The notes under the pieces were generated by a model that was not told where the DNA came from, made no database searches, and saw only the letters and a program-made list of their open reading frames with translations. Made by a program: the position numbers and the translations under genes. Of a stretch of 64,000 nucleotides of DNA, positions 1-64,000 are shown in pieces. The first letter of the stretch is position 1. Each line of letters opens with the position of its first letter. Source of the DNA: Minisyncoccia bacterium (lineage in GTDB: Bacteria; Patescibacteriota; Minisyncoccia; UBA6257; JAAZHW01); contig JBNASH010000035.1 in NCBI GenBank assembly GCA_049720475.1, positions 20,015 through 84,014 on the forward strand, in the 5' to 3' direction.

Positions 1-97
1 GAACGCCGAAATCAATTAACGTGTTAAGAATGCCAACCAATCCATACTTTGCCAATTGCCAAAAAAGATTCGTGATTTTTTTAAGCAAATGGGCCAT
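1..97 (-). CDS. GtrA-family-like small membrane protein, 5'-partial in window (runs off the window start). The start is ambiguous: ATG at 97 gives an N-terminus MAHLLKKITNLFWQLAKYGLVGILNTLIDFGV, and an alternative GTG/TTG near 228-232 would add two TM helices.
   Basis: Hydrophobic open frame with the GtrA-like motif (F/Y)GLVG(I/G)LNTLIDF near the N-terminus. This frame is not in the ORF track because it leaves the window. Confidence 0.4.
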   Translation of the reverse strand, partial: MAHLLKKITNLFWQLAKYGLVGILNTLIDFGV

Positions 98-272
98 TAC
101 CACTACTAATAATGTAAGAATGGGAAAAATAATGATAAGTAGCCATCGGTAAGGCCAAAAATTTAGCAAGATATGCAAATTTAACCAAACCGGCCAAATT
201 AAAAAAGCAATAATCAATCCCACTAAAAAACCCAAAATTAAATCTTTTTTTCTCATATGTTTTTTCGCGCTG

Positions 273-344
273 CGGGTCCGGCAGGACTCGAACCTGCAGT
301 GCTGGTTTTGGAGACCAGTGGTTTGCCAATTAACCGACGGACCC
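273..344 (-). tRNA. tRNA-Trp (anticodon CCA), no encoded CCA tail
   Basis: Cloverleaf read from the reverse complement: acceptor GGGTCCG/CGGACCC, anticodon stem CTGGT/ACCAG, loop CTCCAAA, T-arm GGTTCGAGTCC. Confidence 0.85.
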
Positions 345-362
345 AAAAATATTAATCGGCAT

Positions 363-521
363 TTACTTTTTTAATTCTTTATGAACAGTTCTTTTATCAC
401 AAAAAGGACAGTATTTTTTTATTTCCAATTTTTTCTGGATTGTTTTTTTATTTTTGCGGGTGTAATAATTAATTCTTTTACACACCGTACATTGAAGTTT
501 AATTAAATTCTCTTGTGGCAT
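363..521 (-). CDS. rpmG: 50S ribosomal protein L33
   Basis: The 52-aa [52 protein letters not shown] matches the L33 pattern with its C-x-x-C ... C-x-x-C zinc ribbon. The track's ORF is longer only because it reads through the tRNA-Thr gene, so the true start is the ATG at 521. Confidence 0.8.
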
Positions 522-553
522 AGCATTAAAATTAGAAACGACTTTGTTTCCAG

Positions 554-625
554 AGCCAGAGGAGGGAATCGAACCCTCGACCTCATTCTTACCAAGAATG
601 CGTTCTACCACTGAACTACTCTGGC
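554..625 (-). tRNA. tRNA-Thr (anticodon GGT)
   Basis: Acceptor GCCAGAG/CTCTGGC, anticodon stem CATTC/GAATG, loop TTGGTAA, T-arm GGGTTCGATTCCC. Confidence 0.85.
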
Positions 626-672
626 AATACCTTATATTTTAATCATAAAATCTAAATTTAAAAGAACAATTA

Positions 673-756
673 GTGGGCGGGGCAGGATTCGAACCTGCGT
701 AGCCACTAGGGCGACGGTTTTACAGACCGTTGCAATTGACCACTCTGCCACCCGCC
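673..756 (-). tRNA. tRNA-Tyr (anticodon GTA), class II with long variable arm
   Basis: Acceptor GGGCGGG/CCCGCCC, anticodon loop CTGTAAA, long variable arm, T-arm GGTTCGAATCC. Confidence 0.85.
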
Positions 757-769
757 CTTTAAAGATTCC

Positions 770-841
770 GAGCCGATGGTCGGATTCGAACCGACGACCT
801 ACTGTTTACAAAACAGTTGCTCTACCGCTGAGCTACATCGG
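770..841 (-). tRNA. tRNA-Thr (anticodon TGT)
   Basis: Acceptor GCCGATG/CATCGGC, anticodon stem ACTGT/ACAGT, loop TTTGTAA. Confidence 0.85.
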
Positions 842-863
842 CAAATATGAATTTTTTAAAAAA

Positions 864-1412
864 CTAGTTTTTTGCTTTTTTGCTTCTTTTTTTATTGTTT
901 AACATCTCTTCTTTTTTCTCTTCAAAAATTTCTTTTTTCTCAATTTCGGCTATGTTTTCCTCTGTTGGGACATCATCTATATTATCAACCAACTTCTCTT
1001 CTTCTATATTATTAATTCTTTCTAAATTATCCAGATCAATATTGCTTAAATCAATAATTTCTGGTTCTTTTTCTGTTAACTCATCGTTGCTGACTTGGTG
1101 AATAAACGAATTTTTTTCCTTATTTTTATTTTTAAAAGATTCGATTTTTTTCTGCAATAATGCCTCTAATTTCAAAATTAAAATATGAATGCGCCTCATC
1201 AATTTCTCTATCAACCTTTCAAAAGCGCTATCTAATTTATCCCACGGAATTTTAAAAAAGCTTTTACCAATATGATTTTCAATCTGAACTTCCAATGATT
1301 GCTCCGTTGTTGAATCCAGACCTTCAACGGATTGAGGTATTTTTCTGACTACTAAAAAAATGATTATTGCTAATCCCAAAAAAAATAATAATTGTGAAAG
1401 AATGGCAAACAT
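864..1412 (-). CDS. Hypothetical protein with an N-terminal TM anchor and a Lys/Glu-rich tail
   Basis: 182-aa ORF with N-terminal hydrophobic helix (LLFFLGLAIIIFLVV) then highly charged low-complexity sequence. No recognisable domain. Confidence 0.4.
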   Translation of the reverse strand: MFAILSQLLFFLGLAIIIFLVVRKIPQSVEGLDSTTEQSLEVQIENHIGKSFFKIPWDKLDSAFERLIEKLMRRIHILILKLEALLQKKIESFKNKNKEKNSFIHQVSNDELTEKEPEIIDLSNIDLDNLERINNIEEEKLVDNIDDVPTEENIAEIEKKEIFEEKKEEMLNNKKRSKKAKN

Positions 1413-1415
1413 ATC

Positions 1416-1997
1416 TTAAATTTCAAATCTAACAAATCTCTGAATTTTAATGTTTTCCCCTATTTTAGCAATATATTCTTTTATCACCTCCTCTACTTTT
1501 TGATCTTGATTTTTAATAAATGGTTGGTGGATTAAACAAACTTCCTGATACCATTTTTGCAACTTACCCTCAATAATTTGAGCAATAACTTTTTCGGGTT
1601 TTTTACTATCTTTAAATTCCGCTAAATAAGATTCTTTTTCTTTATTGATTAATTCTTCGGGAATATCGGCTTCGCTCACATAAAGCGGGGACATAGCCGC
1701 AATTTGCAAGGCTAAATCATGGGCCAATTCTTTGAATAAAGGATTTTTAGCCACAAAATCGGTTTCACATCGCAAATCAATCAAAACACCGATTTTGCCA
1801 TTGGCATGAATATAAGCCTCAATTAAACCAGCTTTGGTTTCGCGACTTTCTTTCTTAGCCGCAATGGCTAATCCTTTTTTCTTTAAAATCTCTTGGGCTT
1901 TATTAAAATCTCCTTTTGCTTCTTCCAAAGCATTTCGACAATCCATAATAGAAGCGCCCGTTAAATCACGTAATTCCTTTACTTGTTTTAAATCCAT
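1416..1997 (-). CDS. tsf: Elongation factor Ts (short form)
   Basis: N-terminal UBA-like LRDLTGASIMDCRNALEEAKGDFNKAQEILKKKG and a dimerisation core. Lies immediately downstream of rpsB in the classic rpsB-tsf arrangement. Confidence 0.85.
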   Translation of the reverse strand: MDLKQVKELRDLTGASIMDCRNALEEAKGDFNKAQEILKKKGLAIAAKKESRETKAGLIEAYIHANGKIGVLIDLRCETDFVAKNPLFKELAHDLALQIAAMSPLYVSEADIPEELINKEKESYLAEFKDSKKPEKVIAQIIEGKLQKWYQEVCLIHQPFIKNQDQKVEEVIKEYIAKIGENIKIQRFVRFEI

Positions 1998-2043
1998 ATT
2001 TTTGTTATCAACAAAACGACTTTATTCTATATTATAATAAATT

Positions 2044-2748
2044 TTAATCATTAATAATAAAATTGGTAATAAACTCCACACTGCTTCGATGTAAATCGCT
2101 AGCCGGAATTGGATAAGTGATACCAGTTGGATCATTATCAGTATTTACCAAAGCAATAATTGGCAATTCTAAATGTTGAGCTTCTTTAACCGCATATTGA
2201 TGTATTTTGGCATCAATAACAAAAATGGCATCGGGTAATTTTTGACAATTTTTTACACCAGAAAAAAGCTCTCTTAAATCCTCTAATTCCTTTTCAAATT
2301 TTAGTTGTTCCTTTTTGGTATATTTTTCTAATTCACCATTTTCTTTCTTTTTTTCTAATTCATTAAAATAAGCGATGCGCTTAGAAATAACCGCAAAATT
2401 AGTCAAAAATCCACCAATCCAGCGATTAATAATATAAGGATTGTTAGTTTTAATAGCAGCTGCTTCTGTAATATCATTGTTTGCCGGATTGGTATTTACA
2501 AACAAAACTGTTTTTCCTTCTTTTTTTAAAGAACCAAAAAATTCTTTGGCCTTAATTAAATTTTCGTATGTCTTTTCCAAATTTATAATTGTCTGATTGT
2601 TTTTTACCCCAACAATAAAAGGCTTCATTCGAGGATGCAAACGTGAAGTGCTATGGCCAAAACAAACCTTTGCTTCTGCCATTTCTTTGAAAATTTTTTC
2701 CTTTTCTAAATCAGGTTGAGTTAGATGGTTTTGGACGATTGTAGTCAT
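2044..2748 (-). CDS. rpsB: 30S ribosomal protein S2
   Basis: S2 motifs GHSTSRLHPRMKPFI, NRWIGGFLTNF and PDAIFVIDA. Confidence 0.9.
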   Translation of the reverse strand: MTTIVQNHLTQPDLEKEKIFKEMAEAKVCFGHSTSRLHPRMKPFIVGVKNNQTIINLEKTYENLIKAKEFFGSLKKEGKTVLFVNTNPANNDITEAAAIKTNNPYIINRWIGGFLTNFAVISKRIAYFNELEKKKENGELEKYTKKEQLKFEKELEDLRELFSGVKNCQKLPDAIFVIDAKIHQYAVKEAQHLELPIIALVNTDNDPTGITYPIPASDLHRSSVEFITNFIIND

Positions 2749-2757
2749 AATAATAAA

Positions 2758-2785
2758 ATTCTATTGAAATTTTTAAAAAATGCAA
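2758..2785 (-). promoter_or_regulatory. Putative sigma-70-type promoter for rpsB-tsf: -35 TTGCAT, 16-nt spacer, -10 TAGAAT, start codon about 9 nt downstream
   Basis: Read on the reverse complement of 2758-2785. Short or near-leaderless 5' UTR. Confidence 0.3.
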
Positions 2786-2843
2786 GTTTTAAAAGGTTTT
2801 GGCCTCTTGCTTTTTTATTTTTTTCTTATAAAATATGCTGTAT

Positions 2844-3140
2844 ATGAAAAAAGATGTCCATCCAAAATATTATCCTAATGCCAAAGTAAAATGTGTCTGT
2901 GGAAACACATTTGAAGTTGGCGCCACTGTTCCAGAAATAGAAATAGAAATTTGCTCCAAATGCCACCCTTTTTATACCGGTAAAGAAAAAATTATTGATA
3001 CTGCTGGACGCGTTGATAAATTTAAAAAACGCTTAGAAAAGAAAACTTTATTAGAAAAAGAAGGTAGGGTTGCCAAAAAAACAAAAAAGGCAAAAAAAGA
3101 GAGCGGTAAAAAGAAGATTCTTAACAAAGAAATAAAATAA
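2844..3140 (+). CDS. rpmE: 50S ribosomal protein L31
   Basis: [10 protein letters not shown] ... CxCG ... [11 protein letters not shown] zinc-ribbon pattern of L31. Start taken at the second ATG (MKKDVHP). Confidence 0.85.
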
Positions 3141-3148
3141 AAAATAGA

Positions 3149-3904
3149 TTGATATCTCAATATATTGATCTTATGCCAGAAGCTAACTCAATCATTTTAG
3201 AAATAAGAGCTGGTGTTGGCGGCGAAGAAGCCGCTCTTTTTGCTGCGGAACTTCTGCGAATGTATCAGAAATATGCCCAAAAGAAAAATTGGCAAACAAC
3301 TTTATTGGATATTAGTTATAGCTCTTTAAAAGGAATTAAAGAAGCGATTTTGGAAATTACTGGTGAAGGCGTAGAAATTCTTAAAAACGAGGCAGGGGTT
3401 CACCGTGTCCAACGCATCCCTGAAACAGAGAAATCGGGTCGCGTTCATACCTCCACTGCCTCAGTTGCCGTCTTATATAAACCAAAAGATGTAAAAATCG
3501 ATATTCGACCAGAAGATTTGGAAATTTCTTTCTTCCGATCATCTGGTCCTGGCGGACAAAATGTTAATAAAGTAGAAACCGCTGTCCGAATTTTGCACAA
3601 ACCAAGCGGAATAGTTGTTTCCTGCCAAAGCGAACGATCTCAATTCAAAAATAGAGAAAAAGCTATTGAAATGTTGAAGACAAAATTATATGAGGCTAAA
3701 TGGACCAGTGATCAAGGAAAGCTTTCCGAAGAAAGACGCCAACAAATTGGCCGAGCCGATCGTTCTGAAAAAATTAAAACTTATAACTTTCCGCAAGATC
3801 GTCTCACTGATCATCGCTATAAGAAAAACTTCCATAATTTAGAAAAAATTATGGAGGGTGAACTAGATAACGTTTTTAAAATTTATCAGCAACCAAATAA
3901 TTAG
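3149..3904 (+). CDS. prfA: Class-I peptide chain release factor, RF1-type, lacking N-terminal domain 1
   Basis: Domain-2 beginning ILEIRAGVGGEEAALFAAELLRMY. PxT tripeptide (RIPETE) at residues 91-93. GGQ (SSGPGGQNVNK) at 135-137. Only 251 aa; rpmE sits immediately upstream, so there is no room for domain 1. Confidence 0.75.
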   Translation: MISQYIDLMPEANSIILEIRAGVGGEEAALFAAELLRMYQKYAQKKNWQTTLLDISYSSLKGIKEAILEITGEGVEILKNEAGVHRVQRIPETEKSGRVHTSTASVAVLYKPKDVKIDIRPEDLEISFFRSSGPGGQNVNKVETAVRILHKPSGIVVSCQSERSQFKNREKAIEMLKTKLYEAKWTSDQGKLSEERRQQIGRADRSEKIKTYNFPQDRLTDHRYKKNFHNLEKIMEGELDNVFKIYQQPNN

Positions 3905-3925
3905 CTCTAAAAATATTTAAGAAAT

Positions 3926-3960
3926 AAAAAGACCAGGATGAGTTGGTCTTTTTATTTTTT
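3926..3960. terminator. Bidirectional rho-independent terminator between prfA (+) and the convergent lytic transglycosylase gene (-)
   Basis: Stem AAAAGACCA / TGGTCTTTT flanked by an A-run and a T-run. Confidence 0.5.
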
Positions 3961-5418
3961 TAATATCGCCACCTGTTCGCTCAATTTAAAAATACCTAGG
4001 TTAGAATTTTGGATATCAGCTTCGTATTTTTGCGCCTTCTCTACCACCCACTGACCATAGCTATAAAGAAATTTTCTCCATTGACTGCCAGCGTAATAAC
4101 GAGCCGCTGCCTCTCGTTCAGCAGCATAAGTTTGTTTATCTGCTCCCAAATCTTTCAGAAGCAAAGCCATAGCCACGAAAGCATCAACATTTCTCCAAGG
4201 TGAGGGTGGATTATTACCAGTGATGGCCGCTATTCTATCTTTATATTTCCACCAGGTTGAAGGAATAAATTGGGCCGGTCCCATTGCACCGCCATAATAA
4301 CCATCAGCATTAGCACAAGAAACATAAACACTGTCAGGGCTGATGTTTAACTCCTGAACAATTTGAAGAAAAATTGGTTGATCCCTTGTTGGATGCATTG
4401 CGGTTTTCCAATTACACCGTCCAACATTTCTACCAAAGGCTGATTCTCTATCCAAAACCGCCAAAATCAAAGCTGGTCGCACACCAGTTTGATCTCCGGC
4501 AAATTTTGCCAATTTGTAAGCATCTTCAAAACGCAATTCTCCTCCGCCTAACAAACTAAAAATTCGACTTCTGATTTGACTGGCGGTTTGCTGTGTTTTT
4601 TTCAATAGTTCTTGATATTTACTCTCTTGACCTTTGGTAATTCTCATTAAATCATCTTTTTCTTTCTTTGTTGCTTCCAATTGCTTCTTTTGTGCTTCTT
4701 GTAGTGCTTTTAATTTTAAAACTTCTTCTTTTTCATTAGTTAAATTTTCCTTTTGTTCCACTAAAGCCGCCTTAAGATTTACTAATTGCTCAAGATTATT
4801 TTTGATTTGGGTTTGTAAACTAGTTAAATCGTTAACGGCAGTAAACGCATCCGATAAAGTATCTTCACTTAAAAAAACCACTAATAAACTTTTTTGACCT
4901 TCTTCATAAATTTTTTTCAAAGCATAAACAAGCATATCTTGTGTTTCATCGATATTTTTTTGTGTTTTGGCAACATTTACTTTAACAACGCCTATTTCGC
5001 TATCTAATTTCTCCAATTGCAAGGTAGTGGCTTTAATCTGAAGATTTAATTTATTAATTTGAGCATCTAAAAGTTTGATTGTTTGGTTTAGACTATTGGC
5101 TTGCTTTTGAAGAACGGCGATGTTCCCTTGATATTCATCAATTTGCGCTTCGAGTTCTTGAAGTTGTTTTTCTAAGGCTTGCCTTTCAGCAATATCTTCG
5201 TAAGAAAAAGCGATTGGCGCTATTAAAGGCGAAATGGTATTAACGGAAAAAATTAAAACAATTAATCCGGCCACAAAAAAATGCCGAACAATTTGAGGCA
5301 AACGATATAGTCGAGAAAATGATCTTCCCAAAGGATCCGGAAGGCTACCAAAAACAGTTTTCGCTCCTTTTGTTAAAACATCGGCTACTATTTTTGGTTT
5401 TTCTAAATTTTTACTCAT
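3952..5418 (-). CDS. Membrane-anchored coiled-coil protein with a C-terminal MltB-like lytic transglycosylase domain
   Basis: N-terminal TM helix. About 250 aa of Q/K/E/L-rich coiled coil. C-terminal GAMGPAQFIPSTW motif typical of the MltB/SLT_2 family. Confidence 0.6.
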   Translation of the reverse strand: MSKNLEKPKIVADVLTKGAKTVFGSLPDPLGRSFSRLYRLPQIVRHFFVAGLIVLIFSVNTISPLIAPIAFSYEDIAERQALEKQLQELEAQIDEYQGNIAVLQKQANSLNQTIKLLDAQINKLNLQIKATTLQLEKLDSEIGVVKVNVAKTQKNIDETQDMLVYALKKIYEEGQKSLLVVFLSEDTLSDAFTAVNDLTSLQTQIKNNLEQLVNLKAALVEQKENLTNEKEEVLKLKALQEAQKKQLEATKKEKDDLMRITKGQESKYQELLKKTQQTASQIRSRIFSLLGGGELRFEDAYKLAKFAGDQTGVRPALILAVLDRESAFGRNVGRCNWKTAMHPTRDQPIFLQIVQELNISPDSVYVSCANADGYYGGAMGPAQFIPSTWWKYKDRIAAITGNNPPSPWRNVDAFVAMALLLKDLGADKQTYAAEREAAARYYAGSQWRKFLYSYGQWVVEKAQKYEADIQNSNLGIFKLSEQVAILKK

Positions 5419-5423
5419 TAAAT

Positions 5424-6080
5424 TTATTCTGATTTTTCATCAGATTTTTCTTTTGATTGAATCCGTTCTGCCTTTTTCTCCTCAGTTTCAATTTTTACCT
5501 CTTCAATCGAAGGGGCAGCAACTACTTCTTCCTCTTTCGGCTCTACCACCGCCGCCACCACTGTATCTGGCGCCGCCAAAATTTTTACTTTTTCAGAAAT
5601 TTTTAGATCTTTAATTAGTATTTTTGAATCTATCGTTTCTAATTTAGAAACATCAACTGGAATATTGTGAGGCAAATCTTGAGGCAATGCTTCTACCTCA
5701 ATTTCATTTACATTTTTAATTAAAATGCCGCCAAAATTTTTAACCGCTGGCGATTCACCAATATACTCAACTGGAATGTGTGTTTTAATTTTCTGATCAC
5801 GACGAACTTGATAAAAATCTATATGAATCGGCCGATGACTAATATAGTGATGCTGAACATCATAAATTAAAACCGAATGTTTTTTATTATCGTCTTCAAC
5901 AATCAAATCAATAATATCAGTTTCACCAGCATTATTATAAACTTCTTCAAATTCTTTTTGGGGAACTGCTAAATAAATATTATCAATCCCTTTCCCATAT
6001 AAAACCGCCGGTATTAAACCGTTTTTTAAATAAGATTTTGGAGATTTATTAATATCTCTAATAATTGCTTTTAATTGCAT
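5424..6080 (-). CDS. rplY: 50S ribosomal protein L25 / general stress protein Ctc
   Basis: GLIPAVLYGKG ... HIDF motifs and an acidic C-terminal extension. Confidence 0.8.
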   Translation of the reverse strand: MQLKAIIRDINKSPKSYLKNGLIPAVLYGKGIDNIYLAVPQKEFEEVYNNAGETDIIDLIVEDDNKKHSVLIYDVQHHYISHRPIHIDFYQVRRDQKIKTHIPVEYIGESPAVKNFGGILIKNVNEIEVEALPQDLPHNIPVDVSKLETIDSKILIKDLKISEKVKILAAPDTVVAAVVEPKEEEVVAAPSIEEVKIETEEKKAERIQSKEKSDEKSE

Positions 6081-6128
6081 AGTGGTAGCATTTTAACAAA
6101 AAAAATGATTTTCGTCAATAAAAATTGT

Positions 6129-6386
6129 CTATAATCCTCTTTTTCCTTCTTTTAGTGCCTCAAAAACTAAAAGTAGGCTAACAATGCCGCTAAAAAATAA
6201 AAATGTTTCGAGATTGTGTTTATCAGCGAACCAATAACTCAAATACGGTGAATAAAGAATAGCTAGAACTAAAAAACAATATTCAATCAAAAATTGGGCC
6301 AACAAAAGCGCAATATAAGCCAAAAAAGTTTTTAATTTCTGTCTTTTTGACATTGGTGAAGAAAAAGCTGATTTTATTAATTTCAT
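6129..6386 (-). CDS. Small hypothetical membrane protein (2-3 TM)
   Basis: 85-aa hydrophobic ORF. 4-nt overlap with the upstream gene suggests translational coupling. Confidence 0.35.
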   Translation of the reverse strand: MKLIKSAFSSPMSKRQKLKTFLAYIALLLAQFLIEYCFLVLAILYSPYLSYWFADKHNLETFLFFSGIVSLLLVFEALKEGKRGL

Positions 6387-7630
6387 AAATTAATAACGCC
6401 TTTGATCAAATTCTCTTTAATTTTTTCTTCTAACGCCTCGCGGCCAAAATAGCGAATAAAAATTTCATTCCACAACGCTTCTTGTTGATGATACAAATAT
6501 TTTATCCTCTCTTTCTGTTTAACTAACGACATTACATTATCAACCAGATCAAAACTTATTAATTCTTCATTGCCATCTTGATTGAGAAAATATTTTCCGA
6601 CCCAACTGATTTCTTCCCAAAAACCAAAATCCTCTTCGATGCCCTCTAACCATTGCCCAAATTTAGCAATGTCATTTTCCGCTTTATACCAATGAACAGC
6701 CTCGGGATTAACATGAGGAATAAAAAGGCGGGGATCGTTTTCATTTTCTTTCGCAAGATACTGCTGAATAATTAACCACTGGCATTTGGCATTATCATCT
6801 AATTTTCCGCCCAAGTCACCTTTTAAAATCGTTATCAATTTTTGAGCAAAATCAGCCTCCTGACTATACTGCCGAAAAACATCGGAATAAAACTTTACTT
6901 CATAATAATAGTGCAAAAATAAAGCAATCATTCTCAACACTTCGCCCGGGATATTTAAAGATACGGGGATTAAAAAAATAACGCCAAATTCTTTTAAATG
7001 GCTGATATTGTGATATTTTTTTGCCACAAATTTCTCCGCCGCTCCTTTCCATTTAATTGATAACGCTTTCATTTTTACTTCCCTCTCTTCAAAATCTTCA
7101 GCCTTCAAATTTTCATATTGTTTAAAAAATACATTGTTTAGCCATTGATTATCTTCCACAAACCGCAAAGCAGCAAAAATTTCATCAAGATCTTCTTTTT
7201 TAACCATTTCTTCGGCATTGTCATAACCCAAATAAGACAAAATTTTTAGCGGCGGTTCTTTAATCAATAATTCTTTTGCTTTTTCTTTTTTGATGAAAAA
7301 ACCTCTTAATGGTGGAAGATGGGCGCGAAGAAAATCTAAAACCTTTTGGCAATCAGCCACATTTGTTACCAAAACATTACCCAATCGTTGAACAAAAATT
7401 TTATCCGCTTTAGCAATTTTGTTAATTAAAGCAATGAAAATTTCTTCGGCTTTTTGACTCTTCACGCCCAACCGTTTTAATCTATCATCTATTTTTTCGT
7501 TATTTTCCTTCCACAATTGTTCCAAAACACCGCTTTTCCCCACACAAGCATTCATTTGTCTCTCTAAATTTAAAATGACATCAGGAGAACAACGAAGAAT
7601 TTTGGCAATTTCTTCTTGATAATTAATCAT
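6383..7630 (-). CDS. Hypothetical protein, 415 aa, no recognisable domain
   Basis: Long uninterrupted ORF, tightly packed between the large surface-protein gene and a small membrane-protein gene. Confidence 0.45.
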   Translation of the reverse strand: MINYQEEIAKILRCSPDVILNLERQMNACVGKSGVLEQLWKENNEKIDDRLKRLGVKSQKAEEIFIALINKIAKADKIFVQRLGNVLVTNVADCQKVLDFLRAHLPPLRGFFIKKEKAKELLIKEPPLKILSYLGYDNAEEMVKKEDLDEIFAALRFVEDNQWLNNVFFKQYENLKAEDFEEREVKMKALSIKWKGAAEKFVAKKYHNISHLKEFGVIFLIPVSLNIPGEVLRMIALFLHYYYEVKFYSDVFRQYSQEADFAQKLITILKGDLGGKLDDNAKCQWLIIQQYLAKENENDPRLFIPHVNPEAVHWYKAENDIAKFGQWLEGIEEDFGFWEEISWVGKYFLNQDGNEELISFDLVDNVMSLVKQKERIKYLYHQQEALWNEIFIRYFGREALEEKIKENLIKGVINL

Positions 7631-7644
7631 AATTGGCCCTCATT

Positions 7645-10600
7645 TTATCTAGGAATAACCTCTTTCCATTCCGGCGCCGCTGCTCTGACATCAATCTTTT
7701 GGGTAATACTTTTAATCTCGTTGGCTGAATTCTTAACAGTAAGTGTAACATTTTTCGGACCAACACTAGTGAAAATAACTGTCGGATTAGGATCAGTGGA
7801 TGTAGCAATGTTGGCTCCTTCAAAACTCCAACTCCATGTCTTTAGTGATGTTCCTTTTGGCGTTAATGATCTATCAAAGAATCTTGTCTCTTTGCCAACA
7901 ACTGGGGTAAAAGGATCCCAAACAAATTTCGGAGTTAACTCTGTTACATCCTTAACTTTAGCAACAATTGATGTTTGGCTGGAATGGCCTTTTGAATCAG
8001 TAACGGTTAAGGTTACAGAGTAATTGCCTATAGTATCGCCGATTACCAATGGCGAACAACTGGTTTTATTTAAAGATGGATTTTCCGCTACTGCCCATTG
8101 ACAAATTTTTATGTCTCCATCTGGATCAGTAGAAGCATTATATAGAGTAATGGTTGGGGTATTATTATCTCCATCTATTGTGCCACTACAATTAGTCATA
8201 TCATCGGCCACACAACCAATTTTTGCTGTTGGAGGATTATCGCCAATTTCTGCTGGTGGAATAACTGGCGTTGGCGTTGGTGTTGTGCCAAATTTCAAAC
8301 TAAAACTTATTGAACCGCTTTGTGGACAAGTTAAAGCATTGCGTAATTCTACACCGATAAAGTTATCGGGACCACCGCTAATATAAGAGATGTAATAAAC
8401 ACCAGGCGGCACAGCTGAAAAAGTATAAGGTACAATATTGCCAGTGAGAATAGTCGGACCAATCAAAAGATAAGACAATTTTCCATTCCACGGCTGATTA
8501 TTATAAAGAGCTGTCACATCAATTTGACATAGATTTAAAGTTGAAAAATCAAGATAAAAAGTAACATTATCAGCTGGTTTAATTACCCTGCTCTGGGATT
8601 CTAAACCAACAAAAGAAGCATTAGTCGGACCACCTGATTGATAAATAAGAGAATACAAATCACCCTGGGCGTTTTGAATAGCCACATTATAGCTTTGAGG
8701 CTGAGTGCCGGAAATAACTGTAGGACCTGATAGAGTGTAATTAACATTACCATTCCAGACTTGGCCATCTAAACGAGCAACAATATTGATAGTGGCAACT
8801 TGAGGAACTACATTAACAGTAACATTACTACTGGCATTATTGTTATCACATGAAATAGAAAATGTTGTTGATTGAGTTAAATTAGCGATTTGTTTACTTC
8901 CTGAGGTAGCAACATTACCCGTCCATTGAGCATTAAAAGGAGTACTTGAAGCTGTACAACTGCTCACATTTACTGACGTCCACGTTAAAGTTGTATTAGC
9001 ACCCTCTGAAACTGTAGTTAGAGAAGCATCGATAGTAACAATTGGGGTTTTGGGTTTTCCTATACTCACAGTAACACTATCTGAAACCGATGTACCATTT
9101 GTTGCCTTGCAGGTAATGATAAAAGTGGTCGAAGTAACAATATCAGGAACAGTATAACCGGCATTAACTGTCATTACATCCCCATTCCAATAAGTGTTCG
9201 CTGGGTTGGCACTAGCCTTACAACTAACAACATCTTTTGAACTCCATGCCAAAACTACATCATCCCCCTTATCTATCCAAACCGGACCATCAACAAAGTC
9301 ATGACCGGGCGATTTCTGAACTTTCAAATCAACTGAAGAATTATAAGTAGCAATATCCACCTGTACCGGATCAGATAAAATATAGCCACTCCCCTCTCCT
9401 ATTAAACCATAAGTAATTAAATAAAAATTGGTTGCTGATTGAGGATAAAGAGTAAGTTGCCCTTCGTATGTTTTTTCAAAAGCAGTAACGGTTTGGGCTT
9501 GAGTAGAAGAAATTAAACCAAAAAGTTTTTGGAAAATATTCTTTACTGAGAAAGAGTTCGCCGGTTCAACATTGCTAACAGAAGTAACTAAAGGATAAAT
9601 CTGATTAGGATGAAATGGACAATCTGATGCATCACCCTCTGGCTTGCAAGTAGCATTGCCAATAACTAAAGCAATTATAGGCGGATTTGTCGATGATGGG
9701 ACAGAAATCCTAGTGTTATAAGGACAAACACAACCAGCTGGCGCAAAAGGATCCCAAGCATTATAAGCACCATAAACCCAATCACAACCATGAGCTAAAC
9801 ATTCTTCTTCGGTGGGATATGTTTCTAACGCCTCAGCTTTTTTATTTAAATTAAACAGTTGGCTAAGATTATTTTTGATTGATTCGAAACTAAACTGCTT
9901 TGATGGAGCGAGAAATCCTCCATCCCAACCTGGCGGCGGCTCGTTAGGATTTTCTTGACGTGTTTTTGGATCTCTCTCTGGTTTATTACCTCCGCCTCCA
10001 CCTGTTGAACTAGAGCCAGGACCATTAATTATTTTCCAATGCAAAGTAACTGGCTCGCCGATTTTTGAAATTTTAGTTTTATCAATGGAAAAATCATAAA
10101 TCAGCGTCCTTTTAGCATCAATAGTTGAATATCCTTCCCATTTTCCTCCTCTTATACTTACCTGATGCTTATATTGCGCCGAAGCGGTTCCTTCGGTTGC
10201 TGATACAGAAATAGCGGGATATGAAGAAGGAGAGCCGCAGGGTTTACCCGAGATGAAAGCAAACCTTGATAATTCTTGGCTATCTTGCAACGCCACACTC
10301 ATCGTACAACTGGAACAAGAATTCTGAAAAGTATAAGAAGAGGCTTTCTTTACAAACCAAGCAGGCCGAAAAGCAGAATTATTCTGGGCAGGATAAAAAC
10401 AGATTTGAGTTTTTAAATTCGAACCCGGACAACTACCGGTTTCAAAACTTGGCAATCCAGAAGTATAAAAATTAATATATTCATTACCAAAAGAAAAAGA
10501 TTTGGTTATATTAGACGAATATGTTGAAGAAATATTATAACAATCGCTGCGATAACTTAGATTAGCGTTATCATTAGAATAAGTTAATGAGCTTGGAGAG

Positions 10601-10965
10601 CATACTGGTGGAGTACTAGCTTCAGTACAATAACCATTGGGATAAACTGTAATTATCCATTCGCAACGATTATCTGCATTACAATCGCTTTGATTTGTGT
10701 AAGCTTGGCAATAAGTTGGAGTGGGGGTTGGAGTTGAAGTTGGAGTTGAAGTTGGAGTTGAAGTAGGAGTTGAAGTAGGAGTTGATGATTCAACACATTT
10801 TTGTGTTTTTGAATCCCACCAGCAACCAGCATCAAGACAATCTATTTTATTAGTAAAAGAAGAACATGATTGCGCTTTAATCTGATGTTTAATCACTATC
10901 CCAGCGACCAAAAAAACAAAAATTATTAAAATAAACAAAAAAGGTTTATTTTTAAAGATATTCAT
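7645..10965 (-). CDS. Large secreted or surface protein with signal anchor, Cys-rich modules, Thr-Pro-Thr-Ser linker repeats, Ig-like beta domains and a C-terminal PKD-like domain
   Basis: N-terminal hydrophobic helix. (TPTS)n linker. Repeated Cys-rich CxxxxDCxxxxC modules. TDPDGDI and WSWSFEGA PKD-type motifs. Many N-x-S/T sequons. Confidence 0.6.
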   Translation of the reverse strand: MNIFKNKPFLFILIIFVFLVAGIVIKHQIKAQSCSSFTNKIDCLDAGCWWDSKTQKCVESSTPTSTPTSTPTSTPTSTPTPTPTYCQAYTNQSDCNADNRCEWIITVYPNGYCTEASTPPVCSPSSLTYSNDNANLSYRSDCYNISSTYSSNITKSFSFGNEYINFYTSGLPSFETGSCPGSNLKTQICFYPAQNNSAFRPAWFVKKASSYTFQNSCSSCTMSVALQDSQELSRFAFISGKPCGSPSSYPAISVSATEGTASAQYKHQVSIRGGKWEGYSTIDAKRTLIYDFSIDKTKISKIGEPVTLHWKIINGPGSSSTGGGGGNKPERDPKTRQENPNEPPPGWDGGFLAPSKQFSFESIKNNLSQLFNLNKKAEALETYPTEEECLAHGCDWVYGAYNAWDPFAPAGCVCPYNTRISVPSSTNPPIIALVIGNATCKPEGDASDCPFHPNQIYPLVTSVSNVEPANSFSVKNIFQKLFGLISSTQAQTVTAFEKTYEGQLTLYPQSATNFYLITYGLIGEGSGYILSDPVQVDIATYNSSVDLKVQKSPGHDFVDGPVWIDKGDDVVLAWSSKDVVSCKASANPANTYWNGDVMTVNAGYTVPDIVTSTTFIITCKATNGTSVSDSVTVSIGKPKTPIVTIDASLTTVSEGANTTLTWTSVNVSSCTASSTPFNAQWTGNVATSGSKQIANLTQSTTFSISCDNNNASSNVTVNVVPQVATINIVARLDGQVWNGNVNYTLSGPTVISGTQPQSYNVAIQNAQGDLYSLIYQSGGPTNASFVGLESQSRVIKPADNVTFYLDFSTLNLCQIDVTALYNNQPWNGKLSYLLIGPTILTGNIVPYTFSAVPPGVYYISYISGGPDNFIGVELRNALTCPQSGSISFSLKFGTTPTPTPVIPPAEIGDNPPTAKIGCVADDMTNCSGTIDGDNNTPTITLYNASTDPDGDIKICQWAVAENPSLNKTSCSPLVIGDTIGNYSVTLTVTDSKGHSSQTSIVAKVKDVTELTPKFVWDPFTPVVGKETRFFDRSLTPKGTSLKTWSWSFEGANIATSTDPNPTVIFTSVGPKNVTLTVKNSANEIKSITQKIDVRAAAPEWKEVIPR
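10717..10793. repeat. About six tandem copies of a 12-nt unit (GGAGTTGAAGTT/A) encoding the Thr-Pro-Thr-Ser linker of the surface protein
   Basis: Direct periodicity visible in the sequence. It is coding, not a CRISPR array. Confidence 0.8.
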
Positions 10966-11111
10966 AATAATTAATTATTAAAAATGACCTTTGTTCATCC
11001 TTTTTATTATACTTCAAATAAAATTCTAAAACAATCAAGTTATGCTGTGGATATTATTCCCCTGAATTTTCCTAAATAATATTACAAATTACCTCCTAAA
11101 AAGGTTAATTT

Positions 11112-11150
11112 ACTAGAAAAATAAAAAAGAGGAGCTAAAAAGCTCCTCTT
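11112..11150 (-). terminator. Rho-independent terminator of the beta-barrel-like gene
   Basis: 10-bp stem AAGAGGAGCT / AGCTCCTCTT with AAAA loop, followed on the minus strand by TTTTTTTATTTTT. Confidence 0.6.
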
Positions 11151-11168
11151 ATGATATAATTTAGTATA

Positions 11169-12011
11169 TTAAAATCTATAAGCAACTCCCATTTGAACCA
11201 GAAAATGAGAAAAAGTCCTCGTTCCAAGTTCCTCATCATCAAAATAAATTACATCTTTTCGTTTTTCTATTTGAAAAGAAACTGGTAAAGAAAAATTACC
11301 TGCTCTAAATTGCAAGCCACCGCCAAATGTAAAAATAGTACCCGCCTTTAAATCAGTCATCTCAATAGAACGCTTATCCGAATAATACACACTACCTTTT
11401 GTCCCATCTGGATTAACACGCCAAAAAGTCCGTGTCCCCTGACCAAATTTAAATTCCCCATGGAAAATCAAATAAGGAATTCCGTTTTCCAGCACGGTGT
11501 AATCAATGATTCTAATAAAACCACCATCTGTTTTTCCAGCCCATTTCTTTACACTAACCATTCCAAAAGGAGTAATTCCCATTTTTTTGGAAAATTTCAA
11601 TGTGAAGAGATTTAACTTTACCTCTGCTCCTATATACGGAGCAGTTTTTAACACAGTTAAATCATTTCGGGTGACATCTTTAAACAAAAAGTCCCCGAAT
11701 CTATCTTCCAACCAGAAATAGTTGGACCAAATGGTTTCCTGCCAGAATTCTTTTTGAGTCTCTTTTTTTACTCCACCTATAACTCCCACATAGAATCCTT
11801 TAAAAATTCTTAACCGGAATGCCAATCTAATATCGGGATTATAGGTTTTCTCAACGATATCATTCGGCATGTTCCATTTATGTACCCAAAACTGTCCATA
11901 ATCAACTTCCAGCTCCCAGCGATCCTTTTTCGCCTTTTCCTGAGCTTGAGTCGAAACGAAAAGAACAGCCACCAATAAAATAATACCCAAAAAAACTAAC
12001 ATTTTTTTCAC
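11169..12011 (-). CDS. Secreted protein with outer-membrane beta-barrel-like features (signal peptide, C-terminal aromatic ...GVAYRF)
   Basis: Signal peptide MKKMLVFLGIILLVAVLFVSTQAQE. Alternating hydrophobic pattern. Terminal Phe as in OMP C-terminal beta-signals. Strong SD GGGAGGTG upstream. Confidence 0.45.
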   Translation of the reverse strand: MKKMLVFLGIILLVAVLFVSTQAQEKAKKDRWELEVDYGQFWVHKWNMPNDIVEKTYNPDIRLAFRLRIFKGFYVGVIGGVKKETQKEFWQETIWSNYFWLEDRFGDFLFKDVTRNDLTVLKTAPYIGAEVKLNLFTLKFSKKMGITPFGMVSVKKWAGKTDGGFIRIIDYTVLENGIPYLIFHGEFKFGQGTRTFWRVNPDGTKGSVYYSDKRSIEMTDLKAGTIFTFGGGLQFRAGNFSLPVSFQIEKRKDVIYFDDEELGTRTFSHFLVQMGVAYRF

Positions 12012-12026
12012 TTCACACCTCCCTTT

Positions 12027-12077
12027 TCTGCCTTGTTTGAATTTGTTTTTCGTCTTTTGACGAAAAACAGCAAGGCA
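12027..12077 (-). promoter_or_regulatory. Nested stem-loop in the 5' leader of the beta-barrel-like gene (outer CTGCCTTG/CAAGGCAG, inner 10-bp GTTTTTCGTC/GACGAAAAAC), just upstream of the SD
   Basis: Inverted repeats read directly from the sequence. Function unknown. Confidence 0.35.
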
Positions 12078-12104
12078 GATTTTATTTTCAAATTGCTACT
12101 TTAA

Positions 12105-12132
12105 TATATAAACATTTTTAAAACGATGTCAA
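12105..12132 (-). promoter_or_regulatory. Putative sigma-70 promoter for the beta-barrel-like gene: -35 TTGACA, 16-nt spacer, -10 TATATA
   Basis: Consensus hexamers on the reverse complement of the 415-bp intergenic region. Confidence 0.35.
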
Positions 12133-12426
12133 GAACATACTCGTTAAAGTTTTCTTTATAAGCTAAATGGGCTTAAATTTATTTATGACATTAATGAAAT
12201 TTTCAAAATGTTCTATTTTTAACTACTTGACTTTATTTTAATCTTTTTATAAACAATACTTTTATTTTGTTTTGAAATATAAGATCCGAACTAAAAATTT
12301 TTAAACACCACCAAATGGCACTTCCTCTTTTTCTCCTTGTCAAAAATTTACTGGCGAAGAAAAAGTGATAATAAACGTGTCTTTTTTTAATTCTTTTTAT
12401 GATTTCTGATACAAATTTTTTGCAAA

Positions 12427-13503
12427 TTATTTTTTCTTTTTACAAATTAATTGTTGATAAATATTTATATGTCTATTAATAATATTTTTTAATTCTAATT
12501 TTCTTATTGAACCAATTGGTTTAAGGGGAGCCTTCTGATAAACTTCTATTAATGCCTGTGTAAATCTTTTTGGAATTTCTCTTATTTCATTGTCGGATAC
12601 TTTATATATAGTAATCTTATCCCATTGTTCTTGATAAAATCCGACATCAGAAACAACAACATGACAACCACAATCTTTGGCTAATTCAATCTGACCGCTA
12701 TGTGTTCCCCATTTGTATGGCAAAATAATGGCATGTGACTTTAAAAATGCTCTTGTTATTTCTTTATTTGAAATTTCTGGCTTTGAAATTATTCTTATTC
12801 GCCGATTATTAGAAACTATTTGATAAAAATTTAATAATTGATTTTTTAATTTACAGTATTGTTTATCTTCGTATAAATTTATTGGTTTGAAAATTAATTG
12901 GAGTTTGGCTTTTTTTAAACTGCTACATTGTAGAAAATTTATAATACTTTGAATATATTCTTTATTTTCTCTAAAGTCTCCTATAAGATATGTGAATAAA
13001 TTTTTATCCTTTCGGCATGTTCTTCTTAATCTTCGAACTTCATCTGGATCAGCTATATATCCCGCTGGTATCACTTCTATAGGAAGATGGGGTCTCCCCC
13101 AATTATTTTCAATCCAATTCTTGGCCCCTACAGTCAAAGTTATAAGTTTATCTGCATATCTAAATAATAATTTTTCATATTTTCCTTTTTCTAAATTTCT
13201 AATTCTTTGAGGTTTAAGACTGTGCACAGTCCAAACAATTGGCTTTTTTATGGATTTAAAATAATCAAGCAACTTTTTAAATTGAGAAAGTGGCAACAGA
13301 TTAAAAGAAAAATGAATATGAATAATATCATACGCTTCGGAAGGAAAATTTTTCTCAAGATATTCAGGAAAAGCTAACCCTTGTTCGAAAAAATCAGTAT
13401 CTGGATTAACAAATACTATTGGAGTCTTATTCAATTTGCTCATATATGGGTGGCGCGCGGGCAGACTTAAAACTCTTATAATTTTCTTATGTGACATAAG
13501 CAT
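12427..13503 (-). CDS. Glycosyltransferase, GT-B fold (GT1/GT4-like)
   Basis: 358 aa. C-terminal HSGQIELAKDCGCHVVVSDVG resembles the E-x7-E sugar-donor region of GT4 enzymes. Weak overall similarity. Confidence 0.45.
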   Translation of the reverse strand: MLMSHKKIIRVLSLPARHPYMSKLNKTPIVFVNPDTDFFEQGLAFPEYLEKNFPSEAYDIIHIHFSFNLLPLSQFKKLLDYFKSIKKPIVWTVHSLKPQRIRNLEKGKYEKLLFRYADKLITLTVGAKNWIENNWGRPHLPIEVIPAGYIADPDEVRRLRRTCRKDKNLFTYLIGDFRENKEYIQSIINFLQCSSLKKAKLQLIFKPINLYEDKQYCKLKNQLLNFYQIVSNNRRIRIISKPEISNKEITRAFLKSHAIILPYKWGTHSGQIELAKDCGCHVVVSDVGFYQEQWDKITIYKVSDNEIREIPKRFTQALIEVYQKAPLKPIGSIRKLELKNIINRHINIYQQLICKKKK

Positions 13504-13512
13504 TTCGTTTTA

Positions 13513-14991
13513 TTAATACCCCTTGGCAAAAAGAGCAATTTTTCTAGTAGGTTTTTTAGAATAAATACACAGACCATCAACCTCATTTATATCTAATATA
13601 TCTAAAGGAATACATCGAATGCTTGCTTTAGTTATATTTTTAATCTTTTCTTCAGTTTCGACAGTTCCATCCCAATGAGCAAATACAAAATTATGGTTAT
13701 GTATTTCTTTTTGAAAATTTTTCCAATCTGATACTTTTTTTGTTTTTTCTTGTCTGAAATTTTGAGCGCGTTTGTATAGATCTTCTTGAATAAGATTCAG
13801 TATTTGTGGTACTTTTTGATTAATCTCACCAATATTGATACGCATTTTTTCGCCAGTATCACGCCGCACCACAACAACGCTTTGACTTTCCAAATCTTTC
13901 GGACCTATTTCAAAACGAAGAGGAACACCTCGTTTTTCCCAGTAATAATATTTTTCGCCTGGGTGAAGATCTCGTAAATCAACCTTAATTTCTCCATTAA
14001 CAATTTTCTTCAAATCAGTAACTAAACTTTGGGCATTTTGTAAAACAATCTCCCTCTGATGATTATTATACCAAATAGGAATAATAACTATTTGAATAGG
14101 TGCTATTTTTGGAGGTAGTACCAAACCTTTATCATCACCATGGACCATAATAAGAGCTCCTATAACTCGAGTACTCAATCCCCAACTAGTCTGCCAACAA
14201 TATTCTTTTTTGCTGTTTTTATCAACAAAATGAAGATTAAAAACTTCAGCAAAATTTTGACCTAAATAATGTGATGTGGCAAATTGCAAAGCTTTTCCAT
14301 CTTGCATCATTGCTTCTAATGTATAAGTGCGAACTGCTCCGGCAAATTTTTCTGCTTCTGACTTAAAACCAGGTATTAAAGGGATGGCCAAGTATTCTTC
14401 CCCGAATTTTTGATACAAAGCCAAAATTTTTTGCGCAAACCCTTCAGCTTCCGAAGAAGAGACGTGGGCGGTATGTCCTTCTTGCCATAAAAATTCTGTC
14501 GTTCTTAAAAATAAACGCGGCCTCATTTCCCAACGAATAACATTTACCCATTGATTTATTAAAATGGGGAGATCACGGTATGAATGAATCCACTTCGCCA
14601 TTGTTGGATACATAATTGTTTCAGAAGTTGGTCTTATAATTAAAGCTTCTTTCAATCTTTCTCCGCCAGCATACGTAACCACTGCCACTTCCGGAGAAAA
14701 ACCCTCTAAGTGTTCTTTTTCTTTTTTAAGAAATCTCTCTGGAATTAAACTAGGAAAATAAACATTTTCTACTCCTAACTCTTTAAATTTTTGATCAAGA
14801 ATTGCTCTAATTTTTTCCCAAATAGCATAGCCGTACGGCTTTAAAATCATGCTTCCTCTTATTGGTCCGTATTCGGCTAAATCTGCGGCTTTAACTACAT
14901 CTTGATACCATTGCGAAAAATTTTTACTTCTTGGAGTGATTTTTTGATACGATTGCTTCCACTCCCAATTTTTATTCGTTGAATGTTGCAT
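13513..14991 (-). CDS. proS: Prolyl-tRNA synthetase, archaeal/eukaryotic-type (no editing insertion, C-terminal Zn domain)
   Basis: Class II motifs (IRPTSET ... FLRTTEF ... GLSTRVIGALIMVHGDDKGLVLPP) and a 492-aa architecture typical of type-3 ProRS. Confidence 0.8.
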   Translation of the reverse strand: MQHSTNKNWEWKQSYQKITPRSKNFSQWYQDVVKAADLAEYGPIRGSMILKPYGYAIWEKIRAILDQKFKELGVENVYFPSLIPERFLKKEKEHLEGFSPEVAVVTYAGGERLKEALIIRPTSETIMYPTMAKWIHSYRDLPILINQWVNVIRWEMRPRLFLRTTEFLWQEGHTAHVSSSEAEGFAQKILALYQKFGEEYLAIPLIPGFKSEAEKFAGAVRTYTLEAMMQDGKALQFATSHYLGQNFAEVFNLHFVDKNSKKEYCWQTSWGLSTRVIGALIMVHGDDKGLVLPPKIAPIQIVIIPIWYNNHQREIVLQNAQSLVTDLKKIVNGEIKVDLRDLHPGEKYYYWEKRGVPLRFEIGPKDLESQSVVVVRRDTGEKMRINIGEINQKVPQILNLIQEDLYKRAQNFRQEKTKKVSDWKNFQKEIHNHNFVFAHWDGTVETEEKIKNITKASIRCIPLDILDINEVDGLCIYSKKPTRKIALFAKGY

Positions 14992-15115
14992 AAATATATT
15001 TTAATTTTAAATATTAAATCTTTTTCCGACTGGAATTAGTGTTTTTCTAAATGGGGATTTAAAAATCGCGATTCTTTCACTCCCCACCACCTCTACCTGT
15101 CCCCTTTCATCAACT

Positions 15116-15144
15116 ATTATACCACTTTTTTCTGGAATTGCTAA
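15116..15144 (-). promoter_or_regulatory. Putative proS promoter: -35 TTAGCA, 17-nt spacer, extended -10 TGGTATAAT. It is followed by a roughly 110-nt G-rich leader containing the palindrome AATCGCGATT (15063-15072).
   Basis: Read on the reverse complement. TGnTATAAT is a strong extended -10. Confidence 0.4.
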
Positions 15145-15217
15145 AACAGGGGTTTTAAAATGAAAAAGAAAATTTTTCATTTTTTTACTCTCATCAAAAA
15201 TTTTTTACTTTTTAAAC

Positions 15218-16639
15218 TTAATTGTTTAATTTTTTAATAACTGGGCCGTTGGGTGTGTCCTCTACCCAATAACCTTCTTTTTTAATTTGTTCTCTAATTT
15301 CATCAGCTTTTTCAAAATTTTTCTGCTGGCGGTATCTTTCGCGTTTTTTCACCAATTCTAAAATTTTTTGGGGAATTTTTTCTTCTTTAATTTCGTTAAT
15401 TTTCAATCCCAAAACTTTATCAAAATTTAGAAGTAATTTATATTTCTCGCCAGCGGAAATTTTTTGTTCTTTAATCACCTGCCACATTATGGCCAAAGCC
15501 TGTGGCATTTTTAAATCATCATTGATAGCCTGTAAAAATTTTTTCTGATATTGCAGGGCTTCTTTTGAAAATTTTTTATTTTTCTCTTTCACTGCTTCCC
15601 TTTTTATTTCGCGCACTTTTTCATAAAGATTTTCCAAAGCATTTTGCGCAGCCATCAACCCATCCCAATAAAAAGTTAACTTCTGGCGATAATGAGTGTT
15701 TAAGCAAAAATAACGATAAGCCAATGGATTAATTTTTTTCTTAATGAGATTATTTAAAGTAATAAAACTACCTTCTGATTTTGACATTTTGCCTTTGTCC
15801 AAAACCAAAAATTCGCCATGCAGCCAAAACTTGGCTAAAATTTTTTGATAAGCCGCTTCGGCCTGCGCAATTTCATTGGTATGATGAATTAAAATATGAT
15901 CGATGCCGCCACAATGAATATCAAAAGGGATCCCCAAAAATTTCGAAGCCATAACCACACATTCTGTATGCCAACCAGGAAAACCTTTTCCCCACGGCGA
16001 ATCCCACTCCATTTGCCGCTTTACTCCTTCGGGTGTAAATTTCCAAAGCGCAAAATCAGTTAAACTTTTCTTACCTTCAATTTGTTCAATTCGCGCATAT
16101 TTCTCTAAATCCGACTCTTTTATGTGTTTTTTTAAATTTTTCGGCCAGAGTCGGCCATAAGTTTTTAACTTGGCAGTATCAAAATAAATTCCATCTTTAA
16201 TACGATAAGTAAATCCTTTTTTCTCCAAAATTTTTATTAATTCAATTTGATCTTTAATTGTTTCTGTGGCCTTCACCCAAATATCCGGCTCTTCAATATT
16301 TAGATTTTTCAGATCTTTTTTGAAAGCCTTTGTATAAAATTTGGCAATTGCCCAAGCGTCCCGCTTTTCTTTTTTGGCAGCTAACTCCATTTTGTCTTCT
16401 CCGCTATCAGCTTGTGAAGTTAAATGGCCCACATCAGTAATATTCATCACGTGTCTAATTTTAAAACCATTGTATCGCAAAACTCTTTTTAAAATATCTT
16501 CAAAAATATAAGTTCGTAAATTGCCGATATGTGCATAGGAATAAACGGTTGGGCCGCACGTATAAAGCCGCACCAATTTATCTTTTAATGGCTTAAAAAT
16601 TTGTTTTTTGTGTGTTAAAGTATTGAAAAATTTTATCAT
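15218..16639 (-). CDS. cysS: Cysteinyl-tRNA synthetase
   Basis: [13 protein letters not shown] (HIGH-type) and KMSKS (KMSKSEGSF) motifs. Cys/His zinc ligands. Confidence 0.85.
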
Positions 16640-16676
16640 TGCTGTATCAAAATTTTAGCAAACTATTATTGCTTTT

Positions 16677-17333
16677 TCAATTACTAAAAAAATAGCCAAT
16701 TTTTAAAGCATCTTTTTTACTAAATTTACCAACATGCATTCTTTCAAGTTCTTTCAAATAACCGCCGGTTTTTAATTTTTCGCCAAGATCACGCGCTAAA
16801 GATCGCACATAAAATCCTTTACCGCAAATAATTTTAACTTGCAAATAAGGCCAGCGATAACTAATCAATTGGATTTTTTTAACCTCAACCTTTCGTGGCT
16901 TTAAATTAATTTTTTTCCCTTCTCTTGCGTATTTATATGATTCTTTCCCTTTAATTTTAACAGCGCTAAATAACGGTGGCGTTTGCCAAATTTTCCCCTC
17001 AAAACTTTTCAAAATTTTTTCAATTTCTTTTTTGCTTGGTTTTTTTAAAATTTTCACTTTTTCTTTTTCTCCTTCTTCATCATCAGTTTTACTTCTTTCG
17101 CCTAATTTTATCACAGCCAAATATTCCTTTTCTTGTTGTAAAAATTCGTTTAATTTTTTAGTAGCAGACCGGCCTACGCCAACAACCAAAACCCCTTTTG
17201 CCAAAGGATCCAAAGTGCCGGCATGACCAACTTTATCTTTTACTTTTCTTTTAATAATATTTAAAACATCAGCCGACGTTAAACCCTTTGGCTTATAAAC
17301 CGCAAAAATTTTTCCTTTAAGTTCTTCAAACAT
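16677..17333 (-). CDS. truB: tRNA pseudouridine(55) synthase
   Basis: YKPKGLTSADVLN ... GHAGTLDPLAKGVLVVGVG catalytic-Asp motif. C-terminal PUA-like region. Confidence 0.8.
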   Translation of the reverse strand: MFEELKGKIFAVYKPKGLTSADVLNIIKRKVKDKVGHAGTLDPLAKGVLVVGVGRSATKKLNEFLQQEKEYLAVIKLGERSKTDDEEGEKEKVKILKKPSKKEIEKILKSFEGKIWQTPPLFSAVKIKGKESYKYAREGKKINLKPRKVEVKKIQLISYRWPYLQVKIICGKGFYVRSLARDLGEKLKTGGYLKELERMHVGKFSKKDALKIGYFFSN

Positions 17334-20201
17334 TTATTTCAAAGAAATGAAAATTTTTTCATCATTAATTTCGAATTCTTCGCCTTCCTTATCTTCTCCC
17401 CATCTTATATCCTGACACAAACATTTTTTCTTAATTTCCTCTTTAAATTTATTAATCACATTTTTAATTTTTTCTGAATCTGTATTTACTTGCAAAATCA
17501 CATTTCTATCATCAACGCTTAATTTTTTCTCTTTACGCAATTGATTGATGCGGCGAGTTAATTCGCGCAGAATTCCTTCCTCTTCTAGTTCTGGCGAAAT
17601 TTCCGTATCCAGCCAATTCTTTGAACCCAAAGCAATTTCTCTAACATTCAATTCCTCTTTTACCAAATCTTCATATAATTGATTAAACAATTCTTCATCA
17701 GCAAATTGAATTTGTTTTAATGGTTGCCGGATTTTAATTTGCGCTTCGGATCTTAAAGCCAAACCAATTTCCACTGCTTCACGTGTTTTCTTCATCCGTT
17801 CAATACTTTCTGAATTAATTAATGCTTCACTAACTTTTGGCCAATCTTCCAAATGCACTGATTCTTTTTCGCCTTTTAATTCTTTATAAAGATATTCGGC
17901 TAAAAATGGCATCACCGGCGCTATTAATTTTGATAACTCCATCAACACATAACGCAAAACTGCCACTGCTTTTTCATCGCCGTCTTTAAATCTTTCTCGT
18001 GAACGTCGAACATACCAAGTTGATAAATCATCAATAAATTCCGCAATTGGCCGATTAGCCTTTGGCAAATCGTATTCATTATACGCTTCAGTCATTTCTT
18101 TTTTCATCAATTCCAAACGCGTCACAATCCAAACATCCAAAACATTCTCCAATGGTAAAATTAAATCTTTAATTTCGTTTTTGGCATAAAGTTTGTAGAA
18201 TGACAAAACGTTTAATAAAATCAAGATAACTTTTTTGAAAACCTCATCAACTTCTTTCTCGGAAAAACATAAATCTTCGGCTTTCATAACTTGGGAAGTT
18301 GTCAAATAGTATCGCACGGCATCAGCACTATATTTTTCCAAAACCTCGTAAGGATCAGTGTAATTCTTTAAATGTTTGGACATCTTTCGGCCGTCTTCCG
18401 CTAAAACAATACCATTGGCAATAACATTTTTAAAGGCAGCGCTATTTTTCAAAGCCGTCGCTAAAACATGAAGATAATAAAACCAAGCGCGAGTCTGATC
18501 AACACCTTCGGCAATAAATTCAGCTGGAAAATTTTTCTCAAATTTCTCTTTATTTTCAAAAGGATAATGCATTTGAGCGTAAGGCATTGACCCTGATTCA
18601 AACCAACAATCCAAAACATCCGGAATTCTTTTCATCACGCCGCCACACTTCTCGCATTTAAATGTAATCGGATCAATAAAATGTTTATGTAAATCGGTTA
18701 TTTTCTCTCCAGATAACTCTTCTAATTCTTTAATTGAACCAATAACTTTTTTCTCTCCGCAATTTTCACAAACCCATAAGGGAATAACTGAGCCCCAGTA
18801 GCGTTGACGGGAAATTGCCCAGTCTTTTGCGCCTTCCAACCATTTACCAAAACGTCCTTCTTTTAAATGGGCGGGCACCCAATTTATAATTTCAGCATTT
18901 TTTAAAAGTTGTGGTTTGATTTCGGTAACTTTCACAAACAAAGAAGTTGTTGCGTAATTCAAAAGTGGCGAATCACAACGCCAACAATGAGGATAACTAT
19001 GAGTATAGCGCTCAACATCAAAAACTAAATTTTTGTTTCTTAAAAATTCTATTACTTTTTCATCGGTTGATGTTGGCGCTTCTTTTGGTTTAACAGACAA
19101 ACCTTTAAAATCAATAACTTCTTCTTTAAATCGACCATCCAATCCAACATGCTGAATAAAAGGCAGATTCTTTTCTTTGCCCAACATCATATCTTCTTCA
19201 CCAAAAGCCGGCGCAATATGTACCACACCAGTACCATCCTCCACAGTTACAAAATTAGCAGTTTGAATAGTATAAAGCCGCTCTTTATTAGCTATTGGTT
19301 TATTAAGATAATAATCGAAAAGCGGCTTATATTTTTGATTAATCAATTGATCAACCGGCACTACTTCAATCAATGTTAAAGAATTTTTTAATTTTTCACT
19401 CTCAAATTTTGTTTTTAATTTTTCAAAATAATTTTTAGAAGCAATATAAATGCCGTCTAAATTATCGCTATTTTTAATTTCAAATTTTACATACTCAATA
19501 TTTTCACCAATAGCCAAAGCGACATTGCCAATTAAAGTCCAAGGAGTGGTGGTCCACGCTAAAACATAAGTTTTGGGTTCGTTATTGAGCTCAAACTTTA
19601 CAGTCACTGCCAAATCTTCAACATCGCGATAACCCTCCGAAACTTCAAATTGCGATAGAGTTGTCTCACACCGCGGGCAAATATGCATTGCTTTATAATC
19701 TTCATAAATTAAACCCCTTTCCCATAATTCTTTAAAAACCCACCAGATACTTTCCATATAATCAGGATCCATGGTTCGATAAGGATGCTCCATATCTACC
19801 CAACGGCCAAATCGTTCAATCACCTTTTTCCATTCCTCAGCATAAGTTAAAACACTCTGGCGGCAAGCTTCATTGAATTTATCAACGCCAATACTTTCAA
19901 TATCTTTTTTTGTTTTTATTCCTAATTTTTCTTCAACAATGTTTTCAATAGGCATTCCGTGACAATCCCAGCCCCAGCGACGTTCCACCCGATAACCTTG
20001 CATTGTAAAATAACGCGGCACAATATCCTTCATTAAACTAGCTACCAAATGGCCATAATGGGGCGTGCCAGTCGCAAATGGAGGACCATCATAAAAAACA
20101 TAGTCGCCTTTTGGCGCATCCTTTTTAACTGATTTTTCAAAAATTTGATTTTCTTTCCAAAATTTAATTATTTGTTTTTCTATTTCGGAAAAGGATAGCA
20201 T
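17334..20201 (-). CDS. ileS: Isoleucyl-tRNA synthetase, type 2 (eukaryote-like)
   Basis: FYDGPPFATGTPHYGHLVASLMKD ... RRWGWDCHGMPIE and KMSKHLKN motifs. The start is probably at MLSFSEIEKQIIKFWKEN (ATG at 20201) rather than the upstream ATG at 20279. Confidence 0.8.
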   Translation of the reverse strand: MLSFSEIEKQIIKFWKENQIFEKSVKKDAPKGDYVFYDGPPFATGTPHYGHLVASLMKDIVPRYFTMQGYRVERRWGWDCHGMPIENIVEEKLGIKTKKDIESIGVDKFNEACRQSVLTYAEEWKKVIERFGRWVDMEHPYRTMDPDYMESIWWVFKELWERGLIYEDYKAMHICPRCETTLSQFEVSEGYRDVEDLAVTVKFELNNEPKTYVLAWTTTPWTLIGNVALAIGENIEYVKFEIKNSDNLDGIYIASKNYFEKLKTKFESEKLKNSLTLIEVVPVDQLINQKYKPLFDYYLNKPIANKERLYTIQTANFVTVEDGTGVVHIAPAFGEEDMMLGKEKNLPFIQHVGLDGRFKEEVIDFKGLSVKPKEAPTSTDEKVIEFLRNKNLVFDVERYTHSYPHCWRCDSPLLNYATTSLFVKVTEIKPQLLKNAEIINWVPAHLKEGRFGKWLEGAKDWAISRQRYWGSVIPLWVCENCGEKKVIGSIKELEELSGEKITDLHKHFIDPITFKCEKCGGVMKRIPDVLDCWFESGSMPYAQMHYPFENKEKFEKNFPAEFIAEGVDQTRAWFYYLHVLATALKNSAAFKNVIANGIVLAEDGRKMSKHLKNYTDPYEVLEKYSADAVRYYLTTSQVMKAEDLCFSEKEVDEVFKKVILILLNVLSFYKLYAKNEIKDLILPLENVLDVWIVTRLELMKKEMTEAYNEYDLPKANRPIAEFIDDLSTWYVRRSRERFKDGDEKAVAVLRYVLMELSKLIAPVMPFLAEYLYKELKGEKESVHLEDWPKVSEALINSESIERMKKTREAVEIGLALRSEAQIKIRQPLKQIQFADEELFNQLYEDLVKEELNVREIALGSKNWLDTEISPELEEEGILRELTRRINQLRKEKKLSVDDRNVILQVNTDSEKIKNVINKFKEEIKKKCLCQDIRWGEDKEGEEFEINDEKIFISLK

Positions 20202-20313
20202 ATTTTTAATATTTTTATTATAAATTTTTCGACTGATTTTGTAAATGATTTTTAAAAGGCCGCTTGGAGTTCTCTCCAAGCGGCCTCAATTTCATCTCCT
20301 TACTTGGAGAGAA

Positions 20314-22419
20314 CTACTTGCGGCCGGCAATAATTTGTTCCGCAATATTTTTTGGCACCTCCTCGTAATGATCAAATTCCATTGTCATAAAGCCACGACC
20401 TTCCGTTAAAGAACGTAAATTTGTAACGTAACCAAACATTTCAGCCAAAGGAACCTTGGCATCAATTACTTTACTATCCAAACGATCGGAAATTTGTTCA
20501 ATGCGAGCGCGGCGAGAATTTAAATCACCGGTAACCTCACCCAAGAACTTCGCCGGTACAATCACTTGAACTTTCATGATTGGCTCAAGCAAAACTGGAT
20601 TTGATTTTTTAACAGCATCTTGCAAGGCTATTGATGCCGCAATCTTAAAAGCAAATTCTGAAGAATCGACTTCATGGAATGAACCATCATACAATGTTAC
20701 TCGAATATCCTGTAATGGATAACCAGCTAAAACTCCTTTTTGAGCTGCTTCTTTAACGCCTTTTTCAACTGCCGGAATAAATTCTTGAGGAATAACACCG
20801 CTTTTAATTTCATCAACAAATTCTAATCCTTTGCCGCGTTCCAAAGGTTCTACTCTTAACCAAACATGGCCATATTGACCGCGACCACCACTCTGACGGA
20901 TATATTTCCCTTCGGCTTCGGCCATGCCTTTAATTGTCTCTTTATAAGCAACTTGCGGTTTGCCAGTATTTGCTTCTACTTTAAATTCGCGGCGCATTCG
21001 ATCAACCAAAACATCTAAATGTAACTCGCCCATTCCTTTAATAATTGTTTCTCCTGTTTCTTGATCAGAAGCAACTTGAAATGTTGGATCTTCTTCAGCT
21101 AATTTTCTTAAAGCAATACTCAATTTTTCTTGATCGGCTTTAGATTTTGGTTCAATGCGCATCGAAATAACTGGCTCAGGAAATTCAATTTTTTCTAGAA
21201 TAATTGGGTGATTTTCATCGCAAAGTGTATCGCCAGTAGTTGTATATTTTAAACCAACCAGAGCAGCAATATCGCCCGCAAAAACTTCTTCAACCTCTTC
21301 CCGATGATTAGCGTGCATTCGAACAATTCGACCAGCACGTTCTTTTTGGCCTTTAGTAGCATTCAAAATATAACTGCCTCGCTTTAAAACGCCAGAATAA
21401 ACACGGAAATAAGTTAAATTTCCCACAAAAGGATCAGTAGCAATTTTAAAGGCTAAAGCAGTAAACGGTTCATCATCGCTAACTTGTCGAATAATTTCAG
21501 CACCGGTTTTTGGATCAAAACCTTTTGTTGGCGGTAAGTCCAAAGGCGATGGCAAATAATCAACCACACCATCAAGCAAAAACTGCACACCTTTATTTCT
21601 TAAAGCTGAACCACAAAAAACCGGCACGATTTTGCTTTCAATAGTCGCTTTGCGCAAGGCCTTGCGCAATTCCTCTACTGAAATTTCTTGCCCTTCTAAA
21701 TATTTATTCATCAATTCTTCATCTGTCTCAACAATTTTCTCTACCAACTCATTTCTCATTTTCTGAGCTTCTTCAATTAAATTTTTGGGGATTTCTATTT
21801 CATTAATAAACTCACCTTTTTCACCAGTAAAGTTATAGGCCTTCATTGTTAATAAATCAATTATTCCTTCAAATTCTGATTCCAAACCAATATTCAATTG
21901 TACTGGCATGGCATTGGGATTTAATCTTTCTCGAATTGATTGAAGAGAACGCATAAAACTTGCTCCCATTCGATCTAATTTATTAACAAAACAAATGCGC
22001 GGTACATGATATTTATCAGCTTGATGCCAAACTGTTTCGGATTGTGGCTCAACACCAGCCACGCCATCAAAAACAACTACCGCTCCATCCAAAACTCTTA
22101 ATGAACGCTGAACTTCAACGGTAAAATCGATATGACCCGGCGTATCAATTATATTAATTCGAAATTCTTTTTTGGCACGCTCTTCGGGAGTTTTGTAGGT
22201 TTGTGTCCAGAAACAGGTTGTGGCCGCAGCTGTAATAGTAATACCGCGCTCCCTCTCTTGTTCCATCCAATCCATTATTGCCTCTCCTTCGTGAACCTCA
22301 CCAATTTTATGAGAAATACCTGTATAATACAAAACTCGCTCCGTTACTGTTGTTTTTCCAGCATCAATGTGAGCAATAATGCCGATGTCTCTGGTTTTTT
22401 CTAATGGATATTCTCTCAT
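20314..22419 (-). CDS. fusA: Elongation factor G
   Basis: [23 protein letters not shown]-domain. 701 aa. Downstream of rpsL-rpsG. Confidence 0.9.
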
Positions 22420-22482
22420 GTTTAAGTATCTTTAATTTAAAGGGATTAAAAAATCCGACTCGTTAAATTTACTATAAAGTGT

Positions 22483-22950
22483 TTACCATGAAAAATGAGC
22501 AAAGGCGCGATTGGCCTCGGCAATTCGGTGGGTATCCATTTTCTTTTTAACAGCATATCCTTCATTATTGCTAGCAGCAATAATTTCTTCAGCTAATTTT
22601 TCATAAGATGGTTTGCCTCGACGTGAACGAATCGCTTGAATAATCCAACGACAGGCCAAAGTAAATTGTCTTTCTGGTTTAACCAATTGTGGCACTTGAT
22701 AGTTAGCGCCTCCAATTCTTTTTGATTTCACCTCAACAAGAGGTGAAGCATTTTTTATAGCCAAATCAAAAACCTCTAAAGGATCCTTGCCTGTTTTCTC
22801 TTTAATCAATTCCATTGCTTTATAAAAAATTTTTTCAGCCGTTAATTTTTGACCGCGCTGCATTAAATAGTTAATAAATCGAGTACATTCAACTCGATTA
22901 TAAACTAAATCTGGTTCGAATGTTCTTTTTTTAGCACGTTTTTTACGCAT
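22483..22950 (-). CDS. rpsG: 30S ribosomal protein S7
   Basis: 155-aa S7-like sequence in the str-operon position. Confidence 0.85.
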   Translation of the reverse strand: MRKKRAKKRTFEPDLVYNRVECTRFINYLMQRGQKLTAEKIFYKAMELIKEKTGKDPLEVFDLAIKNASPLVEVKSKRIGGANYQVPQLVKPERQFTLACRWIIQAIRSRRGKPSYEKLAEEIIAASNNEGYAVKKKMDTHRIAEANRAFAHFSW

Positions 22951-22977
22951 AATTTATTACTTTAATAATTTATTACT

Positions 22978-23388
22978 TTATTGGGGCTTTTTGGCACCGT
23001 ATTTAGAACGTTGTTGACGACGACCCTCAACACCAGCCGCATCCAAAACACCACGAACAATATGATAACGAACACCTGGCAAATCCTTTACGCGGCCTCC
23101 CCTTACCAAAACAACTGAATGTTCTTGTAAATTATGGCCGATACCTGGAATATAAGCCGTCACCTCAATCCCATTAGTCAATCTCACACGAGCTACTTTT
23201 CGCAAAGCCGAGTTTGGTTTTTTGGGAGTAGTTGTAAAAACCTTCAAACAAACACCGCGCTTAAATGGAGATGGATATTTAACCGGTCTATTTTTTAAAT
23301 AATTAAAACCCCACATCAATGCCGGTGCTTTACTTTTATAAACTATTCTCTTTCTTCCTTTTTTAACTAATTGGTTGATTGTTGGCAT
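22978..23388 (-). CDS. rpsL: 30S ribosomal protein S12
   Basis: [13 protein letters not shown] ... [19 protein letters not shown] signature. Confidence 0.9.
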
Positions 23389-23401
23389 AAATATGTAAAA
23401 T

Positions 23402-23430
23402 ACTTTAACAAATTAAAAGCGTAATGTCAA
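23402..23430 (-). promoter_or_regulatory. Putative sigma-70 promoter of the rpsL-rpsG-fusA operon: -35 TTGACA, 17-nt spacer, -10 TAAAGT
   Basis: Canonical -35 and a 4/6 -10 on the reverse complement, 13 nt upstream of the rpsL ATG. Confidence 0.4.
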
Positions 23431-23435
23431 GCAAT

Positions 23436-23464
23436 TTGCTTGTCTTTTCAATTTTTTATATAAT
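23436..23464 (+). promoter_or_regulatory. Putative promoter for the divergent CorA-like gene: -35 TTGCTT, 17-nt spacer, -10 TATAAT, 8 nt to ATG
   Basis: Perfect -10 hexamer and good spacing. Implies a very short leader. Confidence 0.4.
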
Positions 23465-23472
23465 AAAAAGGT

Positions 23473-24378
23473 ATGAAAAGAGAAATACAATCAAAAATTA
23501 ATTGGATTGATATCATTTCTCCAACAGAAGAAGATTTAAAATTTTTACAAGAAAAATTTAAACTTCATCCTATTTTAATCGACGAATTAAAACAACCGTC
23601 TACGCGTTCCAAAATTGAGATTTATGATAAATTAATGTTCGTCGTTTATTATTTCTCGAGTTATAACGAAATCGAAAAAACATCCGAAGCAATTGAAGTT
23701 GATTTTTTAATTACTGACAAAAATTTGATAACGGTGCACTACAAAAATTATGAACCACTTGAAGAAATTTTTAATTCCTTAAAAAACAATCTTTTAGACC
23801 CACATCTTAATCAAAGCCCAGCGCACTTACTCTACTATATTTTGGAAAATGGCTTAATCTTTTCTCTTCGTCAATTAACCCACATTCAAGAAAAAATCAA
23901 AACAATCGAATGCGATTTGTTTAAAGGCGAACATAAATCATTAATTGAAAGAATCGCTATCGTCAAAAGAGATATCTTAGACCAAAGAATTATTGCTCGT
24001 TTACAACATCCTATTTTAGAATCATTAAAGGTTAAGGGTATTAATTTCTTCGGAAAAAATTTAGAAATTTATTTTAATGATCTATTGGGCGATTATGAAA
24101 AATTATGGATGAGTATTGATAATTTAAAAGAAACGATTGAATCTTTAGAAAACACCAACAACACCTTTTTTGAAAGCCGCACCAACGAAATTATGAAAAT
24201 TTTAACAATTATGGCTTTTATTACCTTCCCTCTTACGCTCTTTTCAAGTATTTTTAGCATGAATACAAAAAATACTCCTTTGGTTGATTCGCCTTATGGT
24301 TTCTGGTATATTGTCGGCTTAATGATTTTATTTGCTCTGATTTTCCTCGCTATTTTCAAAAAGAAAAAATGGCTCTAA
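23473..24378 (+). CDS. corA: CorA-family divalent cation transporter-like protein (two C-terminal TM helices; signature reads F-S-M-N instead of Y-G-M-N)
   Basis: Overall CorA architecture with a C-terminal TM hairpin (FSSIFSMNTKNTP ... YGFWYIVGLMILFALIFLAIF). Confidence 0.55.
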   Translation: MKREIQSKINWIDIISPTEEDLKFLQEKFKLHPILIDELKQPSTRSKIEIYDKLMFVVYYFSSYNEIEKTSEAIEVDFLITDKNLITVHYKNYEPLEEIFNSLKNNLLDPHLNQSPAHLLYYILENGLIFSLRQLTHIQEKIKTIECDLFKGEHKSLIERIAIVKRDILDQRIIARLQHPILESLKVKGINFFGKNLEIYFNDLLGDYEKLWMSIDNLKETIESLENTNNTFFESRTNEIMKILTIMAFITFPLTLFSSIFSMNTKNTPLVDSPYGFWYIVGLMILFALIFLAIFKKKKWL

Positions 24379-25241
24379 AAAATTTTTTTAATTTCTAAAT
24401 TGTTATCAAAAATGATTTTAATATTGTGATCAATGTCGGTTCTGAAAATTTCAGAACCGATTTTGTTTAAAAAATCAATCACTTCTTGATGGGGATGGCC
24501 AAATTGATTATTTAATCCCACACCAATCAAAGCAATTTTTGGTCTAAATAAATTAAAAAATTCTTCATTTAAGCTCGTTTTTGAACCATGGTGCGCTACT
24601 TTTAAAATATCTATCGATGCTTCATTACTTAAAAAATCTTTAATTTGTTCAAGAATTTTTTTCGAAACATCACCCAAAAATAAAGCGGAGTGGTTTAAAT
24701 TTTTAAATAATAAAACGAGCGATAAATCATTCAAATCTTTTAAAAGCGTGGTTTGGGATGGCCAAACAATATAAAATTGGCTATCGTTAATTTTAATTTT
24801 ATCTCCTTTAGCTAAGGTTATAATTGGAATTTGCTTTTGTTTTAGTTTATTTAAGAGTTCTTCAAATGATTTGGTTTGGTTATCAAAACCATTATAAATA
24901 AAAATTTGAGGCGGGTTTTCATCAATCAATTTTAAAAATCCGCCATAATGATCTAAATTAGCATGACTTAGAATCCAAACATCAATCGAGCGGTTAAAAT
25001 AATGGCTGGTTTTAGAAAGCGCTTCTTCTATTTTTCCCCCATCGCCCGAATCGATTAATATCCTGCCGGAAAAAGGAAAATTGATTAAAGTCGCATCTCC
25101 TTGTCCAACATCTAAAAAATACAACTCGACAAACTTTGACGATTTTAAAATTTGATACCACAAAATACCATCGACAATAACGAATAAAAGAATGATAAAA
25201 ACTAATTTAGTTTTGAAAAACTTGGGCTTTTGTTCGAACAT
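24375..25241 (-). CDS. comEC: ComEC/Rec2 C-terminal metallo-beta-lactamase domain, as a separate ORF
   Basis: VGQGDATLI, HANLDHYGG and VAHHGSKTS beta-lactamase-fold motifs with a leading TM helix. Overlaps the upstream ComEC ORF by 35 nt in another frame. Confidence 0.7.
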   Translation of the reverse strand: MFEQKPKFFKTKLVFIILLFVIVDGILWYQILKSSKFVELYFLDVGQGDATLINFPFSGRILIDSGDGGKIEEALSKTSHYFNRSIDVWILSHANLDHYGGFLKLIDENPPQIFIYNGFDNQTKSFEELLNKLKQKQIPIITLAKGDKIKINDSQFYIVWPSQTTLLKDLNDLSLVLLFKNLNHSALFLGDVSKKILEQIKDFLSNEASIDILKVAHHGSKTSLNEEFFNLFRPKIALIGVGLNNQFGHPHQEVIDFLNKIGSEIFRTDIDHNIKIIFDNNLEIKKIF

Positions 25242-26715
25242 TTTTTAATAAATAGACAAAAATATAGAAAGCTACCACCAACCAAAATATTATCTCCGAA
25301 AATCTGCCAAAATTCAAAGTGGCAAAGGGCAAACTACCAAACATTTTTATTAATAAAACTTCGAAATGTAATAAAAGATATGGGAAAAAACCAAAAACAA
25401 TTCCCAACCACAAATTTAAATAAGATAAAATTATAGCTATAAATCCCAAAAGCATGGTGTAAGGAATCAAAGAAATAATTAAAACATTCGCGATTGGCGA
25501 AATCAAAGAAATATAACCAAAACGAAAAATTAACAAAGGCAAAACTGCCGATTGAGCAGAAAAAGTAGTTGCTATAACTTCCCGCCAATTTAAAAAAGAG
25601 GGTTTTTCAACCTGAAAAAGACGATTAAAAAACGGAGATAAATAAATTAGACCCAGCGTGGCCGCAAAAGATAATTGAAAGCCCATATCAAAACGCAAAA
25701 TTTTTGGGTTTAAAAGAAGCATTAAGAATGCGGCAAAAAATAGGGCATTTTTAATTTGATAGGGTTTGCCAATTTTATAACTTAAGACCAAAATTCCACC
25801 CATAATACCCGCGCGAACAATCGATGGTGAAGCGCCCGTTAAAATAACAAAAAGCAAAATAAAAATGATGACCAACCAAAACGCTTTTGGCCGCGCAATG
25901 CCTAAAAAAATTAAAAACGAATAAACAGCATTGGTGATAATCGTAATATTAAACCCAGACAAAGCAATTAAATGTATCGTGCCAGTTTTTTGAAGGGCAA
26001 CTTCTAAATTTTTATCCAGAGTTTTTTTCTCTCCTAAAAGCAAACCATTTAAAAAACTTTTTTCTGGTTCTGGGAAAACATTATTAATTTGTTTTTGAAA
26101 ACAATTTTTAATCCCGTATAAAAAATTATTTAACCAAAATCCTTGATGGGAACCAATAACTTTAATCTGCGGATAATTAACTACCGAGTAAATATTGCTT
26201 TTAGCTAAATAAGATTTGTAATCGAAGTTGGAAAAAGACGCTGGTTCTTCAAATTTACCTGAGAAAATAATTTTATCCCCGTATTGAAAATTTTCATTAT
26301 TGTTTTTTGTTTTTATTAAAATTTTGCCCTTCAAAGGCGGAGATAACTTTGCTTCAAAAGAAACAAAATTGTTCTGATAAACTGGCAGACTAGAAATAAC
26401 AGCTGTAATATTTTGCATTGTTTTGCCATTTAACCATAAAGAAGAATGTGTTTTTTGGTATTGCTCATAAATTTGGAAATAAGAAAAACCGATGGCGAAA
26501 ACTAACAAGTAAATGCCAAAAATAATTTTATTTTTAAACAAATACTCTTGGAAACAAAAAATTAGAGCAAATAAGAAAATGCTAATACTCGCTATTAAAC
26601 CGGCTGTTTCAAAAAAAGAAGAAAAGAAAACACCAACAATAAAAATTAAAATTAATAAAAGAAATTTGGAGGGTAAATCTTTTTCATTAAGACCCCGCAA
26701 ATAACTTTTAAACAT
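25207..26715 (-). CDS. comEC: ComEC/Rec2 N-terminal membrane (DUF4131 plus competence) domain ORF
   Basis: 502-aa polytopic membrane protein with the ComEC competence-domain pattern. Ends 35 nt inside the next ORF, so a frameshifted single comEC is likely. Confidence 0.65.
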   Translation of the reverse strand: MFKSYLRGLNEKDLPSKFLLLILIFIVGVFFSSFFETAGLIASISIFLFALIFCFQEYLFKNKIIFGIYLLVFAIGFSYFQIYEQYQKTHSSLWLNGKTMQNITAVISSLPVYQNNFVSFEAKLSPPLKGKILIKTKNNNENFQYGDKIIFSGKFEEPASFSNFDYKSYLAKSNIYSVVNYPQIKVIGSHQGFWLNNFLYGIKNCFQKQINNVFPEPEKSFLNGLLLGEKKTLDKNLEVALQKTGTIHLIALSGFNITIITNAVYSFLIFLGIARPKAFWLVIIFILLFVILTGASPSIVRAGIMGGILVLSYKIGKPYQIKNALFFAAFLMLLLNPKILRFDMGFQLSFAATLGLIYLSPFFNRLFQVEKPSFLNWREVIATTFSAQSAVLPLLIFRFGYISLISPIANVLIISLIPYTMLLGFIAIILSYLNLWLGIVFGFFPYLLLHFEVLLIKMFGSLPFATLNFGRFSEIIFWLVVAFYIFVYLLKNVRTKAQVFQN

Positions 26716-26717
26716 AA

Positions 26718-27689
26718 TTACTGGGAATAAATAATTTTTTCTAGAATATTTTTTAATTTAATTGGATCGTGACGCAGCAATCCTTTTTTACGTAATAAAT
26801 CTTCTTTGATAATTTGATATTTTGACATCTGTTTTTTATCCAAAACAATTCTAACAAATTTCGAACCTTCTTCCTGATATTTCTTAATTCTTTTTTTATC
26901 AGGCTGCCGGGTGTTGATGACCACATAATTCAAAATATTCTTCCCAACATATTTTTCAAAAACTCGAATAAAATCAGCGGTAGTAAAATTATCGGTTTCG
27001 CCTTTTTTGGTCATAATGTTGGTGATAAAAATTTTTTTGGCTTTGCTTTTTTTAATCGTATCTTTTACTCCCTTAACTAAAAAATTGGGCAAAATACTTG
27101 TGTATAAATCACCAGGACCAATAATAATGACATCAGCTTTTAAAATTGCCTCTTTGGCTAAAGGATTAATTTTAACTGGAGGCTGAAGCCATATTTTTTT
27201 AATGGGAGGAGGGTTTTTTTCTTTACGACGATCAATGGCTGCTTCGCCATAAATAATTTGCCCATTTTTTAATTGGGCAACCAAATGACAATTTTGAAGA
27301 GTTACTGGAATAACTTCACCAGAAATATTTAAAATTTTCCCTGCCTCCAAAATGGCTTTTTGAAAACTGCCGGTAATGCGTTCGAGGGCTGTTAAAAAAA
27401 GATTACCAAAACTGTGACCATCTAAAAAATAACTCTCATTAAAACGATAATTAAAAAGTTTAGCTAAAATTTTGTTATCCGAATGAGATAAAGCAATTAA
27501 AGCGCGCCTCACATCGCCTGGCGGCAGAATGCCAAATTCCTCTCTTAAAATACCAGTGGAACCACCTGAATCAGCCATACTAATAATTGCCGACAAATGA
27601 AACGGCGAATTTTTTAAACTATTTAAAACTACAAAAACTCCAGTTCCACCACCAATTACTACTACATTTTTCTTTTTTTCTTTTTTCAT
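26718..27689 (-). CDS. YvcK/CofD-like gluconeogenesis-factor family protein (UPF0052)
   Basis: VVVIGGGTG ... ISMADSGGSTGILR motifs. Start chosen at the internal ATG (MKKEKKK) to avoid a 47-nt overlap. Confidence 0.65.
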   Translation of the reverse strand: MKKEKKKNVVVIGGGTGVFVVLNSLKNSPFHLSAIISMADSGGSTGILREEFGILPPGDVRRALIALSHSDNKILAKLFNYRFNESYFLDGHSFGNLFLTALERITGSFQKAILEAGKILNISGEVIPVTLQNCHLVAQLKNGQIIYGEAAIDRRKEKNPPPIKKIWLQPPVKINPLAKEAILKADVIIIGPGDLYTSILPNFLVKGVKDTIKKSKAKKIFITNIMTKKGETDNFTTADFIRVFEKYVGKNILNYVVINTRQPDKKRIKKYQEEGSKFVRIVLDKKQMSKYQIIKEDLLRKKGLLRHDPIKLKNILEKIIYSQ

Positions 27690-27690
27690 A

Positions 27691-28545
27691 TCAATAATAT
27701 TTTTTAATAACTTTCGGGATTTTTTCAATAAGTTCAAAAATGTCGCTAGCCATTACACCCTCACCATATTTTTTGGCCGCTATCTCACCGGCTTTGCCAT
27801 TAATAAAAGCCGCGACCTTGGCCGCTTCAAAAGGAAAAACTCCTCTTGCTAACAAAGCGCCGCAAATTCCCGTTAAAGTATCTCCGAAACCGCCTTTGGT
27901 CATAAATGGCGAACCTGTTTTATTTAGAAAAACTTTTTCTCCATCTGAAATAATATCAATATTTCCTTTCAATAATATAACTGTTTTTAATTTTTTCGCC
28001 CATTTCTTCACTTTTTCTTTCCGTTCTTTTAAATTATTGCTTACCTTCTCGCCGGTTAAAATTCTAAATTCTTCACTATGCGGTGTTAAAACCGCCATTT
28101 TATTTTTGAGAATTTTTTTATCTTCAGCCACTGCCCGAATAGCTTCAGCATCAATAACCATTGGCAAATTAATTTTTTTAATAATTTCGCGAATAGCTTT
28201 ATAAGTTTTTTTATCTCTTTTTAATCCGCCGCCAATGATAAGTGCATCGAAATTTTTGGCTAATTCTAAAATTTTTGGCACATGTTTAATATGCAATTCG
28301 CCATCTAATGGATAAGTTATTAAATCTGGCAAAAAGGAAGCAACAACATCCATCGCTCTTTGATGACCAACAATTGTTACCAAATCAGCGCCTGCCCGCA
28401 AGGCTGCCACACCATTAAAAATTGGAGAACCGGTGAAACGCTCGCTTCCAGCAACAATTAGAACATAACCAAAATCACCTTTATGCACCCATTTTTTTCT
28501 TTTTGGATAATATTTTTTTAAACGCATATTTATTTTGCTATCCAC
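27691..28545 (-). CDS. ADP-dependent NAD(P)H-hydrate dehydratase (YjeF C-terminal domain / carbohydrate-kinase-like)
   Basis: KGDFGYVLIVAGS ... GDTLTGICGALLA motifs of the Nnr/YjeF_C family. Confidence 0.65.
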   Translation of the reverse strand: MDSKINMRLKKYYPKRKKWVHKGDFGYVLIVAGSERFTGSPIFNGVAALRAGADLVTIVGHQRAMDVVASFLPDLITYPLDGELHIKHVPKILELAKNFDALIIGGGLKRDKKTYKAIREIIKKINLPMVIDAEAIRAVAEDKKILKNKMAVLTPHSEEFRILTGEKVSNNLKERKEKVKKWAKKLKTVILLKGNIDIISDGEKVFLNKTGSPFMTKGGFGDTLTGICGALLARGVFPFEAAKVAAFINGKAGEIAAKKYGEGVMASDIFELIEKIPKVIKKYY

Positions 28546-29312
28546 CCACCATCAACCACTAAAACTTCTCCATTGACAAAATCAGATTCATCCGAAGCTA
28601 GATAAACCGCCGCCCAAGCAATATCTTCTGGTTCGCCCAAACGCGGATAAAGAGTTTGCGCCTCTAAAGCTTTTCGCTGTGTTTCATCTATTAATAAATC
28701 TTTTGTCATGGCTGTTTTGATAACGCCCGGCGCAATAGCATTAACATTGATTTTATATTTAGCGTATTCCAAAGCCATCTCGCGCGTCATCGCAATGATT
28801 CCGCCCTTTGACGCGCAATAATGAGCTAATTGATCAAAAGCAACCAATCCCGCAATCGAAGCAATATTTATAATTTTCCCTTTCCCCTGCTTCAACATAA
28901 AAGGGATAGCATTTTTGGAAACAAGAAAAACACTTTTCAAATTAACATTAATAATTTTATCCCAATCTTCTTCACTAATTTCATGAAATGGCGAAAATTT
29001 AACAATACCGGCATTATTAACAACGATATCAATTCTGCCAAAAACTTTTAACACCTCATTCACCATCTGAAAAACTTCTTCGCCTTTGCTAACATCGGTT
29101 TTGATAAAAATTGCCTCGCCATTATTTTTTCTAATTTCTTCAACTGTTGCCTGACCTCCCTCCTCCAACAAATCAACAACCGCCACTTTTGCTCCTTCTT
29201 TAGCAAAGATTAAAGCAATTCCTCGACCAATGCCTGACCCCGCGCCAGTAATAATCGCTACTTTATTTTTCAATCGCATATTTTTTAAAAAATTTTTAAT
29301 CGCCTCTTTCAC
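28530..29312 (-). CDS. Short-chain dehydrogenase/reductase (FabG-like)
   Basis: TGAGSGIGRGIA Rossmann motif, NNAG, and a catalytic Y-x-x-x-K (YCASKGG). Confidence 0.75.
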   Translation of the reverse strand: MKEAIKNFLKNMRLKNKVAIITGAGSGIGRGIALIFAKEGAKVAVVDLLEEGGQATVEEIRKNNGEAIFIKTDVSKGEEVFQMVNEVLKVFGRIDIVVNNAGIVKFSPFHEISEEDWDKIINVNLKSVFLVSKNAIPFMLKQGKGKIINIASIAGLVAFDQLAHYCASKGGIIAMTREMALEYAKYKINVNAIAPGVIKTAMTKDLLIDETQRKALEAQTLYPRLGEPEDIAWAAVYLASDESDFVNGEVLVVDGGWIAK

Positions 29313-29347
29313 TATTATTTTAACACTAAAACAGCAAAAATAAAATT

Positions 29348-29398
29348 TAGCGGGATTATTTCAATCCCGCTAAATTTTATTTTTCTTTTATTCTCAAA
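29348..29398. terminator. Rho-independent terminator (13-bp stem AAATTTAGCGGGA/TCCCGCTAAATTT) downstream of the tRNA-Cys/tRNA-Leu transcription unit. Usable in both directions.
   Basis: Long perfect stem flanked by T-runs on both strands. Confidence 0.55.
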
Positions 29399-29423
29399 TT
29401 TTCTATTTTCTAAATTTTATTTT

Positions 29424-29509
29424 TGTGCCCGGGGAGAGACTCGAACTCTCACGACCGGTGAGGGTCATTGGATTTTGAGTCCAACGCGTCTGCCAATTCC
29501 GCCACCCGG
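29424..29509 (-). tRNA. tRNA-Leu (anticodon CAA), class II
   Basis: Acceptor GCCCGGG/CCCGGGC, anticodon loop CTCAAAA, long variable arm, T-arm GAGTTCGAGTCTC. Confidence 0.85.
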
Positions 29510-29526
29510 GCAAATTTTATCTCCGG

Positions 29527-29598
29527 AGGCCTGGGTGGGAATCGAACCCACGTATAACGGTTTTGCAGACCGTTGCCTTACCACTTGGCTACCAGGCC
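29527..29598 (-). tRNA. tRNA-Cys (anticodon GCA)
   Basis: Acceptor GGCCTGG/CCAGGCC, anticodon stem ACGGT/ACCGT, loop CTGCAAA. Confidence 0.85.
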
Positions 29599-29668
29599 AA
29601 TTTTAAAGCTCTTTTATAAAAATATAAAATAATTTTTTAAAAATCAAGTTGGTCTTTTTAATCTTTAA

Positions 29669-30004
29669 TTAATCTTTAATTTTATTCAACACTTCTTCTA
29701 TTTCAGCCGCTTTTTCTTCTGATAAATCATAATGGATAATCAATTTGGGAACAGGATGCATTTTCAATTTTTTATTTAATAATTGCTGAAGTCGATAGAT
29801 ATTCATTTCAAAAAATTTTTGAATTTCTTCAGTTATTTTGGGATAAACACTGATAAAAACTTGTGCATGGGACAAATCTTTTGAAACACAAACCCTTGTC
29901 ACTGTAATTAAAAAATCAGGAGGTAATAACATCTCTTCTTTTAAAATCTCAGAAAAAACTTCTTTGATTAAACTATTAACTTGTGCTAAACGATAAGATG
30001 TCAT
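29669..30004 (-). CDS. rbfA: Ribosome-binding factor A
   Basis: 111 aa with the RbfA KH-like pattern (ITVTRVCVSKDLSHAQVFISV). Confidence 0.7.
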   Translation of the reverse strand: MTSYRLAQVNSLIKEVFSEILKEEMLLPPDFLITVTRVCVSKDLSHAQVFISVYPKITEEIQKFFEMNIYRLQQLLNKKLKMHPVPKLIIHYDLSEEKAAEIEEVLNKIKD

Positions 30005-31317
30005 AGTTGGTCAATTATTTTTTTTATTAAATCTAAAATTTCATCTAAAGTTTTTTTATCTTTTGCTTCGATATTCAAACGCAAAAGCATTGGTTCGGTT
30101 TGGGAAGTCCTTAGGTTAAAATGAAAATTTTTTGCCCAGATGGTTATGCCATCATTTTTGATTACCTTCGCTCCTTTTTTAAATCGTTTTTCTAAACTCT
30201 TAAAAATTAATTGAGTATAACTGTTATTTTTTATTCGAAAATTCATCTCGGGCAAAATAATATTTTTTTGATACTTCATTACCAAATCCTCTATTTTTTC
30301 TTTGTGTTGGGCAAAAAATTTTAAAAGCATCAGAAAGGAAAAAATTCCCGAATCCGCAAAAAAGAAAGGCTTCCAATAATAATGACCTGATTTTTCAATG
30401 CCCAGAAGAGCTTTATGTTTTTTCATCGCCTTTTTGAAAAAACTATGCCCCGCCATCGAAAAAAAGACTCGAAAACTATATTTTTTTGCTAAATCCATTA
30501 ATACTTTAGATGAACGATAATCTAAAATAATTGTTTTTGGCTTTTGATTTTTTACTGCTTCTAATAAAAATATGCCCACAATATCGCCCAAAACCATGTT
30601 CCCATTGGTATCAAACAAATATAACCGATCACCATCTTCATCAAATTGGATGATAAAATCGTTTTTTCTTTTTTTGATTAATCGCTTGCTAACTGGGCGG
30701 TGGATAAATTGAATGGATAAAGATAATTCTTTTTTTATTTTTTCTAAAATTAATTGAGTGCTTTTAGGACAACAAACTAAAATTTTTTTATTTTGAATTT
30801 TAGATAAAAAGTTTTTTATTTTACTCTGGGATAAAAGAAATTTAGCATAATCACCAACAAAATTTTTTCTAATGATTTTTCCTTTTGTTAAACCGATAGT
30901 AATTGGTTGATTCAAAAAATCTAAATTTTTCTTGAGCCACTCACCAGTTATTGCTTCAAGATTTTGATTATAAATTTTAAAACCAGTATATTTTTTTTCT
31001 AAATGCGATCCGGTGACGATAATTCCTAAATCAAATTTTTTTGTTTTAAGAAGATAATAAAGCATGGGCGTTGTAATAATGCCAGCATCGATTACTTCAA
31101 CATTATTTTGGATTAAACCTTGAGCCAAACCTTTAATAATCGCCAACCCATTTGACTTGGCGTCACGCCCAATAACAATTTTTGGTCTTTTTTTATTTAA
31201 GTCTATAATTTTTGGCAAATAATACCCTAATCGCCAAGCAACATCTGGATTAATATCCGTAGGAAAAATTCCTCTAATATCGTAAGCTAACAAAATTTTC
31301 TTTTTAATTGAATCCAT
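30001..31317 (-). CDS. Alpha-D-phosphohexomutase family protein (phosphogluco-, phosphomanno- or phosphoglucosamine-mutase-like, divergent active-site loop)
   Basis: YDIRG start motif. Active-site Ser in TGSHL (a variant of TASHNP). Metal-binding DEDGDR loop. Confidence 0.6.
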   Translation of the reverse strand: MDSIKKKILLAYDIRGIFPTDINPDVAWRLGYYLPKIIDLNKKRPKIVIGRDAKSNGLAIIKGLAQGLIQNNVEVIDAGIITTPMLYYLLKTKKFDLGIIVTGSHLEKKYTGFKIYNQNLEAITGEWLKKNLDFLNQPITIGLTKGKIIRKNFVGDYAKFLLSQSKIKNFLSKIQNKKILVCCPKSTQLILEKIKKELSLSIQFIHRPVSKRLIKKRKNDFIIQFDEDGDRLYLFDTNGNMVLGDIVGIFLLEAVKNQKPKTIILDYRSSKVLMDLAKKYSFRVFFSMAGHSFFKKAMKKHKALLGIEKSGHYYWKPFFFADSGIFSFLMLLKFFAQHKEKIEDLVMKYQKNIILPEMNFRIKNNSYTQLIFKSLEKRFKKGAKVIKNDGITIWAKNFHFNLRTSQTEPMLLRLNIEAKDKKTLDEILDLIKKIIDQL

Positions 31318-31360
31318 CTTATTTATAGTTTATAATAAAATTGCGATAAAAGCAAAAAAT

Positions 31361-32458
31361 ATGCTTTCTTTAGGAATTGTTGGTCTGCCCAACATTGGAA
31401 AATCAACTTTATTTCAAGCAATTACCAAAAAACAAGTAGGAATTGCCAATTTCCCTTTTACAACAATTGATCCCAACATCGGCATCGCTCCCGTTAAAGA
31501 TGAACGATTAGAAAAAATTGCCGCAATTCAAAAGTCTGAAAAAGTTATTCCCGCCACCGTAAAATTTGTTGACATTGCTGGCTTGGTTAAAGGAGCCGCT
31601 CAAGGACTGGGGTTGGGCAATCAATTTCTCGCTCACATTCGAGAAGTAACAGCTATTGTTGAAATTATTCGATTATTCATAAACGAAAACGTTCCGCACG
31701 TAGAAAAAAATGTCGATCCTTTAAGGGATTTAGAGATTATTTCAACAGAACTAATTTTAGCCGATTTAGAAACTCTAGAAAGAATTTTTACAAAATTAGA
31801 AGGAGATATTAAACGCCACGATAAAGAAGCAATGGCTAAATTTGAATTAATCAAAAAATTAGAAAATCATCTCCAAAGTAATAAATGGATTTCTTCCTAT
31901 CCCTTGAACGAAAAAGATCGTCTTTTAATAAAGGAGTATAATTTTCTCACGGCCAAACCATTATTAATTGTTTTAAATGTTGATGAATCTATTTCAGAAA
32001 AAGAAATTCAAAAAATTAAAGAGGAAATATTGAATGAGATGGCCGGCCAACTGCAAAGTGAAGATGTATTAGCAATGGATTTAGCAAAGGAATTGGACAT
32101 GACAAATTTAACTCCTAAAGAAGCAGAAGAATTGGGATTAACAAGGGCTTCTTATTTAAATAATTTAGATGATTTAATAAAAAGGGGTTATCAAATACTC
32201 AATCTCATCACTTTCTTCACAACTACCGGTCCAGAAGAAACGCGCGCCTGGCCCTTGAAAAATGGCTCAACGGTATGGGAAGCGGCAGGATTAATCCATA
32301 GAGATTTTCAAGAAAAATTTATTAAAGCAGAAATAGTTAATTGGCTGGATTTTGTTGAATTAAAATCGTGGGCGAAATGTCGCGAAACAGGAAAATTAAA
32401 AATTGAAGGCCGCGACTACATTGTGCAAGACGGCGATATTGTTTATTATAAAATCTAA
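31361..32458 (+). CDS. ychF: Ribosome-binding ATPase YchF (Obg-family GTPase)
   Basis: GIVGLPNIGKSTLF P-loop. NFPFTTIDPN. C-terminal TGS domain. Confidence 0.85.
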   Translation: MLSLGIVGLPNIGKSTLFQAITKKQVGIANFPFTTIDPNIGIAPVKDERLEKIAAIQKSEKVIPATVKFVDIAGLVKGAAQGLGLGNQFLAHIREVTAIVEIIRLFINENVPHVEKNVDPLRDLEIISTELILADLETLERIFTKLEGDIKRHDKEAMAKFELIKKLENHLQSNKWISSYPLNEKDRLLIKEYNFLTAKPLLIVLNVDESISEKEIQKIKEEILNEMAGQLQSEDVLAMDLAKELDMTNLTPKEAEELGLTRASYLNNLDDLIKRGYQILNLITFFTTTGPEETRAWPLKNGSTVWEAAGLIHRDFQEKFIKAEIVNWLDFVELKSWAKCRETGKLKIEGRDYIVQDGDIVYYKI

Positions 32459-32502
32459 TCATCTCTTGATTTTAATTTATATTTTTATATACTAAAGTTC
32501 AT

Positions 32503-32952
32503 ATGAATGCACTATTGATTCAAGAAGTAACCAAAGAACAACTAAAAAATATTCCAGAGATTAAAGCGGGAATGCATGTTCGCGTTCATGAAAAAGTAAA
32601 AGAAAAAGATAGAGAAAGAATTCAGGTTTTTGAAGGAATTGTTTTGGCCCGGAAACACGGCAAAGGCATTAATGCCACTTTTACCGTCAGAAAAATTGTT
32701 GACGGTATTGGCGTTGAAAAAACTTGGCCATTACATTCGCCTCTTATTGAAAAAATTGAAATTATTAAAGCACCAAAAACGCGCCGAGCAAAACTTTATT
32801 ATTTAAGAAATCTTTCTGTTAAAAAGACAAAGAAGAAATTAAAGAAGGTGGCAGCGTTTAAAGAAATTATTAAAGAAGAGCCAACAATTGAAAAAAATGA
32901 CAATCAAGAAAATAACAACCAAAAACAAGAGGAAAATATAAATCAAGAATAA
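32503..32952 (+). CDS. rplS: 50S ribosomal protein L19 with a C-terminal Lys/Glu-rich extension
   Basis: L19 core (GMHVRVHEKV ... IQVFEGIV ... TFTVRKI). Confidence 0.8.
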   Translation: MNALLIQEVTKEQLKNIPEIKAGMHVRVHEKVKEKDRERIQVFEGIVLARKHGKGINATFTVRKIVDGIGVEKTWPLHSPLIEKIEIIKAPKTRRAKLYYLRNLSVKKTKKKLKKVAAFKEIIKEEPTIEKNDNQENNNQKQEENINQE

Positions 32953-33036
32953 ATACTAACATAAAAACCATCATTTCGATGGTTTTTATGTTTTTATGGC
33001 TTGAATTTTTTTAGTTTTTTTCTATTATAAAATTAA

Positions 33037-33122
33037 GCCCAGGTGGTGGAATTGGTATACACACACGTTTGAGGGGCGTGGGCCTTTTGGCCGTGCGGGT
33101 TCGAATCCCGCCCTGGGCACCA
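33037..33122 (+). tRNA. tRNA-Leu (anticodon GAG), class II, with encoded 3' CCA
   Basis: Acceptor GCCCAGG/CCTGGGC, anticodon loop TTGAGGG, variable arm GGCCTTTTGGCC, T-arm GGGTTCGAATCCC, then ACCA. Confidence 0.8.
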
Positions 33123-33132
33123 AAATCAAATC

Positions 33133-33162
33133 AAAAAAGCAGCCATTCGGCTGCTTTTTTGA
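33133..33162. terminator. Bidirectional rho-independent terminator shared by tRNA-Leu(GAG) (+) and clpP (-)
   Basis: AAAAAAGCAGCC-ATTC-GGCTGCTTTTTT. Confidence 0.6.
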
Positions 33163-33174
33163 TTGATGCTTTTA

Positions 33175-33786
33175 CTATTTAATTCTTTTTTTAGTATTCT
33201 GAATAATTCCGTCTATTATGCCGTATTCTTTGGCATCTGGAGCGCTCAAATAAAAATCTCTGTCAGTATCCTTCTCAATTTTCTCTAATGGTTGACCAGT
33301 GTGTTTTGATAAAATCTCATTTATTTTATTTTTGATTTTTAAAATTTGTTTGGCAGTTATTTCAATTTCTACCGCTTGACCTTCGGCTCCTCCCATTACC
33401 TGGTGCAACAAAATTTCGGCATTGGGAAGCGCAAATCTCTTGCCTTTCGTTCCAGCTGCTAACAATACCGCCGCCGCTGATGCCGCTTGACCCAAACAAA
33501 TTGTTGAAACATCGGGCTTAACATATTGCATTGTGTCATAAATCGCCAACGCCGAAGTTACAATTCCGCCTGGGCTATTGATATAAAATTGAATATCTTT
33601 TTTGGGATCCTCATGCTCCAAAAACAAAAGCTGAGCAATAATGCTATTTGCTACCGCATCATTAATTGGACCGCCCAAAAAAATTATTCGCTCTTTTAAT
33701 AAACGCGAATAAATATCATAAGCCCTCTCACCAAATTGTGATTTTTCAATAACTGTTGGAATTAAATTAAAATATTCTTCTTCCAT
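33175..33786 (-). CDS. clpP: ATP-dependent Clp protease proteolytic subunit
   Basis: INSPGG ... [14 protein letters not shown] (Ser) ... LLHQVMGG (His) catalytic-triad context. Confidence 0.9.
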
Positions 33787-33797
33787 ATTTTTGTTTT

Positions 33798-35087
33798 TTA
33801 ATTATTGACTTGATTTTCTAAAAATTGAAAGACTTTTTCATTGGTTAATCTTTCTTTAGTATATTCCATAAGCGCCGACCTGTCAATTTGATTGATATCA
33901 ACACCTTCCATTGCTCGTTGGTTCAAAATCTCTTCCATGGCCTCATTTATCTCTTCTGGCGACGGCTCACAATTTTCCAATTTGGCAATAGTTCTTAAAA
34001 TAATAAATCCTTTTAATGTTTTCTCCGCTTCTTTTCTTAACTCTTGTCTCAGCTCTTCTTCTTTTTTGTTTATCTTTTTTAAATATTCCTCAAATGTTAA
34101 TCCTTGATCTTCAATAAGATGCTTCAACGAATGGAATTGATTTTCGGTTTCACCATCAATTAAAATATCGGGCAATTCGATTTCGGTTTTTTCAATTAAC
34201 TTTTCGAGCAATAAAATTCGCAACCGCTCTTTTTCTTTTAGATCCTTTTCCATTAAAATCCCCTCTCTGATAGAATTTTTTAATTCGTCTAGACTATTGA
34301 AATTCCCCAAACTTTTTGCCCATTCATCATTTAGTTCTGGCAATTGCCTCTCGCTAACGTTTTTTACTTTAACCTCAAAATTTAATTCTTTTGATCGCAA
34401 ATTCTCCTTCCAATAATCATCTGAAATTTTTATCGAAATTTTTTTCTCTTCATTTTTGGATAGACCCTCTAGTTGTTCTTCAAATCCTTTGGGATATCTT
34501 CCCTGGCCCAAAATAAAACGATCAATTTCTGGAAATTCTTTTGTTAATTCACCATCAACAAAACACTTTGTTTCTATTTCAATAACATCATCTTTTTGAG
34601 CTGGTCGATCAACCTCAACAATTTTAGCACGAGATTTCTGTAACCATTCAACTGCTTCATTAATTTCTTTATCTGAAACTTCTAAAGTTCGCTTTTGCTT
34701 AAACACATCTTTACTAAGAGCCTTATAATCACCTAATTTTGGTTTTGGTAAAATCGCACTTTTTAGAGTGTATACAAATTCGTTTTGGGGAGCAATCTTT
34801 TTAATATTAACTTCTGGTTGACCAATTAATTCCAAATCTAATTCATTTATAATATCATTAAGACTTTTTCGAAATGCCAAATTGGCTGCCTCATCAAAAA
34901 TTTTTTCTTCTAGATCAGTATTTTTGATTAATTCTTCTGGAATGTTTCCCTTACGAAAACCATTTAGGTTAACTTCTTTTAAAACCTTATCTTTGGCTAA
35001 TTTCCAGAAATTCTCCATTTCTTCTGGAGATAACATCACCTCTAATTCAATTTGGGATTTTGGTAAATAAGAAATTTTGTGATTCAT
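33798..35087 (-). CDS. tig: Trigger factor
   Basis: N-terminal ribosome-binding domain (GFRKGNIP) and a PPIase-like middle domain. Classic tig-clpP linkage. Confidence 0.8.
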
Positions 35088-35089
35088 AT

Positions 35090-36346
35090 CTAATTATCTT
35101 GCTTTTCCTCATTAATATTATCGACTTTTTCTAGGGTAACTTCTTCGGTAGAAGAATCTGCTTCTGCCTCAGCAACACCATCTTGAACAACTTGATCTGG
35201 CGCTGCCTCACTTCGAACATCTATTTTCCAGCCTGTTAATTTCGCTGCCAATCGTACATTTTGTCCTCCCTTGCCAATAGCTAATGATAATTGATCCTCT
35301 GGCACAAAAACTCTCATTTCTCGTCGTTGATGCATTTCTACTCTTGAAACTTTAGCTGGAGATAAAGCTTGGGCCACAAATTCTTCGGGATCCTCTGACC
35401 ATTTAATAATATCTATTTTTTCTTGACCTAATTCATTCAAAACAGCCATAATTCTCGTTCCTTTTTGACCAACACAAGAACCAATAGGATCAACGCCGGC
35501 CACAGTAGAATGAACAGCCACTTTACTGCGAAAACCAGCCTCACGAGCAATAGCCATAATTTTAACTACACCTGAAGCAATTTCCGGCACTTCCATTTCA
35601 AATAATTTCGAAATAAATTTGGGATGACTACGCGATAAAATAATCATTGGGCCCTTAGTATTTTCCTGAACGGCTAATAAATAGAATTTCATCCTTTCAC
35701 CAATACGATATCGTTCATTAGGAATAGCTTCATTATAAAACATCACGCCATCAACGCGGCCGAGATTAACATAAACATTCCTATTTTCTATTCTTTGAAT
35801 AATTCCACTCACTAACTCACCTTCTTTATTTTTGAATTCTTGAAGAACTGTTTCTTTCTCCGCCTCGCGTAATCGCTGTAAAATAACTTGTTTTGCTGTT
35901 TGGGCAGCAATTCGACCAAATTCTTCGTGTGATTCTAGTGGAAAAATTATTTCTTCTCCTGGTTTAGCTTCGGGTTTAATGACTTGCGCCTCTTCTAGAA
36001 GAATATGGCGCTCCGGATTAAATTTTATTTTTTTCACCACATCGCCGTCTTTAATTTGTTGTTCAACGGCAGTTAATTGAGAGCCTTCTTCTTTTTCAAT
36101 CTTGTCTCCTTCTTCCTCTTCTTCTTTTAACATATTTTTATCAACAACAATTTTTACTTGCCAAAATTTAACCTCACCAGTTTCAGGATCAATTTTTGCC
36201 CGCACAATATTGCTCTTATTCATATATTCTTTCTTATAAGCCGCGGCAATGGCTTGTTCAATTGCCTCTAAAATTTTGTCTTTGCTGATACCTTTTTCCT
36301 CAGCAATTTGATTAATCGCCAAAGAGAAATCTTTTAAATCAAACAT
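35090..36346 (-). CDS. nusA: Transcription termination/antitermination factor NusA
   Basis: N-terminal NusA domain, S1 and two KH domains, acidic C-terminal tail. Confidence 0.85.
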   Translation of the reverse strand: MFDLKDFSLAINQIAEEKGISKDKILEAIEQAIAAAYKKEYMNKSNIVRAKIDPETGEVKFWQVKIVVDKNMLKEEEEEGDKIEKEEGSQLTAVEQQIKDGDVVKKIKFNPERHILLEEAQVIKPEAKPGEEIIFPLESHEEFGRIAAQTAKQVILQRLREAEKETVLQEFKNKEGELVSGIIQRIENRNVYVNLGRVDGVMFYNEAIPNERYRIGERMKFYLLAVQENTKGPMIILSRSHPKFISKLFEMEVPEIASGVVKIMAIAREAGFRSKVAVHSTVAGVDPIGSCVGQKGTRIMAVLNELGQEKIDIIKWSEDPEEFVAQALSPAKVSRVEMHQRREMRVFVPEDQLSLAIGKGGQNVRLAAKLTGWKIDVRSEAAPDQVVQDGVAEAEADSSTEEVTLEKVDNINEEKQDN

Positions 36347-36455
36347 GATTTTATTGATTAAAACGACACTTTCTTAGTAATAAAGGCCCGTTAAACGGAC
36401 CTTTAATATATATTTTAATTTTAATAAATTATAAGATGATGTCAAGTAAATTATT

Positions 36456-37724
36456 TTATTTTTCAATCGGCAAATTAATTGGCGGTTCTCCTTTTTTCGC
36501 CTCAATTCTTTTAAGCATTGGCGCTTCCACCACTGTAACGGGGAAATGAAATAGCGTAGCCAACTCTTCAGTATTTAAAACCATTTTTGTACTAGAATTA
36601 AATTTGCGTTTCAAATAATTTTTAAATAAAACGGTTTTTTTCCAAAATTCTTTTTGTTCCTTGAATGGCCACTTGGCTTTAGGAATAGATGGTTTATATG
36701 GTTTAAATCCGTTCAAATGTAAAGTGTTAAATTGCCTAAAAAATCCCATAACGCTAGTGATATTTAAACGTGTAAAGGCGTCTCTTCGGTCTATATAAAC
36801 GAAACGAATCGTGACATCAAAAAGAAGTTTGGAAATTTTTCGTTGGATAGCCTCTATAATTTCTTTTTCTCCCGGTGTTAAATTTTGTACTGAACCTGGT
36901 GAACCAGGGGAAGCACTCTCTTCCCACCATTCCGGCGGTGTAATTGGCGCCCGAAATAAATGATAGAAAAATTCTAAAATATAATCAAAATACGAACGTG
37001 GCACCGGCTCTTTTTTTCCAATTAATTTTGCTACAATTGATTCTCCTTCCTTTTTACAACTATCATCGGCTGGTTTAAATAAAATCTGAATCCAGATTTT
37101 CTCATCAGGATTTAGTTTGCTAACTGTTTCAAATAAACTGGCTAATGGATCTATTATTTTCTCATCTTTATGCGATTCAAAATAAGGATAAGTTTGAATG
37201 GGATAAGGAGATGGTTGAATCAGCATCAAATCCAAACCCCATAAATCCCAAAATTTATTTGGCAAAGAAGTTGCAAAAACACTTGTATAATCATCTACCT
37301 CGTTTATTTCTAAATCAGGATATTGGGCGTAAAGATTTGATTCTACCAAGTTTTTATATTCTTTTGGTGTACGAATATAAAAAGATACACCTTCACCATT
37401 ACCCAATATTTCTGCGCTTAACCACAATTGAGTTTTGCCCTGAAAAACTCTTTCTTTCCAATTTGGTTTTGAAATTTGAATAGAGTGAAGCGCCGCAAAA
37501 ATATCTTCCATCGACTTAAAACTCTTTTCGATATTGCGAGGAATTTTTATCTCAAAAATTGTATACTCAACCTTCTTTAAAAATTTCTTTTTTACATATT
37601 CCAACCAAAGAGCATAAATTGCCTTAATCAAAACCAATGGAACAACAATCCACCATACTAATTTAAAAGCCTTCCAAATGAAAAAAAGAATTCCTTGTAA
37701 AATTTCCAGTACTTCGCTCATCAA
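36456..37724 (-). CDS. Hypothetical membrane-anchored protein, 422 aa
   Basis: One N-terminal TM helix followed by a large soluble domain with no recognisable motif. Co-directional and tightly spaced with the two genes upstream. Confidence 0.45.
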   Translation of the reverse strand: MMSEVLEILQGILFFIWKAFKLVWWIVVPLVLIKAIYALWLEYVKKKFLKKVEYTIFEIKIPRNIEKSFKSMEDIFAALHSIQISKPNWKERVFQGKTQLWLSAEILGNGEGVSFYIRTPKEYKNLVESNLYAQYPDLEINEVDDYTSVFATSLPNKFWDLWGLDLMLIQPSPYPIQTYPYFESHKDEKIIDPLASLFETVSKLNPDEKIWIQILFKPADDSCKKEGESIVAKLIGKKEPVPRSYFDYILEFFYHLFRAPITPPEWWEESASPGSPGSVQNLTPGEKEIIEAIQRKISKLLFDVTIRFVYIDRRDAFTRLNITSVMGFFRQFNTLHLNGFKPYKPSIPKAKWPFKEQKEFWKKTVLFKNYLKRKFNSSTKMVLNTEELATLFHFPVTVVEAPMLKRIEAKKGEPPINLPIEK

Positions 37725-37742
37725 TTTAATTATAATCTAAAA

Positions 37743-38813
37743 TTATCTTTTTGAAGAAACCAAAGAATAACGGCCATCAGGCAACTTTTTAAATAATTGT
37801 TTATCCTGAAGGTTAATCAAAACAGTCATGTCTTTAACCAAACGTTGTTTCGCAACTTCTTTAAGAATATCTCGGAAATACATTGGTTTTTTCGCTAAAA
37901 TTTGAATTAAAATATCCTTAACAGTTCCCTCTTGATATCCCCACTCTTTTAAAGCATAAATTCCCCTTCCTACCAAAACAAAAGGATCTCCTTTAATTAA
38001 TTCATTGTGCAAACTATTAATAGAAATTTTTTTGTCGTCAAAATTTAATTCTTTGATCTTTTGAAGAATCTCTTCATAATGCATCGGCTGATTCATCTTC
38101 TTTAAAATTAAATAAGCTTTAGTTTTAACATTACGAGGTTTTATCCATTCCCAATCAATCAATCCAAATTCACCAAAAGGATTAAAAGCAAATTTCTTGG
38201 ACACATCCAAATAAGAAACCACTAGATTTTCGTTATAAATTCGGAATTCTTTCATTGTTTTTCTTAACAACAATTGATATTCATCCAGCATTAATGGTTT
38301 TTTGTGAATTTTCACTTCTTTCTCAACAAACTTATAAATATTTATGGCTTTATTAAGATATTCCTCTTTTAAATACCAGTTGGAATAGATATTTGGTTTT
38401 TCCAAAAAATAATTGAAGTCAGGACTTAAATCTAACAAAAAATTAATATGGTTTGCCCATTGATTTTTTACCTTATCATTTGTCCAAAGCTCTATAGGAT
38501 CCTCAATTAACAAAACCGGAGCTTCTTCTAATAATCTCTTTTCTCTTCTAATACCACCGATTATTTCCAACTGATATTTAATACGCTCCAAAATATCATT
38601 TAACTCATTAAGATTTTGTCTAAGTTTGTTTAAAGCAACGGATTCGATCTGACGAATTCGCTCACGCGTTAAACCCTTTTCCTTACCAATCGCTTCTAAT
38701 GTCAGTGGTTTCTCGTTTGTCAAACCATACCTTTTTTCAATAATTTCTCTCTGCTTGTCTGGCAAAATTCCAATAAATCCTTTAATTGTTTGAAGTAAAC
38801 TTTTGCTATTCAT
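37743..38813 (-). CDS. DNA-binding protein with an N-terminal sigma-70 region-4 HTH and a C-terminal HARE-HTH-like domain
   Basis: LTLEAIGKEKGLTRERIRQIESVALNKLR equals the sigma-70 r4.2 consensus. The C-terminal PMHYEEILQKIKEL ... FVLVGRGIYALKEWGY matches the HARE-HTH pattern. Confidence 0.6.
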   Translation of the reverse strand: MNSKSLLQTIKGFIGILPDKQREIIEKRYGLTNEKPLTLEAIGKEKGLTRERIRQIESVALNKLRQNLNELNDILERIKYQLEIIGGIRREKRLLEEAPVLLIEDPIELWTNDKVKNQWANHINFLLDLSPDFNYFLEKPNIYSNWYLKEEYLNKAINIYKFVEKEVKIHKKPLMLDEYQLLLRKTMKEFRIYNENLVVSYLDVSKKFAFNPFGEFGLIDWEWIKPRNVKTKAYLILKKMNQPMHYEEILQKIKELNFDDKKISINSLHNELIKGDPFVLVGRGIYALKEWGYQEGTVKDILIQILAKKPMYFRDILKEVAKQRLVKDMTVLINLQDKQLFKKLPDGRYSLVSSKR

Positions 38814-38854
38814 ACTTTTTATTCAATAAATATTAAGAATAAATTTTCATTTTG

Positions 38855-39805
38855 TCAATAGCGGGTATTTCTTCGCCGCCGAGCATGAAAAGCCTGATAA
38901 ATTTCTTTCAATTCCTTATCCGTTAAGTGAGTGTAAACTTGCGTTGTACTAATGTTACTATGACCCAAAAGCATTTGAACGGAGCGCAAATCCGCGCCAT
39001 TTTGTAATAAATCGGTAGCAAATAAGTGTCTTAAAGTGTGTGGGGTGACTTTTCTTACAATCCCTGCTTTTTTACTGTAAAAATTTATCAAGCGCTGAAC
39101 ACTTCGCGGCGTGATTCTACCCAATACTTCATAATTTTTTGATTTCTTAAAAGTAACAAAAAGTGGTTCTTCAATATCTGTTCGTTTGGCTAGATATTTT
39201 TTAATTGCTTCTTTAGCTTCATCAGAAAGAAATACCAACCGAATTTTTCCTCCCTTTCCTTTTATACTAAACTCTCCCCTTTCTAAATTAACGCTATCGC
39301 GATTTAATTTACATAATTCTGAAACGCGCAATCCCGTCGCAAACAATGTCTCAAGAATTGCCTTATCACGTAAAGATTTTATATCATTTCCCTCCGGCGC
39401 ATTTAATAATCGTTCTAATTCATTAAAACTAATTAGACTTATTTCATTGCGAGATGCTTTAGCTAACTCCACTTGTTCTGGTGCTAAACATTTAATTCCA
39501 ATTTTGATTAAATATTTCAAAAAACCGCGCAGGGCAATTATATAATAATTTTGTGTAATTTTTCTCAGATTCTGTTGTCTACCCTCCAATCGGTTTAGGT
39601 ATAACCTAAATTGTCTTATTGCCTCCTGATCAATTTCTTCTACTTTCAATTCATCTACTGATTTATTAGTATATTTGGCTAAAAAATCTAAAAATTTAGT
39701 TAAATAACGATTATAATTCTCCAAAGTTTTAAGGCTGCGATTCTTTTCTATTTCCAAATATTCCAGATATTGTTTTTTCAATTCTAATAAATTGTTTTTT
39801 TTCAT
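38855..39805 (-). CDS. Tyrosine site-specific recombinase (XerC/XerD-like)
   Basis: C-terminal catalytic R ... [12 protein letters not shown] ... [16 protein letters not shown] with Tyr nucleophile. N-terminal SAM-like core-binding domain. Confidence 0.75.
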
Positions 39806-39878
39806 ATCCTACTTCCAATATTATAGCACCTCCGCTTCATCTTGCAAACTTTTAATCTTTGTGTTATTATCAATTCAT

Positions 39879-40142
39879 ATGCTAAAAAAGGAAGAAAAAA
39901 CAAAATTAATAGCCAAATACAAAAAGCACGAAAAAGATACTGGTTCGCCCGAAGTTCAAATTGCCCTTTTAACCGAGCAAATTAATAAATTAACCCAGCA
40001 TCTTAAAAAGCACCCCAAAGATAATCACTCTCGCCGCGGCTTGTTAAAAATGGTTGCTAAAAGGAAAAAGCTTCTTAATTTTCTGCAAAAAGAGTCTGTC
40101 CGCCGCTATAATAAATTAGTAAAAACACTGGGGCTAAAATAA
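39879..40142 (+). CDS. rpsO: 30S ribosomal protein S15
   Basis: [38 protein letters not shown]. Start set at the internal ATG; the longer ORF in the track overlaps the recombinase gene. Confidence 0.85.
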
Positions 40143-40146
40143 AAAT

Positions 40147-40698
40147 ATGGTTATAAAATACAAAGATCAACGAGTGGCAGTTTTTTTTGATATTCAAAAC
40201 CTGTACCATTCGGCAAAAAATCTTTATCAAGCACGCGTTGATTTTAAAGAAGTTTTAAAGACAGCGGTAGCTAATCGCAAATTAATTAGAGCGATCGCTT
40301 ATGTTGTCAAAAGCGATGCTGTTGAAGGCGAAACATCTTTTTTCGAAGCACTTCAAAATATCGGGATTGAATTAAGAATAAAAGAATTACAAGTTTATCC
40401 TGATGGTTTAAAAAAGGCCGATTGGGACGTTGGATTGGCTGTTGATGCAATTCGCATAGCTCCTTCGGTTGATAGCATTGTTTTAGTTACTGGCGATGGT
40501 GATTTCTTGCCTTTACTAGATTATCTAAAAGGTATCGGCAAAATAGTTGAGGTTGCAGCTTTTGGCCGTACTGCTTCAGCTAAATTGAAAGAATCTGCTG
40601 ATGATTTTATTGATTTAGAAAAAAACCCTCAAAAATTTTTAATTAAAAGTACCTTAATAAAAAAGTCGAAAAATAAATTTTTCAAACAAAATTATTAA
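40147..40698 (+). CDS. NYN-domain (LabA-like, PIN-related) protein
   Basis: VAVFFDIQNLYHS ... VLVTGDGDFLPL acidic-residue pattern of NYN/LabA RNase-like domains. Sits between rpsO and pnp. Confidence 0.6.
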   Translation: MVIKYKDQRVAVFFDIQNLYHSAKNLYQARVDFKEVLKTAVANRKLIRAIAYVVKSDAVEGETSFFEALQNIGIELRIKELQVYPDGLKKADWDVGLAVDAIRIAPSVDSIVLVTGDGDFLPLLDYLKGIGKIVEVAAFGRTASAKLKESADDFIDLEKNPQKFLIKSTLIKKSKNKFFKQNY

Positions 40699-40700
40699 AA

Positions 40701-40776
40701 TTCCAAGAAACAATTTAGAGCAGAGGAGAGGACTGACGATCTTCTCCTCTGCACTAAATTAAATTGTTTCTTGGAA
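40701..40776 (+). promoter_or_regulatory. Long imperfect stem-loop (17-bp outer stem TTCCAAGAAACAATTTA/TAAATTGTTTCTTGGAA plus an inner roughly 10-bp stem) in the pnp 5' leader. Candidate RNase III processing or autoregulatory hairpin.
   Basis: Inverted repeats read directly. By analogy with the RNase III-cleaved hairpin in the rpsO-pnp intergenic region of E. coli. Confidence 0.5.
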
Positions 40777-40790
40777 AAATTTTATCTCCT

Positions 40791-42926
40791 ATGTTAGAAG
40801 AAAAAGTTTTTTCTTTGGAGGTGGCTGGTAAAAAATTAACAGCCAAATTTACTCCCCTTGCGCAACAAGCTAATGGTTCGGTTCTAATGCAATATGGCGA
40901 AACGGTTGTTTTGGTAACAGCCACTATGGGCAAAACAGATCGGTTAGAAACCGACTTTTTCCCATTGGTTGTTGATTATGAAGAACGATTTTATGCAGCG
41001 GGAAAAATATTAGGAAGTCGCTTTGTCAGAAGAGAAGGCAAACCATCAGAAAATGCCATTTTAAATGCCCGTTTAATTGATCGATCCATCCGTCCCCTTT
41101 TTAATCAGAATATGAGGCGGGAGGTGCAAGTTGTCGCTACTGTTTTAGCCATTGATGGCGAAAACGATCCTGATATTCCCGCTTTAATCGGAACATCTTT
41201 AGCCTTATCAACCTCTGATATTCCTTGGGACGGTCCAATTTCAGCCGTTCGCGTTGGTTTAGTCAATGGTAAATTTATCATTAATCCTTCTTTTCAAGAG
41301 AGAGAAACGAGCGATTTAGATTTCTTTTTAAGCAGTGCTGATGGTGTTATTACAATGATTGAGGTTGGCGCCAACGAAATTAGTGAGGAAAAAATGAATG
41401 AAGCCGTCGAATTAGCTCTAAAAGAAACTGAGAAAATTCAAGATTTTCAAAAAAAGATTATTAAGGAAATGGCAAAACCAAAAGCAGAAATAGTCCTTAA
41501 AAAAATCGATCCGGAAATTGAGAAAAAAACCAAAGAATTCCTCAAAGATAGATTAGAAGAAGCAATTTATACTACTGATAAAATCAGTCGCGTTTCCAAA
41601 CTTCAACAACTTAAAAAAGATCTTGAGGATAATTTCCGAAACGAGGGAATGGATGAAAATCAGATTAAAGAGGCTTTTGTTATTTTAGAAAATGAGATAG
41701 ACATTTTAGTCCATAAAAACATACTGGAAAAAGAAAAAAGACCGGATGGTCGAAAATTAGATGAAATTAGACCAATTTATTGTGCTGTTGGAATTTTGCC
41801 GCGCGTTCATGGTTCCGGCTTATTCATTCGCGGCACAACTCAAGCCCTCTCCACCGTTACACTTGCTGCCCCCTCTCATGGTTTAACTATCGAAACAATT
41901 GAAGAAAGCGACACTAAAAGATTTATTCATCATTATAATTTCCCTCCTTATTCAGTAGGAGAAGTTTCTTCGATGCGCGGTCCTGGCCGAAGAGAAATTG
42001 GACACGGTGCTCTCGCTGAAAAATCATTATTGCCAATCATACCAAAGAAAGAAGATTTTCCTTATACAATTAGAATTGTTTCGGAAATCTTATCTTCCAA
42101 TGGATCATCTTCAATGGCCTCGGTATGTGGTTCTTCTTTGGCTTTAATGGATGCAGGCGTTCCTATTAAAACACCTGCCGCAGGCATTGCTATGGGATTG
42201 GTAATGGAAAATGAAAATAATTATAAAATCTTAACGGATATTCAAGGACCTGAAGATCATTACGGAGATATGGACTTTAAAGTAGCGAGAACAAAAAATG
42301 GCATCACTGGCATTCAATTAGATGTCAAAATTAAAGGTATAACTGTTAAAATTTTCAAAGAAACGCTGGAGCAGGCTAAAAAAGCTTGTCTCGAAATATT
42401 AAAGAAAATGAGTGAGGTTCTTGAAAAACCACGTCCAAATTTATCTCCTTTAGCACCAAAAATTTTTACTATTCAAATTAATCCCGAAAAAATTCGTGAT
42501 GTAATCGGCTCGGGCGGAAAAACGATTAATGATATTATCAAAAAAACCGGTGTCGAAATTGATATTGAAGAGGATGGCACTATTTTTGTAACTGCCCCCA
42601 CTGAAGAAGCTGGCAAGGAAGCCTTGGGAATTATCAAAAATATTACTTATGAATTCAAAGAAGGAGAAATTGTTACAGGCAAAGTCGTTAAAATTTTGGA
42701 CTTTGGTGCAATTGTTGATCTTGGTTTTGGAAAAGAAGGTCTACTCCATATTTCTGAAATTGCTAATCGTCGCATTGAAAAAGTAGAAAATGAGGTTAAG
42801 GTTGGACAGGTTTTAACTCTAAAAATCATAAAAATCGAAGAAAATGGCAGAATCGCACTTTCACTTAAGGCCTTAAACGAAAATGGATCTTCAAGACAAA
42901 ATAATCATTTTAAAAATAAAAAATAA
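40791..42926 (+). CDS. pnp: Polynucleotide phosphorylase
   Basis: Two RNase PH domains, KH and S1 (GEIVTGKVVKILDFGAIVDL). The alternative upstream TTG at 40764 lies inside the hairpin. Confidence 0.9.
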   Translation: MLEEKVFSLEVAGKKLTAKFTPLAQQANGSVLMQYGETVVLVTATMGKTDRLETDFFPLVVDYEERFYAAGKILGSRFVRREGKPSENAILNARLIDRSIRPLFNQNMRREVQVVATVLAIDGENDPDIPALIGTSLALSTSDIPWDGPISAVRVGLVNGKFIINPSFQERETSDLDFFLSSADGVITMIEVGANEISEEKMNEAVELALKETEKIQDFQKKIIKEMAKPKAEIVLKKIDPEIEKKTKEFLKDRLEEAIYTTDKISRVSKLQQLKKDLEDNFRNEGMDENQIKEAFVILENEIDILVHKNILEKEKRPDGRKLDEIRPIYCAVGILPRVHGSGLFIRGTTQALSTVTLAAPSHGLTIETIEESDTKRFIHHYNFPPYSVGEVSSMRGPGRREIGHGALAEKSLLPIIPKKEDFPYTIRIVSEILSSNGSSSMASVCGSSLALMDAGVPIKTPAAGIAMGLVMENENNYKILTDIQGPEDHYGDMDFKVARTKNGITGIQLDVKIKGITVKIFKETLEQAKKACLEILKKMSEVLEKPRPNLSPLAPKIFTIQINPEKIRDVIGSGGKTINDIIKKTGVEIDIEEDGTIFVTAPTEEAGKEALGIIKNITYEFKEGEIVTGKVVKILDFGAIVDLGFGKEGLLHISEIANRRIEKVENEVKVGQVLTLKIIKIEENGRIALSLKALNENGSSRQNNHFKNKK

Positions 42927-42943
42927 ATAATCCGCCAAATAAA

Positions 42944-42985
42944 AGAAAACCGCTCTATTTTTAAGAGCGGTTTTCTTTTATTATT
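42944..42985. terminator. Bidirectional rho-independent terminator between pnp (+) and rpoC (-)
   Basis: 11-bp stem AAAACCGCTCT/AGAGCGGTTTT with T-rich flanks on both strands. Confidence 0.6.
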
Positions 42986-45900
42986 TATTTTTCTTTTTCG
43001 CCTCTTGTTGTTCTCTTTTTCTAAACCCTGTTCCTACCGGCACCAAACGACCAATTATAACGTTTTCTTTTAATCCACGCAAATAATCTACTTTTCCTTC
43101 CAAAGCTGCTTTCACTAATACGCGTGTTGTCTCTTGGAAAGAAGCAGCTGCCAAAAAACTTTCGCTAGCTAAGGCAGAACGAGTAATACCTAAGAATAAT
43201 TGAACAGCTTTAGCGGGTTTTTTACCTTTGGCTTTCAATTTTCTATTTTCTTCCAAAAATCTCGATTTAGAAACAATCTCACCAATTAAGAAATCGCTAT
43301 CCCCTGGATTTTTAATTTTTACTTTATCAAACATCTGTCGAACAATAATTTCCAAATGTTTATTATTGATACTTACGCCTTCAGAAACATAAATCTTTTG
43401 AATTTCAGTCAAAATATATCGCTCAACGGTCTCACGATCAGTAACTTTTAATAATTCCTTAGGATCAATATCGCCACTGCATAATTTATCTCCAGCCTTT
43501 ACTATATCCCCTTCTTTCACTAAAATCTTTTTGGTTTTAGGAATTGAATACTGATAAATATCTGAACTTTTTGTTTTGCGAGTTCGACTTTTAGTCTCTT
43601 TATCTTTGTTTCTTTTAGCTTTAACATGGATGAAAATTTCTTTTTCTTGTTCTTCAATTTTAACTATCTCGCCATCCACCTCACTAATAATAGCTTTATT
43701 TTTGGGAGTCCGCGCCTCAAATAATTCTTCGATTCTTGGCAAACCATGGGTAATATCTTGACCAGCTACACCACCGGTATGAAAAGTTCTTAATGTTAAC
43801 TGCGTACCTGGTTCACCAATTGATTGAGCAGCAATAATACCTATTGGTGTGCCCGGCTCAACCGGCTTATTATAACCTAAATCATGTCCATAACATTTAG
43901 CGCACACACCCCATAAAGTCTTACACGTAATTGGAGAACGAATTTTAACTGCTTGAATATCAGATTTTTCAATTATTTCTGCTATTTGAGGAGTAATAAC
44001 CTCGTTAGCTTTTATAATTGTTTTATTGTCTATTTTAACATCTTCCAATACTGTTCGTCCGATTAAACGTGCGCTAAAACGATGTCCATAATCTGCTCCG
44101 TCTGTACGATAAACAGTAATTCCTCTTTTAGTTCCGCAATCTTCTTCAGTCACAATCACCTCTTGCGCTGCATCAATTAAACGACGAGTTAAATAACCAG
44201 CATTGGCAGTTTTCAAGGCTGTATCACTTGATCCCTTACGCGCACCATGGCTAGCAATAAAATATTCCAAAACGCTCAATCCTTCTTTATAAGAAGAAAG
44301 GATGGGCAATTCAATAATTTCGCCTTTTGGATTTTGAACCAAACCTTTCATTCCCATCATCTGGGTTAATTGTCCCCACGAACCTCGGCTACCAGAATCA
44401 ATAATTTGAAAAACAGGATTATTTTCTGGTAATACTTTAGTGATATTCTTGGCAATTTTGGACAATCCTTTCTCCCACGTTTTAATAGTGTGTGTTCTTT
44501 TTTCGTCACGCGCCAAAAAGCCTTCATTAAATTGTTGTTCGATTGTTTGAATTTCCTTACGACTTTCATTTATAATCTCCTCCTTGTCAGAAGGAATAAC
44601 TAAATCTGACATCGACCAGGTAATGCCAGAAATAGTAGCATAATGAAAACCCAACATCTTAATTTTGTCTAATAGATCAATTGCCGTATTGGAATCAAAA
44701 TGACTAATAATATAATCGGTTAATTTACTCAAGAACTTCTTTTCAACAACTTCTCCAACAAATGGAAAATCCTTCGGGAAAATATCATTAAAGATAATTT
44801 GACCAGCCGAAGTCTCAATTAAAACGTTTGGGTTTTCATATTTTTCTGCCACCAAAACATCCCCCATTTTCTTGAAATAAAATTCTTTATAGGGTTTAAT
44901 TTTGATCTTGGCTTTTAGATCTATAATTTTGTAATCGTAAGCTATAATAACTTCTTCTGGCGAAGAAAAAACTTTTCCTTCTCCTTTTAAATTATCAAAA
45001 ATTTTGGTGAGATAATAACAACCTAGAATAATATCCTTTGTCGGATTAATGATTGGTTCGCCATTGGCCGGTTTTAAACAATTCAAAGAAGAAAGCATAA
45101 TTTCTCTTGCTTCTTTCTGAGCTTCCTCGGTTAATGGCAAATGCACAGCCATTTGATCACCATCAAAATCCGCATTAAAAGCCGTGCACACCATGGGTGG
45201 AATCCTTAAAGCCAGATCTTCAATTAGCACCGGCTTAAATGCTTGGATACCCAAACGATGCAGTGTTGGAGCACGATTCAACAAAACATAACGATCTCTA
45301 ATAACTTCTTCAAGAATTGCCCAAACTTCAGCTGGCCCTTGATCAATTAAACGGTTTGCGCTTCGGATATTAAAAACAATTCCTCTTTCTAAAAGTTTAT
45401 TAACCACAAATGGTCTGAATAATTCCAAAGCCATTACTTTGGGCAAACCACATTCAAAATGTCTCAATTCAGGTCCAACCACAATTACAGAACGACCAGA
45501 ATAATCAACGCGCTTTCCCAATAAATTCTGTCTAAAGCGACCTTGTTTACCTTGCAAAATATCGGAAAGAGATTTTAATGGTCTCTTTTGAGCGCTAGAT
45601 TGAATTTGTGTTTTACGAGCACTGTTATCAATTAACGCATCCACCGCTTCTTGAAGCATTCTTTTTTCGTTTCTAATAATTACTTCTGGCGCATTTAACT
45701 CTAAAAGTTTCTTTAATCGGTTATTACGATTAATCACTCGGCGGTATAAATCATTCAAATCAGAAGTAGCATAACGCCCTCCATCCAAAGCCACCATTGG
45801 TCTTAAATCTGGTGGCAAAACAGGCAAAACAGTCAAAAACATCCATTCTGGTCTCAGATTGTTTTTAATAAATGAGCGGATTAATCTTAATTGAAGAAGA

Positions 45901-46631
45901 ATTTTTTTCTTATCACCCTTCTTATTTTTAAATTCTTTAATTAGTTGTTTTTCTTTCTTTTTTAAATCAATTTCTTTTAATAATTCAACAATTGGTTCGC
46001 TTCCTATCCCAGCTTCAAAGACATGTCCAAATTTTTTGCTTAAATTAAAATACTCACTTTCAGAAATAATTTTTAATGGGTATAAACCATTTAATTTTTC
46101 TACGTTGTCTTTATAGACAGTTTCTAAAAGATTTAACTTATCTTTAGGAGTACTTTTCTTTTTGCTTTCATATTCGGACTTTAATTCTTCTAGAGCTTTT
46201 TTTCTTTCTTCATCATTAACTTTAGTAATAATGTAAGCTGTATAATAAATTACTCTTTCCAACTGTTGCTGATTAACTCCTAAAAAGAGGGCTATTGGAG
46301 AAGGAATATTTCTTAAATACCAAATATGAGCAACAGGTGATGCTAATTTTATATGTCCCATTCTTTCTCGACGTACACTAGAACGTGTAACTTCAACACC
46401 ACATTTATCGCAGATAATGCCTTTATAACGAATTCTTTTATACTTTCCACAATAACATTCCCAATCTTTCGTTGGTCCAAAAATTCTTTCAGAAAACAAA
46501 CCATCTTTCTCTGGTCTTTGAGTTCGATAATTAATAGTTTCGGGTTTTGTTACTTCCCCATAACTCCAAGAAAGAATTTCTTCTGGAGATGCTAGTTTTA
46601 ATTTAATTGCTAAAAAATCTTCTGGTAGCAT
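42981..46631 (-). CDS. rpoC: DNA-directed RNA polymerase subunit beta'
   Basis: 1216 aa. Zn-binding CxxC ... C at the N-terminus, NADFDGD catalytic motif, bridge helix and trigger loop. Confidence 0.95.
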
Positions 46632-46634
46632 ATT

Positions 46635-49600
46635 TTATTCTTCTTTTGGTTGTTGATTTTGACCTTGATTATTTTCTAAATATTTATTATCTTCCATAGC
46701 TTCAGCAAATAATTTACCCTCACTTTCTTTCTCTTCTTCCGCTTTAGCCTTTTCTTTAACCCCAATTAATTCAATACTTAAAGCCAAACTCTTTAATTCA
46801 TTAACAAGAACATGGAAAGAAGCGGGAATATTCGGACTCTTAAATTCTTGACCCCGCACAATTGATTCATAAGTGGAAATTCTTCCTTTAACATCGTCCG
46901 ATTTGATGGTTAACATTTCTTGTAGGGTGTAAGCAGCGCCATAACCTTCCAATGCCCAAACTTCCATTTCGCCAAAACGTTGACCACCTAATTGCGCCTT
47001 GCCGCCCAAAGGTTGCTGGGTAATTAAAGAATAAGGACCAATGGAGCGCATATGGACTTTATCCTCAACCATATGCACCAATTTCATCATATAAATATAT
47101 CCAACCATTACCCTATTCTCAAAAGGCTCACCAGTTCGGCCATCATATAAAACAACTTTCCCATCTTCAGGCAAACCAGCGTTTTTTAGCTCTTTTTTAA
47201 TATCTTCTTCTGTTGTTCCGCTGAAAACCGGTACAATCGCTTGATAACCCAATTCATGGGCTGCCCAACCTAAATGAGTTTCTAAAATCTGTCCAAGATT
47301 CATACGCGAAGCAACGCCTAACGGATTTAAAATAATATCAACTGGCGTTCCATCCTCTAAATAAGGCATGTCTTCTACTGGAACAATTTTCGAAATAACA
47401 CCTTTATTACCATGACGACCGGCTAATTTATCTCCTGCCCTAATCAATCTTCTTTGAGCAACTTCAATTTGAATACGTTTAATAATACCCGGTTCTAATT
47501 TATCGCCTCGATCACGAGAAAAAATTTTAATACCAACTACTCTTCCTCGTTTGCCGTGTTTCAAAATTAATGAGGTATCCTTAACATCGCGTGCTTTTTC
47601 ACCAAAAATCGCTCTTAATAATCTTTCTTCTGCTGTTAATTCGCCTTCTCCTTTTGGCGAAATTTTACCAACTAAAATATCACCGCTTCTGACTTCCGCA
47701 CCAATTCTAACAATACCCTCTTCATCTAAATCTTTTAGTTTTTCTAATGAAACATTTGGAATATCTAAAGTTGTAATCTCTGGTCCTAATTTTGTCTCTC
47801 GAACATCACAAACAAAATCTTCGATATGGATAGAAGTAAATAAATCGTTTTGAACTACTCTTTCAGATAAAATTACTGCATCTTCATAATTAGCGCCACC
47901 CCAAGAAATAAAAGCCACTAATAAATTTTTACCCAAAGCCAACATACCATCTTTTGTTTGTAAACTATCAGCCAAGACATCGCCTTTGCGAATCTTTTGA
48001 CCTTTTTTAACTATTGGTCTTTGGGAAATACAAGTATACTGATTGGCTCGAACAAATGTTCGCAAATGATAAATTTTGTAATCGTTGCTGCCTTTTATTT
48101 TTATTTTAATATGTCGCCCATCAACTTCCACTACCTCGCCATCAACCTCACTAACTAAAACATGACCTGAATCGCGCGCCGCCTTACCCTCTAATCCAGT
48201 GGCTACTAACGGCGCTTCACTATACATATAGGAAACGGCTTGGCGTTGCATATTCGAACCCATTTGGGCACGATTAGCATCATCATGTTCCAAAAATGGA
48301 ATTAAAGAAGTAGCAACACTTAAAATCTGAAATGGTGAAACATCGATTAAATCAATTTGGTCACGATGGTAAAAACCTGGCTCGCCTCGATATCGAGCTT
48401 CAACCAATTCATCAATAATTTTTCCATTTTTATCAATATTAACATTAGAGTGAGCAATATGATATTTTTCTTCTTCATAAGCATCCAAATAAACAATCTC
48501 ATCTGTAATATGGCCTTTATTAACCTTGAAATAAGGTGTTTCAATAAAACCGAATCGATTTAATCTCGCAAAAGTTGATAAATAAGTAACTAAACCAACG
48601 TTTTGTCCTTCAGGTGTCTGAATTGGACAAATTCTGCCATAGTGAGTCGGGTGAACATCTCTCACCTCAAAACCAGCTCTCTTACGATGCAAACCACCCG
48701 GACCCATGGCTGATAATCTTCTTTTGTGTTCCAACTCCGCCAATGGGTTTTCTTGAGCCAAAAATTGAGATAACTGAGAAGTGCTGAAAAACTCCCAAAC
48801 AACAGCCATCATTTGCCGAGCATTTATTAATTGAGCGGGTACTAAATTATAAATATCTAAAGTGGACATTCTTTCTTGAATAGTTCGGCGCAAACGCATT
48901 ATCCCCACTCTTAAACGATTTTGTAATAATTCTCCCACTGGCCGCACGCGTCGGTTGCTTAAATGATCAATATCATCTGGTTCGGCTAATTCGTTATTAT
49001 TGGAACTAATTATCAATTTGATAACCTCAACTAAATCTTTAAGGGTTAAAGTCTTCTCTTTTATCTCGCCATTTTTACGATTAAGACGTTGGTTTAGCTT
49101 AAAGCGACCAACCTCTCCTAGATCATAACGATCTTCTCGGAAAAACATTCCATCAATTAAACCTTTAGCATTATCTGGAGTAGCCAAATCGCCCGGCCGA
49201 ATACGTCGATAAATTTCCACATAGGATTCTTCTTTTGTTTTAGCAATATCCTTTGCCAACGTTTTTTCAATATATCTTATCTTTCCATTATCAACATCGG
49301 CAAAAGTTTTTAAAATCTCTTCATTGGTTTCTAATCCAAAAATCCTTAATAAACAAGTTGCTGGCACCTTCCTTTTCCGATCAATTTTCACATAGATAGC
49401 GGAGTCCAAATCAGTCTCAAATTCTAACCAAGAACCGCGATTGGGAATTAATTTAGCACCAAATAATTTTCGTCCGCGCACTTGAATCGCTGTTAAATAC
49501 AAACCGCTTGAACGAATAATTTGGGAAACAACCGTTCTTTCAACGCCATTCACAATAAAAGTTCCCCGGGAAGTCATCATGGGTATTTCTCCAAAATAAA

Positions 49601-49934
49601 CTTCTTGAATTTTAGTCTCGTTCGTTTTTTTATTAACAAGTTTTAATTTAACCCTAAGCGCCGCTTCGTAGGTCAAATTTTTTTCTTGACTTTCTATTTC
49701 ATCAAACTTTGGCTGATCAAAATAGTAATCTTCAAAATATAATTCTAACTCTTTACCCGTATAATCTTTAACAGGAGAAATTTCATTAAATAGCTCCCTT
49801 AACCCCTCTTTTAAAAACCAATTATAAGAATTTATTTGAATTTCTGCTAAATGTGGTAAATGTTTTAATGTTTCTAAAAATCTAGGGGATTTGGCAAAAA
49901 TTTTTTGGGGCAGCATAATTATTTTATAAATCAA
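46635..49934 (-). CDS. rpoB: DNA-directed RNA polymerase subunit beta
   Basis: 1099 aa with conserved beta-subunit blocks. Directly upstream of rpoC. Confidence 0.95.
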   Translation of the reverse strand: MIYKIIMLPQKIFAKSPRFLETLKHLPHLAEIQINSYNWFLKEGLRELFNEISPVKDYTGKELELYFEDYYFDQPKFDEIESQEKNLTYEAALRVKLKLVNKKTNETKIQEVYFGEIPMMTSRGTFIVNGVERTVVSQIIRSSGLYLTAIQVRGRKLFGAKLIPNRGSWLEFETDLDSAIYVKIDRKRKVPATCLLRIFGLETNEEILKTFADVDNGKIRYIEKTLAKDIAKTKEESYVEIYRRIRPGDLATPDNAKGLIDGMFFREDRYDLGEVGRFKLNQRLNRKNGEIKEKTLTLKDLVEVIKLIISSNNNELAEPDDIDHLSNRRVRPVGELLQNRLRVGIMRLRRTIQERMSTLDIYNLVPAQLINARQMMAVVWEFFSTSQLSQFLAQENPLAELEHKRRLSAMGPGGLHRKRAGFEVRDVHPTHYGRICPIQTPEGQNVGLVTYLSTFARLNRFGFIETPYFKVNKGHITDEIVYLDAYEEEKYHIAHSNVNIDKNGKIIDELVEARYRGEPGFYHRDQIDLIDVSPFQILSVATSLIPFLEHDDANRAQMGSNMQRQAVSYMYSEAPLVATGLEGKAARDSGHVLVSEVDGEVVEVDGRHIKIKIKGSNDYKIYHLRTFVRANQYTCISQRPIVKKGQKIRKGDVLADSLQTKDGMLALGKNLLVAFISWGGANYEDAVILSERVVQNDLFTSIHIEDFVCDVRETKLGPEITTLDIPNVSLEKLKDLDEEGIVRIGAEVRSGDILVGKISPKGEGELTAEERLLRAIFGEKARDVKDTSLILKHGKRGRVVGIKIFSRDRGDKLEPGIIKRIQIEVAQRRLIRAGDKLAGRHGNKGVISKIVPVEDMPYLEDGTPVDIILNPLGVASRMNLGQILETHLGWAAHELGYQAIVPVFSGTTEEDIKKELKNAGLPEDGKVVLYDGRTGEPFENRVMVGYIYMMKLVHMVEDKVHMRSIGPYSLITQQPLGGKAQLGGQRFGEMEVWALEGYGAAYTLQEMLTIKSDDVKGRISTYESIVRGQEFKSPNIPASFHVLVNELKSLALSIELIGVKEKAKAEEEKESEGKLFAEAMEDNKYLENNQGQNQQPKEE

Positions 49935-50142
49935 TTATATTGTTTGACACTTAAAATTGGATTAATAAAGAAACATTGCCCAGGGGGGCATTAATTTATA
50001 ATTTTTTTATCTTTTTATCAAAAATTGAGTCAAAGTTTTGAAAAATAAATTATTTTAAATTATTTAAATAAAGTAACTAAATTTAGTTGATTGTATACTA
50101 TACTATTCAAAAAATTTTTTTTGTCAAGTATTTATTAAGCGA

Positions 50143-52680
50143 TTAATTCTGCTTCCGGGCTTCAAATTTTTCATTCTCATAAACTAATAAAACTTTGTCA
50201 CCAGCAGTAAAATCGTTTCTCAAAATTCCCTCAGCCAATAAACTTCTAATATTGTCGCTAATAGCATTTCTTAACGGCCTTGCGCCATAAACCGGGTCAT
50301 AACCAATTGCCACCAATTGTTTAATTACCGATTCATCAAAAATCAGTTCAATACCTTTTTCTTCTTTGAGATTTTTTGCCAAATCATTGAGCAATAAATT
50401 GGTAATAGCAATTAAATCTTCCGGTCGAAGAGGTCTAAAAACGATAATATCTGAAAAACGATTAAGTAATTCTGGTGGGAAATATTCGGTTAATCGCTTT
50501 TTTAATTCCGCTGCAATATCTTTAATATCAACTCCTTCTTCAATTCGTTGCTTAATTAAATTAGAATGAGCGTTGGATGTGGCAATAATGATAGTATTTG
50601 TAAAATCAATGATTCTGCCAAAATTATCGGTTAAACGACCATCATCAAAAACCGAAAGAAAAATATTAAGCAGATCAGGATGAGCCTTTTCAAATTCATC
50701 AAGCAAAATTAAAGCGTATGGTTTTTGACGAATTGACTCCGTTAAAATACCTGCCTTATCTCCTTCGGGCGTCCCAATAAAATCAAAAATGCTTTTTTTG
50801 TCCTGATATTGCGACATATCGAAACGAACCATTGCTTGTTCGGAACCAAACTGAATGCGCGCTAATGTTTTTGCCAATTCGGTTTTACCAACACCAGTTG
50901 GTCCAACAAAAAGAAAAGTTGCAATAGGACCGCCTTTTCTTGATAAACCTGCCCGGTATTCTCGCAAAGCCCTACTCACTTCTTTTACTGCCTCTTCTTG
51001 GTCAATTAAACGTTCGTGAATTATTTCTTCTAGATTAAGCAGTTTTTGCGCCTCTTCTTTGCTCGCCACCGTTAGAGGAACGTTAATTTTTTGTTGAGCC
51101 ACCCGCACAACATCTTCGCTTCTTACTATTTTTTGACCCAGATTTTTAACATCAGCAACTACTTCTTTCAAAAAATCATCAGCACTCAAAGGTAAGAGTT
51201 TGTCTCTAAAATATCGATGAGCGATATTAACAGCGTTTTTAATCGCCGGATAAGTAATTTGGATTTTAAATCTTTTTTCTAAAATTAAAGAAGAATAAAT
51301 CAGAAAAAGTATAGCCTCATTTTCGCTAATTTCTTCTACTCTTACAGTTTCAAATAAACTAATAAAATCTTTTTTGTCTTCTAATTCTCTTTTAAGAATA
51401 TCGGGTGTGGTAGAGCCGATTGTTTGAATCCCTGATTTAGATATCATTGGTATCAATATTTCAGCGGCTTGTAAATAACCCTGCGTTGAAGTTTTAAATA
51501 AATTATGAATATCAGGAATAAATAAAATAATATTATGGGCGACTAAAATTTCATTGATAATTTTTTTCAATCGTTCGGTAATAGTTATTGCATCACAACC
51601 CGCCACCAACTCATCAATTGACAACATTACTAATCTTTTATCAAAAAGTTCTCGCGGCACTTCATCTTTACTAATCAAATAAGCAACATGTCTGACAATA
51701 GCGCCAATACCAACTGATGGTTCACCAACTAAAAGAACATTATTATTGCTAGCCCGAGATAAGATATTAATTACTTGCCTTAATTCTTTTTCATGACCAA
51801 TCAAAAATCCAACCTTTTCCAAACGCGCTAAATTAGTTAAATCAGTGCTAAAATTATCTAATGTGGGCGTTGGTCGAGCGGTCCAAGCGCGATTCATGAT
51901 TCTTTGTCTTTTGTGTTTAAATTCTTTTACAAAAGCGCGTCGTTCTTCAGGTATCACTCGCCATTTTTTAACCTGACTTGCAAATTCGGCAAAAACAGCT
52001 GCTAAAGTGATATCTTTTTCATTCAGTCGAAAATAATTTTTTAATCGCTCAATTTCGCTGTTTTGAATATAAAAAATTGCCGAAAAAACATCTTTGCTTT
52101 TAATATAATTTCTATCGCGCAAAAAATAAGCGGCAGCCACCAATTCACTCACCATCTTAATAATCTCCCTCTTCGCCTTTTTTTCTGAATTTTTGCTTAA
52201 TAAATCATTGATGGCCGCTTCAACTTCTTCGGGTTCAAGTTCTAATTTTTTAAAGACATCTCGAAATCGTTTGGATGTTACAAATTCATTTAATAAATGC
52301 AGATAAAAATTGCCACCTTGTAAAATTGTTTTATCATAGGCGGATTCAATTATCTTTCTAATAGAAATTTCACAATAAGGCAAAAGATTTATTTTTAATT
52401 CGGGGTTTTTTAAAATTTGTTTTTCGAATTGACGGTTAAAAATTTTTTCGGGTCGATTCAAGTTAAGCAAGCGATCAAGAATAAAAAGCACCAAAAAATA
52501 GCCCAAAAATCTCAACGAAGATTCCCTCATTAAAATAAACATTACTGCTAAAACAGTAATTCCAACCCAAAACAAAATAACCATCCAACGCACAAAAACT
52601 CGTTCAAAAAATGTCATCTCCAAACGCGTATCACGATAAAAAAATTGTTCTTTGTTGCCAACGATATTCATACTAAGCAA
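50143..52680 (-). CDS. Membrane-anchored Hsp100/Clp-family AAA+ ATPase with a degenerate first nucleotide-binding domain
   Basis: Two N-terminal TM helices. D1 Walker A reads GEPSVGIGA (no Lys/Thr). D2 has an intact Walker A FVGPTGVGKTELAK and Walker B ILLDEFEKAH. No M-domain and no IG(F/L) ClpP-docking loop. Confidence 0.65.
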   Translation of the reverse strand: MLSMNIVGNKEQFFYRDTRLEMTFFERVFVRWMVILFWVGITVLAVMFILMRESSLRFLGYFLVLFILDRLLNLNRPEKIFNRQFEKQILKNPELKINLLPYCEISIRKIIESAYDKTILQGGNFYLHLLNEFVTSKRFRDVFKKLELEPEEVEAAINDLLSKNSEKKAKREIIKMVSELVAAAYFLRDRNYIKSKDVFSAIFYIQNSEIERLKNYFRLNEKDITLAAVFAEFASQVKKWRVIPEERRAFVKEFKHKRQRIMNRAWTARPTPTLDNFSTDLTNLARLEKVGFLIGHEKELRQVINILSRASNNNVLLVGEPSVGIGAIVRHVAYLISKDEVPRELFDKRLVMLSIDELVAGCDAITITERLKKIINEILVAHNIILFIPDIHNLFKTSTQGYLQAAEILIPMISKSGIQTIGSTTPDILKRELEDKKDFISLFETVRVEEISENEAILFLIYSSLILEKRFKIQITYPAIKNAVNIAHRYFRDKLLPLSADDFLKEVVADVKNLGQKIVRSEDVVRVAQQKINVPLTVASKEEAQKLLNLEEIIHERLIDQEEAVKEVSRALREYRAGLSRKGGPIATFLFVGPTGVGKTELAKTLARIQFGSEQAMVRFDMSQYQDKKSIFDFIGTPEGDKAGILTESIRQKPYALILLDEFEKAHPDLLNIFLSVFDDGRLTDNFGRIIDFTNTIIIATSNAHSNLIKQRIEEGVDIKDIAAELKKRLTEYFPPELLNRFSDIIVFRPLRPEDLIAITNLLLNDLAKNLKEEKGIELIFDESVIKQLVAIGYDPVYGARPLRNAISDNIRSLLAEGILRNDFTAGDKVLLVYENEKFEARKQN

Positions 52681-53035
52681 TAGCTTTAACTAATAAAAAG
52701 AAGGGCACAAAAGCCCAGAGTAAATAACAAAACATTACAAAAACGACCACAATTAAATAAATCAGCGACCCCAATAAAATTCTTAATGTTCTAAAAATAA
52801 ATCCTAAAATATAGCCAACAATGGTTCGATCTTGATAAAGAGGTTCAAACCAGTGTCGAATGGTGATTTTGACCGCAAAAATTTTATCCAATTTTTCTAA
52901 GTTTTTTAAAAGAAAATCCCAAAAACCAACAAAACTATTAACATACCAATCTTTTAAAAAGATTTTGATTCTTTTAAAAGCAAGGGAAAAAAGGTAAAAA
53001 ATGGCGAATCGATTCATAATTAAATTATATATCAA
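52673..53035 (-). CDS. Small hypothetical membrane protein (120 aa)
   Basis: Hydrophobic ORF overlapping the Clp-like gene start by 8 nt. Confidence 0.35.
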   Translation of the reverse strand: MIYNLIMNRFAIFYLFSLAFKRIKIFLKDWYVNSFVGFWDFLLKNLEKLDKIFAVKITIRHWFEPLYQDRTIVGYILGFIFRTLRILLGSLIYLIVVVFVMFCYLLWAFVPFFLLVKAIA

Positions 53036-53041
53036 AATATT

Positions 53042-53608
53042 TTATTTATCCATTTGCCTCAAAGAAAATTCACAGCCACAATATTTCTGATGATAAAGAT
53101 TTAATTTTTTGGCCAATTCTCTCGTTTTTTTCCACAATTCTTTTTTATCTTTTTGAAACATCTTTTCAATCTCTGAAAAAGCTAAAAAAGTAATTTCTCC
53201 ATTCAAACTCATTTTCCTGCCTATTTCATTTATTAAATCTTCTGATTTATAAGGGCTAATTGGTAGTGTTGTTGAAAAATATTTAATTTTGTTTTGAAGC
53301 GCATAATCTATTGTTTTCCCCAAACGTTCTTGAAAACAAACTTCGCATCTTTTTCCTCCTTCGGCTTCTTTTTCTAGCCCCTTTACTTTTTCTACCCAAC
53401 TATCATGATCGTACTTTTCAACAATTAAATCCACTTGATACTCTTGAGCCAATTTTTTAACCGATTCCAAACGCTTGTAATATTCCTCTTCTGGCCAAAT
53501 GTTTGAATTGCAATAATACAAAATCACTTCAAATTTTTCTTTTAAAAGTTCGATGAGATAAGCGCCACAAACTGCGCAACAAATATGTAATAAAATTTTT
53601 TCTTTCAT
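53042..53608 (-). CDS. queH: Epoxyqueuosine reductase QueH (DUF208 family)
   Basis: LLHICCAVCGAY Cys cluster and a C-terminal CGCE motif. 4-nt overlap with tgt. Confidence 0.65.
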   Translation of the reverse strand: MKEKILLHICCAVCGAYLIELLKEKFEVILYYCNSNIWPEEEYYKRLESVKKLAQEYQVDLIVEKYDHDSWVEKVKGLEKEAEGGKRCEVCFQERLGKTIDYALQNKIKYFSTTLPISPYKSEDLINEIGRKMSLNGEITFLAFSEIEKMFQKDKKELWKKTRELAKKLNLYHQKYCGCEFSLRQMDK

Positions 53609-54708
53609 ATTTTATTCTTCTTTATCGCCTGACGAATTTCTCTGATTAAATCAAGATAAAATTTTAAATTATGGAGAGTGGCCAGACGGTAATAAAGCAG
53701 TTCGTTATTTTTATAAAGATGGTGTAAATAGGCCAGACTAAAATTCCGGCAGTTTTCACAATCACAATATAGATCTAATTTTTTACTACTTTCTTTATAT
53801 TTGCTTTTGCCAATTTCAACAATCTCATATTTTAAATTATTGTTAATTAAAATATTCTTATTTTTTCTCACAAAAAGCTCGCCATGACGCGCATGGCGCG
53901 TTGGAATCACACAATCAAACATATCTATACCCTTTAAAATAGCTTTAAAAATTTGTTCTGGGTAACCAACGCCCATTAAATAACGTGGTTTATTTTGCGG
54001 TAAATGCGGGATTAAAAAATCTATCATCTCAAACATTTTCTTCTCTGGCTCGCCAACAGCCAACCCACCAATCGCATAACCATCAAAATCAAGCATTAAT
54101 AATTCATTTAAGCTTTTTTCTCTTAAATCCTTATAAATTCCTCCTTGAATAATTCCAAAAATTAAATTTTTAAAATGTGTCCGCTCAGCATAACGCTTTG
54201 ATCTTTTGGCCCATAAAGTAGTGATCTCCACCGCTTTTTTGACTTCTTCTTTTTTGGAAGGATAACCCACGCAATAATCCAATACCATCGCAATATCAGA
54301 ATTAAAATTTTTTTGAATGTCTAAAACTTTTTCAGGGGTTAAAAAAATTTTTTGGCCATCAACTTCTGAACGAAATTCTACTCCAGCTAAGTTAATTTTT
54401 CTTAATGGCGATAAAGAAAAAACTTGGTAGCCACCGGAATCGGTTAAAATCGGCCTCTGCCAATTCATAAAACCATGGAGTCCATTTAATTTTTTTATAA
54501 TTTTATCGCCCGGTCGTTGAAAAAGATGATAAGTATTGGCTAAAATAATTTCCGTGCCAATATTCAAAAGATCATTGCTTGTTAAAGCCTTAACGCTGCC
54601 ACGAGTAGCAATAGGCATAAAAAAGGGTGTTTTAATTGCTCCATGTAAAGTTTTTAATTCACCCAAACGGGCAGCGCTTTTTTTAGATTTTTTAATTACT
54701 TTAAACAT
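53605..54708 (-). CDS. tgt: Queuine tRNA-ribosyltransferase
   Basis: LTDSGGYQVFSL catalytic Asp, LMGVGYPEQIF, and the Zn site CDCENCRNF ... H. Confidence 0.85.
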   Translation of the reverse strand: MFKVIKKSKKSAARLGELKTLHGAIKTPFFMPIATRGSVKALTSNDLLNIGTEIILANTYHLFQRPGDKIIKKLNGLHGFMNWQRPILTDSGGYQVFSLSPLRKINLAGVEFRSEVDGQKIFLTPEKVLDIQKNFNSDIAMVLDYCVGYPSKKEEVKKAVEITTLWAKRSKRYAERTHFKNLIFGIIQGGIYKDLREKSLNELLMLDFDGYAIGGLAVGEPEKKMFEMIDFLIPHLPQNKPRYLMGVGYPEQIFKAILKGIDMFDCVIPTRHARHGELFVRKNKNILINNNLKYEIVEIGKSKYKESSKKLDLYCDCENCRNFSLAYLHHLYKNNELLYYRLATLHNLKFYLDLIREIRQAIKKNKI

Positions 54709-54710
54709 AT

Positions 54711-55985
54711 TTAAAATAAGGTGCTGGTTGGAGCTATTACTTCATTTTCTCCAAAAATTTTTATCTTTCCATACTCGCCATCAAAACCAGGTCGAATATT
54801 TAATTTACCATTGCGCACCCGATCAATCGCCTCTTTTAATTCATAGCTCGACTCTTTTTCAATTTCTTTCAGATCCACATCTAATAAAATTTTAAGTTCG
54901 TTACCAAAAATATTAATTAATCTTTCAAATTCATTTTGAACCTTTTTTGATTGCGGTGTTGTTTTTAAAACCTCGGCCAAAATTTCTTCTAACGGAACCA
55001 TCTTTTTGTATGGCGGCCGATCTTTAGCAATATAATTTTCATCCCGATCAGCCAAATCTTCCACTCGATGCATTACTCCAATGGTCAATGGCCGGTGGCA
55101 TTTAGAACAAATGTTGTTTAATTTTTTGCTTTCCTTTGGCGATAAAACTACATTACATAATCTATGGCCATCATAATGATATTTCCCTTCTTCTGGGAAA
55201 AATTCAATAGTGAAAAGAAACTTTTGTGAATTTTTGCGATAATTAACCGGGATGCCAAATTTGATTGCTTCAATAATTTCTTTATAAGAAAGTTCGGTAT
55301 CGAAAACATTTGCTTCGCGACCAATTTTTGATAAAGAATGAGAGTCGGAATTAGAAATAATGGCTAAATTATCTAGCCGGGATAAACGCCAATTCATCTG
55401 AGGATCAGAAGACAAACCCGTTTCAATAGCAAAAATTTTAGGAGTGTATTCTTTGCCGAAGCATTCCTCTAAAGAATCGAATCCCGACATTGAGCCAAAA
55501 AGCGAAAACCAAGGCGTCCAAATATGAGCAGGGATTATAACAATTTCATCTGAAATAGAAAAAAGAAGCTTACAAAGTTCAATTGTTGATAATCCCAAAA
55601 TCGGCCGACCATCAGATGCTAAATTCCCTTGCCAACTTAGAGCCACATTAATTTTTTCCACCACTTCAAAAGATGGCGCTAAAATTAAATGATGAATTCT
55701 TCGCGTTTTACCGCCCTGAGAATAAATGCAAGAGATTTCTGTTGACAAAATAAAGCGGCTAATGTTTTTTTCATCATTGTCTTTCTTAAATTTAAACAAA
55801 CCGGGTTCAGCCGGCTCTAAATTTTCTTTTAATTCTTGAAACCATTGGGGATGGGTAAAATCGCCTGTTCCTAAAATATTAATCCCTTTCTTTTTCATCC
55901 ATAAATTTAAATTTTCAACCGTAATATCTCGCGCGGTCGCTCGAGAAAAACGAGAATGAATATGAAAATCGGCAATTAACTTCAT
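54711..55985 (-). CDS. PHP-domain phosphoesterase with a Zn ribbon, endonuclease Q-like (COG1379 family)
   Basis: N-terminal FHIHSRFSRA metal-binding motif. 424 aa. Internal C-x-x-C / CSKCH cysteine cluster. Confidence 0.5.
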   Translation of the reverse strand: MKLIADFHIHSRFSRATARDITVENLNLWMKKKGINILGTGDFTHPQWFQELKENLEPAEPGLFKFKKDNDEKNISRFILSTEISCIYSQGGKTRRIHHLILAPSFEVVEKINVALSWQGNLASDGRPILGLSTIELCKLLFSISDEIVIIPAHIWTPWFSLFGSMSGFDSLEECFGKEYTPKIFAIETGLSSDPQMNWRLSRLDNLAIISNSDSHSLSKIGREANVFDTELSYKEIIEAIKFGIPVNYRKNSQKFLFTIEFFPEEGKYHYDGHRLCNVVLSPKESKKLNNICSKCHRPLTIGVMHRVEDLADRDENYIAKDRPPYKKMVPLEEILAEVLKTTPQSKKVQNEFERLINIFGNELKILLDVDLKEIEKESSYELKEAIDRVRNGKLNIRPGFDGEYGKIKIFGENEVIAPTSTLF

Positions 55986-56560
55986 AATTTATAAATATAA
56001 ATTGTTTCTAATTTTTTAGGAGATTCTATTATTTTTATCGGTTTTAAAGTGGGAAAGGTAAAAGTATTAGAAATAACAATTGATCCTTTTTTCGCTTCTT
56101 TTTTTATTTTTGGTTCTAATTTTAAAAGAAGTTCGGGAAAAAGAAAAGTATAAATATAGTCAAATTGCGATAAATTAACTTTGAATATATCGGCGCAATA
56201 AAATTTTAAATTAGACCGACGATTAAAAATTTTTGCAAATAAATAAAGCAGTTGATTATTTTCATAACCAACAAATTGAACCTTTGGAAATTTTTTGGCC
56301 AAGTCATAAATAAATCCCCCATCGCCAGATCCTAAATCACAAAAACTATTATTTGGTTTCAAAATATCCAGTTCTTTTAATCGTTCTACAATAATCTTTT
56401 TTGATTTCACAAAGGGCACCCCTGTCTTTAAACTTGAGATCCAAAAGGCCAAAAAAATAAATAATAAAACAACTCCTAATAAAACCAAAACAAATAAAAT
56501 AAAAAATAAAATAAAATAAGCGAATGGCAAAGAGAAATCCATAAAGCAATTATACCGCAA
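55982..56560 (-). CDS. Class I SAM-dependent methyltransferase with an N-terminal TM segment
   Basis: CDLGSGDGGFIYDLA glycine-rich SAM motif I. Hydrophobic N-terminus. 4-nt overlap with the next gene. Confidence 0.55.
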   Translation of the reverse strand: MRYNCFMDFSLPFAYFILFFILFVLVLLGVVLLFIFLAFWISSLKTGVPFVKSKKIIVERLKELDILKPNNSFCDLGSGDGGFIYDLAKKFPKVQFVGYENNQLLYLFAKIFNRRSNLKFYCADIFKVNLSQFDYIYTFLFPELLLKLEPKIKKEAKKGSIVISNTFTFPTLKPIKIIESPKKLETIYIYKL

Positions 56561-56627
56561 AAAATCAAAAAAGAAAGTTTGAAAAAAAAGATTTTGTCAT
56601 TATAATAACAAAAGAGTATTGGCCCTT

Positions 56628-56715
56628 GGAGGCGTGGCCGAGTGGTTTATGGCGCTGGTCTTGAAAACCAGTTGAGGGCAAAACCCTCTCGGAGGTTCGA
56701 ATCCTCCCGCCTCCG
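56628..56715 (+). tRNA. tRNA-Ser (anticodon TGA), class II
   Basis: Acceptor GGAGGCG/CGCCTCC, anticodon stem CTGGT/ACCAG, loop CTTGAAA, long variable arm, T-arm GGTTCGAATCC. Confidence 0.85.
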
Positions 56716-56725
56716 CTAAATAAAA

Positions 56726-56760
56726 TATCCCACACTTTGGTGGGACATTTTGTTTTTTAT
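56726..56760 (+). terminator. Rho-independent terminator after tRNA-Ser
   Basis: TCCCAC-loop-GTGGGA followed by CATTTTGTTTTTTATTTT. Confidence 0.5.
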
Positions 56761-57407
56761 TTTCTACATTTCACAGCGGTTTTTTTATCAAAATTAATAT
56801 CGAAATCATCAAAAACTGGTTTTAGCCGATTCTGAAAAACATAAAGCAGAGGAATCATTATTTCCCGCATTTGCGGATGAGAGGCTGGACTACAACGTAA
56901 AGCAAAAATGTGTCGCCATTCACGCAGATTTGCCGTAACAAAAACTTCGGTTTTTAAAGAATTAGGCAAAACACTTCTAGCCTCTTCGGGTTTTAAACCA
57001 TGTTTTCTTAAATTAAAATAAAATTCTTCAGCGGCCTTCATTGCCTTTTCCCAAATTTTGTATTCTTTTGTTCCTTCTTGCAAAAAACAGGGTTTAATAA
57101 AAATCAGCTCCCCTTTTTTCTGATAATCACAATAACGCGTTGATTCCTGAGTATAACTCGCTATTCGATGTCTGACTAATTCATGGGATACGCCCCGATC
57201 GCAAATGATAATAACAGATATTTCCACGTGTTCCAAAACACTTTCGTGGCCCATTTTAATCAATCTTCTTACAAAATCTTCAGCTGATTCCGGAGTAATT
57301 CTGTCTTCGCTTTTGTGCGCAATTCTACCGGCTCGTTCTATTTTTTTCAAAATAGATTCCCTCTCTAAATAAGTGACAATTTCAAAAGACGGCTCAATAA
57401 TTTGCAT
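56757..57407 (-). CDS. thyX: Flavin-dependent thymidylate synthase ThyX
   Basis: ThyX motif RHRIASYTQESTRY (RHRxxSxxxxSxR). Confidence 0.85.
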   Translation of the reverse strand: MQIIEPSFEIVTYLERESILKKIERAGRIAHKSEDRITPESAEDFVRRLIKMGHESVLEHVEISVIIICDRGVSHELVRHRIASYTQESTRYCDYQKKGELIFIKPCFLQEGTKEYKIWEKAMKAAEEFYFNLRKHGLKPEEARSVLPNSLKTEVFVTANLREWRHIFALRCSPASHPQMREIMIPLLYVFQNRLKPVFDDFDINFDKKTAVKCRK

Positions 57408-57459
57408 TATCGCCTCCTTATTTAAAAATTAAATTGCCATTCCTTTTATACTCTATTTT

Positions 57460-59337
57460 TTATTCTTTGACAAGTTTTTTCAAAATTTCTTGAAGCTCTT
57501 CTTCAGAAAAGAAATTAATGGTAATCTTTCCCTTATTGCCGCGTCTTTTCACTTCAACTTTTGTGCCAAAAATTTCTTCTAATTTTCTTTCAATCTCTTT
57601 TTCCAAAGCATCACCCAAATCGCTGACTGAAACTTCTTGATGTTTTTGAACAAACTGACCAAGAGGCATTTCTAAAATACGCCTTGTTAAAATTTCAGTT
57701 TCTCTCACCGTTAATTTTCGCGATAAAATTTCACCAAGCAATGCTCTTTGCTTTTCCGGATTTTGAATAGTCAAAAGTAAACGAGCATGTGACTCAGTAA
57801 TTTTTCCTTCTTCCAAAGCTCTTTGCGCTTCAGAAGGTAATTCTAAAAGCCGCAACATATTCGCCACATAAGCGCGACTTTTTCCAATACGTTCCGCAAT
57901 CTCTCTTTGTGGTAAACCAAATTCATCAGCTAATTTGGCAAAACCCCTAGCAGTTTCTAAAGGATTTAAATCTGCTCTTTGAATATTTTCAATAATGGCA
58001 GCTTCTAATTTTTGCCTCTCTTCCAAAGACGGCCGAACAATCGCCGGCACTCTTTCCAATCCCAATAACTGCGCCGCCCGCAATCGTCTTTCACCAGCAA
58101 TTAATTGATACTCCACTCTTCTTCCAAAGTCCGTTTCTTTCTCAATGCGCGAAACAATCAGTGGTTGTAAAATACCATATTCACGAATAGAATCAGCTAA
58201 TTCTTTAAGTGATTCATCATCAAAATTTTTTCGTGGCTGATAAGGATTGGGTTTAATTTTATCAACTTCAATTAAATATACTGCCTCCCGAATCGGACCC
58301 AAATCTTCTTCAATTAAATTCTTCATTTCTTCTTTTTGTTCTGTTTTTTCTTCAATCTTTTCTTCAGTCTTTGGCTCATTAAAAATTATTTCTTTTTCAT
58401 TTCTTTCGCTCTTTAATTCTGGCCATAAAATTTCTGGATAAATACCTTGTTTAATCAAATTGCTAATCGCTTCCTGAACTTTTGGTTTGTCTTCGGGATA
58501 AGTCACGCCAAACCATTTATCTTCAGTTGGCAAAACTGTTACCTGAGCTCGTTTTTCGCGCAATAATTGACCAATAATTTCAGAAATATAAAATTCGCTT
58601 TTCTCTGGATTTTGAAGATTTAATAAAAATTTATAAAAACGCGTTTCCAATTCATAAAAGATACTGGGCGTAAAACCAAAAAAATTCATTGAAACAATTT
58701 CATCGCCCGTTAATTTCAACCAGGTATCAAATTCCTCAAATTTAATTCCATCTTCGAATTTTTGAATTTTTGTTCGTTCTTTTAAATCAATTAAATATCC
58801 TTCGGGTGAAATTTCACAAACGCCGCGCGAGACAGCACCGTAATCTGAAAGAGTGTTTTTCAATTGATAACCAATCATTAAATAGTGGTACAAACCTTCT
58901 TCATCACTTAAATCTTTTAACGCATCGGCCATTTTAATAAAAGCATCGCGACCATAAAAATCATCGGAATTAATAATAGCAAAGTTAGAGTCAATAACAT
59001 TTTGGCAAAGCAAAATTGCATGGCCCGTTCCCCAAGGTTTCGTTCGGTTGGCCGACAAAGAAAACCATGATGGTAATCCTTTATTTAAATCTTGAAAAAC
59101 ATAAGAAACTTTAAAAATTTTTTCAGCTTGATTACCAATCTTTTCTTTAAAAATTTCTTCTATATCTTTGCGAATCACAAAAACAACATGATTAAAACCA
59201 GCCTGTTTGGCATCATAAAGAGAATAGTCAATGATTAATTCTCCATTAGGACCAACTGGATCAACTTGTTTTAATCCGCCATAGCGACTGCCCATTCCAG
59301 CCGCCAAAACTACCAATGTTAAATCTTTACTTTCCAT
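57460..59337 (-). CDS. parB: In-frame fusion: N-terminal sugar-phosphate nucleotidyltransferase domain (about 337 aa) plus a C-terminal complete ParB/Spo0J (about 288 aa). An internal ATG at 58326 would give a standalone ParB.
   Basis: N-terminal LAAGMGSRYGGLKQ ... KPWGTGHA (GlmU/RmlA/GalU-type). C-terminal IKPNPYQPRKNFD, GERRLRAA ParB box, HTH REIAERIGKSRAYVANMLRLL. Lys/Glu-rich linker with no stop codon. Confidence 0.7.
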   Translation of the reverse strand: MESKDLTLVVLAAGMGSRYGGLKQVDPVGPNGELIIDYSLYDAKQAGFNHVVFVIRKDIEEIFKEKIGNQAEKIFKVSYVFQDLNKGLPSWFSLSANRTKPWGTGHAILLCQNVIDSNFAIINSDDFYGRDAFIKMADALKDLSDEEGLYHYLMIGYQLKNTLSDYGAVSRGVCEISPEGYLIDLKERTKIQKFEDGIKFEEFDTWLKLTGDEIVSMNFFGFTPSIFYELETRFYKFLLNLQNPEKSEFYISEIIGQLLREKRAQVTVLPTEDKWFGVTYPEDKPKVQEAISNLIKQGIYPEILWPELKSERNEKEIIFNEPKTEEKIEEKTEQKEEMKNLIEEDLGPIREAVYLIEVDKIKPNPYQPRKNFDDESLKELADSIREYGILQPLIVSRIEKETDFGRRVEYQLIAGERRLRAAQLLGLERVPAIVRPSLEERQKLEAAIIENIQRADLNPLETARGFAKLADEFGLPQREIAERIGKSRAYVANMLRLLELPSEAQRALEEGKITESHARLLLTIQNPEKQRALLGEILSRKLTVRETEILTRRILEMPLGQFVQKHQEVSVSDLGDALEKEIERKLEEIFGTKVEVKRRGNKGKITINFFSEEELQEILKKLVKE

Positions 59338-59454
59338 AACTTTTATTTTATTAAAGCAAAAAAATAAACAATTGACAAGAAAATTTTTTAAAATTAAAAT
59401 TGAATTGTTGCTACTTGAAAAAATTTTAGAATACGCTAAATTTTTATAAAGATT

Positions 59455-59540
59455 GCCCAGGTGGCGGAATTGGCATACGCGGAGGACTTAAAATCCTCTG
59501 TCTTTCAAAAGACTTGTGGGTTCGAGTCCCACCCTGGGCA
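59455..59540 (+). tRNA. tRNA-Leu (anticodon TAA), class II
   Basis: Acceptor GCCCAGG/CCTGGGC, anticodon stem GAGGA/TCCTC, loop CTTAAAA, variable arm TGTCTTTCAAAAGACT, T-arm GTGGGTTCGAGTCCCAC. Confidence 0.85.
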
Positions 59541-59740
59541 CAAATGAGCGAAGCGAATTTGGGCCCAGGGAGAAAGCCAACTGCTTGGCTTTCGTTGGGA
59601 CGAGAAAGCCCGCAGCGATGGGCGAGTTTGAGCGAAGCGAAAGGCGAGCACCGCGAGGGGCGGCCTGCGAGAATCTGCCCTGCCTGCCGGTAGGCAGGCG
59701 TCAGGCAGATTACTTGTAGGCGAGTCCCACCCTGGGCACA
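59541..59740 (+). other. GC-rich, hairpin-dense roughly 175-bp insert ending in a second copy (59722-59740) of the tRNA-Leu 3' end GAGTCCCACCCTGGGCACA. Candidate integration scar, miniature element or tRNA-linked structured RNA.
   Basis: 19-nt perfect direct repeat. Local GC far above its surroundings. Internal repeat TGAGCGAAGCGAA at 59545 and 59629. Hairpins GAAAGCCAA/TTGGCTTTC and ATCTGCC-CT-GCCTGCC-GGTA-GGCAGGC-GTCA-GGCAGAT. Also contains a copy of the acceptor 5' strand GCCCAGG at 59561. Confidence 0.5.
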
Positions 59741-59790
59741 TTAGAATCTATAATTTAGAAAGTAGAATTTAGAAGTTAGAATTTGGGATT
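59741..59790. repeat. Degenerate tandem repeats of (T)TAGAAT(T)T, about 6 copies
   Basis: Visible periodicity immediately after the duplicated tRNA end. Confidence 0.5.
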
Positions 59791-59795
59791 TAGTA

Positions 59796-59828
59796 GGCCA
59801 ACGGATATCCTTTGGACATCCGTTGGCC
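59796..59828. other. 15-bp near-perfect stem-loop GGCCAACGGATATCC-TTT-GGACATCCGTTGGCC with no adjacent T-run. Possible recombination or protein-binding site.
   Basis: Inverted repeat read directly. Confidence 0.4.
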
Positions 59829-59835
59829 TAAAATT

Positions 59836-59863
59836 AAATAAAAAAGGCGGCTACGCCGCCTTT
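59836..59863 (-). terminator. Rho-independent terminator of the 93-aa membrane-protein gene
   Basis: GGCGGC-TAC-GCCGCC followed on the minus strand by TTTTTTTATTT. Confidence 0.55.
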
Positions 59864-60143
59864 AGCTCAAAATTAAAATTATAATCACCACTAAAATAAC
59901 AACTTCTACGACAACAGTCACCGCTGGCCACCGTTCATAGCAATACCGGTGAAGTTCTTTCAATTTTCTAAAAACAAATGTTACTATTGAACAAATAACA
60001 TCAACTATAAACTGAAAAATAGCCTTAAACATTTTTCCCAATGCCCTATTTACTTCCTTGGTTTTGCCAAAAATAATGGCAAAACCATAAACTAAAATAA
60101 TCGGCAATAGGAAAAATGATAATAAATTTATCAGCTGTTGCAT
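59862..60143 (-). CDS. Small hypothetical membrane protein (93 aa, 2-3 TM)
   Basis: Strong SD AAGGAGGAT 4 nt upstream of the ATG. Hydrophobic helices. Confidence 0.5.
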   Translation of the reverse strand: MQQLINLLSFFLLPIILVYGFAIIFGKTKEVNRALGKMFKAIFQFIVDVICSIVTFVFRKLKELHRYCYERWPAVTVVVEVVILVVIIILILS

Positions 60144-60218
60144 TTTTATCCTCCTTTTTCAAGAATCTAATTTTATAATATAATTTTTTAAAAATTTGTC
60201 AATAATATAAAAATCTAA

Positions 60219-60252
60219 TAAAAGAAAGCCCCCAACTTAGGTTGGGGGTTGT
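60219..60252. terminator. Rho-independent terminator (CCCCCAAC-TTAG-GTTGGGGG) downstream of the 461-aa gene
   Basis: GC stem flanked by an A-run and a T-run. Confidence 0.55.
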
Positions 60253-60272
60253 TATTTTTATGCGTATTAGTA

Positions 60273-61658
60273 TTATGCGTAGTCTTGAGCTTTCAACACG
60301 ATCTTTTTACCTCTCTTCAATTCAACATCATACGCGTTTTTAGAATCAACCCTCTCTGTTTTTTGGGGGGTAATTTTGTAAACATACCACCCCCACTGTC
60401 TACCTTCTCCAGCACAATAATCAATTTGACTTTTAACCACCACTACTGCTACTTTCTTTCTGTAATCGATGGCCTTATCAATTACCTGAGCCTGAACATA
60501 AGGAATGTCGGAATTCGTGTAAGTGGGAATATTCAGAGGATAACCAGCCAAAATATAACTTGGCATAGTGGCGTTACGAGTTTCGGCTTTGAGAATCTTC
60601 TGAATTTCAGCTTCCACATGTCTCTTAAACTCTTCCTTTTCTTCAAGAGAAATTGATGTCGAATTATCTTCTCTCTCGGCTACTGAGAATGTATGCTTGA
60701 GAGAGAAATTATAATGGGAATTAATCAACACTACTTCAACCCGATCTTTGGTAATTTTAGATATGCGCACATCGTTGAAATTATAAGCTGGTCTGTCAGC
60801 ATGTTGATCATAAGCATCCCGCCATTTGTAATACGTCTTTGCTCTTTGACCATCCCTGAACACTATAACATCGTGACCATATTCAGAACCGCCGGAACCA
60901 TAATAGAACCATCTGGAAACAAGAAAAACAACTACCCTATGCTCGAGATCATAAGCTATTTTTACAATTTCATTATCAATTTCCTGAACCACTGCCCAAA
61001 ATTCTGGAAGAATCGAAAGAACAGGAGTTAGATCGAGCAAATTCAACTGCTCCATTATCTTTTTCTGCTCTTTCAAACATCGAATCTGATTTTCGATCTT
61101 TTCAAGTTGTTTCTGCAAATCTTCTTTCTGCTCATTCTGTTCTAAAAGTGCAGGGTATTTTTTTTGGATCTTTTTTAGAACTTCTACCTGAGCTTTTTTA
61201 AAATCTTCCGATGAAATTTCATATTGCCGATCACCGCAGAATGTCAGCCATTTTTCTAGTTCTAGAAACGTTATAACTCTTTCACCCTCGTGACAACCAC
61301 CACAAGTAGTAGGACGCTTGAAACTCCCGAAACCACCACATCCGTTGTAAATAGAAAGATTTTTAAGGCGAGACCCGATAATAATTTTCTCATCATCGGG
61401 CAGTTTTTTCATAGCCTGCAGACACTTTTCAAGCAACGCAAGTCGACTTTCTCTCCGACTATCTTTATATTTTTGCTGCCATTGAACAATTTCTTCTTGA
61501 AGGCTAGCGGGGAATCGTTTTTCAATTAGAATATTTCCCAAATTTTCAACCACATCGAAGTTTTCGAATTTTCTCAACTGTTCCTCAACTTTTTTGTACT
61601 GTGACTCGAGCTGAACAATTTTTTCCGTATAATCTTTTAAAGTTTTTAATTCGGCCAT
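60273..61658 (-). CDS. Hypothetical protein, 461 aa, with an N-terminal coiled coil and a Cys cluster (NGCGGFGSFKRPTTCGGCHEGE)
   Basis: Long ORF with strong SD AAGGAGGT. Codon usage and GC appear slightly atypical relative to neighbouring housekeeping genes (by eye). No recognisable family. Confidence 0.5.
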   Translation of the reverse strand: MAELKTLKDYTEKIVQLESQYKKVEEQLRKFENFDVVENLGNILIEKRFPASLQEEIVQWQQKYKDSRRESRLALLEKCLQAMKKLPDDEKIIIGSRLKNLSIYNGCGGFGSFKRPTTCGGCHEGERVITFLELEKWLTFCGDRQYEISSEDFKKAQVEVLKKIQKKYPALLEQNEQKEDLQKQLEKIENQIRCLKEQKKIMEQLNLLDLTPVLSILPEFWAVVQEIDNEIVKIAYDLEHRVVVFLVSRWFYYGSGGSEYGHDVIVFRDGQRAKTYYKWRDAYDQHADRPAYNFNDVRISKITKDRVEVVLINSHYNFSLKHTFSVAEREDNSTSISLEEKEEFKRHVEAEIQKILKAETRNATMPSYILAGYPLNIPTYTNSDIPYVQAQVIDKAIDYRKKVAVVVVKSQIDYCAGEGRQWGWYVYKITPQKTERVDSKNAYDVELKRGKKIVLKAQDYA

Positions 61659-61800
61659 GGTAAACCTCCTTGGCCTTACTACTCTTCTCTACTTAAACCA
61701 CTCCCTTTCGAGATTATGGCGAGAGAAGAGAGGCCGCTCACTTCGTGAGCAGTATAATGAACTGAATAATATTTTTCAGCTCAATATACTGCTCACGAAT
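61659..61800 (-). promoter_or_regulatory. Structured 5' leader of the 461-aa gene, with two large hairpins
   Basis: Hairpin 1 pairs GTGAGCAGTATA with TATACTGCTCAC and has an inner stem. Hairpin 2 pairs CTCTTCTCT with AGAGAAGAG, with its 3' arm abutting the SD. Confidence 0.4.
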
Positions 61801-62028
61801 AGTTTGGAAGGTTTCTTTAAAAAATATCCCTTATTAAATTTTTAAATAGCTCTGCCACAAATCTAAATGAGCAAAATTGTCGCTCAAAGAGAATTCCGAA
61901 AAAACGATAAACGTTAAAAGTATTGAAATGTTTTTTCTCAAAATTCTTTACACGATTTTATTATAGCAAACAATATCCATTTTGTCAAGTCTATACATTT
62001 TGCCTCCAAAATGTTATAATAAAAATGT

Positions 62029-62286
62029 ATGAATAACTCTATGCCCGAAATGCATAAAATCGACAATCCTTATTTACAAACAGGATGGGATTTGTTATTG
62101 CAAAGAGACTTAATTAAAGAATCGGGAATGGATAAATTTGAATGGATTGAAAGATATTCGCCGCTTTTCCGCCAGCTGGTTGAAGAAAAAGCCGATGAAA
62201 TAAAAGAACTGATTAAAGATCCGGAACTTCTGAAAGAAACTTTCAAGAAATGGCTTTACGAAGATAAAGAAGAAACGATTCACTAA
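62029..62286 (+). CDS. Hypothetical small protein (85 aa)
   Basis: ORF only, no recognisable motif. Confidence 0.3.
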   Translation: MNNSMPEMHKIDNPYLQTGWDLLLQRDLIKESGMDKFEWIERYSPLFRQLVEEKADEIKELIKDPELLKETFKKWLYEDKEETIH

Positions 62287-62324
62287 TCTTTTTCTAATTT
62301 TTATTTCGCGGTATAATAAAAATA

Positions 62325-63263
62325 ATGCTTGTTATCAAAGAGCAAAATATTAAAACATTTTTAGAAAAACTATCGGAAAAATACCAAGTGTTTGATGTTC
62401 GGAATGATTTATTGCCTTTTAAACAATATTTTCTTCCACCTGAAGAAAAAATTTTTGAAAGACGAAAAAATAAAATAAAGGTGGCAGGAAAACCAAAGCC
62501 ATTGGTGCTTTTTGGATTAAATTTTTACGAACTTGAGGCCTTAAATCAACTGGATGAAATAATGGCGAAACCGATTGAAGATTATTTTTACTTTCAACGC
62601 CGCAATCAAAGTATTGTTATTGGTTTAATTGAAGAAGATATCGATAGTTTGCCAGGTGGCGAGATTGTTTTTCAAAAAATTAACAGCGATTCCTATCGCG
62701 TCTGGCTCAAAAGTAAAAAAGAAGAAAAATGGTTGAAAAAATACAAAAAAATTTTTGAAGAAGTAGAAAATATTGAGATTAGCTCTCCAATTTCACAAAA
62801 AAATGACGAATGGCATTTAGAAATGCGGCAATTACTCTTAGATCCCGAAAAATTAGCTAAAGCTGTTGAATGGTCAGAAAATCATCCGATTTGGGATGAA
62901 TTGGCAAAAACTTGTTTGGGTTGCGGCATTTGTACTTTTATGTGTCCTTTATGCTACTGTTTTTCCTGGGAAGATAATAAAACGCTTGATGGCAAAAGTT
63001 ATCGGATTCGTAAATGGACCGCTTGTACTTTAAACGATTTTGCTCTTGTTGCTGGCGGTCATAATTTCCGAAAAGAATTAAAACAACGCTATTATAATTG
63101 GTTTTATCATAAATTCGTCCGCGGTTATTATGAATGGGGAAAATCTCTTTGCGTTGGCTGCGGTCGTTGCCATAAAAATTGCCCAGCGCAAATTGATATT
63201 TTAAAAGTTTTAAAAACTATCTTAGCTGATTATGAAAAATCTCTATCTCCCAAAAATAGTTAA
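62325..63263 (+). CDS. Fe-S cluster protein (two Cys clusters), AsrA/HydB-like electron-transfer subunit
   Basis: CLGCGICTFMCPLCYC and CVGCGRCHKNCP ferredoxin-type motifs. Followed by an overlapping PyrK-like gene. Confidence 0.5.
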   Translation: MLVIKEQNIKTFLEKLSEKYQVFDVRNDLLPFKQYFLPPEEKIFERRKNKIKVAGKPKPLVLFGLNFYELEALNQLDEIMAKPIEDYFYFQRRNQSIVIGLIEEDIDSLPGGEIVFQKINSDSYRVWLKSKKEEKWLKKYKKIFEEVENIEISSPISQKNDEWHLEMRQLLLDPEKLAKAVEWSENHPIWDELAKTCLGCGICTFMCPLCYCFSWEDNKTLDGKSYRIRKWTACTLNDFALVAGGHNFRKELKQRYYNWFYHKFVRGYYEWGKSLCVGCGRCHKNCPAQIDILKVLKTILADYEKSLSPKNS

Positions 63264-64000
63264 AATTAAAGAAGTTAAAGAAGAATCGCCCACCGTTAAA
63301 CTTTTCCGACTCGAAAATAAATTTCCCAAAAACAAAGATGGAATGATTTTTATTCCTGGCCAATTCTTTTTAATTGGCGAAACGGGTTACGGCGAGGCTC
63401 CTTTTGGCGCCCTCTCCTCTCCTTATGAAAAAAAATATGTTGAATTCGCTATTCGCAAAGCCGGCAATGTCACTAATTATTTGCACACTCTTCAAGCCGG
63501 AGATTTAATCGAAATTCGCGGTCCTTATGGCAACGGTTTTCCAATTGATTTTATGAAAGAAAAAGACGTTGTTCTGGTTACTGGTGGCTGCGGCATCCCA
63601 CCGATCGCCTCTTTAATTGAATATATTATTGTCCATCGGGAACATTTTGGTAATGTCTATCTACTTTATGGCGCTAAAAGTCCTGAAGAATTATTACTAA
63701 AAGATCGCATTGAACACTGGAAAAAATCAATCAACGTTATTCTAACAATTGACAAACCCCACCCAAATTGGCAAGGTCCCGTTGGTTTTGTTTCGGATTT
63801 AGTAAAAGAAATTAAAATTAATGAATTAGATGCTGTCGCTGCTATGTGCGGTCCGGGCCCAATGATGGATGCTTTAGAAAAAATTTTAAAACCCCTGGGC
63901 ATTTCCGACCGTCGAATTTTTGTTAATATGGAAAGAAAAATGCAGTGCGGCATTGGCAAATGCCAACATTGCACGTGTGGCAAAAATTATGTTTGCTTAA
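63231..64000 (+). CDS. FAD/NAD(P)-binding oxidoreductase with a C-terminal [2Fe-2S] motif (PyrK/AsrB/HydG-like), 3'-partial (runs off the window end)
   Basis: GQFFLIGETGYGEAPFG, VTGGCGIPP and a C-terminal MQCGIGKCQHCTC. Not in the track because there is no stop codon within the window. Confidence 0.55.

Follow-up and report, generated by a model that had tools for sequence, protein, structure and literature searches.

The window, by which we mean the whole 64,000-nt stretch of Minisyncoccia DNA that was analyzed, carries on its minus strand a gene for a Clp/Hsp100-like ATPase at positions 50143 to 52671, encoding 842 amino acids plus a stop codon. The assignment draws on the open reading frame, which runs uninterrupted to the end of its stop codon at 50143, and on homologue N termini, Pfam and Foldseek. 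An earlier interpretation made from the DNA letters without database searches (the sequence-only reading) had started the protein at a TTG codon at 52680, giving 845 amino acids. Gene callers and the N termini of homologues instead place the start at the ATG at 52671, and a database entry of 842 amino acids (P0001) is 100% identical to the window ATPase. A single nucleotide separates this start from the stop codon of the gene upstream, which encodes a 114-residue membrane protein (52673 to 53017, minus strand).

Pfam matched AAA_2 (1.7e-49), ClpB_D2-small (3.8e-20) and AAA_lid_9 in the ATPase. The two tandem AAA+ modules, the lid of the first (AAA_lid_9) and the C-terminal D2-small domain together make up the hallmark of class 1 Hsp100/Clp proteins. 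Its closest sequence matches were S. aureus ClpC (8e-117), ClpB (5e-115) and ClpA (1e-86), and it aligned collinearly with ClpA residues 167 to 741. The AlphaFold2 (AF2) model has a pLDDT of 83, and its top Foldseek matches were ClpC and ClpB protomers, with TM-scores of up to 0.81. The protein falls well below the NCBIfam cutoffs for both ClpB (TIGR03346, 476.7 bits versus 1232.1) and ClpA (TIGR02639, 437.2 versus 993). Databases name members of the family "ClpC," "ClpA" or "Clp protease ATP-binding subunit." We also considered an anti-phage defense ATPase. The PADLOC scores for DolB (112 bits) and PDC-M37B (114 bits), set against 477 bits to ClpB, amount to generic ClpB-like similarity; the neighboring small protein had no PADLOC match, and the genomic context consists of housekeeping genes.

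The ATPase belongs to a narrow group of proteins of about 840 amino acids from the Patescibacteria (Paceibacteria/Minisyncoccia), found in at least 229 species genomes and uniform in length (about 820 to 850 amino acids). All share an N-terminal hairpin, a noncanonical D1 module and pores that lack tyrosine. More than 100 columns of the family alignment are invariant, every D2 catalytic residue among them. Loss of catalytic motifs is progressive within the family and has gone furthest in the window's clade. A literature search covering Clp proteins of Patescibacteria and Parcubacteria, membrane-anchored Hsp100 proteins and pseudo-ATPase Hsp100 proteins found no paper on this family.

The N terminus forms a transmembrane (TM) hairpin (residues 21 to 72; 52456 to 52611, minus strand), as the sequence-only reading had proposed. 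AF2 places helices at residues 21 to 47 and 51 to 69, and Kyte-Doolittle hydropathy supports the first TM segment in 112 of 118 family members and the second in 97. The hairpin is conserved in the family alignment (A3), and charge statistics over the 118 homologues fit the positive-inside rule. Both ends of the hairpin are predicted to be cytoplasmic.

The same reading held that these helices take the place of a Clp N-domain. We found instead that the hairpin is followed by an eight-helix domain in the AF2 model (residues ∼80 to 237; 51961 to 52434, minus strand), which is probably a divergent Clp_N. A family profile of this region retrieved mainly isolated N-domains of ClpA, ClpC, ClpC1 and ClpV, in register but weakly (E values of 0.07 to 0.8), and the NCBIfam ClpA model aligned from ATPase residue 110 at model position 8. 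A Pfam scan of the window ATPase gave no Clp_N match; Clp_N was matched in 2 of 15 family members scanned, with a best value of 1.3e-4, and in several database members. A divergent Clp N-domain is thus probably kept, as in true unfoldases, an observation that counts against the interpretation we favor below. Between the N-domain and D1 lies a family-specific linker motif, RQRIMNRAWTARPTPTLD (residues 255 to 272; 51856 to 51909, minus strand), in which N260, W263, T268, L271 and D272 are invariant across 118 sequences. The linker is predicted to be disordered (pLDDT below 50 at residues 251 to 264) yet is nearly invariant.

Alignment to ClpC and ClpB, column statistics and regional identities all mark D1 (51052 to 51849, minus strand) as a pseudo-ATPase. 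Its Walker A remnant, GEPSVGIGA (residues 316 to 324; 51700 to 51726), has isoleucine in place of lysine and glycine in place of threonine. Because this remnant aligns column for column with the GEPGVGKT of ClpC and ClpB, between strongly conserved flanks, both residues have truly been lost, in agreement with what had been read from the sequence alone. The whole protein contains a single GxxxxGK[ST] motif (residue 590) and a single hhhhDE motif (residue 654), both in D2; the absence of a second copy of either, together with the conserved flanks, rules out a misaligned D1 P-loop. Across the 118 family sequences, the Walker A lysine column reads K in 99, I in 9, R in 7, V in 2 and N in 1, and the column after it reads E in 77, D in 16, G in 12, S in 9 and T in 2, so the family motif is mostly GK[ED]. 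The Walker B remnant, ILFIPD (51511 to 51528), has PD in place of DE, a substitution seen throughout the family (P in 116 of 118 and D in 112 of 118); DE was found at this position in none of 63 genome copies scored. The family alignment shows no arginine at the D1 Arg-finger columns, and the D1 pore-loop position reads AGCDAITIT, lacking the tyrosine of KYR. D1 is conserved nonetheless, with a mean pairwise identity of 59%. Having lost all of its catalytic motifs, D1 cannot, as judged from these alignments, contribute ATP hydrolysis.

The second module, with its D2-small domain (50146 to 51051, minus strand), keeps its ATPase motifs. GPTGVGKT (Walker A), LLDEFE (Walker B), TSN (sensor 1), NRF (Arg finger) and GARP (sensor 2) show no variation among 118 homologues, and the mean pairwise identity of the module is 68%; the alignment indicates that these motifs are under strict purifying selection. 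D2 had been described as intact, which holds for the motor motifs but fails for the pore loop. At the pore-loop position, the window protein has GTPEGDKAG (50749 to 50775, minus strand), which aligns as GTPEG----DKAG with the canonical G-A-P-P-G-Y-V-G-Y and is therefore four residues short and free of aromatic residues. A search of the whole ATPase for G[YFW][VIL]G found no match, and aromatic residues are missing from the D1 and D2 pore-loop columns throughout the family, except that 1 of 63 genome copies has one inside the D2 loop. The question whether pore loops are retained, raised with the original proposal, thus has a negative answer as far as aromatic loops are concerned, in D1 and D2 alike. 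In most of the family, the D2 loop reads K/S/E-[I/V/M]-[S/A]-G, with an aliphatic second position; in the window's clade, the aliphatic residue has been replaced, giving D-K-A-G or D-[KR]-P-G.

Two further elements of Hsp100 proteins were reported missing by the sequence-only reading, and the alignments bear this out. There is no ClpB-type M-domain: no insertion is present in D1-small, ClpC residues ∼403 to 469 have no counterpart, and the junction between D1 and D2 is ClpA-like. In the absence of an M-domain, coupling to DnaK in the manner of ClpB is not possible. The IG[FL]/VGF tripeptide that docks ClpP was not found in D2, where a gap lies opposite the S. aureus ClpC loop and the distance between sensor 1 and the Arg finger matches that in ClpB. 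The sole [ILMV]G[FL] match in the protein is a VGF at residue 287, within an N-terminal motif of D1. The partnership with ClpP implied by the database name "Clp protease ATP-binding subunit" is therefore unsupported by the sequence.

The sequence-only reading had named the small membrane protein just upstream only in passing; synteny marks it as a conserved, nearly universal and translationally coupled partner. In 78 of 80 loci, its gene immediately precedes that of the ATPase and has the same orientation. The median distance from its stop codon to the ATPase start is −2.5 nt. The two genes lie within 20 nt of each other in 63 of 70 cases and overlap in 39 of 70, compared with 48% and 19% of background same-strand pairs, and independent NCBI gene calls for a Wolfebacteria genome give an identical 4-nt overlap. 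A 114-residue database entry (P0271), annotated "hypothetical protein," is 100% identical to the partner. The AF2 model (pLDDT 91.5) shows a long helical hairpin with an invariant PLYQD loop and a C-terminal TM anchor, the latter supported by Kyte-Doolittle hydropathy in 79 of 79 sequences. The partner matched no family in Pfam and no fold in the PDB. The conserved unit is these two genes, the 114-residue membrane protein and the ATPase, and not the tgt-queH operon.

In the window, the ATPase gene is, as previously described, the last of a tight minus-strand operon. The order is a methyltransferase gene, a PHP gene, tgt, queH, the small partner gene and clp, with junctions of −4, +2, −4, +24 and +1 nt. 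Pfam and NCBIfam identify the upstream genes as queH (53042 to 53608), tgt (53605 to 54708), the PHP gene (TIGR00375; 54711 to 55985) and a gene for a TM-anchored S-adenosylmethionine-dependent methyltransferase (55982 to 56560). A tRNA-Ser gene on the plus strand (56628 to 56716) bounds the block. A consensus scan, the sole basis for this feature, placed a terminator-like hairpin (49977 to 49990, minus strand) in the 208 nt that separate the clp stop from the rpoB start. The promoter scan was uninformative, since its 30 hits did not exceed the 31.1 obtained with shuffled sequence.

The coupling to queuosine salvage suggested by this arrangement does not survive comparison across 80 genomes. 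queH lies near the ATPase gene in 2 of the 80 and tgt in 3; by locus, tgt, queH and the methyltransferase gene are linked to it in 2 to 3 cases and PHP in 16. The tgt- and queH-linked loci are essentially those of the two closest relatives, which carry the whole rearranged operon, including the downstream rpoB, and loci L001 and L002 have the same gene order as the window. In the other genomes, the module is flanked by unrelated housekeeping genes. The queH-tgt-PHP-methyltransferase block (53042 to 56560) is likely cotranscribed with the module in the window's clade only; it is context, outside the conserved unit, and the position of the ATPase gene beside queuosine genes is a local accident.

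A more frequent neighbor is a 219- to 228-residue MFS_1 protein, encoded directly downstream of the ATPase gene, and translationally coupled to it, in 48 of the 69 loci whose downstream sequence extends for 1 kb or more, at a median gap of 2.5 nt and with independent gene calls in agreement. A tblastn search found no such gene in the window, and it is also missing from L001 and L002, where the ATPase and partner are kept. Unrelated syntenic neighbors are similarly frequent, with PolX present in 43 loci and Nudix in 45. Elsewhere in the window, clpP lies at 33175 to 33786, beside the trigger factor gene and without an adjacent clpX; no ClpX or further Clp ATPase was found among the window ORFs scanned. 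The ATPase might simply be the only Hsp100 of the genomes that carry it, acting as a general chaperone, which would weigh against the specialized role proposed below.

The original proposal of a membrane-tethered Hsp100 with a single active ring is supported by these results, and it was understated: besides the D1 Walker A motif, the D1 Walker B motif, Arg fingers and pore tyrosine and the D2 GYVG have been lost. We give roughly even odds (about 50%) to the interpretation that this Hsp100 derivative, tethered to the membrane and powered by D2 only, works with the small protein as an obligate subunit to remodel membrane-proximal clients. The N-terminal hairpin would tether the ATPase to the membrane on its cytoplasmic side. 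Given such a tether and a ClpC/ClpB-like hexamer, the N-domain and the D1 ring would face the membrane and D2 the cytosol. D1 would serve as an assembly or scaffold ring, with D2 as the sole motor. Because it lacks an aromatic pore loop, an M-domain and a ClpP loop, the complex most likely does not act as a processive disaggregase or as the partner of a protease. It may instead use ATP to remodel or extract clients that lie in or near the membrane, and it would depend on the small subunit as a membrane cofactor that anchors, adapts or regulates it. Such a scheme would work along the lines of Torsin with LAP1/LULL1, or of an FtsH stripped of its protease. We infer the hexamers, topology, partner association, membrane orientation and client nature in this scheme.

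It is conceivable, if rather improbable, that the protein is a conventional threading unfoldase or disaggregase, anchored to the membrane, that replaces ClpB or ClpC in this lineage and grips its substrate with nonaromatic loops. The wholly intact D2 ATPase motifs, the probable Clp N-domain and the ClpC/ClpB-like protomer fold are what one would point to, along with the K/S/E-[I/V/M]-[S/A]-G loop of most members, which presumably resembles the nonaromatic K-L-A-G loop of p97/Cdc48 D1. Since the second residue of the shortened D2 loop is still aliphatic in most members, some form of threading may still be possible outside the window's clade. Against threading, both rings lack a pore aromatic, the D2 loop falls four residues short of the canonical one, and the window's clade has lost even the aliphatic residue; D1 would add no ATP hydrolysis, and there is no M-domain for ClpB-type coupling to DnaK. 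A bolder extension of the remodeler interpretation, which we regard as doubtful, is that the ATPase and its small partner, together with the half-size MFS protein in most relatives, form a nonthreading, membrane-embedded AAA+ machine particular to candidate phyla radiation bacteria of the Paceibacteria type. This could be a 6:6 assembly in which about 18 TM helices share an axis with an Hsp100 ring devoid of pore tyrosines. It would then be the bacterial equivalent of a Torsin working with its cofactor, or alternatively an AAA+-driven machine that dislocates or gates membrane proteins or transporters in the envelope of the symbiont. The disordered but invariant RIMNRAWTARPTP linker and the PLYQD loop of the partner would then be a functional contact.

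We consider it unlikely that the two proteins serve to assemble, gate or quality-control the half-size MFS transporter: the tight adjacency in 48 of 69 loci would fit, but the ATPase and its partner persist in the window, L001 and L002, where the MFS gene is missing, and the adjacency is about as frequent as that of the unrelated neighbors PolX and Nudix. A membrane-anchored ClpCP-type protease, with the ATPase as the partner of ClpP, is very unlikely. The clpP gene in the window, with no clpX beside it, and the database name invite the idea; a D2 region of ClpB length that gaps opposite the S. aureus ClpC loop and lacks IG[FL]/VGF, and a ClpA score of 437 against a cutoff of 993, argue against it. 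We attach still less weight to a functional role in queuosine salvage or tRNA modification, for which the few-nucleotide junctions after tgt and queH and the matching order in L001 and L002 would be the evidence, since the linkage (queH in 2 and tgt in 3 of 80) is essentially one rearrangement common to the two closest relatives and the module sits elsewhere among unrelated housekeeping genes. That the gene is a decaying, functionless Clp remnant is hardly credible. Catalytic motifs have been lost progressively, most of all in the window's clade, but the 842-codon frame is intact, family length is uniform, and more than 100 columns, including all D2 catalytic residues, are invariant in a family spanning at least 229 species genomes.

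Hsp100/Clp motors are threading machines, built from two ATPase rings with tyrosine pore loops. Here, an Hsp100 with one dead ring, no pore tyrosines and a membrane anchor has been kept under strong selection in an ultra-small, probably symbiotic lineage, together with a previously unnoticed 114-residue membrane partner. If the two proteins form a functional machine, they would show the extent to which bacteria can turn the Hsp100 scaffold to new uses, as the Torsins and SMXL proteins show for eukaryotes, and would point to a lineage-specific envelope function in organisms of almost unknown biology.

The window ATPase resembles ClpB, ClpC and ClpA in the order of its domains after the hairpin (a probable N-domain, D1 with AAA_lid_9, D2 [AAA_2] and D2-small) and has identical D2 catalytic motifs. 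It differs from them in the added TM hairpin and the small membrane partner, obligate in our proposal, and in a D1 without Walker A, Walker B, Arg fingers or pore tyrosine and a D2 from which GYVG has been deleted. Unlike ClpB and ClpC, it has no M-domain, and unlike ClpA and ClpC, it has no ClpP loop. FtsH offers a precedent for the tether: its hexameric AAA+ ring is held on the cytoplasmic side of the membrane by two N-terminal TM helices and has small membrane proteins associated with it. The window ATPase likewise has two N-terminal TM helices before its presumably cytoplasmic AAA+ region and a proposed association with a small membrane protein. FtsH, however, combines a single AAA module, whose pore loop is aromatic, with a fused metalloprotease, whereas the window ATPase has two Clp-type modules and no aromatic pore loop, and a Pfam scan found no peptidase M41 or other protease domain in it.

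Torsin is a Clp/Hsp100 relative that has TM cofactors and a membrane domain at its N terminus. It lacks both aromatic pore loops and an Arg finger of its own, the latter being supplied by the cofactor (PMC5425593). The combination of a Clp-type AAA+ protein without aromatic pore loops, an N-terminal membrane segment and a TM cofactor is thus seen in Torsin with LAP1/LULL1, where function is nonprocessive (PMC5425593). The analogy is partial, since D2 of the window ATPase keeps its own invariant arginine (R738, in NRF). Torsin also has a single AAA+ module and resides in the endoplasmic reticulum lumen, whereas the window ATPase has two modules and would lie on the cytoplasmic side; the Torsin cofactor is a degenerate AAA+ fold, whereas the partner here is a 114-residue helical protein, and no homology between the partners is implied. 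In SMAX1, the Hsp100-derived D2 has a degenerate Walker A motif and a replaced GYVG loop (PMC12639087). The SMAX1/SMXL/D53 pseudo-ATPases of plants and the window ATPase thus have in common a repurposed Hsp100 scaffold, a degenerate Walker A motif and the loss of GYVG (PMC12639087), but SMAX1 is a soluble nuclear repressor whose D2 has lost nucleotide binding, whereas the window ATPase is membrane anchored and its D2 catalytic motifs are intact.

The minus-strand open reading frame ending at position 50143 is a real gene. The sequence-only reading had started it at TTG 52680, the first possible start, but the gene callers and all close homologues use ATG 52671, three codons later. The product is a Clp-like ATPase of 842 aa (50143 to 52671), to which the database protein P0001 is 100% identical. 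Pfam recognized AAA_2 (1.7e-49), ClpB_D2-small, and AAA_lid_9, with no significant AAA match to the first module. The NCBIfam models ClpB (477 bits), ClpA (437 bits), ClpV, ClpK, and ClpG also matched, all far below their curated cutoffs, which places the protein among Hsp100/Clp relatives but outside every named subfamily. What had been observed from the sequence was largely right but needs three corrections: an N-domain is probably present, the first AAA+ module (D1) is dead throughout, and the second (D2) is missing its pore loop.

Motifs were compared through a phmmer alignment of the ATPase with PDB sequences, in which residues 264 to 512 and 517 to 840 align to Staphylococcus aureus ClpC (8e-117) and E. 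coli ClpB and residues 272 to 840 are collinear with ClpA. The D1 Walker A motif reads LLVGEPSVGIGAIV opposite VLIGEPGVGKTAIA, with Ile for Lys and Gly for Thr in the aligned ClpC/ClpB columns, as had been proposed. The damage is wider than noted at that time: Walker B is ILFIPDIH opposite ILFIDELH (PD for DE), both Arg fingers are gone (FISLFE opposite LERRFQ), and the pore loop, AGCDAI-TITERLK opposite AGTKYRGEFEERLK, lacks the pore-loop Tyr. A misalignment masking a canonical D1 P-loop is excluded, because a regular-expression scan found a single GxxxxGK[ST] and a single hhhhDE in the whole ATPase; the same scan gave zero matches to G[YFW][VIL]G. The description of D2 as intact holds for its ATPase motifs, which are complete (GPTGVGKT, LLDEFEKAH, TSN, NRF, and GARPL), but not for its pore loop, where GTPEG----DKAG stands in place of GAPPGYVGHDDGG. 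Two predicted absences were borne out. The roughly 60 residues of the ClpC M-domain have no counterpart in the alignment, and there is a gap opposite the ClpP-binding loop of ClpC; the distance between sensor 1 and the Arg finger is that of ClpB, and there is no ClpP tripeptide.

At E≤1e-10, a full-length search returned 1,374 proteins. Of these, the top 120, nearly all of 820 to 850 aa with query coverage of 96 to 100%, come from Patescibacteria/Paceibacteria MAGs (Wolfe-, Harrison-, Zambryski-, and other Parcubacteria), and a genome scan added Jorgensen-, Brenner-, and Colwellbacteria. When the N-terminal 300 residues were searched exhaustively with HMMER against 1.84 billion cluster representatives, only 175 matched, so the architecture defines a narrow lineage-specific family. 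Its members carry the generic database label Clp ATP-binding subunit, and our literature search on the family found no paper.

Across 118 homologues, the D1 Walker A Lys position is K in 99, I in 9, R in 7, V in 2, and N in 1, and the next position, canonically S or T, is E in 77, D in 16, G in 12, S in 9, and T in 2. Walker B has P in 116 sequences, then D in 112, and there is no Arg in the D1 Arg-finger columns and no aromatic residue in the D1 pore loop. All D2 catalytic residues are invariant, and the D2 pore loop follows the pattern G-[ST]-P-[DE]-G-x-[IVM...]-x-G, four residues below canonical length. Mean pairwise identity is 59% in D1, 68% in D2, and 35% in the N-domain. Judged by these alignments, D1 is a pseudo-ATPase under selection and not a decaying domain. 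The clade of the window is small (P0001 to P0010 and the loci L001 and L002); here the Walker A Lys is lost as well (G-I/V-G), and so is the aliphatic residue of the D2 loop (D-K/R-x-G). Most members of the family alignment, A2, have G-K-[E/D] in the D1 P-loop (residues 322 to 323 of the window protein) together with P-D for D-E in Walker B; an acidic residue appears to have shifted from Walker B to Walker A.

An AF2 model of the ATPase, built from the 118-sequence alignment (pLDDT 83), contains helices at residues 21 to 47 and 51 to 69, an eight-helix domain at 80 to 237, a disordered linker, D1, and D2. Hydropathy supports TM1 in 112 and TM2 in 97 of the 118 homologues, in agreement with the two N-terminal TM helices proposed earlier. 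The segment ahead of TM1 carries a net charge of +1.7 and the one following TM2 a net charge of +1.6, with the short loop close to 0; this pattern indicates an N-in/C-in hairpin. The idea that these helices replace the Clp N-domain probably does not hold: residues 80 to 237 are probably a divergent Clp N-domain, so that the hairpin would have been added ahead of it. The NCBIfam ClpA model aligned from residue 110 onward at model position 8, Pfam Clp_N was found in several family members, and a profile of residues 80 to 237 retrieved from the PDB mainly isolated N-domains of ClpA, ClpC, ClpC1, ClpV, and ClpD, in register and full length yet at E values of only 0.07 to 0.8. The N-domain/D1 linker carries an almost invariant family-specific motif, RHRIMNRAWTARPTPxLD (RQRIMNRAWTARPTPTLD; 51856 to 51909, minus strand). 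AF2 leaves it disordered (pLDDT <50) despite this near-invariance, and the partner protein or the pore may contact it.

The operon order in the window was read correctly: a SAM methyltransferase gene, an EndoQ-like PHP/TIGR00375 gene, tgt, queH, the small protein gene, and the Clp-like gene, with junctions of −4, +2, −4, +24, and +1 nt. The operon is preceded by a plus-strand tRNA-Ser; downstream, a 208-nt gap with a terminator-like hairpin separates the ATPase gene from rpoB. The methyltransferase (55982 to 56560, minus strand) has a strongly hydrophobic N terminus (residues 4 to 51) and scores weakly against NF041081, an archaeal protein-lysine methyltransferase model (37.8 bits; cutoff, 200). 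We took 80 relatives' loci that carry the ATPase family, from 229 stretches matched across 185,579 species genomes, and searched them with the proteins of the window. Near the module, queH and the methyltransferase gene each occurred in 2 of the 80 loci, and tgt and rpoB each in 3. In essence, these are the loci of the closest relatives, L001 and L002, in which the P-loop likewise lacks Lys and the entire rearranged operon recurs. The suggested coupling to queuosine salvage is thus contradicted, and the ATPase lies next to these genes by an accident of gene order specific to this clade.

The ATPase and the small membrane protein form the real unit, a pair conserved across a CPR class. The partner gene (52673 to 53017, minus strand) lies directly upstream on the same strand in 78 of the 80 loci; one of the remaining two ends at a contig end, and the other, L021, has no partner ORF in the sequence immediately upstream. 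Adjoining the Clp-like gene of L021 are two small opposite-strand ORFs (2519 to 2981) that look like a HicA/HicB toxin-antitoxin pair by sequence. The median distance from partner stop to ATPase start is −2.5 nt, with ≤20 nt in 63 of 70 loci and overlap in 39, against 48% and 19%, respectively, for all same-strand neighbor pairs in the same loci. In the window, one base separates the TAG stop (52673 to 52675) from ATG 52671, and independent NCBI calls in a Wolfebacteria genome give a 125-aa protein without a Pfam match, a 4-nt overlap with the ATPase, and then an MFS_1 protein.

The window's partner has 114 aa from ATG 53017 and no family match in Pfam or NCBIfam; only 37 homologues were found in the database, all of about 112 to 125 aa and called "hypothetical proteins." Its AF2 model (pLDDT 91.5) consists of a 46-residue helix, a short helix, an invariant P-L-Y-Q-D loop, a 37-residue helix, and a short C-terminal helix, a fold for which Foldseek retrieved nothing from the PDB at E≤0.001. 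Strong hydrophobicity marks the last ~35 residues in 79 of 79 sequences, and the N-terminal segment is under the TM threshold in all. Because hydrophobicity is C-terminal only, we read the partner as a tail-anchored-type protein with a predicted cytoplasmic helical hairpin. Among its invariant residues are R16, F20, W24, LYQ (60 to 62), LGFIFR (71 to 76), R79, and W101.

Clustering of all ORFs in the loci revealed a half-size MFS protein (~219 to 228 aa; MFS_1 model positions 7 to 173 of 347) immediately downstream of the ATPase in 48 of 69 informative loci, those with enough downstream sequence, at a median gap of 2.5 nt. It was seen in L006 to L080 and, for example, at 8569 to 9255 of L081; it is absent from the window and L001/L002, and in this clade rpoB follows instead. 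Looser neighbors are PolX (43 loci), Nudix (45), UDG (22), and PHP/TIGR00375 (16 of 80), so the module often lies in a DNA-repair-rich neighborhood. The PHP/TIGR00375 gene (window 54711 to 55985, minus strand) recurs upstream of the module, for example in L016, L025, L032, and L039.

Elsewhere in the window, a 625-aa fusion (57460 to 59337, minus strand) joins a sugar-nucleotidyltransferase-type NTP_transferase domain (residues 9 to 276) to a complete ParB (ParB_N, HTH_ParB, and ParB_C). A 356-aa protein (37743 to 38813, minus strand) has an unusual domain order, an N-terminal Sigma70 region 4 (15 to 66) and then HARE-HTH (229 to 291). The 78-aa ORF at 59505 to 59741 (minus strand), overlapping tRNA-Leu(taa) (59455 to 59541, plus strand), is almost certainly spurious. 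At 33175 to 35087 (minus strand), ClpP directly follows trigger factor, with a plus-strand tRNA-Leu next and no clpX. The window ORFs scanned include no ClpX, which leaves ClpP without an evident ATPase partner in the window.

The protein, then, has an Hsp100 scaffold with a D2 that is catalytically competent by its motifs, a conserved noncatalytic D1, and a conserved TM hairpin, lacks aromatic pore loops, M-domain, and ClpP loop, and is accompanied by a near-universal, translationally coupled small membrane partner. Its protomer fold resembles ClpC/ClpB (TM-score up to 0.81), and it would form hexamers like theirs. With its anchor at the N terminus, the protein would have its N-domains and D1 facing the membrane and D2 the cytosol, and whatever enters the channel in the usual D1-to-D2 direction would come from the membrane side. 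D1 would act as the assembly ring and D2 as the sole motor, and the partner would sit beside the hairpins with its helical stalk projecting toward the N-domain and linker. Short-range ATP-driven remodeling or extraction of membrane-proximal clients seems a better candidate activity than processive unfolding, since there is no tyrosine grip, nor an aliphatic one in the window's clade. We put this general picture of a membrane-tethered, D2-driven Hsp100 with a partner at about 0.5, with much lower confidence in any specific client.

The ATPase might instead be a conventional threading unfoldase that is merely membrane-anchored, as an intact D2, a probable N-domain, and, in most family members, a K-Φ-x-G-like loop would allow; the pore-loop states of the window's clade weaken this reading, which we consider unlikely but worth keeping in view. 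We give little credence to an MFS-associated function for the module, suggested by the adjacency in 48 of 69 loci, in that the window has no such gene. ClpP (33175 to 33786), lying beside trigger factor with no adjacent clpX, could be the partner of the ATPase, but the absent docking loop makes this highly improbable. A queuosine link, prompted by the gene order of the window and contradicted by synteny, is less credible still, and a pseudogene, as the degenerate D1 might suggest, is scarcely conceivable given the conservation.

The pair will be of interest to AAA+ and CPR specialists. ClpB, ClpC, and ClpA are homologous to the ATPase, but it departs from them in the features that define them, namely the D1 motifs, the pore loops, and the M-domain or ClpP loop, and it scores below the cutoffs of their models. 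FtsH has only the principle of two-TM anchoring in common with it. The nearest published functional parallels, both partial and drawn by analogy, appear to be Torsins and SMAX1/SMXL. Torsins are relatives of Clp/Hsp100 without aromatic pore loops; they carry a hydrophobic membrane domain at the N terminus and are under the control of the transmembrane cofactors LAP1 and LULL1 (PMC5425593). Torsin has no Arg finger of its own, whereas D2 of the ATPase does. In SMAX1/SMXL proteins, whose scaffold derives from Hsp100, Walker A is degenerate and the GYVG loop has been replaced (PMC12639087), but the dead domain of SMAX1 is D2, whereas in the window's ATPase it is D1.

What the first reader, a model, noticed from the sequence alone, without database searches (positions are those of the whole stretch)
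57460..59337. Orphan ParB fused in frame to a sugar-nucleotidyltransferase domain
A single 625-aa ORF joins a GlmU/RmlA-type nucleotidyltransferase domain (LAAGMGSRYGG...KQ, KPWGTGHA) to a complete ParB/Spo0J. The ParB part has the ParB box GERRLRAA, which is the CTP-binding motif of ParB, and an HTH. The join is a Lys/Glu-rich linker with no stop codon. An internal ATG (minus-strand coordinate 58326) sits exactly where a normal ParB N-terminus would begin (MKNLIEEDLGPIRE ... IKPNPYQPRK), so ParB may also be made on its own. No parA/soj gene precedes it. An NTP-transferase-ParB architecture is not one I know, and ParB is itself an NTP (CTP)-dependent switch.
Basis: partly seen in the sequence, partly recalled or inferred. 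Interest (0 to 1): 0.65.

Follow-up and report, generated by a model that had tools for sequence, protein, structure and literature searches.

The report
Sugar nucleotidyltransferase fused to chromosomal ParB
In one small clade of ultra-small (CPR/Minisyncoccia) bacteria, the chromosome-organising protein ParB has lost its ParA-binding tip and carries an apparently active sugar-nucleotide-making enzyme at the end of its flexible N-terminal tail; the fusion is real and conserved, but its purpose is unproven.

Summary
Window 57460-59337 (-) is one uninterrupted 625-codon ORF. Residues 1-305 are an RmlA/GalU-fold sugar-1-phosphate nucleotidyltransferase of the uncharacterised PDB 3pnn family. Residues 306-345 are an acidic disordered linker. 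Residues 346-625 are a complete ParB (CTPase N-domain, HTH, C-terminal dimeriser).

It is not an assembly artefact. At least 13 protein clusters from independent JGI, ENA, Logan and NCBI assemblies carry the same fusion, with linkers of about 35-125 residues that are always in frame. dN/dS is 0.09-0.13 for the transferase, 0.04-0.07 for ParB and about 0.67 for the linker.

The ParB halves form one clade nested among ParA-less stand-alone ParBs at the same locus (tRNA-Leu upstream). Those relatives carry an N-terminal NPFIINFDD peptide on an acidic tail. More distant relatives carry the canonical LGRGL ParA-binding peptide, and the one whose locus was read has an adjacent parA. The enzyme therefore occupies ParB's usual effector position.

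No parA or parS occurs in the 64 kb. Among 1.84 billion representative proteins, only this one cluster has the architecture, and no paper found describes it. I classify it as a new variant of a known kind. How the two activities are coupled is inferred, not shown.

The parts
57460..59337 (-). Whole fusion gene: 625 codons plus the TAA stop at 57460-57462.
   Evidence: ORF list and sequence. Identical to NCBI MGB9847951.1.
58423..59337 (-). N-terminal sugar-1-phosphate nucleotidyltransferase module (aa 1-305) of the 3pnn family. Catalytic-type motifs: G14-x-G16-S-R18, K23-Q24, Q82, G103-T-G105, D125-D126.
   Evidence: PF00483 at 6e-11. PDB 3pnn at E=2e-77. Foldseek 3pnn TM 0.92 and RmlA about 0.68. 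All 43 family-invariant residues are present. Motifs align to RmlA. pLDDT is 93-98. dN/dS is 0.09-0.13.
58303..58422 (-). Acidic, disordered linker (aa 306-345). It matches in character the acidic N-terminal tail of related stand-alone ParBs.
   Evidence: pLDDT 39-60. Length varies from about 35 to about 125 aa between orthologues and is always in frame. dN/dS is about 0.67. Stand-alone tails have similar acidic composition.
58324..58326 (-).
   Evidence: Present in the window, but no ATG/GTG/TTG occurs in the equivalent 45 codons of L001 and L005. Met is not conserved in the alignment.
57979..58302 (-). ParB N-terminal CTPase domain (aa 346-453). Box I NPYQPRK (Q367), Box II GERRLRA (E416, R417, R418), Box III ENIQR (aa 450-454).
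   Evidence: PF02195 at 1.4e-31. Aligns to Spo0J 1vz0 at 3e-51 and to CDP/CTPgammaS-bound ParB structures. Motifs are invariant or nearly invariant in orthologues.
57676..57972 (-). ParB helix-turn-helix DNA-binding domain (aa 456-554), with recognition helix GKSRAYVANMLRLL.
   Evidence: PF17762 at 3e-34. Aligned to the T. thermophilus and H. pylori ParB HTH. Best structural match is parS-bound Caulobacter ParB 6t1f, TM 0.87.
57463..57600 (-). ParB C-terminal dimerisation domain (aa 580-625).
   Evidence: PF23552 at 35.4 bits against a cut-off of 23.8. pLDDT is 88-92.
59350..59378 (-). Conserved promoter-like block TTGTCA-17 nt-(TGc)TTTAAT, ending 12 nt before ATG1. This implies a very short leader. 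Its -35 box overlaps the -35 box of a divergent plus-strand promoter-like site facing tRNA-Leu.
   Evidence: The blocks are conserved in the window, L001 and L005 although synonymous sites are saturated. The plus-strand TTGACA-17-TAAAAT site at 59372-59400 was reported by the scan. Promoter function is inferred.

Best explanation
This is a genuine, selectively maintained two-module protein. It arose once in a narrow Minisyncoccia/Paceibacterota (CPR) clade.

Origin. A 3pnn-family sugar-1-phosphate nucleotidyltransferase gene became joined to the 5' end of the chromosomal parB gene, which was already ParA-less. The enzyme replaced the short N-terminal effector peptide. The pre-existing acidic disordered tail of ParB was kept and now serves as the linker.

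Proposed mechanism:
1. Shown by sequence and fold: the C-terminal module has every element of a CTP-gated ParB clamp. These are Box I Q367, GERR E416/R417/R418, ENIQR, the HTH and the C-terminal dimeriser.
2. Inferred: this module loads on a centromere-like site, closes its N-gate on CTP and spreads. Without ParA and without the LG(R/K)GL peptide, it acts in origin organisation (for example SMC loading) rather than ParA-driven transport.
3. Shown: the N-terminal module keeps all 43 family-invariant residues and evolves under strong purifying selection.
4. Inferred: it is therefore still an active enzyme, most likely using a pyrimidine NTP (UTP or dTTP), because Gln82 aligns with RmlA Gln83. 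It would make an NDP-sugar from a sugar-1-phosphate.
5. Inferred: because the enzyme hangs from a 35-125-residue tether at exactly the place where ParB normally displays its partner-binding peptide, each ParB-DNA complex displays many copies of it. This would co-localise and stoichiometrically couple NDP-sugar synthesis (or the enzyme's own partners or oligomerisation) with the origin-proximal nucleoprotein complex.

The protein is made as one polypeptide from ATG1, behind a conserved short-leader promoter.
For: Real and conserved:
- 13 clusters at 90% identity (73-99% identical to the window, 623-711 aa) come from JGI, ENA, Logan and NCBI assemblies, and all carry NTP_transferase + ParB_N + HTH_ParB + ParB_C.
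- Linker length varies by about 90 residues without ever breaking the frame.

Selection on both halves:
- dN/dS is 0.09-0.13 for the transferase, 0.04-0.07 for ParB and 0.66-0.68 for the linker, at dS of about 0.9-2.

Single origin at the ancestral parB locus:
- The ParB halves are monophyletic (NJ bootstrap 67%) inside stand-alone Paceibacterota ParBs.
- Both types have tRNA-Leu(taa) immediately upstream and rny a few kb away.

A swap series at the N-terminus:
- 22 of the 35 nearest ParB representatives start with LG(R/K)GLxSLIP.
- One such relative, P0120, has parA directly upstream.
- The closest stand-alone relatives instead start with NPF(I/V)IN(F/H)(D/N)D followed by an acidic tail, and have no adjacent parA.
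- The fusion clade has neither peptide and carries the enzyme instead.

Module integrity:
- Pfam, NCBIfam and PDB matches.
- AlphaFold2 pLDDT is 93-98 for the transferase and 80-96 for ParB, with a disordered linker and pTM 0.55, consistent with two independent globular modules.
- Foldseek: 3pnn TM 0.92, ParB-parS 6t1f TM 0.87, RmlA about 0.68.
- All family-invariant residues are kept, and motifs align to RmlA G11-R16, K26-Q27, Q83 and D111.

Chromosomal housekeeping context:
- The window holds rpoB, rpoC, fusA, ribosomal proteins, tRNA synthetases, tgt and thyX.
- A phosphoglucomutase/phosphomannomutase at 30001-31317 could supply sugar-1-phosphate.

ATG1 is used:
- Promoter-like blocks just upstream are conserved in three genomes.
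Against: - No activity was measured. CTP binding, DNA loading, transferase activity and substrate are all inferred from conservation.
- No canonical parS (up to 3 mismatches) and no recurrent GC-containing palindrome occurs in the 64-kb window or in L001 and L002. The DNA target is unknown.
- Genome-wide absence of parA could not be tested. Only 64 kb of this genome and about 20-kb flanks of relatives were visible.
- pTM of 0.55 gives no evidence that the two modules contact each other, so functional coupling beyond tethering is speculative.
- The clade is narrow: one of 185,579 species representatives and one of 1.84 billion 50%-identity representatives. A nearly neutral fusion that simply persists cannot be excluded.
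Confidence: 0.5

Rival explanations
1. Tolerated but functionally uncoupled fusion. Two independently useful proteins became joined by accident (loss of a stop and start next to parB). The long flexible tail lets both work as before, and the fusion brings no benefit beyond co-expression.
For: The linker evolves almost neutrally (dN/dS about 0.67) and is disordered. pTM is 0.55, with no sign of inter-module packing. The 3pnn-family transferase fuses promiscuously with unrelated domains: APH kinase, GH127, XRE-HTH, epimerase and a tandem copy. The distribution is very narrow.
Against: The fusion has survived divergence to saturated synonymous sites (dS 0.9-2) in every one of the 13 clusters. No re-splitting is seen, although a single stop plus start in the fast-evolving linker would be enough. 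The enzyme sits exactly where relatives carry a conserved effector peptide, LGRGL or NPFIINFDD. This suggests replacement of a function, not a random join.
Confidence: 0.25
2. Regulatory or sensor module. The transferase domain acts mainly as a ligand-binding sensor (UTP/dTTP, sugar-1-phosphate or NDP-sugar) or as an oligomerisation or anchoring module. It would tune ParB loading, spreading or localisation according to envelope-precursor supply, rather than serving bulk metabolism.
For: It occupies the effector end of the ParB tail. From my own knowledge, nucleotide-sugar-sensing regulators of the cell cycle exist elsewhere: UgtP in B. subtilis and OpgH in E. coli. Other ParB-CTPase folds are fused to ligand-sensing CBS domains (bioRxiv 10.1101/2025.10.10.680097). 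Other members of this transferase family are fused to XRE-type HTH DNA-binding domains (P0077).
Against: Every family-invariant catalytic-type residue is retained, and dN/dS matches that of a working enzyme. Nothing indicates a pseudo-enzyme. No predicted contact with the ParB CTPase domain is seen.
Confidence: 0.13
3. Two products from one ORF. ParB is also, or mainly, made alone, either by internal initiation at Met338 or another linker codon, or by proteolytic cleavage of the linker.
For: The window has an in-frame ATG at 58326 just before the ParB core. Shine-Dalgarno use is low in this genome (5 of 44 ORFs), so the lack of an SD does not argue against internal initiation. NCBI's pipeline annotates some orthologues as 323- or 277-aa ParBs. 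A disordered linker is protease-accessible.
Against: L001 and L005 have no ATG, GTG or TTG in the 45 codons before the ParB core. Met338 is absent from most orthologues. The NCBI short calls start at ATT codons inside an open 648-codon frame, so they are a start-picking artefact. A free ParB would lack any N-terminal effector peptide.
Confidence: 0.1
4. Assembly or sequencing artefact that joins two ordinary neighbouring genes.
For: None found.
Against: The same open frame occurs in independent assemblies from at least four data sources and several species-level lineages, with differing linker lengths. In stand-alone relatives no transferase gene lies next to parB.
Confidence: 0.01

Closest known systems
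Canonical chromosomal ParB/Spo0J (T. thermophilus Spo0J 1vz0, B. subtilis Spo0J 6sdk, C. crescentus ParB 6t1f, M. xanthus ParB 7bnk)
   Same: The C-terminal 280 residues are a complete ParB: the CTPase N-domain with Box I, II and III, the HTH, and the C-terminal dimeriser. Matches are E=3e-51 to 1vz0 and TM 0.87 to parS-bound 6t1f.
   Different: It has no LG(R/K)GL ParA-activating peptide, no adjacent parA and no canonical parS within 64 kb. A 305-residue enzyme is attached at the N-terminus.
Noc, the nucleoid occlusion paralogue of ParB
   Same: Noc is a precedent for a ParB whose ParA-binding N-terminal peptide was exchanged for a different effector (a membrane-targeting helix), giving a ParA-independent function. 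That description of Noc is from my own knowledge. Noc structures are among the top fold matches.
   Different: It is not a Noc. TIGR04285 scores 221 bits against a cut-off of 315. The recognition helix keeps the ParB-type Arg (GKSR...). The lineage is CPR, not Bacillota. The N-terminal effector is a globular enzyme, not an amphipathic helix.
PDB 3pnn, P. gingivalis W83 'conserved domain protein / glycosyltransferase' (structural genomics, function untested), and behind it RmlA, GalU and YngB sugar-1-phosphate nucleotidyltransferases
   Same: Residues 7-303 align end to end with 3pnn (E=2e-77, 46% identity, TM 0.92). It shares the RmlA-like fold and the GxG(S/T)R, KQ, Gln and Asp motifs.
   Different: The 3pnn family has no assigned substrate. 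The protein fails the equivalog thresholds for RmlA, GlmU and AglF/GalU. In this clade alone the family member is fused to ParB.
ParB-CTPase-fold fusion proteins surveyed by Kaljevic et al. 2025 (bioRxiv 10.1101/2025.10.10.680097): fusions to HNH, methyltransferases, DUF3850, CBS and others
   Same: Both are lineage-specific fusions of a ParB CTPase module to another functional domain in an orphan (ParA-less) context.
   Different: The partners highlighted there are joined mostly to the isolated CTPase fold, often on mobile elements. Here a complete chromosomal ParB, in a core housekeeping region, is fused to a sugar-nucleotide enzyme. NTP_transferase/PF00483 appears neither in the main text nor in the one supplementary file held.
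Stand-alone orphan ParBs of Paceibacterota (e.g. P0020-P0041)
   Same: They are 62-71% identical over the ParB core, sit at the same locus (tRNA-Leu(taa) upstream), have the same acidic disordered N-terminal tail and have no adjacent parA.
   Different: Their tail ends in a conserved peptide, NPF(I/V)IN(F/H)(D/N)D. In the fusion clade this is replaced by the transferase.

Membership tests
ParB/Spo0J chromosomal partition protein (CTP-dependent DNA clamp) | ParB N-terminal domain with the CTP-binding and hydrolysis motifs: Box I QPR, Box II GERRxRA, Box III ENxQR | tested here: met
   PF02195 scores 108.8 bits. NPYQPRK, GERRLRA and ENIQR are present and conserved in orthologues. They align to CDP/CTPgammaS-bound ParB structures.
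ParB/Spo0J chromosomal partition protein (CTP-dependent DNA clamp) | ParB-type HTH DNA-binding domain and C-terminal dimerisation domain | tested here: met
   PF17762 scores 117.6 bits. PF23552 scores 35.4 bits against a cut-off of 23.8. TIGR00180 scores 184 bits against a cut-off of 58.45.
ParB/Spo0J chromosomal partition protein (CTP-dependent DNA clamp) | N-terminal LG(R/K)GL peptide that activates ParA | tested here: not met
   The motif is absent from all 13 fusion proteins. It is present in 22 of the 35 nearest ParB representatives and in P0120.
ParB/Spo0J chromosomal partition protein (CTP-dependent DNA clamp) | Partner parA/soj gene in the same operon | tested here: not met
   No Walker A KGGxGK(T/S) occurs in six frames of the 64 kb. 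No ParA/CbiA/MinD family appears in 47 ORFs. None is adjacent in L001 or L005. The positive control P0120 has parA upstream. The rest of the genome was not visible.
ParB/Spo0J chromosomal partition protein (CTP-dependent DNA clamp) | parS centromere sites (TGTTNCACGTGAAACA) near the gene | tested here: inconclusive
   There are zero matches with up to 3 mismatches in the window, L001 and L002, and no conserved GC-containing palindrome. Only part of the genome was searched, and the site may differ in this lineage.
ParB/Spo0J chromosomal partition protein (CTP-dependent DNA clamp) | CTP binding and hydrolysis, and parS-stimulated clamp closure | not testable with these tools
   This needs purified protein: DRaCALA, a CTPase assay and cysteine cross-linking.
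Noc (nucleoid occlusion protein) | Passes the TIGR04285 threshold and has an N-terminal membrane-targeting amphipathic helix | tested here: not met
   It scores 221 bits against a cut-off of 315. The N-terminus is a globular transferase.
Sugar-1-phosphate nucleotidyltransferase (Pfam NTP_transferase, RmlA/GalU/GlmU fold) | Family HMM above threshold and a Rossmann-like nucleotidyltransferase fold | tested here: met
   PF00483 scores 42.8 bits against a cut-off of 21.2. Foldseek hits RmlA at TM about 0.68 with E of 1e-14 to 1e-15, and UDP-glucose pyrophosphorylase 8b6d.
Sugar-1-phosphate nucleotidyltransferase (Pfam NTP_transferase, RmlA/GalU/GlmU fold) | Catalytic signature: GxG(T/S)R loop, catalytic Lys, base-specifying Gln, metal-binding Asp | tested here: met
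   G14, G16, S17, R18, K23, Q24, Q82 and D125/D126 are invariant in the fusion clade and in 32 family members. They align with RmlA G11-R16, K26-Q27, Q83 and D111.
Sugar-1-phosphate nucleotidyltransferase (Pfam NTP_transferase, RmlA/GalU/GlmU fold) | Membership of a characterised equivalog (RmlA, GlmU, GalU/AglF) | tested here: not met
   rmlA_long scores 22.3 against 320. Arch_glmU scores 41.9 against 292. AglF scores 27.1 against 400. The substrate is therefore unknown.
Sugar-1-phosphate nucleotidyltransferase (Pfam NTP_transferase, RmlA/GalU/GlmU fold) | Measured nucleotidyl transfer to a sugar-1-phosphate | not testable with these tools
   This needs an enzyme assay with panels of NTPs and sugar-1-phosphates.
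PDB 3pnn family (uncharacterised ~300-aa nucleotidyltransferases) | Full-length sequence and fold similarity to 3pnn, with the family-invariant residues | tested here: met
   E=2e-77 over aa 7-303. TM is 0.92 at 46% identity. All 43 invariant columns are shared.

The most novel reading that the evidence does not exclude
In ParA-less, ultra-small CPR cells the ParB nucleoprotein complex may have been repurposed as a scaffold or switch that links envelope-precursor (NDP-sugar) metabolism to chromosome organisation. The tethered transferase would either sense UTP/dTTP or sugar-phosphate supply and gate the ParB CTP clamp cycle, or anchor the origin region to the envelope-synthesis machinery. It would be the third state in an evolutionary series of exchangeable ParB N-terminal effectors: the LGRGL ParA peptide, then the NPFIINFDD peptide, then an enzyme.
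Probability: 0.13. Interest if true: 0.8.

Novelty: new variant of a known kind. Interest (0 to 1): 0.52.

Why it matters
ParB is the founding CTP-dependent molecular switch. How it works without ParA, and what its flexible N-terminal tail can be made to carry, are open questions.

This locus offers a natural series within one lineage. The same chromosomal ParB core ends in a ParA-activating peptide, in a new conserved short peptide, or in a whole metabolic enzyme. That makes the idea of the tail as an exchangeable effector arm directly testable with three related proteins.

If the enzyme is active while bound to the ParB-DNA complex, it would be a rare physical link between nucleotide-sugar metabolism and chromosome organisation, in organisms whose cell biology is almost unknown.

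There is also a practical point. Public annotation names these proteins only 'ParB family', or truncates them to 277-323 residues from ATT starts. Domain-architecture surveys are therefore likely to miss the fusion.

Tried and rejected
- Assembly artefact or missed stop. Rejected, because independent assemblies keep the frame with different linker lengths.
- Internal start at Met338. Not conserved. Shine-Dalgarno analysis is uninformative, because only 5 of 44 ORFs have an SD-like core.
- Fusion of two formerly adjacent genes. Rejected, because stand-alone relatives have no transferase gene next to parB; tRNA-Leu lies directly upstream.
- Recent horizontal transfer of the transferase half. The nearest stand-alone homologues (55-59% identity) sit in non-CPR contexts with TamB, HslUV and GH2. 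However, GC3 of the two halves is identical (0.243 against 0.246, genome mean 0.258). Any transfer is therefore old, and its origin remains open.
- Transferase as a MurU/AmgK-type MurNAc salvage enzyme. Not supported: there is no hit to such families, and P. gingivalis (the source of 3pnn) is reported to lack AmgK (PMC7670621).
- Canonical parS, or any shared palindrome, as the centromere. None found.
- The GC-rich element next to tRNA-Leu as a centromere. Its only 16-bp palindrome is not conserved in L002.
- Noc identity. Below threshold.
- Literature. '3PNN' gave no relevant paper. 'ParB' plus 'NTP_transferase' gave none. 'Patescibacteria' plus ParA/ParB gave nothing relevant.
- Other N-terminally extended CPR ParBs (up to 536 aa). 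They contain no extra Pfam domain, only long tails.
Full report
THE SEQUENCE. Window 57460-59337 (minus strand) is one ATG-to-TAA reading frame of 625 codons with no internal stop.

Pfam places NTP_transferase on residues 9-276 (42.8 bits, gathering score 21.2). It places ParB_N on 353-453, HTH_ParB on 456-554 and ParB_C on 580-622, all above threshold. NCBIfam gives parB_part 184 bits against a cut-off of 58.45. Noc and all nucleotidyltransferase equivalogs (RmlA, GlmU, AglF) fall far below their cut-offs.

IS THE FUSION REAL? A search of 5.8 billion clustered proteins returned 13 clusters that are 73-99% identical over the full length (623-711 aa). They come from JGI, ENA, Logan and NCBI data, and all have the same four Pfam domains. 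Their members sit on dozens of contigs.

In the alignment the two globular parts are well conserved. The joining segment differs in length by about 90 residues yet never breaks the frame.

I computed codon-level comparisons of the window gene with two orthologues read from DNA, L001 and L005. dN/dS is 0.09-0.13 for the transferase part, 0.04-0.07 for the ParB part and 0.66-0.68 for the linker. Synonymous divergence is 0.9-2.0. Both halves are therefore under strong purifying selection, and the join has survived long divergence. An assembly or sequencing artefact is excluded.

HOW WIDESPREAD IS IT? Among one genome for each of 185,579 species, only one other genome carries the full fusion: Candidatus Paceibacterota isolate STE_198, L005. 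In an exhaustive HMMER scan of 1.84 billion 50%-identity representatives, a single representative covers both halves (1361 bits). The next hits, at 373 bits or less, are single-domain proteins. This specific architecture is thus confined to one narrow clade.

The window protein is identical to NCBI MGB9847951.1, from a Minisyncoccia (CPR/Patescibacteria) MAG, where it is named only as a ParB family protein.

For the L005-type orthologues, NCBI records list ParB proteins of 323 or 277 residues. For the two that map onto L005 (P0287 and P0286), these begin at ATT codons inside the open 648-codon frame. This annotation habit hides the fusion.

THE ParB HALF. It matches T. thermophilus Spo0J (E=3e-51), H. 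pylori ParB and B. subtilis Spo0J along the N-domain and HTH.

The residues mutated in the M. xanthus ParB structures 7bnr (Q52A) and 7o0n (E93A) correspond, by motif and on my assignment, to Q367 in NPYQPRK and E416 in GERRLRA. Both are conserved across orthologues.

The AlphaFold2 model is confident for this half (pLDDT 80-96). It superposes best on parS-bound Caulobacter ParB, TM 0.87.

The genomic setting is chromosomal housekeeping: rpoB, rpoC, clpB, tgt, queH, fusA, rpsL, rpsG, several tRNA synthetases, tig, clpP and nusA.

ORPHAN STATUS AND THE N-TERMINAL SWAP. No ParA-type Walker A motif occurs in any frame of the 64 kb. No ParA, MinD or CbiA family was found in the 47 ORFs scanned. 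None flanks the orthologues.

The closest stand-alone ParBs (62-71% identical) are also without an adjacent parA. They lie at the same locus, immediately downstream of a divergent tRNA-Leu(taa), with rny a few kilobases away. They carry an acidic, low-complexity N-terminal tail of 60-150 residues. In 12 of 13 of them that tail begins with a conserved peptide, NPF(I/V)IN(F/H)(D/N)D.

More distant relatives start with the canonical ParA-activating peptide. Of the 35 nearest ParB representatives, 22 start with LG(R/K)GLxSLIP, also followed by a long tail. One of them, P0120, has parA directly upstream with an 11-nt overlap.

The fusion proteins have neither peptide. A neighbour-joining tree of the ParB cores places all fusion proteins in one clade (bootstrap 67%), nested within the NPF-peptide group.

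The simplest history is this. ParA and its peptide were lost. A new peptide took the tip of the tail. In one sub-lineage the tip was then replaced by a whole enzyme, and the existing acidic tail became the linker. A recent survey reports chromosomal parB in only 26 of 135 Paceibacterales species. It also reports that the ParA-binding motif tracks with a neighbouring parA (bioRxiv 10.1101/2025.10.10.680097).

THE TRANSFERASE HALF. Residues 7-303 align end to end with PDB 3pnn, a P. gingivalis structural-genomics protein of unknown function (E=2e-77). The model superposes on it with TM 0.92. The next fold neighbours are RmlA (TM about 0.68) and UDP-glucose pyrophosphorylases.

All 43 residues that are invariant in 32 family members are present in the window protein and in the other fusions.

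A profile alignment to E. coli RmlA pairs the following:
- G14-R18 with the G11-R16 loop.
- K23-Q24 with K26-Q27.
- Q82 with Q83, the pyrimidine-specifying residue.
- The D125/D126 motif (NSDD) with the RmlA motif containing D111.

I therefore predict an active enzyme that uses UTP or dTTP. The sugar is unknown. Nothing connects it to CTP.

The family is promiscuous in fusions: APH-type kinase, GH127 arabinofuranosidase, XRE-type HTH, epimerase and tandem copies. Its nearest stand-alone members (55-59% identity) lie in non-CPR genomes. The two halves have the same GC3, so any transfer is ancient. A phosphoglucomutase/phosphomannomutase and a GT4 glycosyltransferase in the window show that the organism handles sugar-1-phosphates and NDP-sugars.

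ONE PRODUCT OR TWO? Met338 is not conserved. L001 and L005 have no ATG, GTG or TTG anywhere in the 45 codons before the ParB core.

Upstream of ATG1, three genomes share the blocks TTGTCA, then 17 nt, then TGcTTTAAT, ending 12 nt before the start. This implies a very short leader. The -35 box overlaps the -35 box of a plus-strand promoter-like site facing tRNA-Leu.

AlphaFold2 gives two confident globular modules, a linker below pLDDT 50 and pTM 0.55. That is consistent with a tethered pair with no fixed mutual orientation. Proteolysis cannot be assessed here.

MOST LIKELY MECHANISM. Shown: this is a conserved single polypeptide with a complete ParB and a complete transferase, both under purifying selection, and the enzyme occupies the effector end of the ParB tail.

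Inferred: ParB still works as a CTP-gated clamp on an unidentified site. No canonical parS or shared palindrome was found in the available DNA. It would act without ParA. The transferase would be active, and loaded ParB would display many tethered enzyme copies on the origin-proximal complex.

Whether this localisation matters, whether the domain acts as a sensor or anchor, or whether the fusion is merely tolerated cannot be decided computationally. I give about 0.5, 0.13 and 0.25 respectively, 0.1 to a separate ParB product, and 0.01 to an artefact.

NOVELTY. No paper in the searchable library mentions this architecture. The dedicated survey of ParB-CTPase fusions does not mention NTP_transferase in its text or in the one supplementary file held. 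It is a new variant of a known kind: a canonical chromosomal ParB with an enzyme in place of its partner-binding peptide. It is narrowly distributed and of moderate interest. It would be of higher interest if functional coupling is shown.

Noticed in passing
window 59542-59741 (+), directly 3' of tRNA-Leu(taa) 59455-59541: A ~200-nt GC-rich element (about 62% GC in a 34% GC genome) ends in a 19-nt copy of the tRNA 3' end (CGAGTCCCACCCTGGGCAC). It folds very stably (-104.6 kcal/mol, z=-7.15). A 78-87% identical copy follows tRNA-Leu(taa) in L002 and L090, and part of one in L091, but it is absent from L001, L005 and L006. There is no Rfam match. It may be a small tRNA-targeting mobile element or an undescribed structured RNA.
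   Followed up: partly
L002 10001-10220 and proteins P0022-P0041: Stand-alone, ParA-less ParBs of Paceibacterota carry a conserved N-terminal short linear motif, NPF(I/V)IN(F/H)(D/N)D, on an acidic disordered tail. It sits in the position of the canonical LGRGL ParA-binding peptide. Its partner is unknown.
   Followed up: partly
L005 10001-11947 (JAQVHD010000008.1) and NCBI proteins MDD3614328.1, HOK20715.1, HON22080.1: NCBI annotation lists orthologues as 323- or 277-aa ParBs. For the two that map onto L005, the call starts at an ATT codon inside an uninterrupted 648-codon frame. The transferase half is left unannotated, which hides the fusion from architecture surveys.
   Followed up: yes
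window 56757-57407 (-): thyX (flavin-dependent thymidylate synthase) follows the fusion gene after 52 nt, with its own AAGGAGG and no terminator-like site between them. This order is conserved in L001 and L005. Stand-alone relatives instead have rpsF-ssb-rpsR after parB. A pyrimidine-metabolism neighbour next to a predicted UTP/dTTP-using enzyme may or may not be meaningful.
   Followed up: partly
proteins P0071, P0043, P0077, P0065, P0018 (homologues of the transferase half): The 3pnn-type transferase family is fused in other organisms to an APH-type kinase, a GH127 beta-L-arabinofuranosidase, an XRE-type HTH, an NAD-dependent epimerase, or a second copy of itself. This suggests a sugar-salvage nucleotidyltransferase of unknown specificity.
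   Followed up: partly
window 59372-59378: Overlapping divergent -35-like boxes (TTGACA on the plus strand, TTGTCA on the minus strand) sit between tRNA-Leu and the fusion gene. They are conserved in L001 and L005.
   Followed up: partly
whole window: Only 5 of 44 ORFs of at least 150 aa have a Shine-Dalgarno-like core upstream, against 5% of random windows. SD presence is therefore a poor guide to start sites in this genome.
   Followed up: no
window 60273-61658 (-) and 59862-60143 (-): A 461-aa ORF has no family assignment, only a sub-threshold SGNH hit. A 93-aa hydrophobic ORF lies upstream of the tRNA-Leu/fusion locus.
   Followed up: no
L001 12902-20055: A type I restriction-modification system (HsdR, HsdS, HsdM plus an RVT_3 gene) is inserted between thyX and the methyltransferase, relative to the window's gene order.
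   Followed up: no
window 62325-63263 (+); L001 4900-8547: A Fer4_22 iron-sulfur protein lies upstream of the locus in the window. In L001 the same gene is part of a NiFe-hydrogenase-like cluster: large and small subunits, an FAD/NAD subunit, and HypC nearby.
   Followed up: no

Follow-up and report, generated by a model that had tools for sequence, protein, structure and literature searches.

The locus lies in a 64,000-nt window, that is, the whole stretch of DNA that was analysed, and centres on a tRNA-Leu(UAA) gene on the + strand (Table 1), which was identified by ARAGORN and Rfam (RF00005, 58.6 bits; 3' end called at 59540/41), is complete and does not encode CCA. Divergent from it, on the - strand (57460-59337), lies the gene for a 625-aa NTP-transferase/ParB fusion protein identical to NCBI MGB9847951.1 of a 'Minisyncoccia bacterium' MAG; the window belongs to a Patescibacteria genome. 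The 3' end of the tRNA gene recurs downstream as an exact direct repeat, CGAGTCCCACCCTGGGCACA, and at up to three mismatches the only other matches in the window are two other tRNA-Leu genes (0.00 expected by chance). An earlier sequence-only reading of this DNA had described a 19-nt repeat; the duplication is indeed exact, whereas its length is 20 nt, each copy starting one base earlier (59523 and 59721), at C56 of the T-loop, as it also does in the related loci L136, L154 and L082.

The segment between the two copies measures 178 nt, and not 175 bp as first estimated, with about 68% G+C against 33.8% for the whole window; no other stretch of the window is as GC-rich, with values of 0.59-0.68 in 100-nt windows. 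The reading of a tRNA-Leu(TAA) gene followed by a GC-rich insert was thus borne out by ARAGORN, Rfam and the G+C scan. The extra copy of the acceptor 5' strand, GCCCAGG, is present as noticed before, although at 59563 instead of 59561, and the internal repeat said to occur twice is TGAGCGAAGCGAA, at 59545 and 59629. The strong hairpins proposed for the insert agree with a minimum free energy of -104 kcal/mol on the + strand, far better than shuffles (z = -6.2), the value for the - strand being -90.7 kcal/mol. Downstream, the TAGAAT-type tandem repeats do occur, as three 14-nt-spaced copies, while the hairpin that follows, previously taken as a perfect one of 15 bp, has 17-nt arms that are 94% complementary (59794-59810 / 59814-59830).

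Rfam 15 found only tRNA matches in the window, and the insert had no match even at E <= 10 (59350-59950), in line with the earlier reading, which could not assign it to SRP RNA, tmRNA, 6S RNA or another familiar ncRNA family; Rfam also returned tRNAs only for the related loci L082, L086, L089, L091, L117, L122, L124, L125, L127, and L129. ARAGORN with introns allowed, lowered thresholds and tmRNA mode reported neither a second tRNA nor a tmRNA. The ORFs of the insert are frame artefacts, with no homologue in a six-frame pseudo-protein search against 5.8 billion proteins, the neighbouring ORFs contain no integrase domain, and no third repeat copy bounding a larger island was found (59543-62028). 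Besides, BLASTN of the insert against phage and plasmid collections gave nothing significant, IMG/VR scans with the 20-mer and the junction gave zero matches, and the IMG/VR matches of the 17-mer were confined to tRNA-Leu genes of phages and two fragments resembling attP. Within the library consulted, literature searches retrieved no description of the element.

Table 1. Features of the tRNA-Leu(UAA) locus and of the element downstream of it (coordinates of the window).
Feature	Position	Strand	Support or detail
Sigma-70-type promoter TTGACA-17-TAAAAT, predicted to drive tRNA-Leu	59372..59400	+	11/12 in scan
tRNA-Leu(UAA)	59455..59540	+	ARAGORN, Rfam RF00005
Repeat copy 1: T-loop from C56, T-stem 3' strand, acceptor 3' strand, discriminator A, plus 2 nt	59523..59542	+	
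H1, trailer hairpin CAAAU-GA-GC-GAA-GC-GA-AUUUG directly after the discriminator	59541..59561	+	
P1 5' strand GCCCAGGG, equal to the tRNA acceptor 5' strand plus G	59563..59570	+	pairs with 59730-59737
H2, 9-bp hairpin with CUGC loop, GAAAGCCAACUGCUUGGCUUUC	59572..59593	+	
P3 5' strand UGGGAC	59596..59601	+	pairs with GUCCCA 59724-59729
Domain II, long irregular hairpin	59609..59659	+	P4 59609-11/59657-59; P5 59615-17/59652-54
Domain II inner helices		+	P6 59622-23/59648-49; P7 59626-29/59642-45
H4, variable hairpin capping domain II, GCGAAGC mini-hairpin	59630-59641	+	
H5, long hairpin with conserved GUCA loop	59663..59721	+	outer 9 bp, bulged A59712, inner 8 bp
20-nt palindrome CCTGCCTGCCGGTAGGCAGG in the H5 loop	59679..59698	.	
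Repeat copy 2, the 3' tail of the element	59721..59740	+	gives 3' strands of H5 (C59721), P3 and P1, then A-CA
Three degenerate 14-nt-spaced TTAGAA-type repeats	59741..59786	+	flank, outside the conserved element
Hairpin 59794-59830 and G+C hairpin 59843-59863, with T-runs	59794..59863	.	

Syntenic loci from other genomes were fetched via the adjacent fusion protein, whose nearest species-level relatives are Paceibacterota MAGs. Homologous elements follow tRNA-Leu(UAA), divergent from the fusion gene, in L119 and L154 (an 82-83% lineage), in L129 and L130 (two NCBI MAGs of a 76-77% lineage) and in L136 and L137 (two JGI samples); the carriers span at least four other Minisyncoccia/Paceibacterota lineages and were assembled independently, from JGI, ENA, NCBI, and Logan data. 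Conservation of the arrangement in relatives as an ncRNA, which the sequence-only reading had set against its own proposal, is what was found, and the ncRNA is not a known one. In L117, which belongs to the lineage of L119 and L154, the 5' part of the element is present and its 3' third is replaced by other DNA; a 461-aa ORF compared with the 474-aa ORF near this truncated element showed no similarity. Partial copies also occur at contig ends (L131-133 and L138-139).

The element of the window shares 82, 78, and 84% identity with those of L119, L129, and L136, respectively, and L129 and L136 are 89% identical to each other. Third codon positions in the adjacent gene, at 58-61% identity for the window against these lineages, are far less conserved; the interior of the element is under purifying and structural selection. 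In the tree of the host protein the carriers are interleaved with non-carriers, a patchy distribution, and the divergence of the element parallels that of its hosts.

One fold is common to all members of the element, with hairpin H1 followed by helix P1, which encloses hairpin H2 and helix P3, the latter enclosing in turn two long arms, domain II and H5. The fold was obtained with RNAalifold and manual refinement on four distinct sequences and rests on 5-7 distinct sequences altogether. Over the four sequences, standard pairs fill 94.4% of the 234 cells of its 59 pairs, 10 pairs are changed on both sides, and none of 500 shuffles reached the observed pairing; sliding the structures by 1-3 columns lowered pairing to 30-44%, with at most one double-changed pair. 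Adding L082 and L088 (both introduced below), in an alignment fitted to the model, gave 93.1% pairing and 29 double-changed pairs, again with 0/500 shuffles. Moreover, 19 cells hold G·U, and pairing cells number 221/234 on the + strand versus 204 on the - strand; since the G·U pairs fit the + strand only, the selected structure is an RNA on the tRNA strand.

The individual helices differ in how they vary. H1 is 100% paired in the four sequences, its seven pairs including three double changes (U-A/C-G, G-C/A-U, and C-G/U-A), and its mini-hairpin reads G-C-GAA-G-C, A-C-GAA-G-U or A-U-GAA-A-U according to lineage. H2, the most conserved module, is also 100% paired, with A-U changed to C-G in L129 and L136; in L088 its stem is swapped for UAUGAC/GUCAUA and CAACUGCUUG is kept. 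Within domain II, the middle pair of P4 changes from C-G to G-C in L129 and L136, and H4 is a different hairpin in each lineage; the GCAG at 59612-59615 is invariant and might contact the CUGC loop of H2. The 16 pairs of H5 are all retained (100% paired), with three double changes to which L154 adds a C-G to G-C; the four one-sided changes of its outer stem are all G·U to A-U or C-G to U·G, which pair on the + strand only, and its inner stem is AAUCUGCC/GGCAGAUU in one lineage versus AAAUUUCC/GGAAAUUU in another. The palindrome CCTGCCTGCCGGTAGGCAGG is absent from the element in L119, L129, L136, and L154, and two copies of it lie elsewhere in L136/L137; it belongs to the small repeats that are dispersed in these bacteria, and is inserted into H5 in this genome only. 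The TTAGAA-type repeats likewise have no counterpart 3' of the element in L119, L129, L136, and L154. As a separate observation, an H2-like hairpin occurs in GC-rich viral contigs and rhizobial plasmids. There it has the look of an intergenic repeat of rhizobia or of a small module held in common, and only the P1[H2,P3] fold of L143 is suggestive of homology.

The second copy of the repeat is built into this fold, for in the tail of the element GUCCCA with UGGGAC makes P3, and the adjoining CCCUGGGC with GCCCAGGG makes P1. P3 is 87.5% paired, its 3' strand consisting of the last 2 nt of the T-loop copy and the copy of the T-stem 3' strand; its counterparts are AGGAU/AUCCU, from a tRNA-Tyr tail, in L088 and GGGAC/GUCCC in L082. 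P1 is the weakest helix, with 73-78% pairing and register shifts, and is not a separate strand in L082; in relatives, where it is partly shifted, it appears as GGGAG/CUCCC (L119) and CG-A-GGAG/CUCC-A-CG (L129), and in L088 as GCGU.CGGG/CCUGACGC. Because the 3' strands of P3 and P1 form one contiguous copy of the tRNA end (T-loop end, T-stem and acceptor 3' strands, and discriminator), the two helices are expected to stack as an acceptor/T-arm-like minihelix ending in A-CA. In L119 and L129 the DNA repeat is degenerate, the tails having drifted to GAUUCCUCCCGAGGACACA and AAGUCCCUCCACGGGCACC; the 5' segments of these elements have changed too, and P1 and P3 form with the element's own tail, which fits better than that of the tRNA. 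Pairing is conserved here, and DNA identity is not.

Loci without the element were also recovered. In L115 and L116 (85% aa identity each), L120 (80%), L001 and L128 (77-79%), and L002 the tRNA is directly followed by a terminator hairpin. L114 shares 99.4% DNA identity with the window up to position 59544, after which an unrelated arsenite-permease gene follows. The cleanest empty site is L140, whose fusion protein is 94-95% identical to those of carriers and where the tRNA runs straight into CAGTATTAAACTTTCAGG, which in the close relative L129 is the sequence flanking the element downstream. Sites with tRNA-Leu alone, which the sequence-only reading had proposed to look for, therefore exist (L140 versus L129; also L114, L115, L116, L120, L001, and L002), and the element is a presence/absence polymorphism bounded by the two repeat copies.

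The tail is identical to that of the tRNA in the window, L136 and L154, and in the latter two the identity extends into a partial second copy of the element, by 47 nt in L136 and 7 nt in L154, which indicates gene conversion or unequal crossing-over between copies; the same recombination process would yield precise deletions such as that of L140. Empty sites and partly tandem copies imply that the repeat also drives gain and loss. Being a direct repeat of the end of the tRNA, the tail exposes the element to precise deletion, to gene conversion, and to duplication in tandem, and such repeat-driven turnover explains the empty sites, repeats that are perfect in some copies and degenerate in others, and the second copies that are partial. 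The attL/attR-like repeat is thus an intrinsic part of the RNA that also makes the element genetically unstable. The patchy pattern fits a dispensable or mobile element equally well as an easily lost gene.

The family extends beyond the syntenic loci. A scan of metagenomes by architecture pattern (GCCCRGG ... tail) returned mostly tRNA-Cys/tRNA-Leu neighbours and chance matches, and yielded L082, L088, and L089. With a covariance model (R1) built from the four sequences, L088 scored 33.5 bits and L082/L092/L095 25.6 bits; unrelated bacterial DNA (1.17 Mb) gave 12.5 bits at best. The copy in L082/L092/L095 follows tRNA-Leu(UAA), with a 19-nt exact repeat. The one in L088 follows tRNA-Tyr, and its tail, AAATCCTTCCTGACGC (AAAUCCUUCCUGACGC), equals the 3' end of that tRNA at 15/16 positions; the 5' strands of its P1 and P3 are complementary to this tRNA-Tyr-derived tail, and its minimum free energy fold reproduces the P1[H2,P3[two hairpins]] topology. 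The most surprising property of the family, as far as these sequences indicate, is that it mimics the tail of whichever tRNA precedes it (Leu versus Tyr).

The order at the locus (promoter, tRNA, element, and terminator hairpins) places the element where a tRNA 3'ETS-derived sRNA would lie. The promoter block CAATTGACAAGAAA...TTAAAAT is conserved in every relative read, and no + strand terminator separates the element from the tRNA. In L119, L082, and L089 terminator hairpins come after the element; relatives have them right behind the element or, where the site is empty, right behind the tRNA. The hairpins at 59794-59863 probably mark where the tRNA-element transcript ends and also terminate a convergent 93-aa ORF, and in L088 P1 and a U-run may themselves terminate transcription. 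A role as a 5' regulator is ruled out by the orientation of the next gene, which is convergent. We infer from this arrangement that the promoter drives the element as well as tRNA-Leu, and that the two would be co-transcribed, with the element as a 3' trailer, from the tRNA promoter to the terminator.

Taken together, these observations make it probable that positions 59541-59740 are the gene for a structured non-coding RNA of about 200 nt (150-200 nt), belonging to a previously uncatalogued family that lies directly 3' of tRNA genes in Patescibacteria, and expressed, as the gene order suggests, as a 3' trailer driven by the tRNA promoter. Among the possibilities raised by the sequence-only reading, that of a tRNA-linked structured RNA with an acceptor-like stem and a T-arm remnant is the one supported by conservation and compensatory changes. 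How the RNA would be matured can be proposed more tentatively, with somewhat less than even confidence, and the proposal is that the tRNA 3'-processing machinery does so. Because the tRNA lacks an encoded CCA and H1 stands right after the discriminator, RNase Z cleavage after the discriminator would create the 5' end of the element at H1. The tRNA-like minihelix would then give a defined and protected 3' end by way of RNase Z and the CCA-adding enzyme, or by termination in some members; RNase Z and RNase P recognise minihelices, and the proposed processing steps are based on this. The product would be a stable small RNA in which the conserved loops CAACUGCUUG and GUCA bind a partner.

Several other explanations were weighed against this RNA gene. 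The sequence-only reading had put first the attL/attR signature of a decayed or miniature tRNA-targeting integrative element, which would have entered at the tRNA-Leu T-loop and whose structure would be incidental or serve recombination at the DNA level. The geometry agrees with it, since the repeat extends from the T-loop through to the 3' end, the pattern of T-loop-class integrases, a class of tRNA-targeting integrases reportedly defined by Williams in 2002. The concept of a T-loop sublocation has been used elsewhere (PMC1635311). The precise empty sites (in L140 the tRNA joins the flank that follows the element in L129), the patchy occurrence on the host tree, the partial tandem copies in L136 and L154, and the IMG/VR contigs L097 and L101, which hold attP-like 3' parts of tRNA-Leu(UAA), point in the same direction, as does the behaviour of the tRNA 3' end as a rearrangement hot spot, at which L114 diverges exactly, at 99.4% identity. 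What does not hold is the notion of decay: the 178 nt contain neither an integrase nor any ORF with homologues, the interior is conserved above neutral sites with RNA-type covariation and G·U pairs fitting one strand, and the divergence of the element tracks that of the host. Moreover, the repeat is degenerate in L119 and L129 and yet the helices using it persist, integration leaves unexplained the extra 5' segments complementary to the tail, and the insert has no phage, plasmid or viral-contig match in the searched collections. We therefore regard an integrative element as improbable. A related but wider view, which we hold to be unlikely though deserving mention, is that of an RNA-structured mobile or semi-mobile non-coding cassette behind tRNA genes, which would re-template its tail and the two pairing 5' segments on the preceding tRNA and would be gained, lost, and amplified by recombination at the repeat, with no recombinase of its own; if true, it would constitute a new class of tRNA-gene-associated element, and the phenotype under selection would be an RNA that the machinery for tRNA processing matures.

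Partial duplication of tRNA-Leu in tandem, also suggested earlier, is probably right for the origin of the 3' tail and fails as a description of the present element: the tail and the ACUUGUAGG preceding it resemble the variable-arm/T-arm 3' part of the tRNA and the acceptor 5' strand is copied, but a functionless pseudogene padded with junk is very unlikely given the conservation and covariation across lineages, an interior that is unlike D or anticodon arms and has a homologue behind tRNA-Tyr, and the lack of any second tRNA according to ARAGORN, even in intron and low-score modes. A small group I-like self-splicing intron in the T-loop (intron 59523-59720, 3' exon 59721-59740) was considered because, within the ambiguity left by the repeat, U59522/G59720 is the sole boundary pair giving an exon-final U and an intron-final G, and because, at 198 nt and with high G+C, it would be similar to the smallest group I introns of tRNA genes. 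Patescibacteria tRNA genes often carry group I introns, but those described sit in the anticodon loop (PMC13011429). The unspliced tRNA gene is already complete, the supposed 3' exon has degenerated in L119 and L129 and would leave a broken tRNA, and only the window and L136 have the U/G boundaries: L154 and L082 have a C, and L088 an A, in front of the second copy, and in L088 the 5' exon would also end in C; besides, there is no Rfam Intron_gpI (RF00028) match at E <= 10 in 59350-59950. With a complete tRNA, a degenerate 3' exon, unconserved boundaries, and no core, the intron was rejected as extremely unlikely. Finally, the earlier reading had allowed for an assembly artefact, and a repeat length of 20, equal to k-1 for k = 21, together with the extreme G+C contrast, could suggest a k-mer loop through the repeat that imported foreign GC-rich DNA. 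Same-locus elements in the independent JGI, ENA, NCBI, and Logan assemblies, with perfect repeats in L136 and L137 (two samples) and in L154, rule this out, and we assign it a negligible probability.

Patescibacteria have minimal genomes, in which few non-coding RNAs are known, and when genomes of this kind keep an RNA of 150-200 nt that is conserved and covaries, a real function is implied. What is unusual is how it is built: a copy of the neighbouring tRNA's tail and complementary segments make up an acceptor/T-arm-like terminus, and this for two different tRNAs, which suggests a general way to hitch an RNA to the tRNA-processing machinery. Additionally, the signature usually read as an integration scar, a repeat of a tRNA 3' end, can arise from, and be kept by, an RNA gene, which matters for predictors of genomic islands and prophages.

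The element shares traits with several known systems. Elements flanked by attL/attR, including integrase-less CIME-like ones, also have a repeat from the T-loop to the 3' end, with the intact tRNA at one end and the displaced copy at the opposite end, and show precise empty sites, tandem accretion, and a hot-spot locus; the element described here differs in its size (~180 nt), in carrying no recombinase or gene, in its conserved RNA fold, in the segments complementary to the repeat, and in the persistence of the element while the repeat decays. As regards trailers, the 3'ETS-leuZ of the E. coli glyW-cysT-leuZ transcript is said (from work attributed to Lalaouna and colleagues in 2015) to be ~50 nt long, largely unstructured but for the terminator, and to pair with RyhB/RybB. 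This RNA, discussed in PMC6191717, is likewise the 3' trailer of a tRNA-Leu(UAA) before a terminator, and release by tRNA processing would apply to both, whereas the present element has ~200 nt, five helical elements, and a mimic of the tRNA end. The group I introns of Patescibacteria tRNA genes (PMC13011429) have in common with it the phylum, a length of ~200 nt, and a GC-rich structured RNA at a tRNA locus overlooked by annotation; the element differs in standing after a complete tRNA and in having no group I core and no conserved splice-site U/omega-G.

There is also a likeness to RNAs with tRNA-like domains that are matured by tRNA enzymes, such as the bacterial Y RNA YrlA (PMC4201824) and MALAT1 mascRNA and the gammaherpesvirus TMERs (PMC4337559), and to tmRNA. 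Identity with tmRNA or Y RNA was rejected, as neither ARAGORN, also with lowered thresholds, nor Rfam reported a tmRNA and the acceptor is GCCCAGG, and as for Y RNA/YrlA there is no Rfam match and the T-loop is not retained, only GAGU before the stem copy. With tmRNA, YrlA, mascRNA, and TMERs the element shares a terminal acceptor/T-arm-like coaxial helix made from 5' and 3' regions, a large insertion, and probable processing by RNase Z/RNase P. It is unlike them in having no T-loop or D-loop mimic, no G3·U70, and no tag ORF, and in being expanded at the T-loop position; its mimic is the literal tail of the neighbouring tRNA and changes with that neighbour.

The DNA next to tRNA-Leu(UAA) is variable. 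The strain of contig L114, which has an empty site, shares 99.4% DNA identity with the window over 2.9 kb and diverges from it exactly at the tRNA-Leu 3' end (L114 1-1270 against window 59544 onward), carrying an ArsP permease gene where the window has the trailer element, the structured RNA gene directly 3' of the tRNA, and the convergent 93-aa ORF; the window contains no ArsP homologue. The 461-aa ORF, without a convincing Pfam domain, is another variable insertion close to the tRNA; it is missing from two loci with empty sites (L115, L116) and from L154, which carries the trailer element, the gene order toward the Fer4/NiFe-hydrogenase cluster being otherwise common. Additionally, two viral contigs (L097, L101) contain only the 3' two-thirds of tRNA-Leu(UAA), beginning at the anticodon stem, and these fragments look like attP sites of phages that use the anticodon loop of this tRNA gene for integration. 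In the fusion gene beside the tRNA, the ParB part is complete, with N-terminal, HTH and C-terminal domains; members of the window's clade share this fusion, and L002-type relatives have ParB alone.

Features in the surroundings of tRNA-Leu(UAA) and at related loci
Feature	Locus and positions	Strand	Remarks
Two-hairpin element	L082 925-995	-	~75 nt; counterparts in L092, L095, L086, L091
20-nt palindrome	window 59679-59698; L136 191-210 and 507-526; also L137		CCTGCCTRCCGGYAGGCAGG
461-aa ORF	window 60273-61658	-	between conserved 93-aa and 85-aa ORFs
Partial tRNA-Leu(UAA)	L097 3430-3490; L101 4090-4150		viral contigs
~80-nt stretch after tRNA-Leu(UAA)	L089 2601-2700		two GC hairpins, exact second copy GGCGAGTCCCACCCTGGGCAC, terminator
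GC-rich structured stretch	L129 2300-2630	-	counterpart in L140
H2-like hairpin loci	L122 5380-5600; L124 6323-6485; L134 3001-3085; L135; L143 10480-10640	- (L122)	
Fusion gene beside tRNA	window 57460-59337	-	sugar-nucleotidyl-transferase domain + full ParB

The palindrome is a small dispersed repeat of these bacteria; the window copy is placed within the loop of hairpin H5 of the trailer element, and those of L136 are nested in larger inverted-repeat units (GTCATCCTGAG...CTCAGAATGAC).

Structures resembling parts of the trailer element were also observed elsewhere. The stretch in L089, another metagenome contig (38% G+C), was not detected in the search with R1, the covariance model of the trailer element, and may be either a pared-down relative or a case that arose independently. 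The H2 hairpin GGAAAGCCAACTGCTTGGCTTTCC together with GACGAAAGCCGGCAG is common to GC-rich IMG/VR contigs, and in rhizobial plasmids H2 has a CGAT loop and lies at the start (5') of CDSs annotated as integrases. In L143, GGAG-stem-CAACUGCUUG-stem-CGU takes on a P1[H2,P3] fold, and the locus has no neighbouring tRNA. The hairpins of the IMG/VR contigs and rhizobial plasmids may be homologues or a shared small module.

A second GC-rich structured stretch, containing GCCGCGUGAAGCGCGGC and the T-arm-like GGUUCGAGCC, occurs ahead of a terminator downstream of the trailer element in L129 and of the bare tRNA in L140, and is kept between these loci.

On the 5' side, tRNA-Leu(UAA) is preceded at ~20 nt by the two-hairpin element in all five contigs tabulated for it. 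The first 10 nt of the element (GCCCRGGUGG) repeat the 5' end of the tRNA, and comparison of its three versions revealed covariation in both hairpins. Present together with the trailer element in L082, it constitutes a 5'-side mirror of that 3' element.
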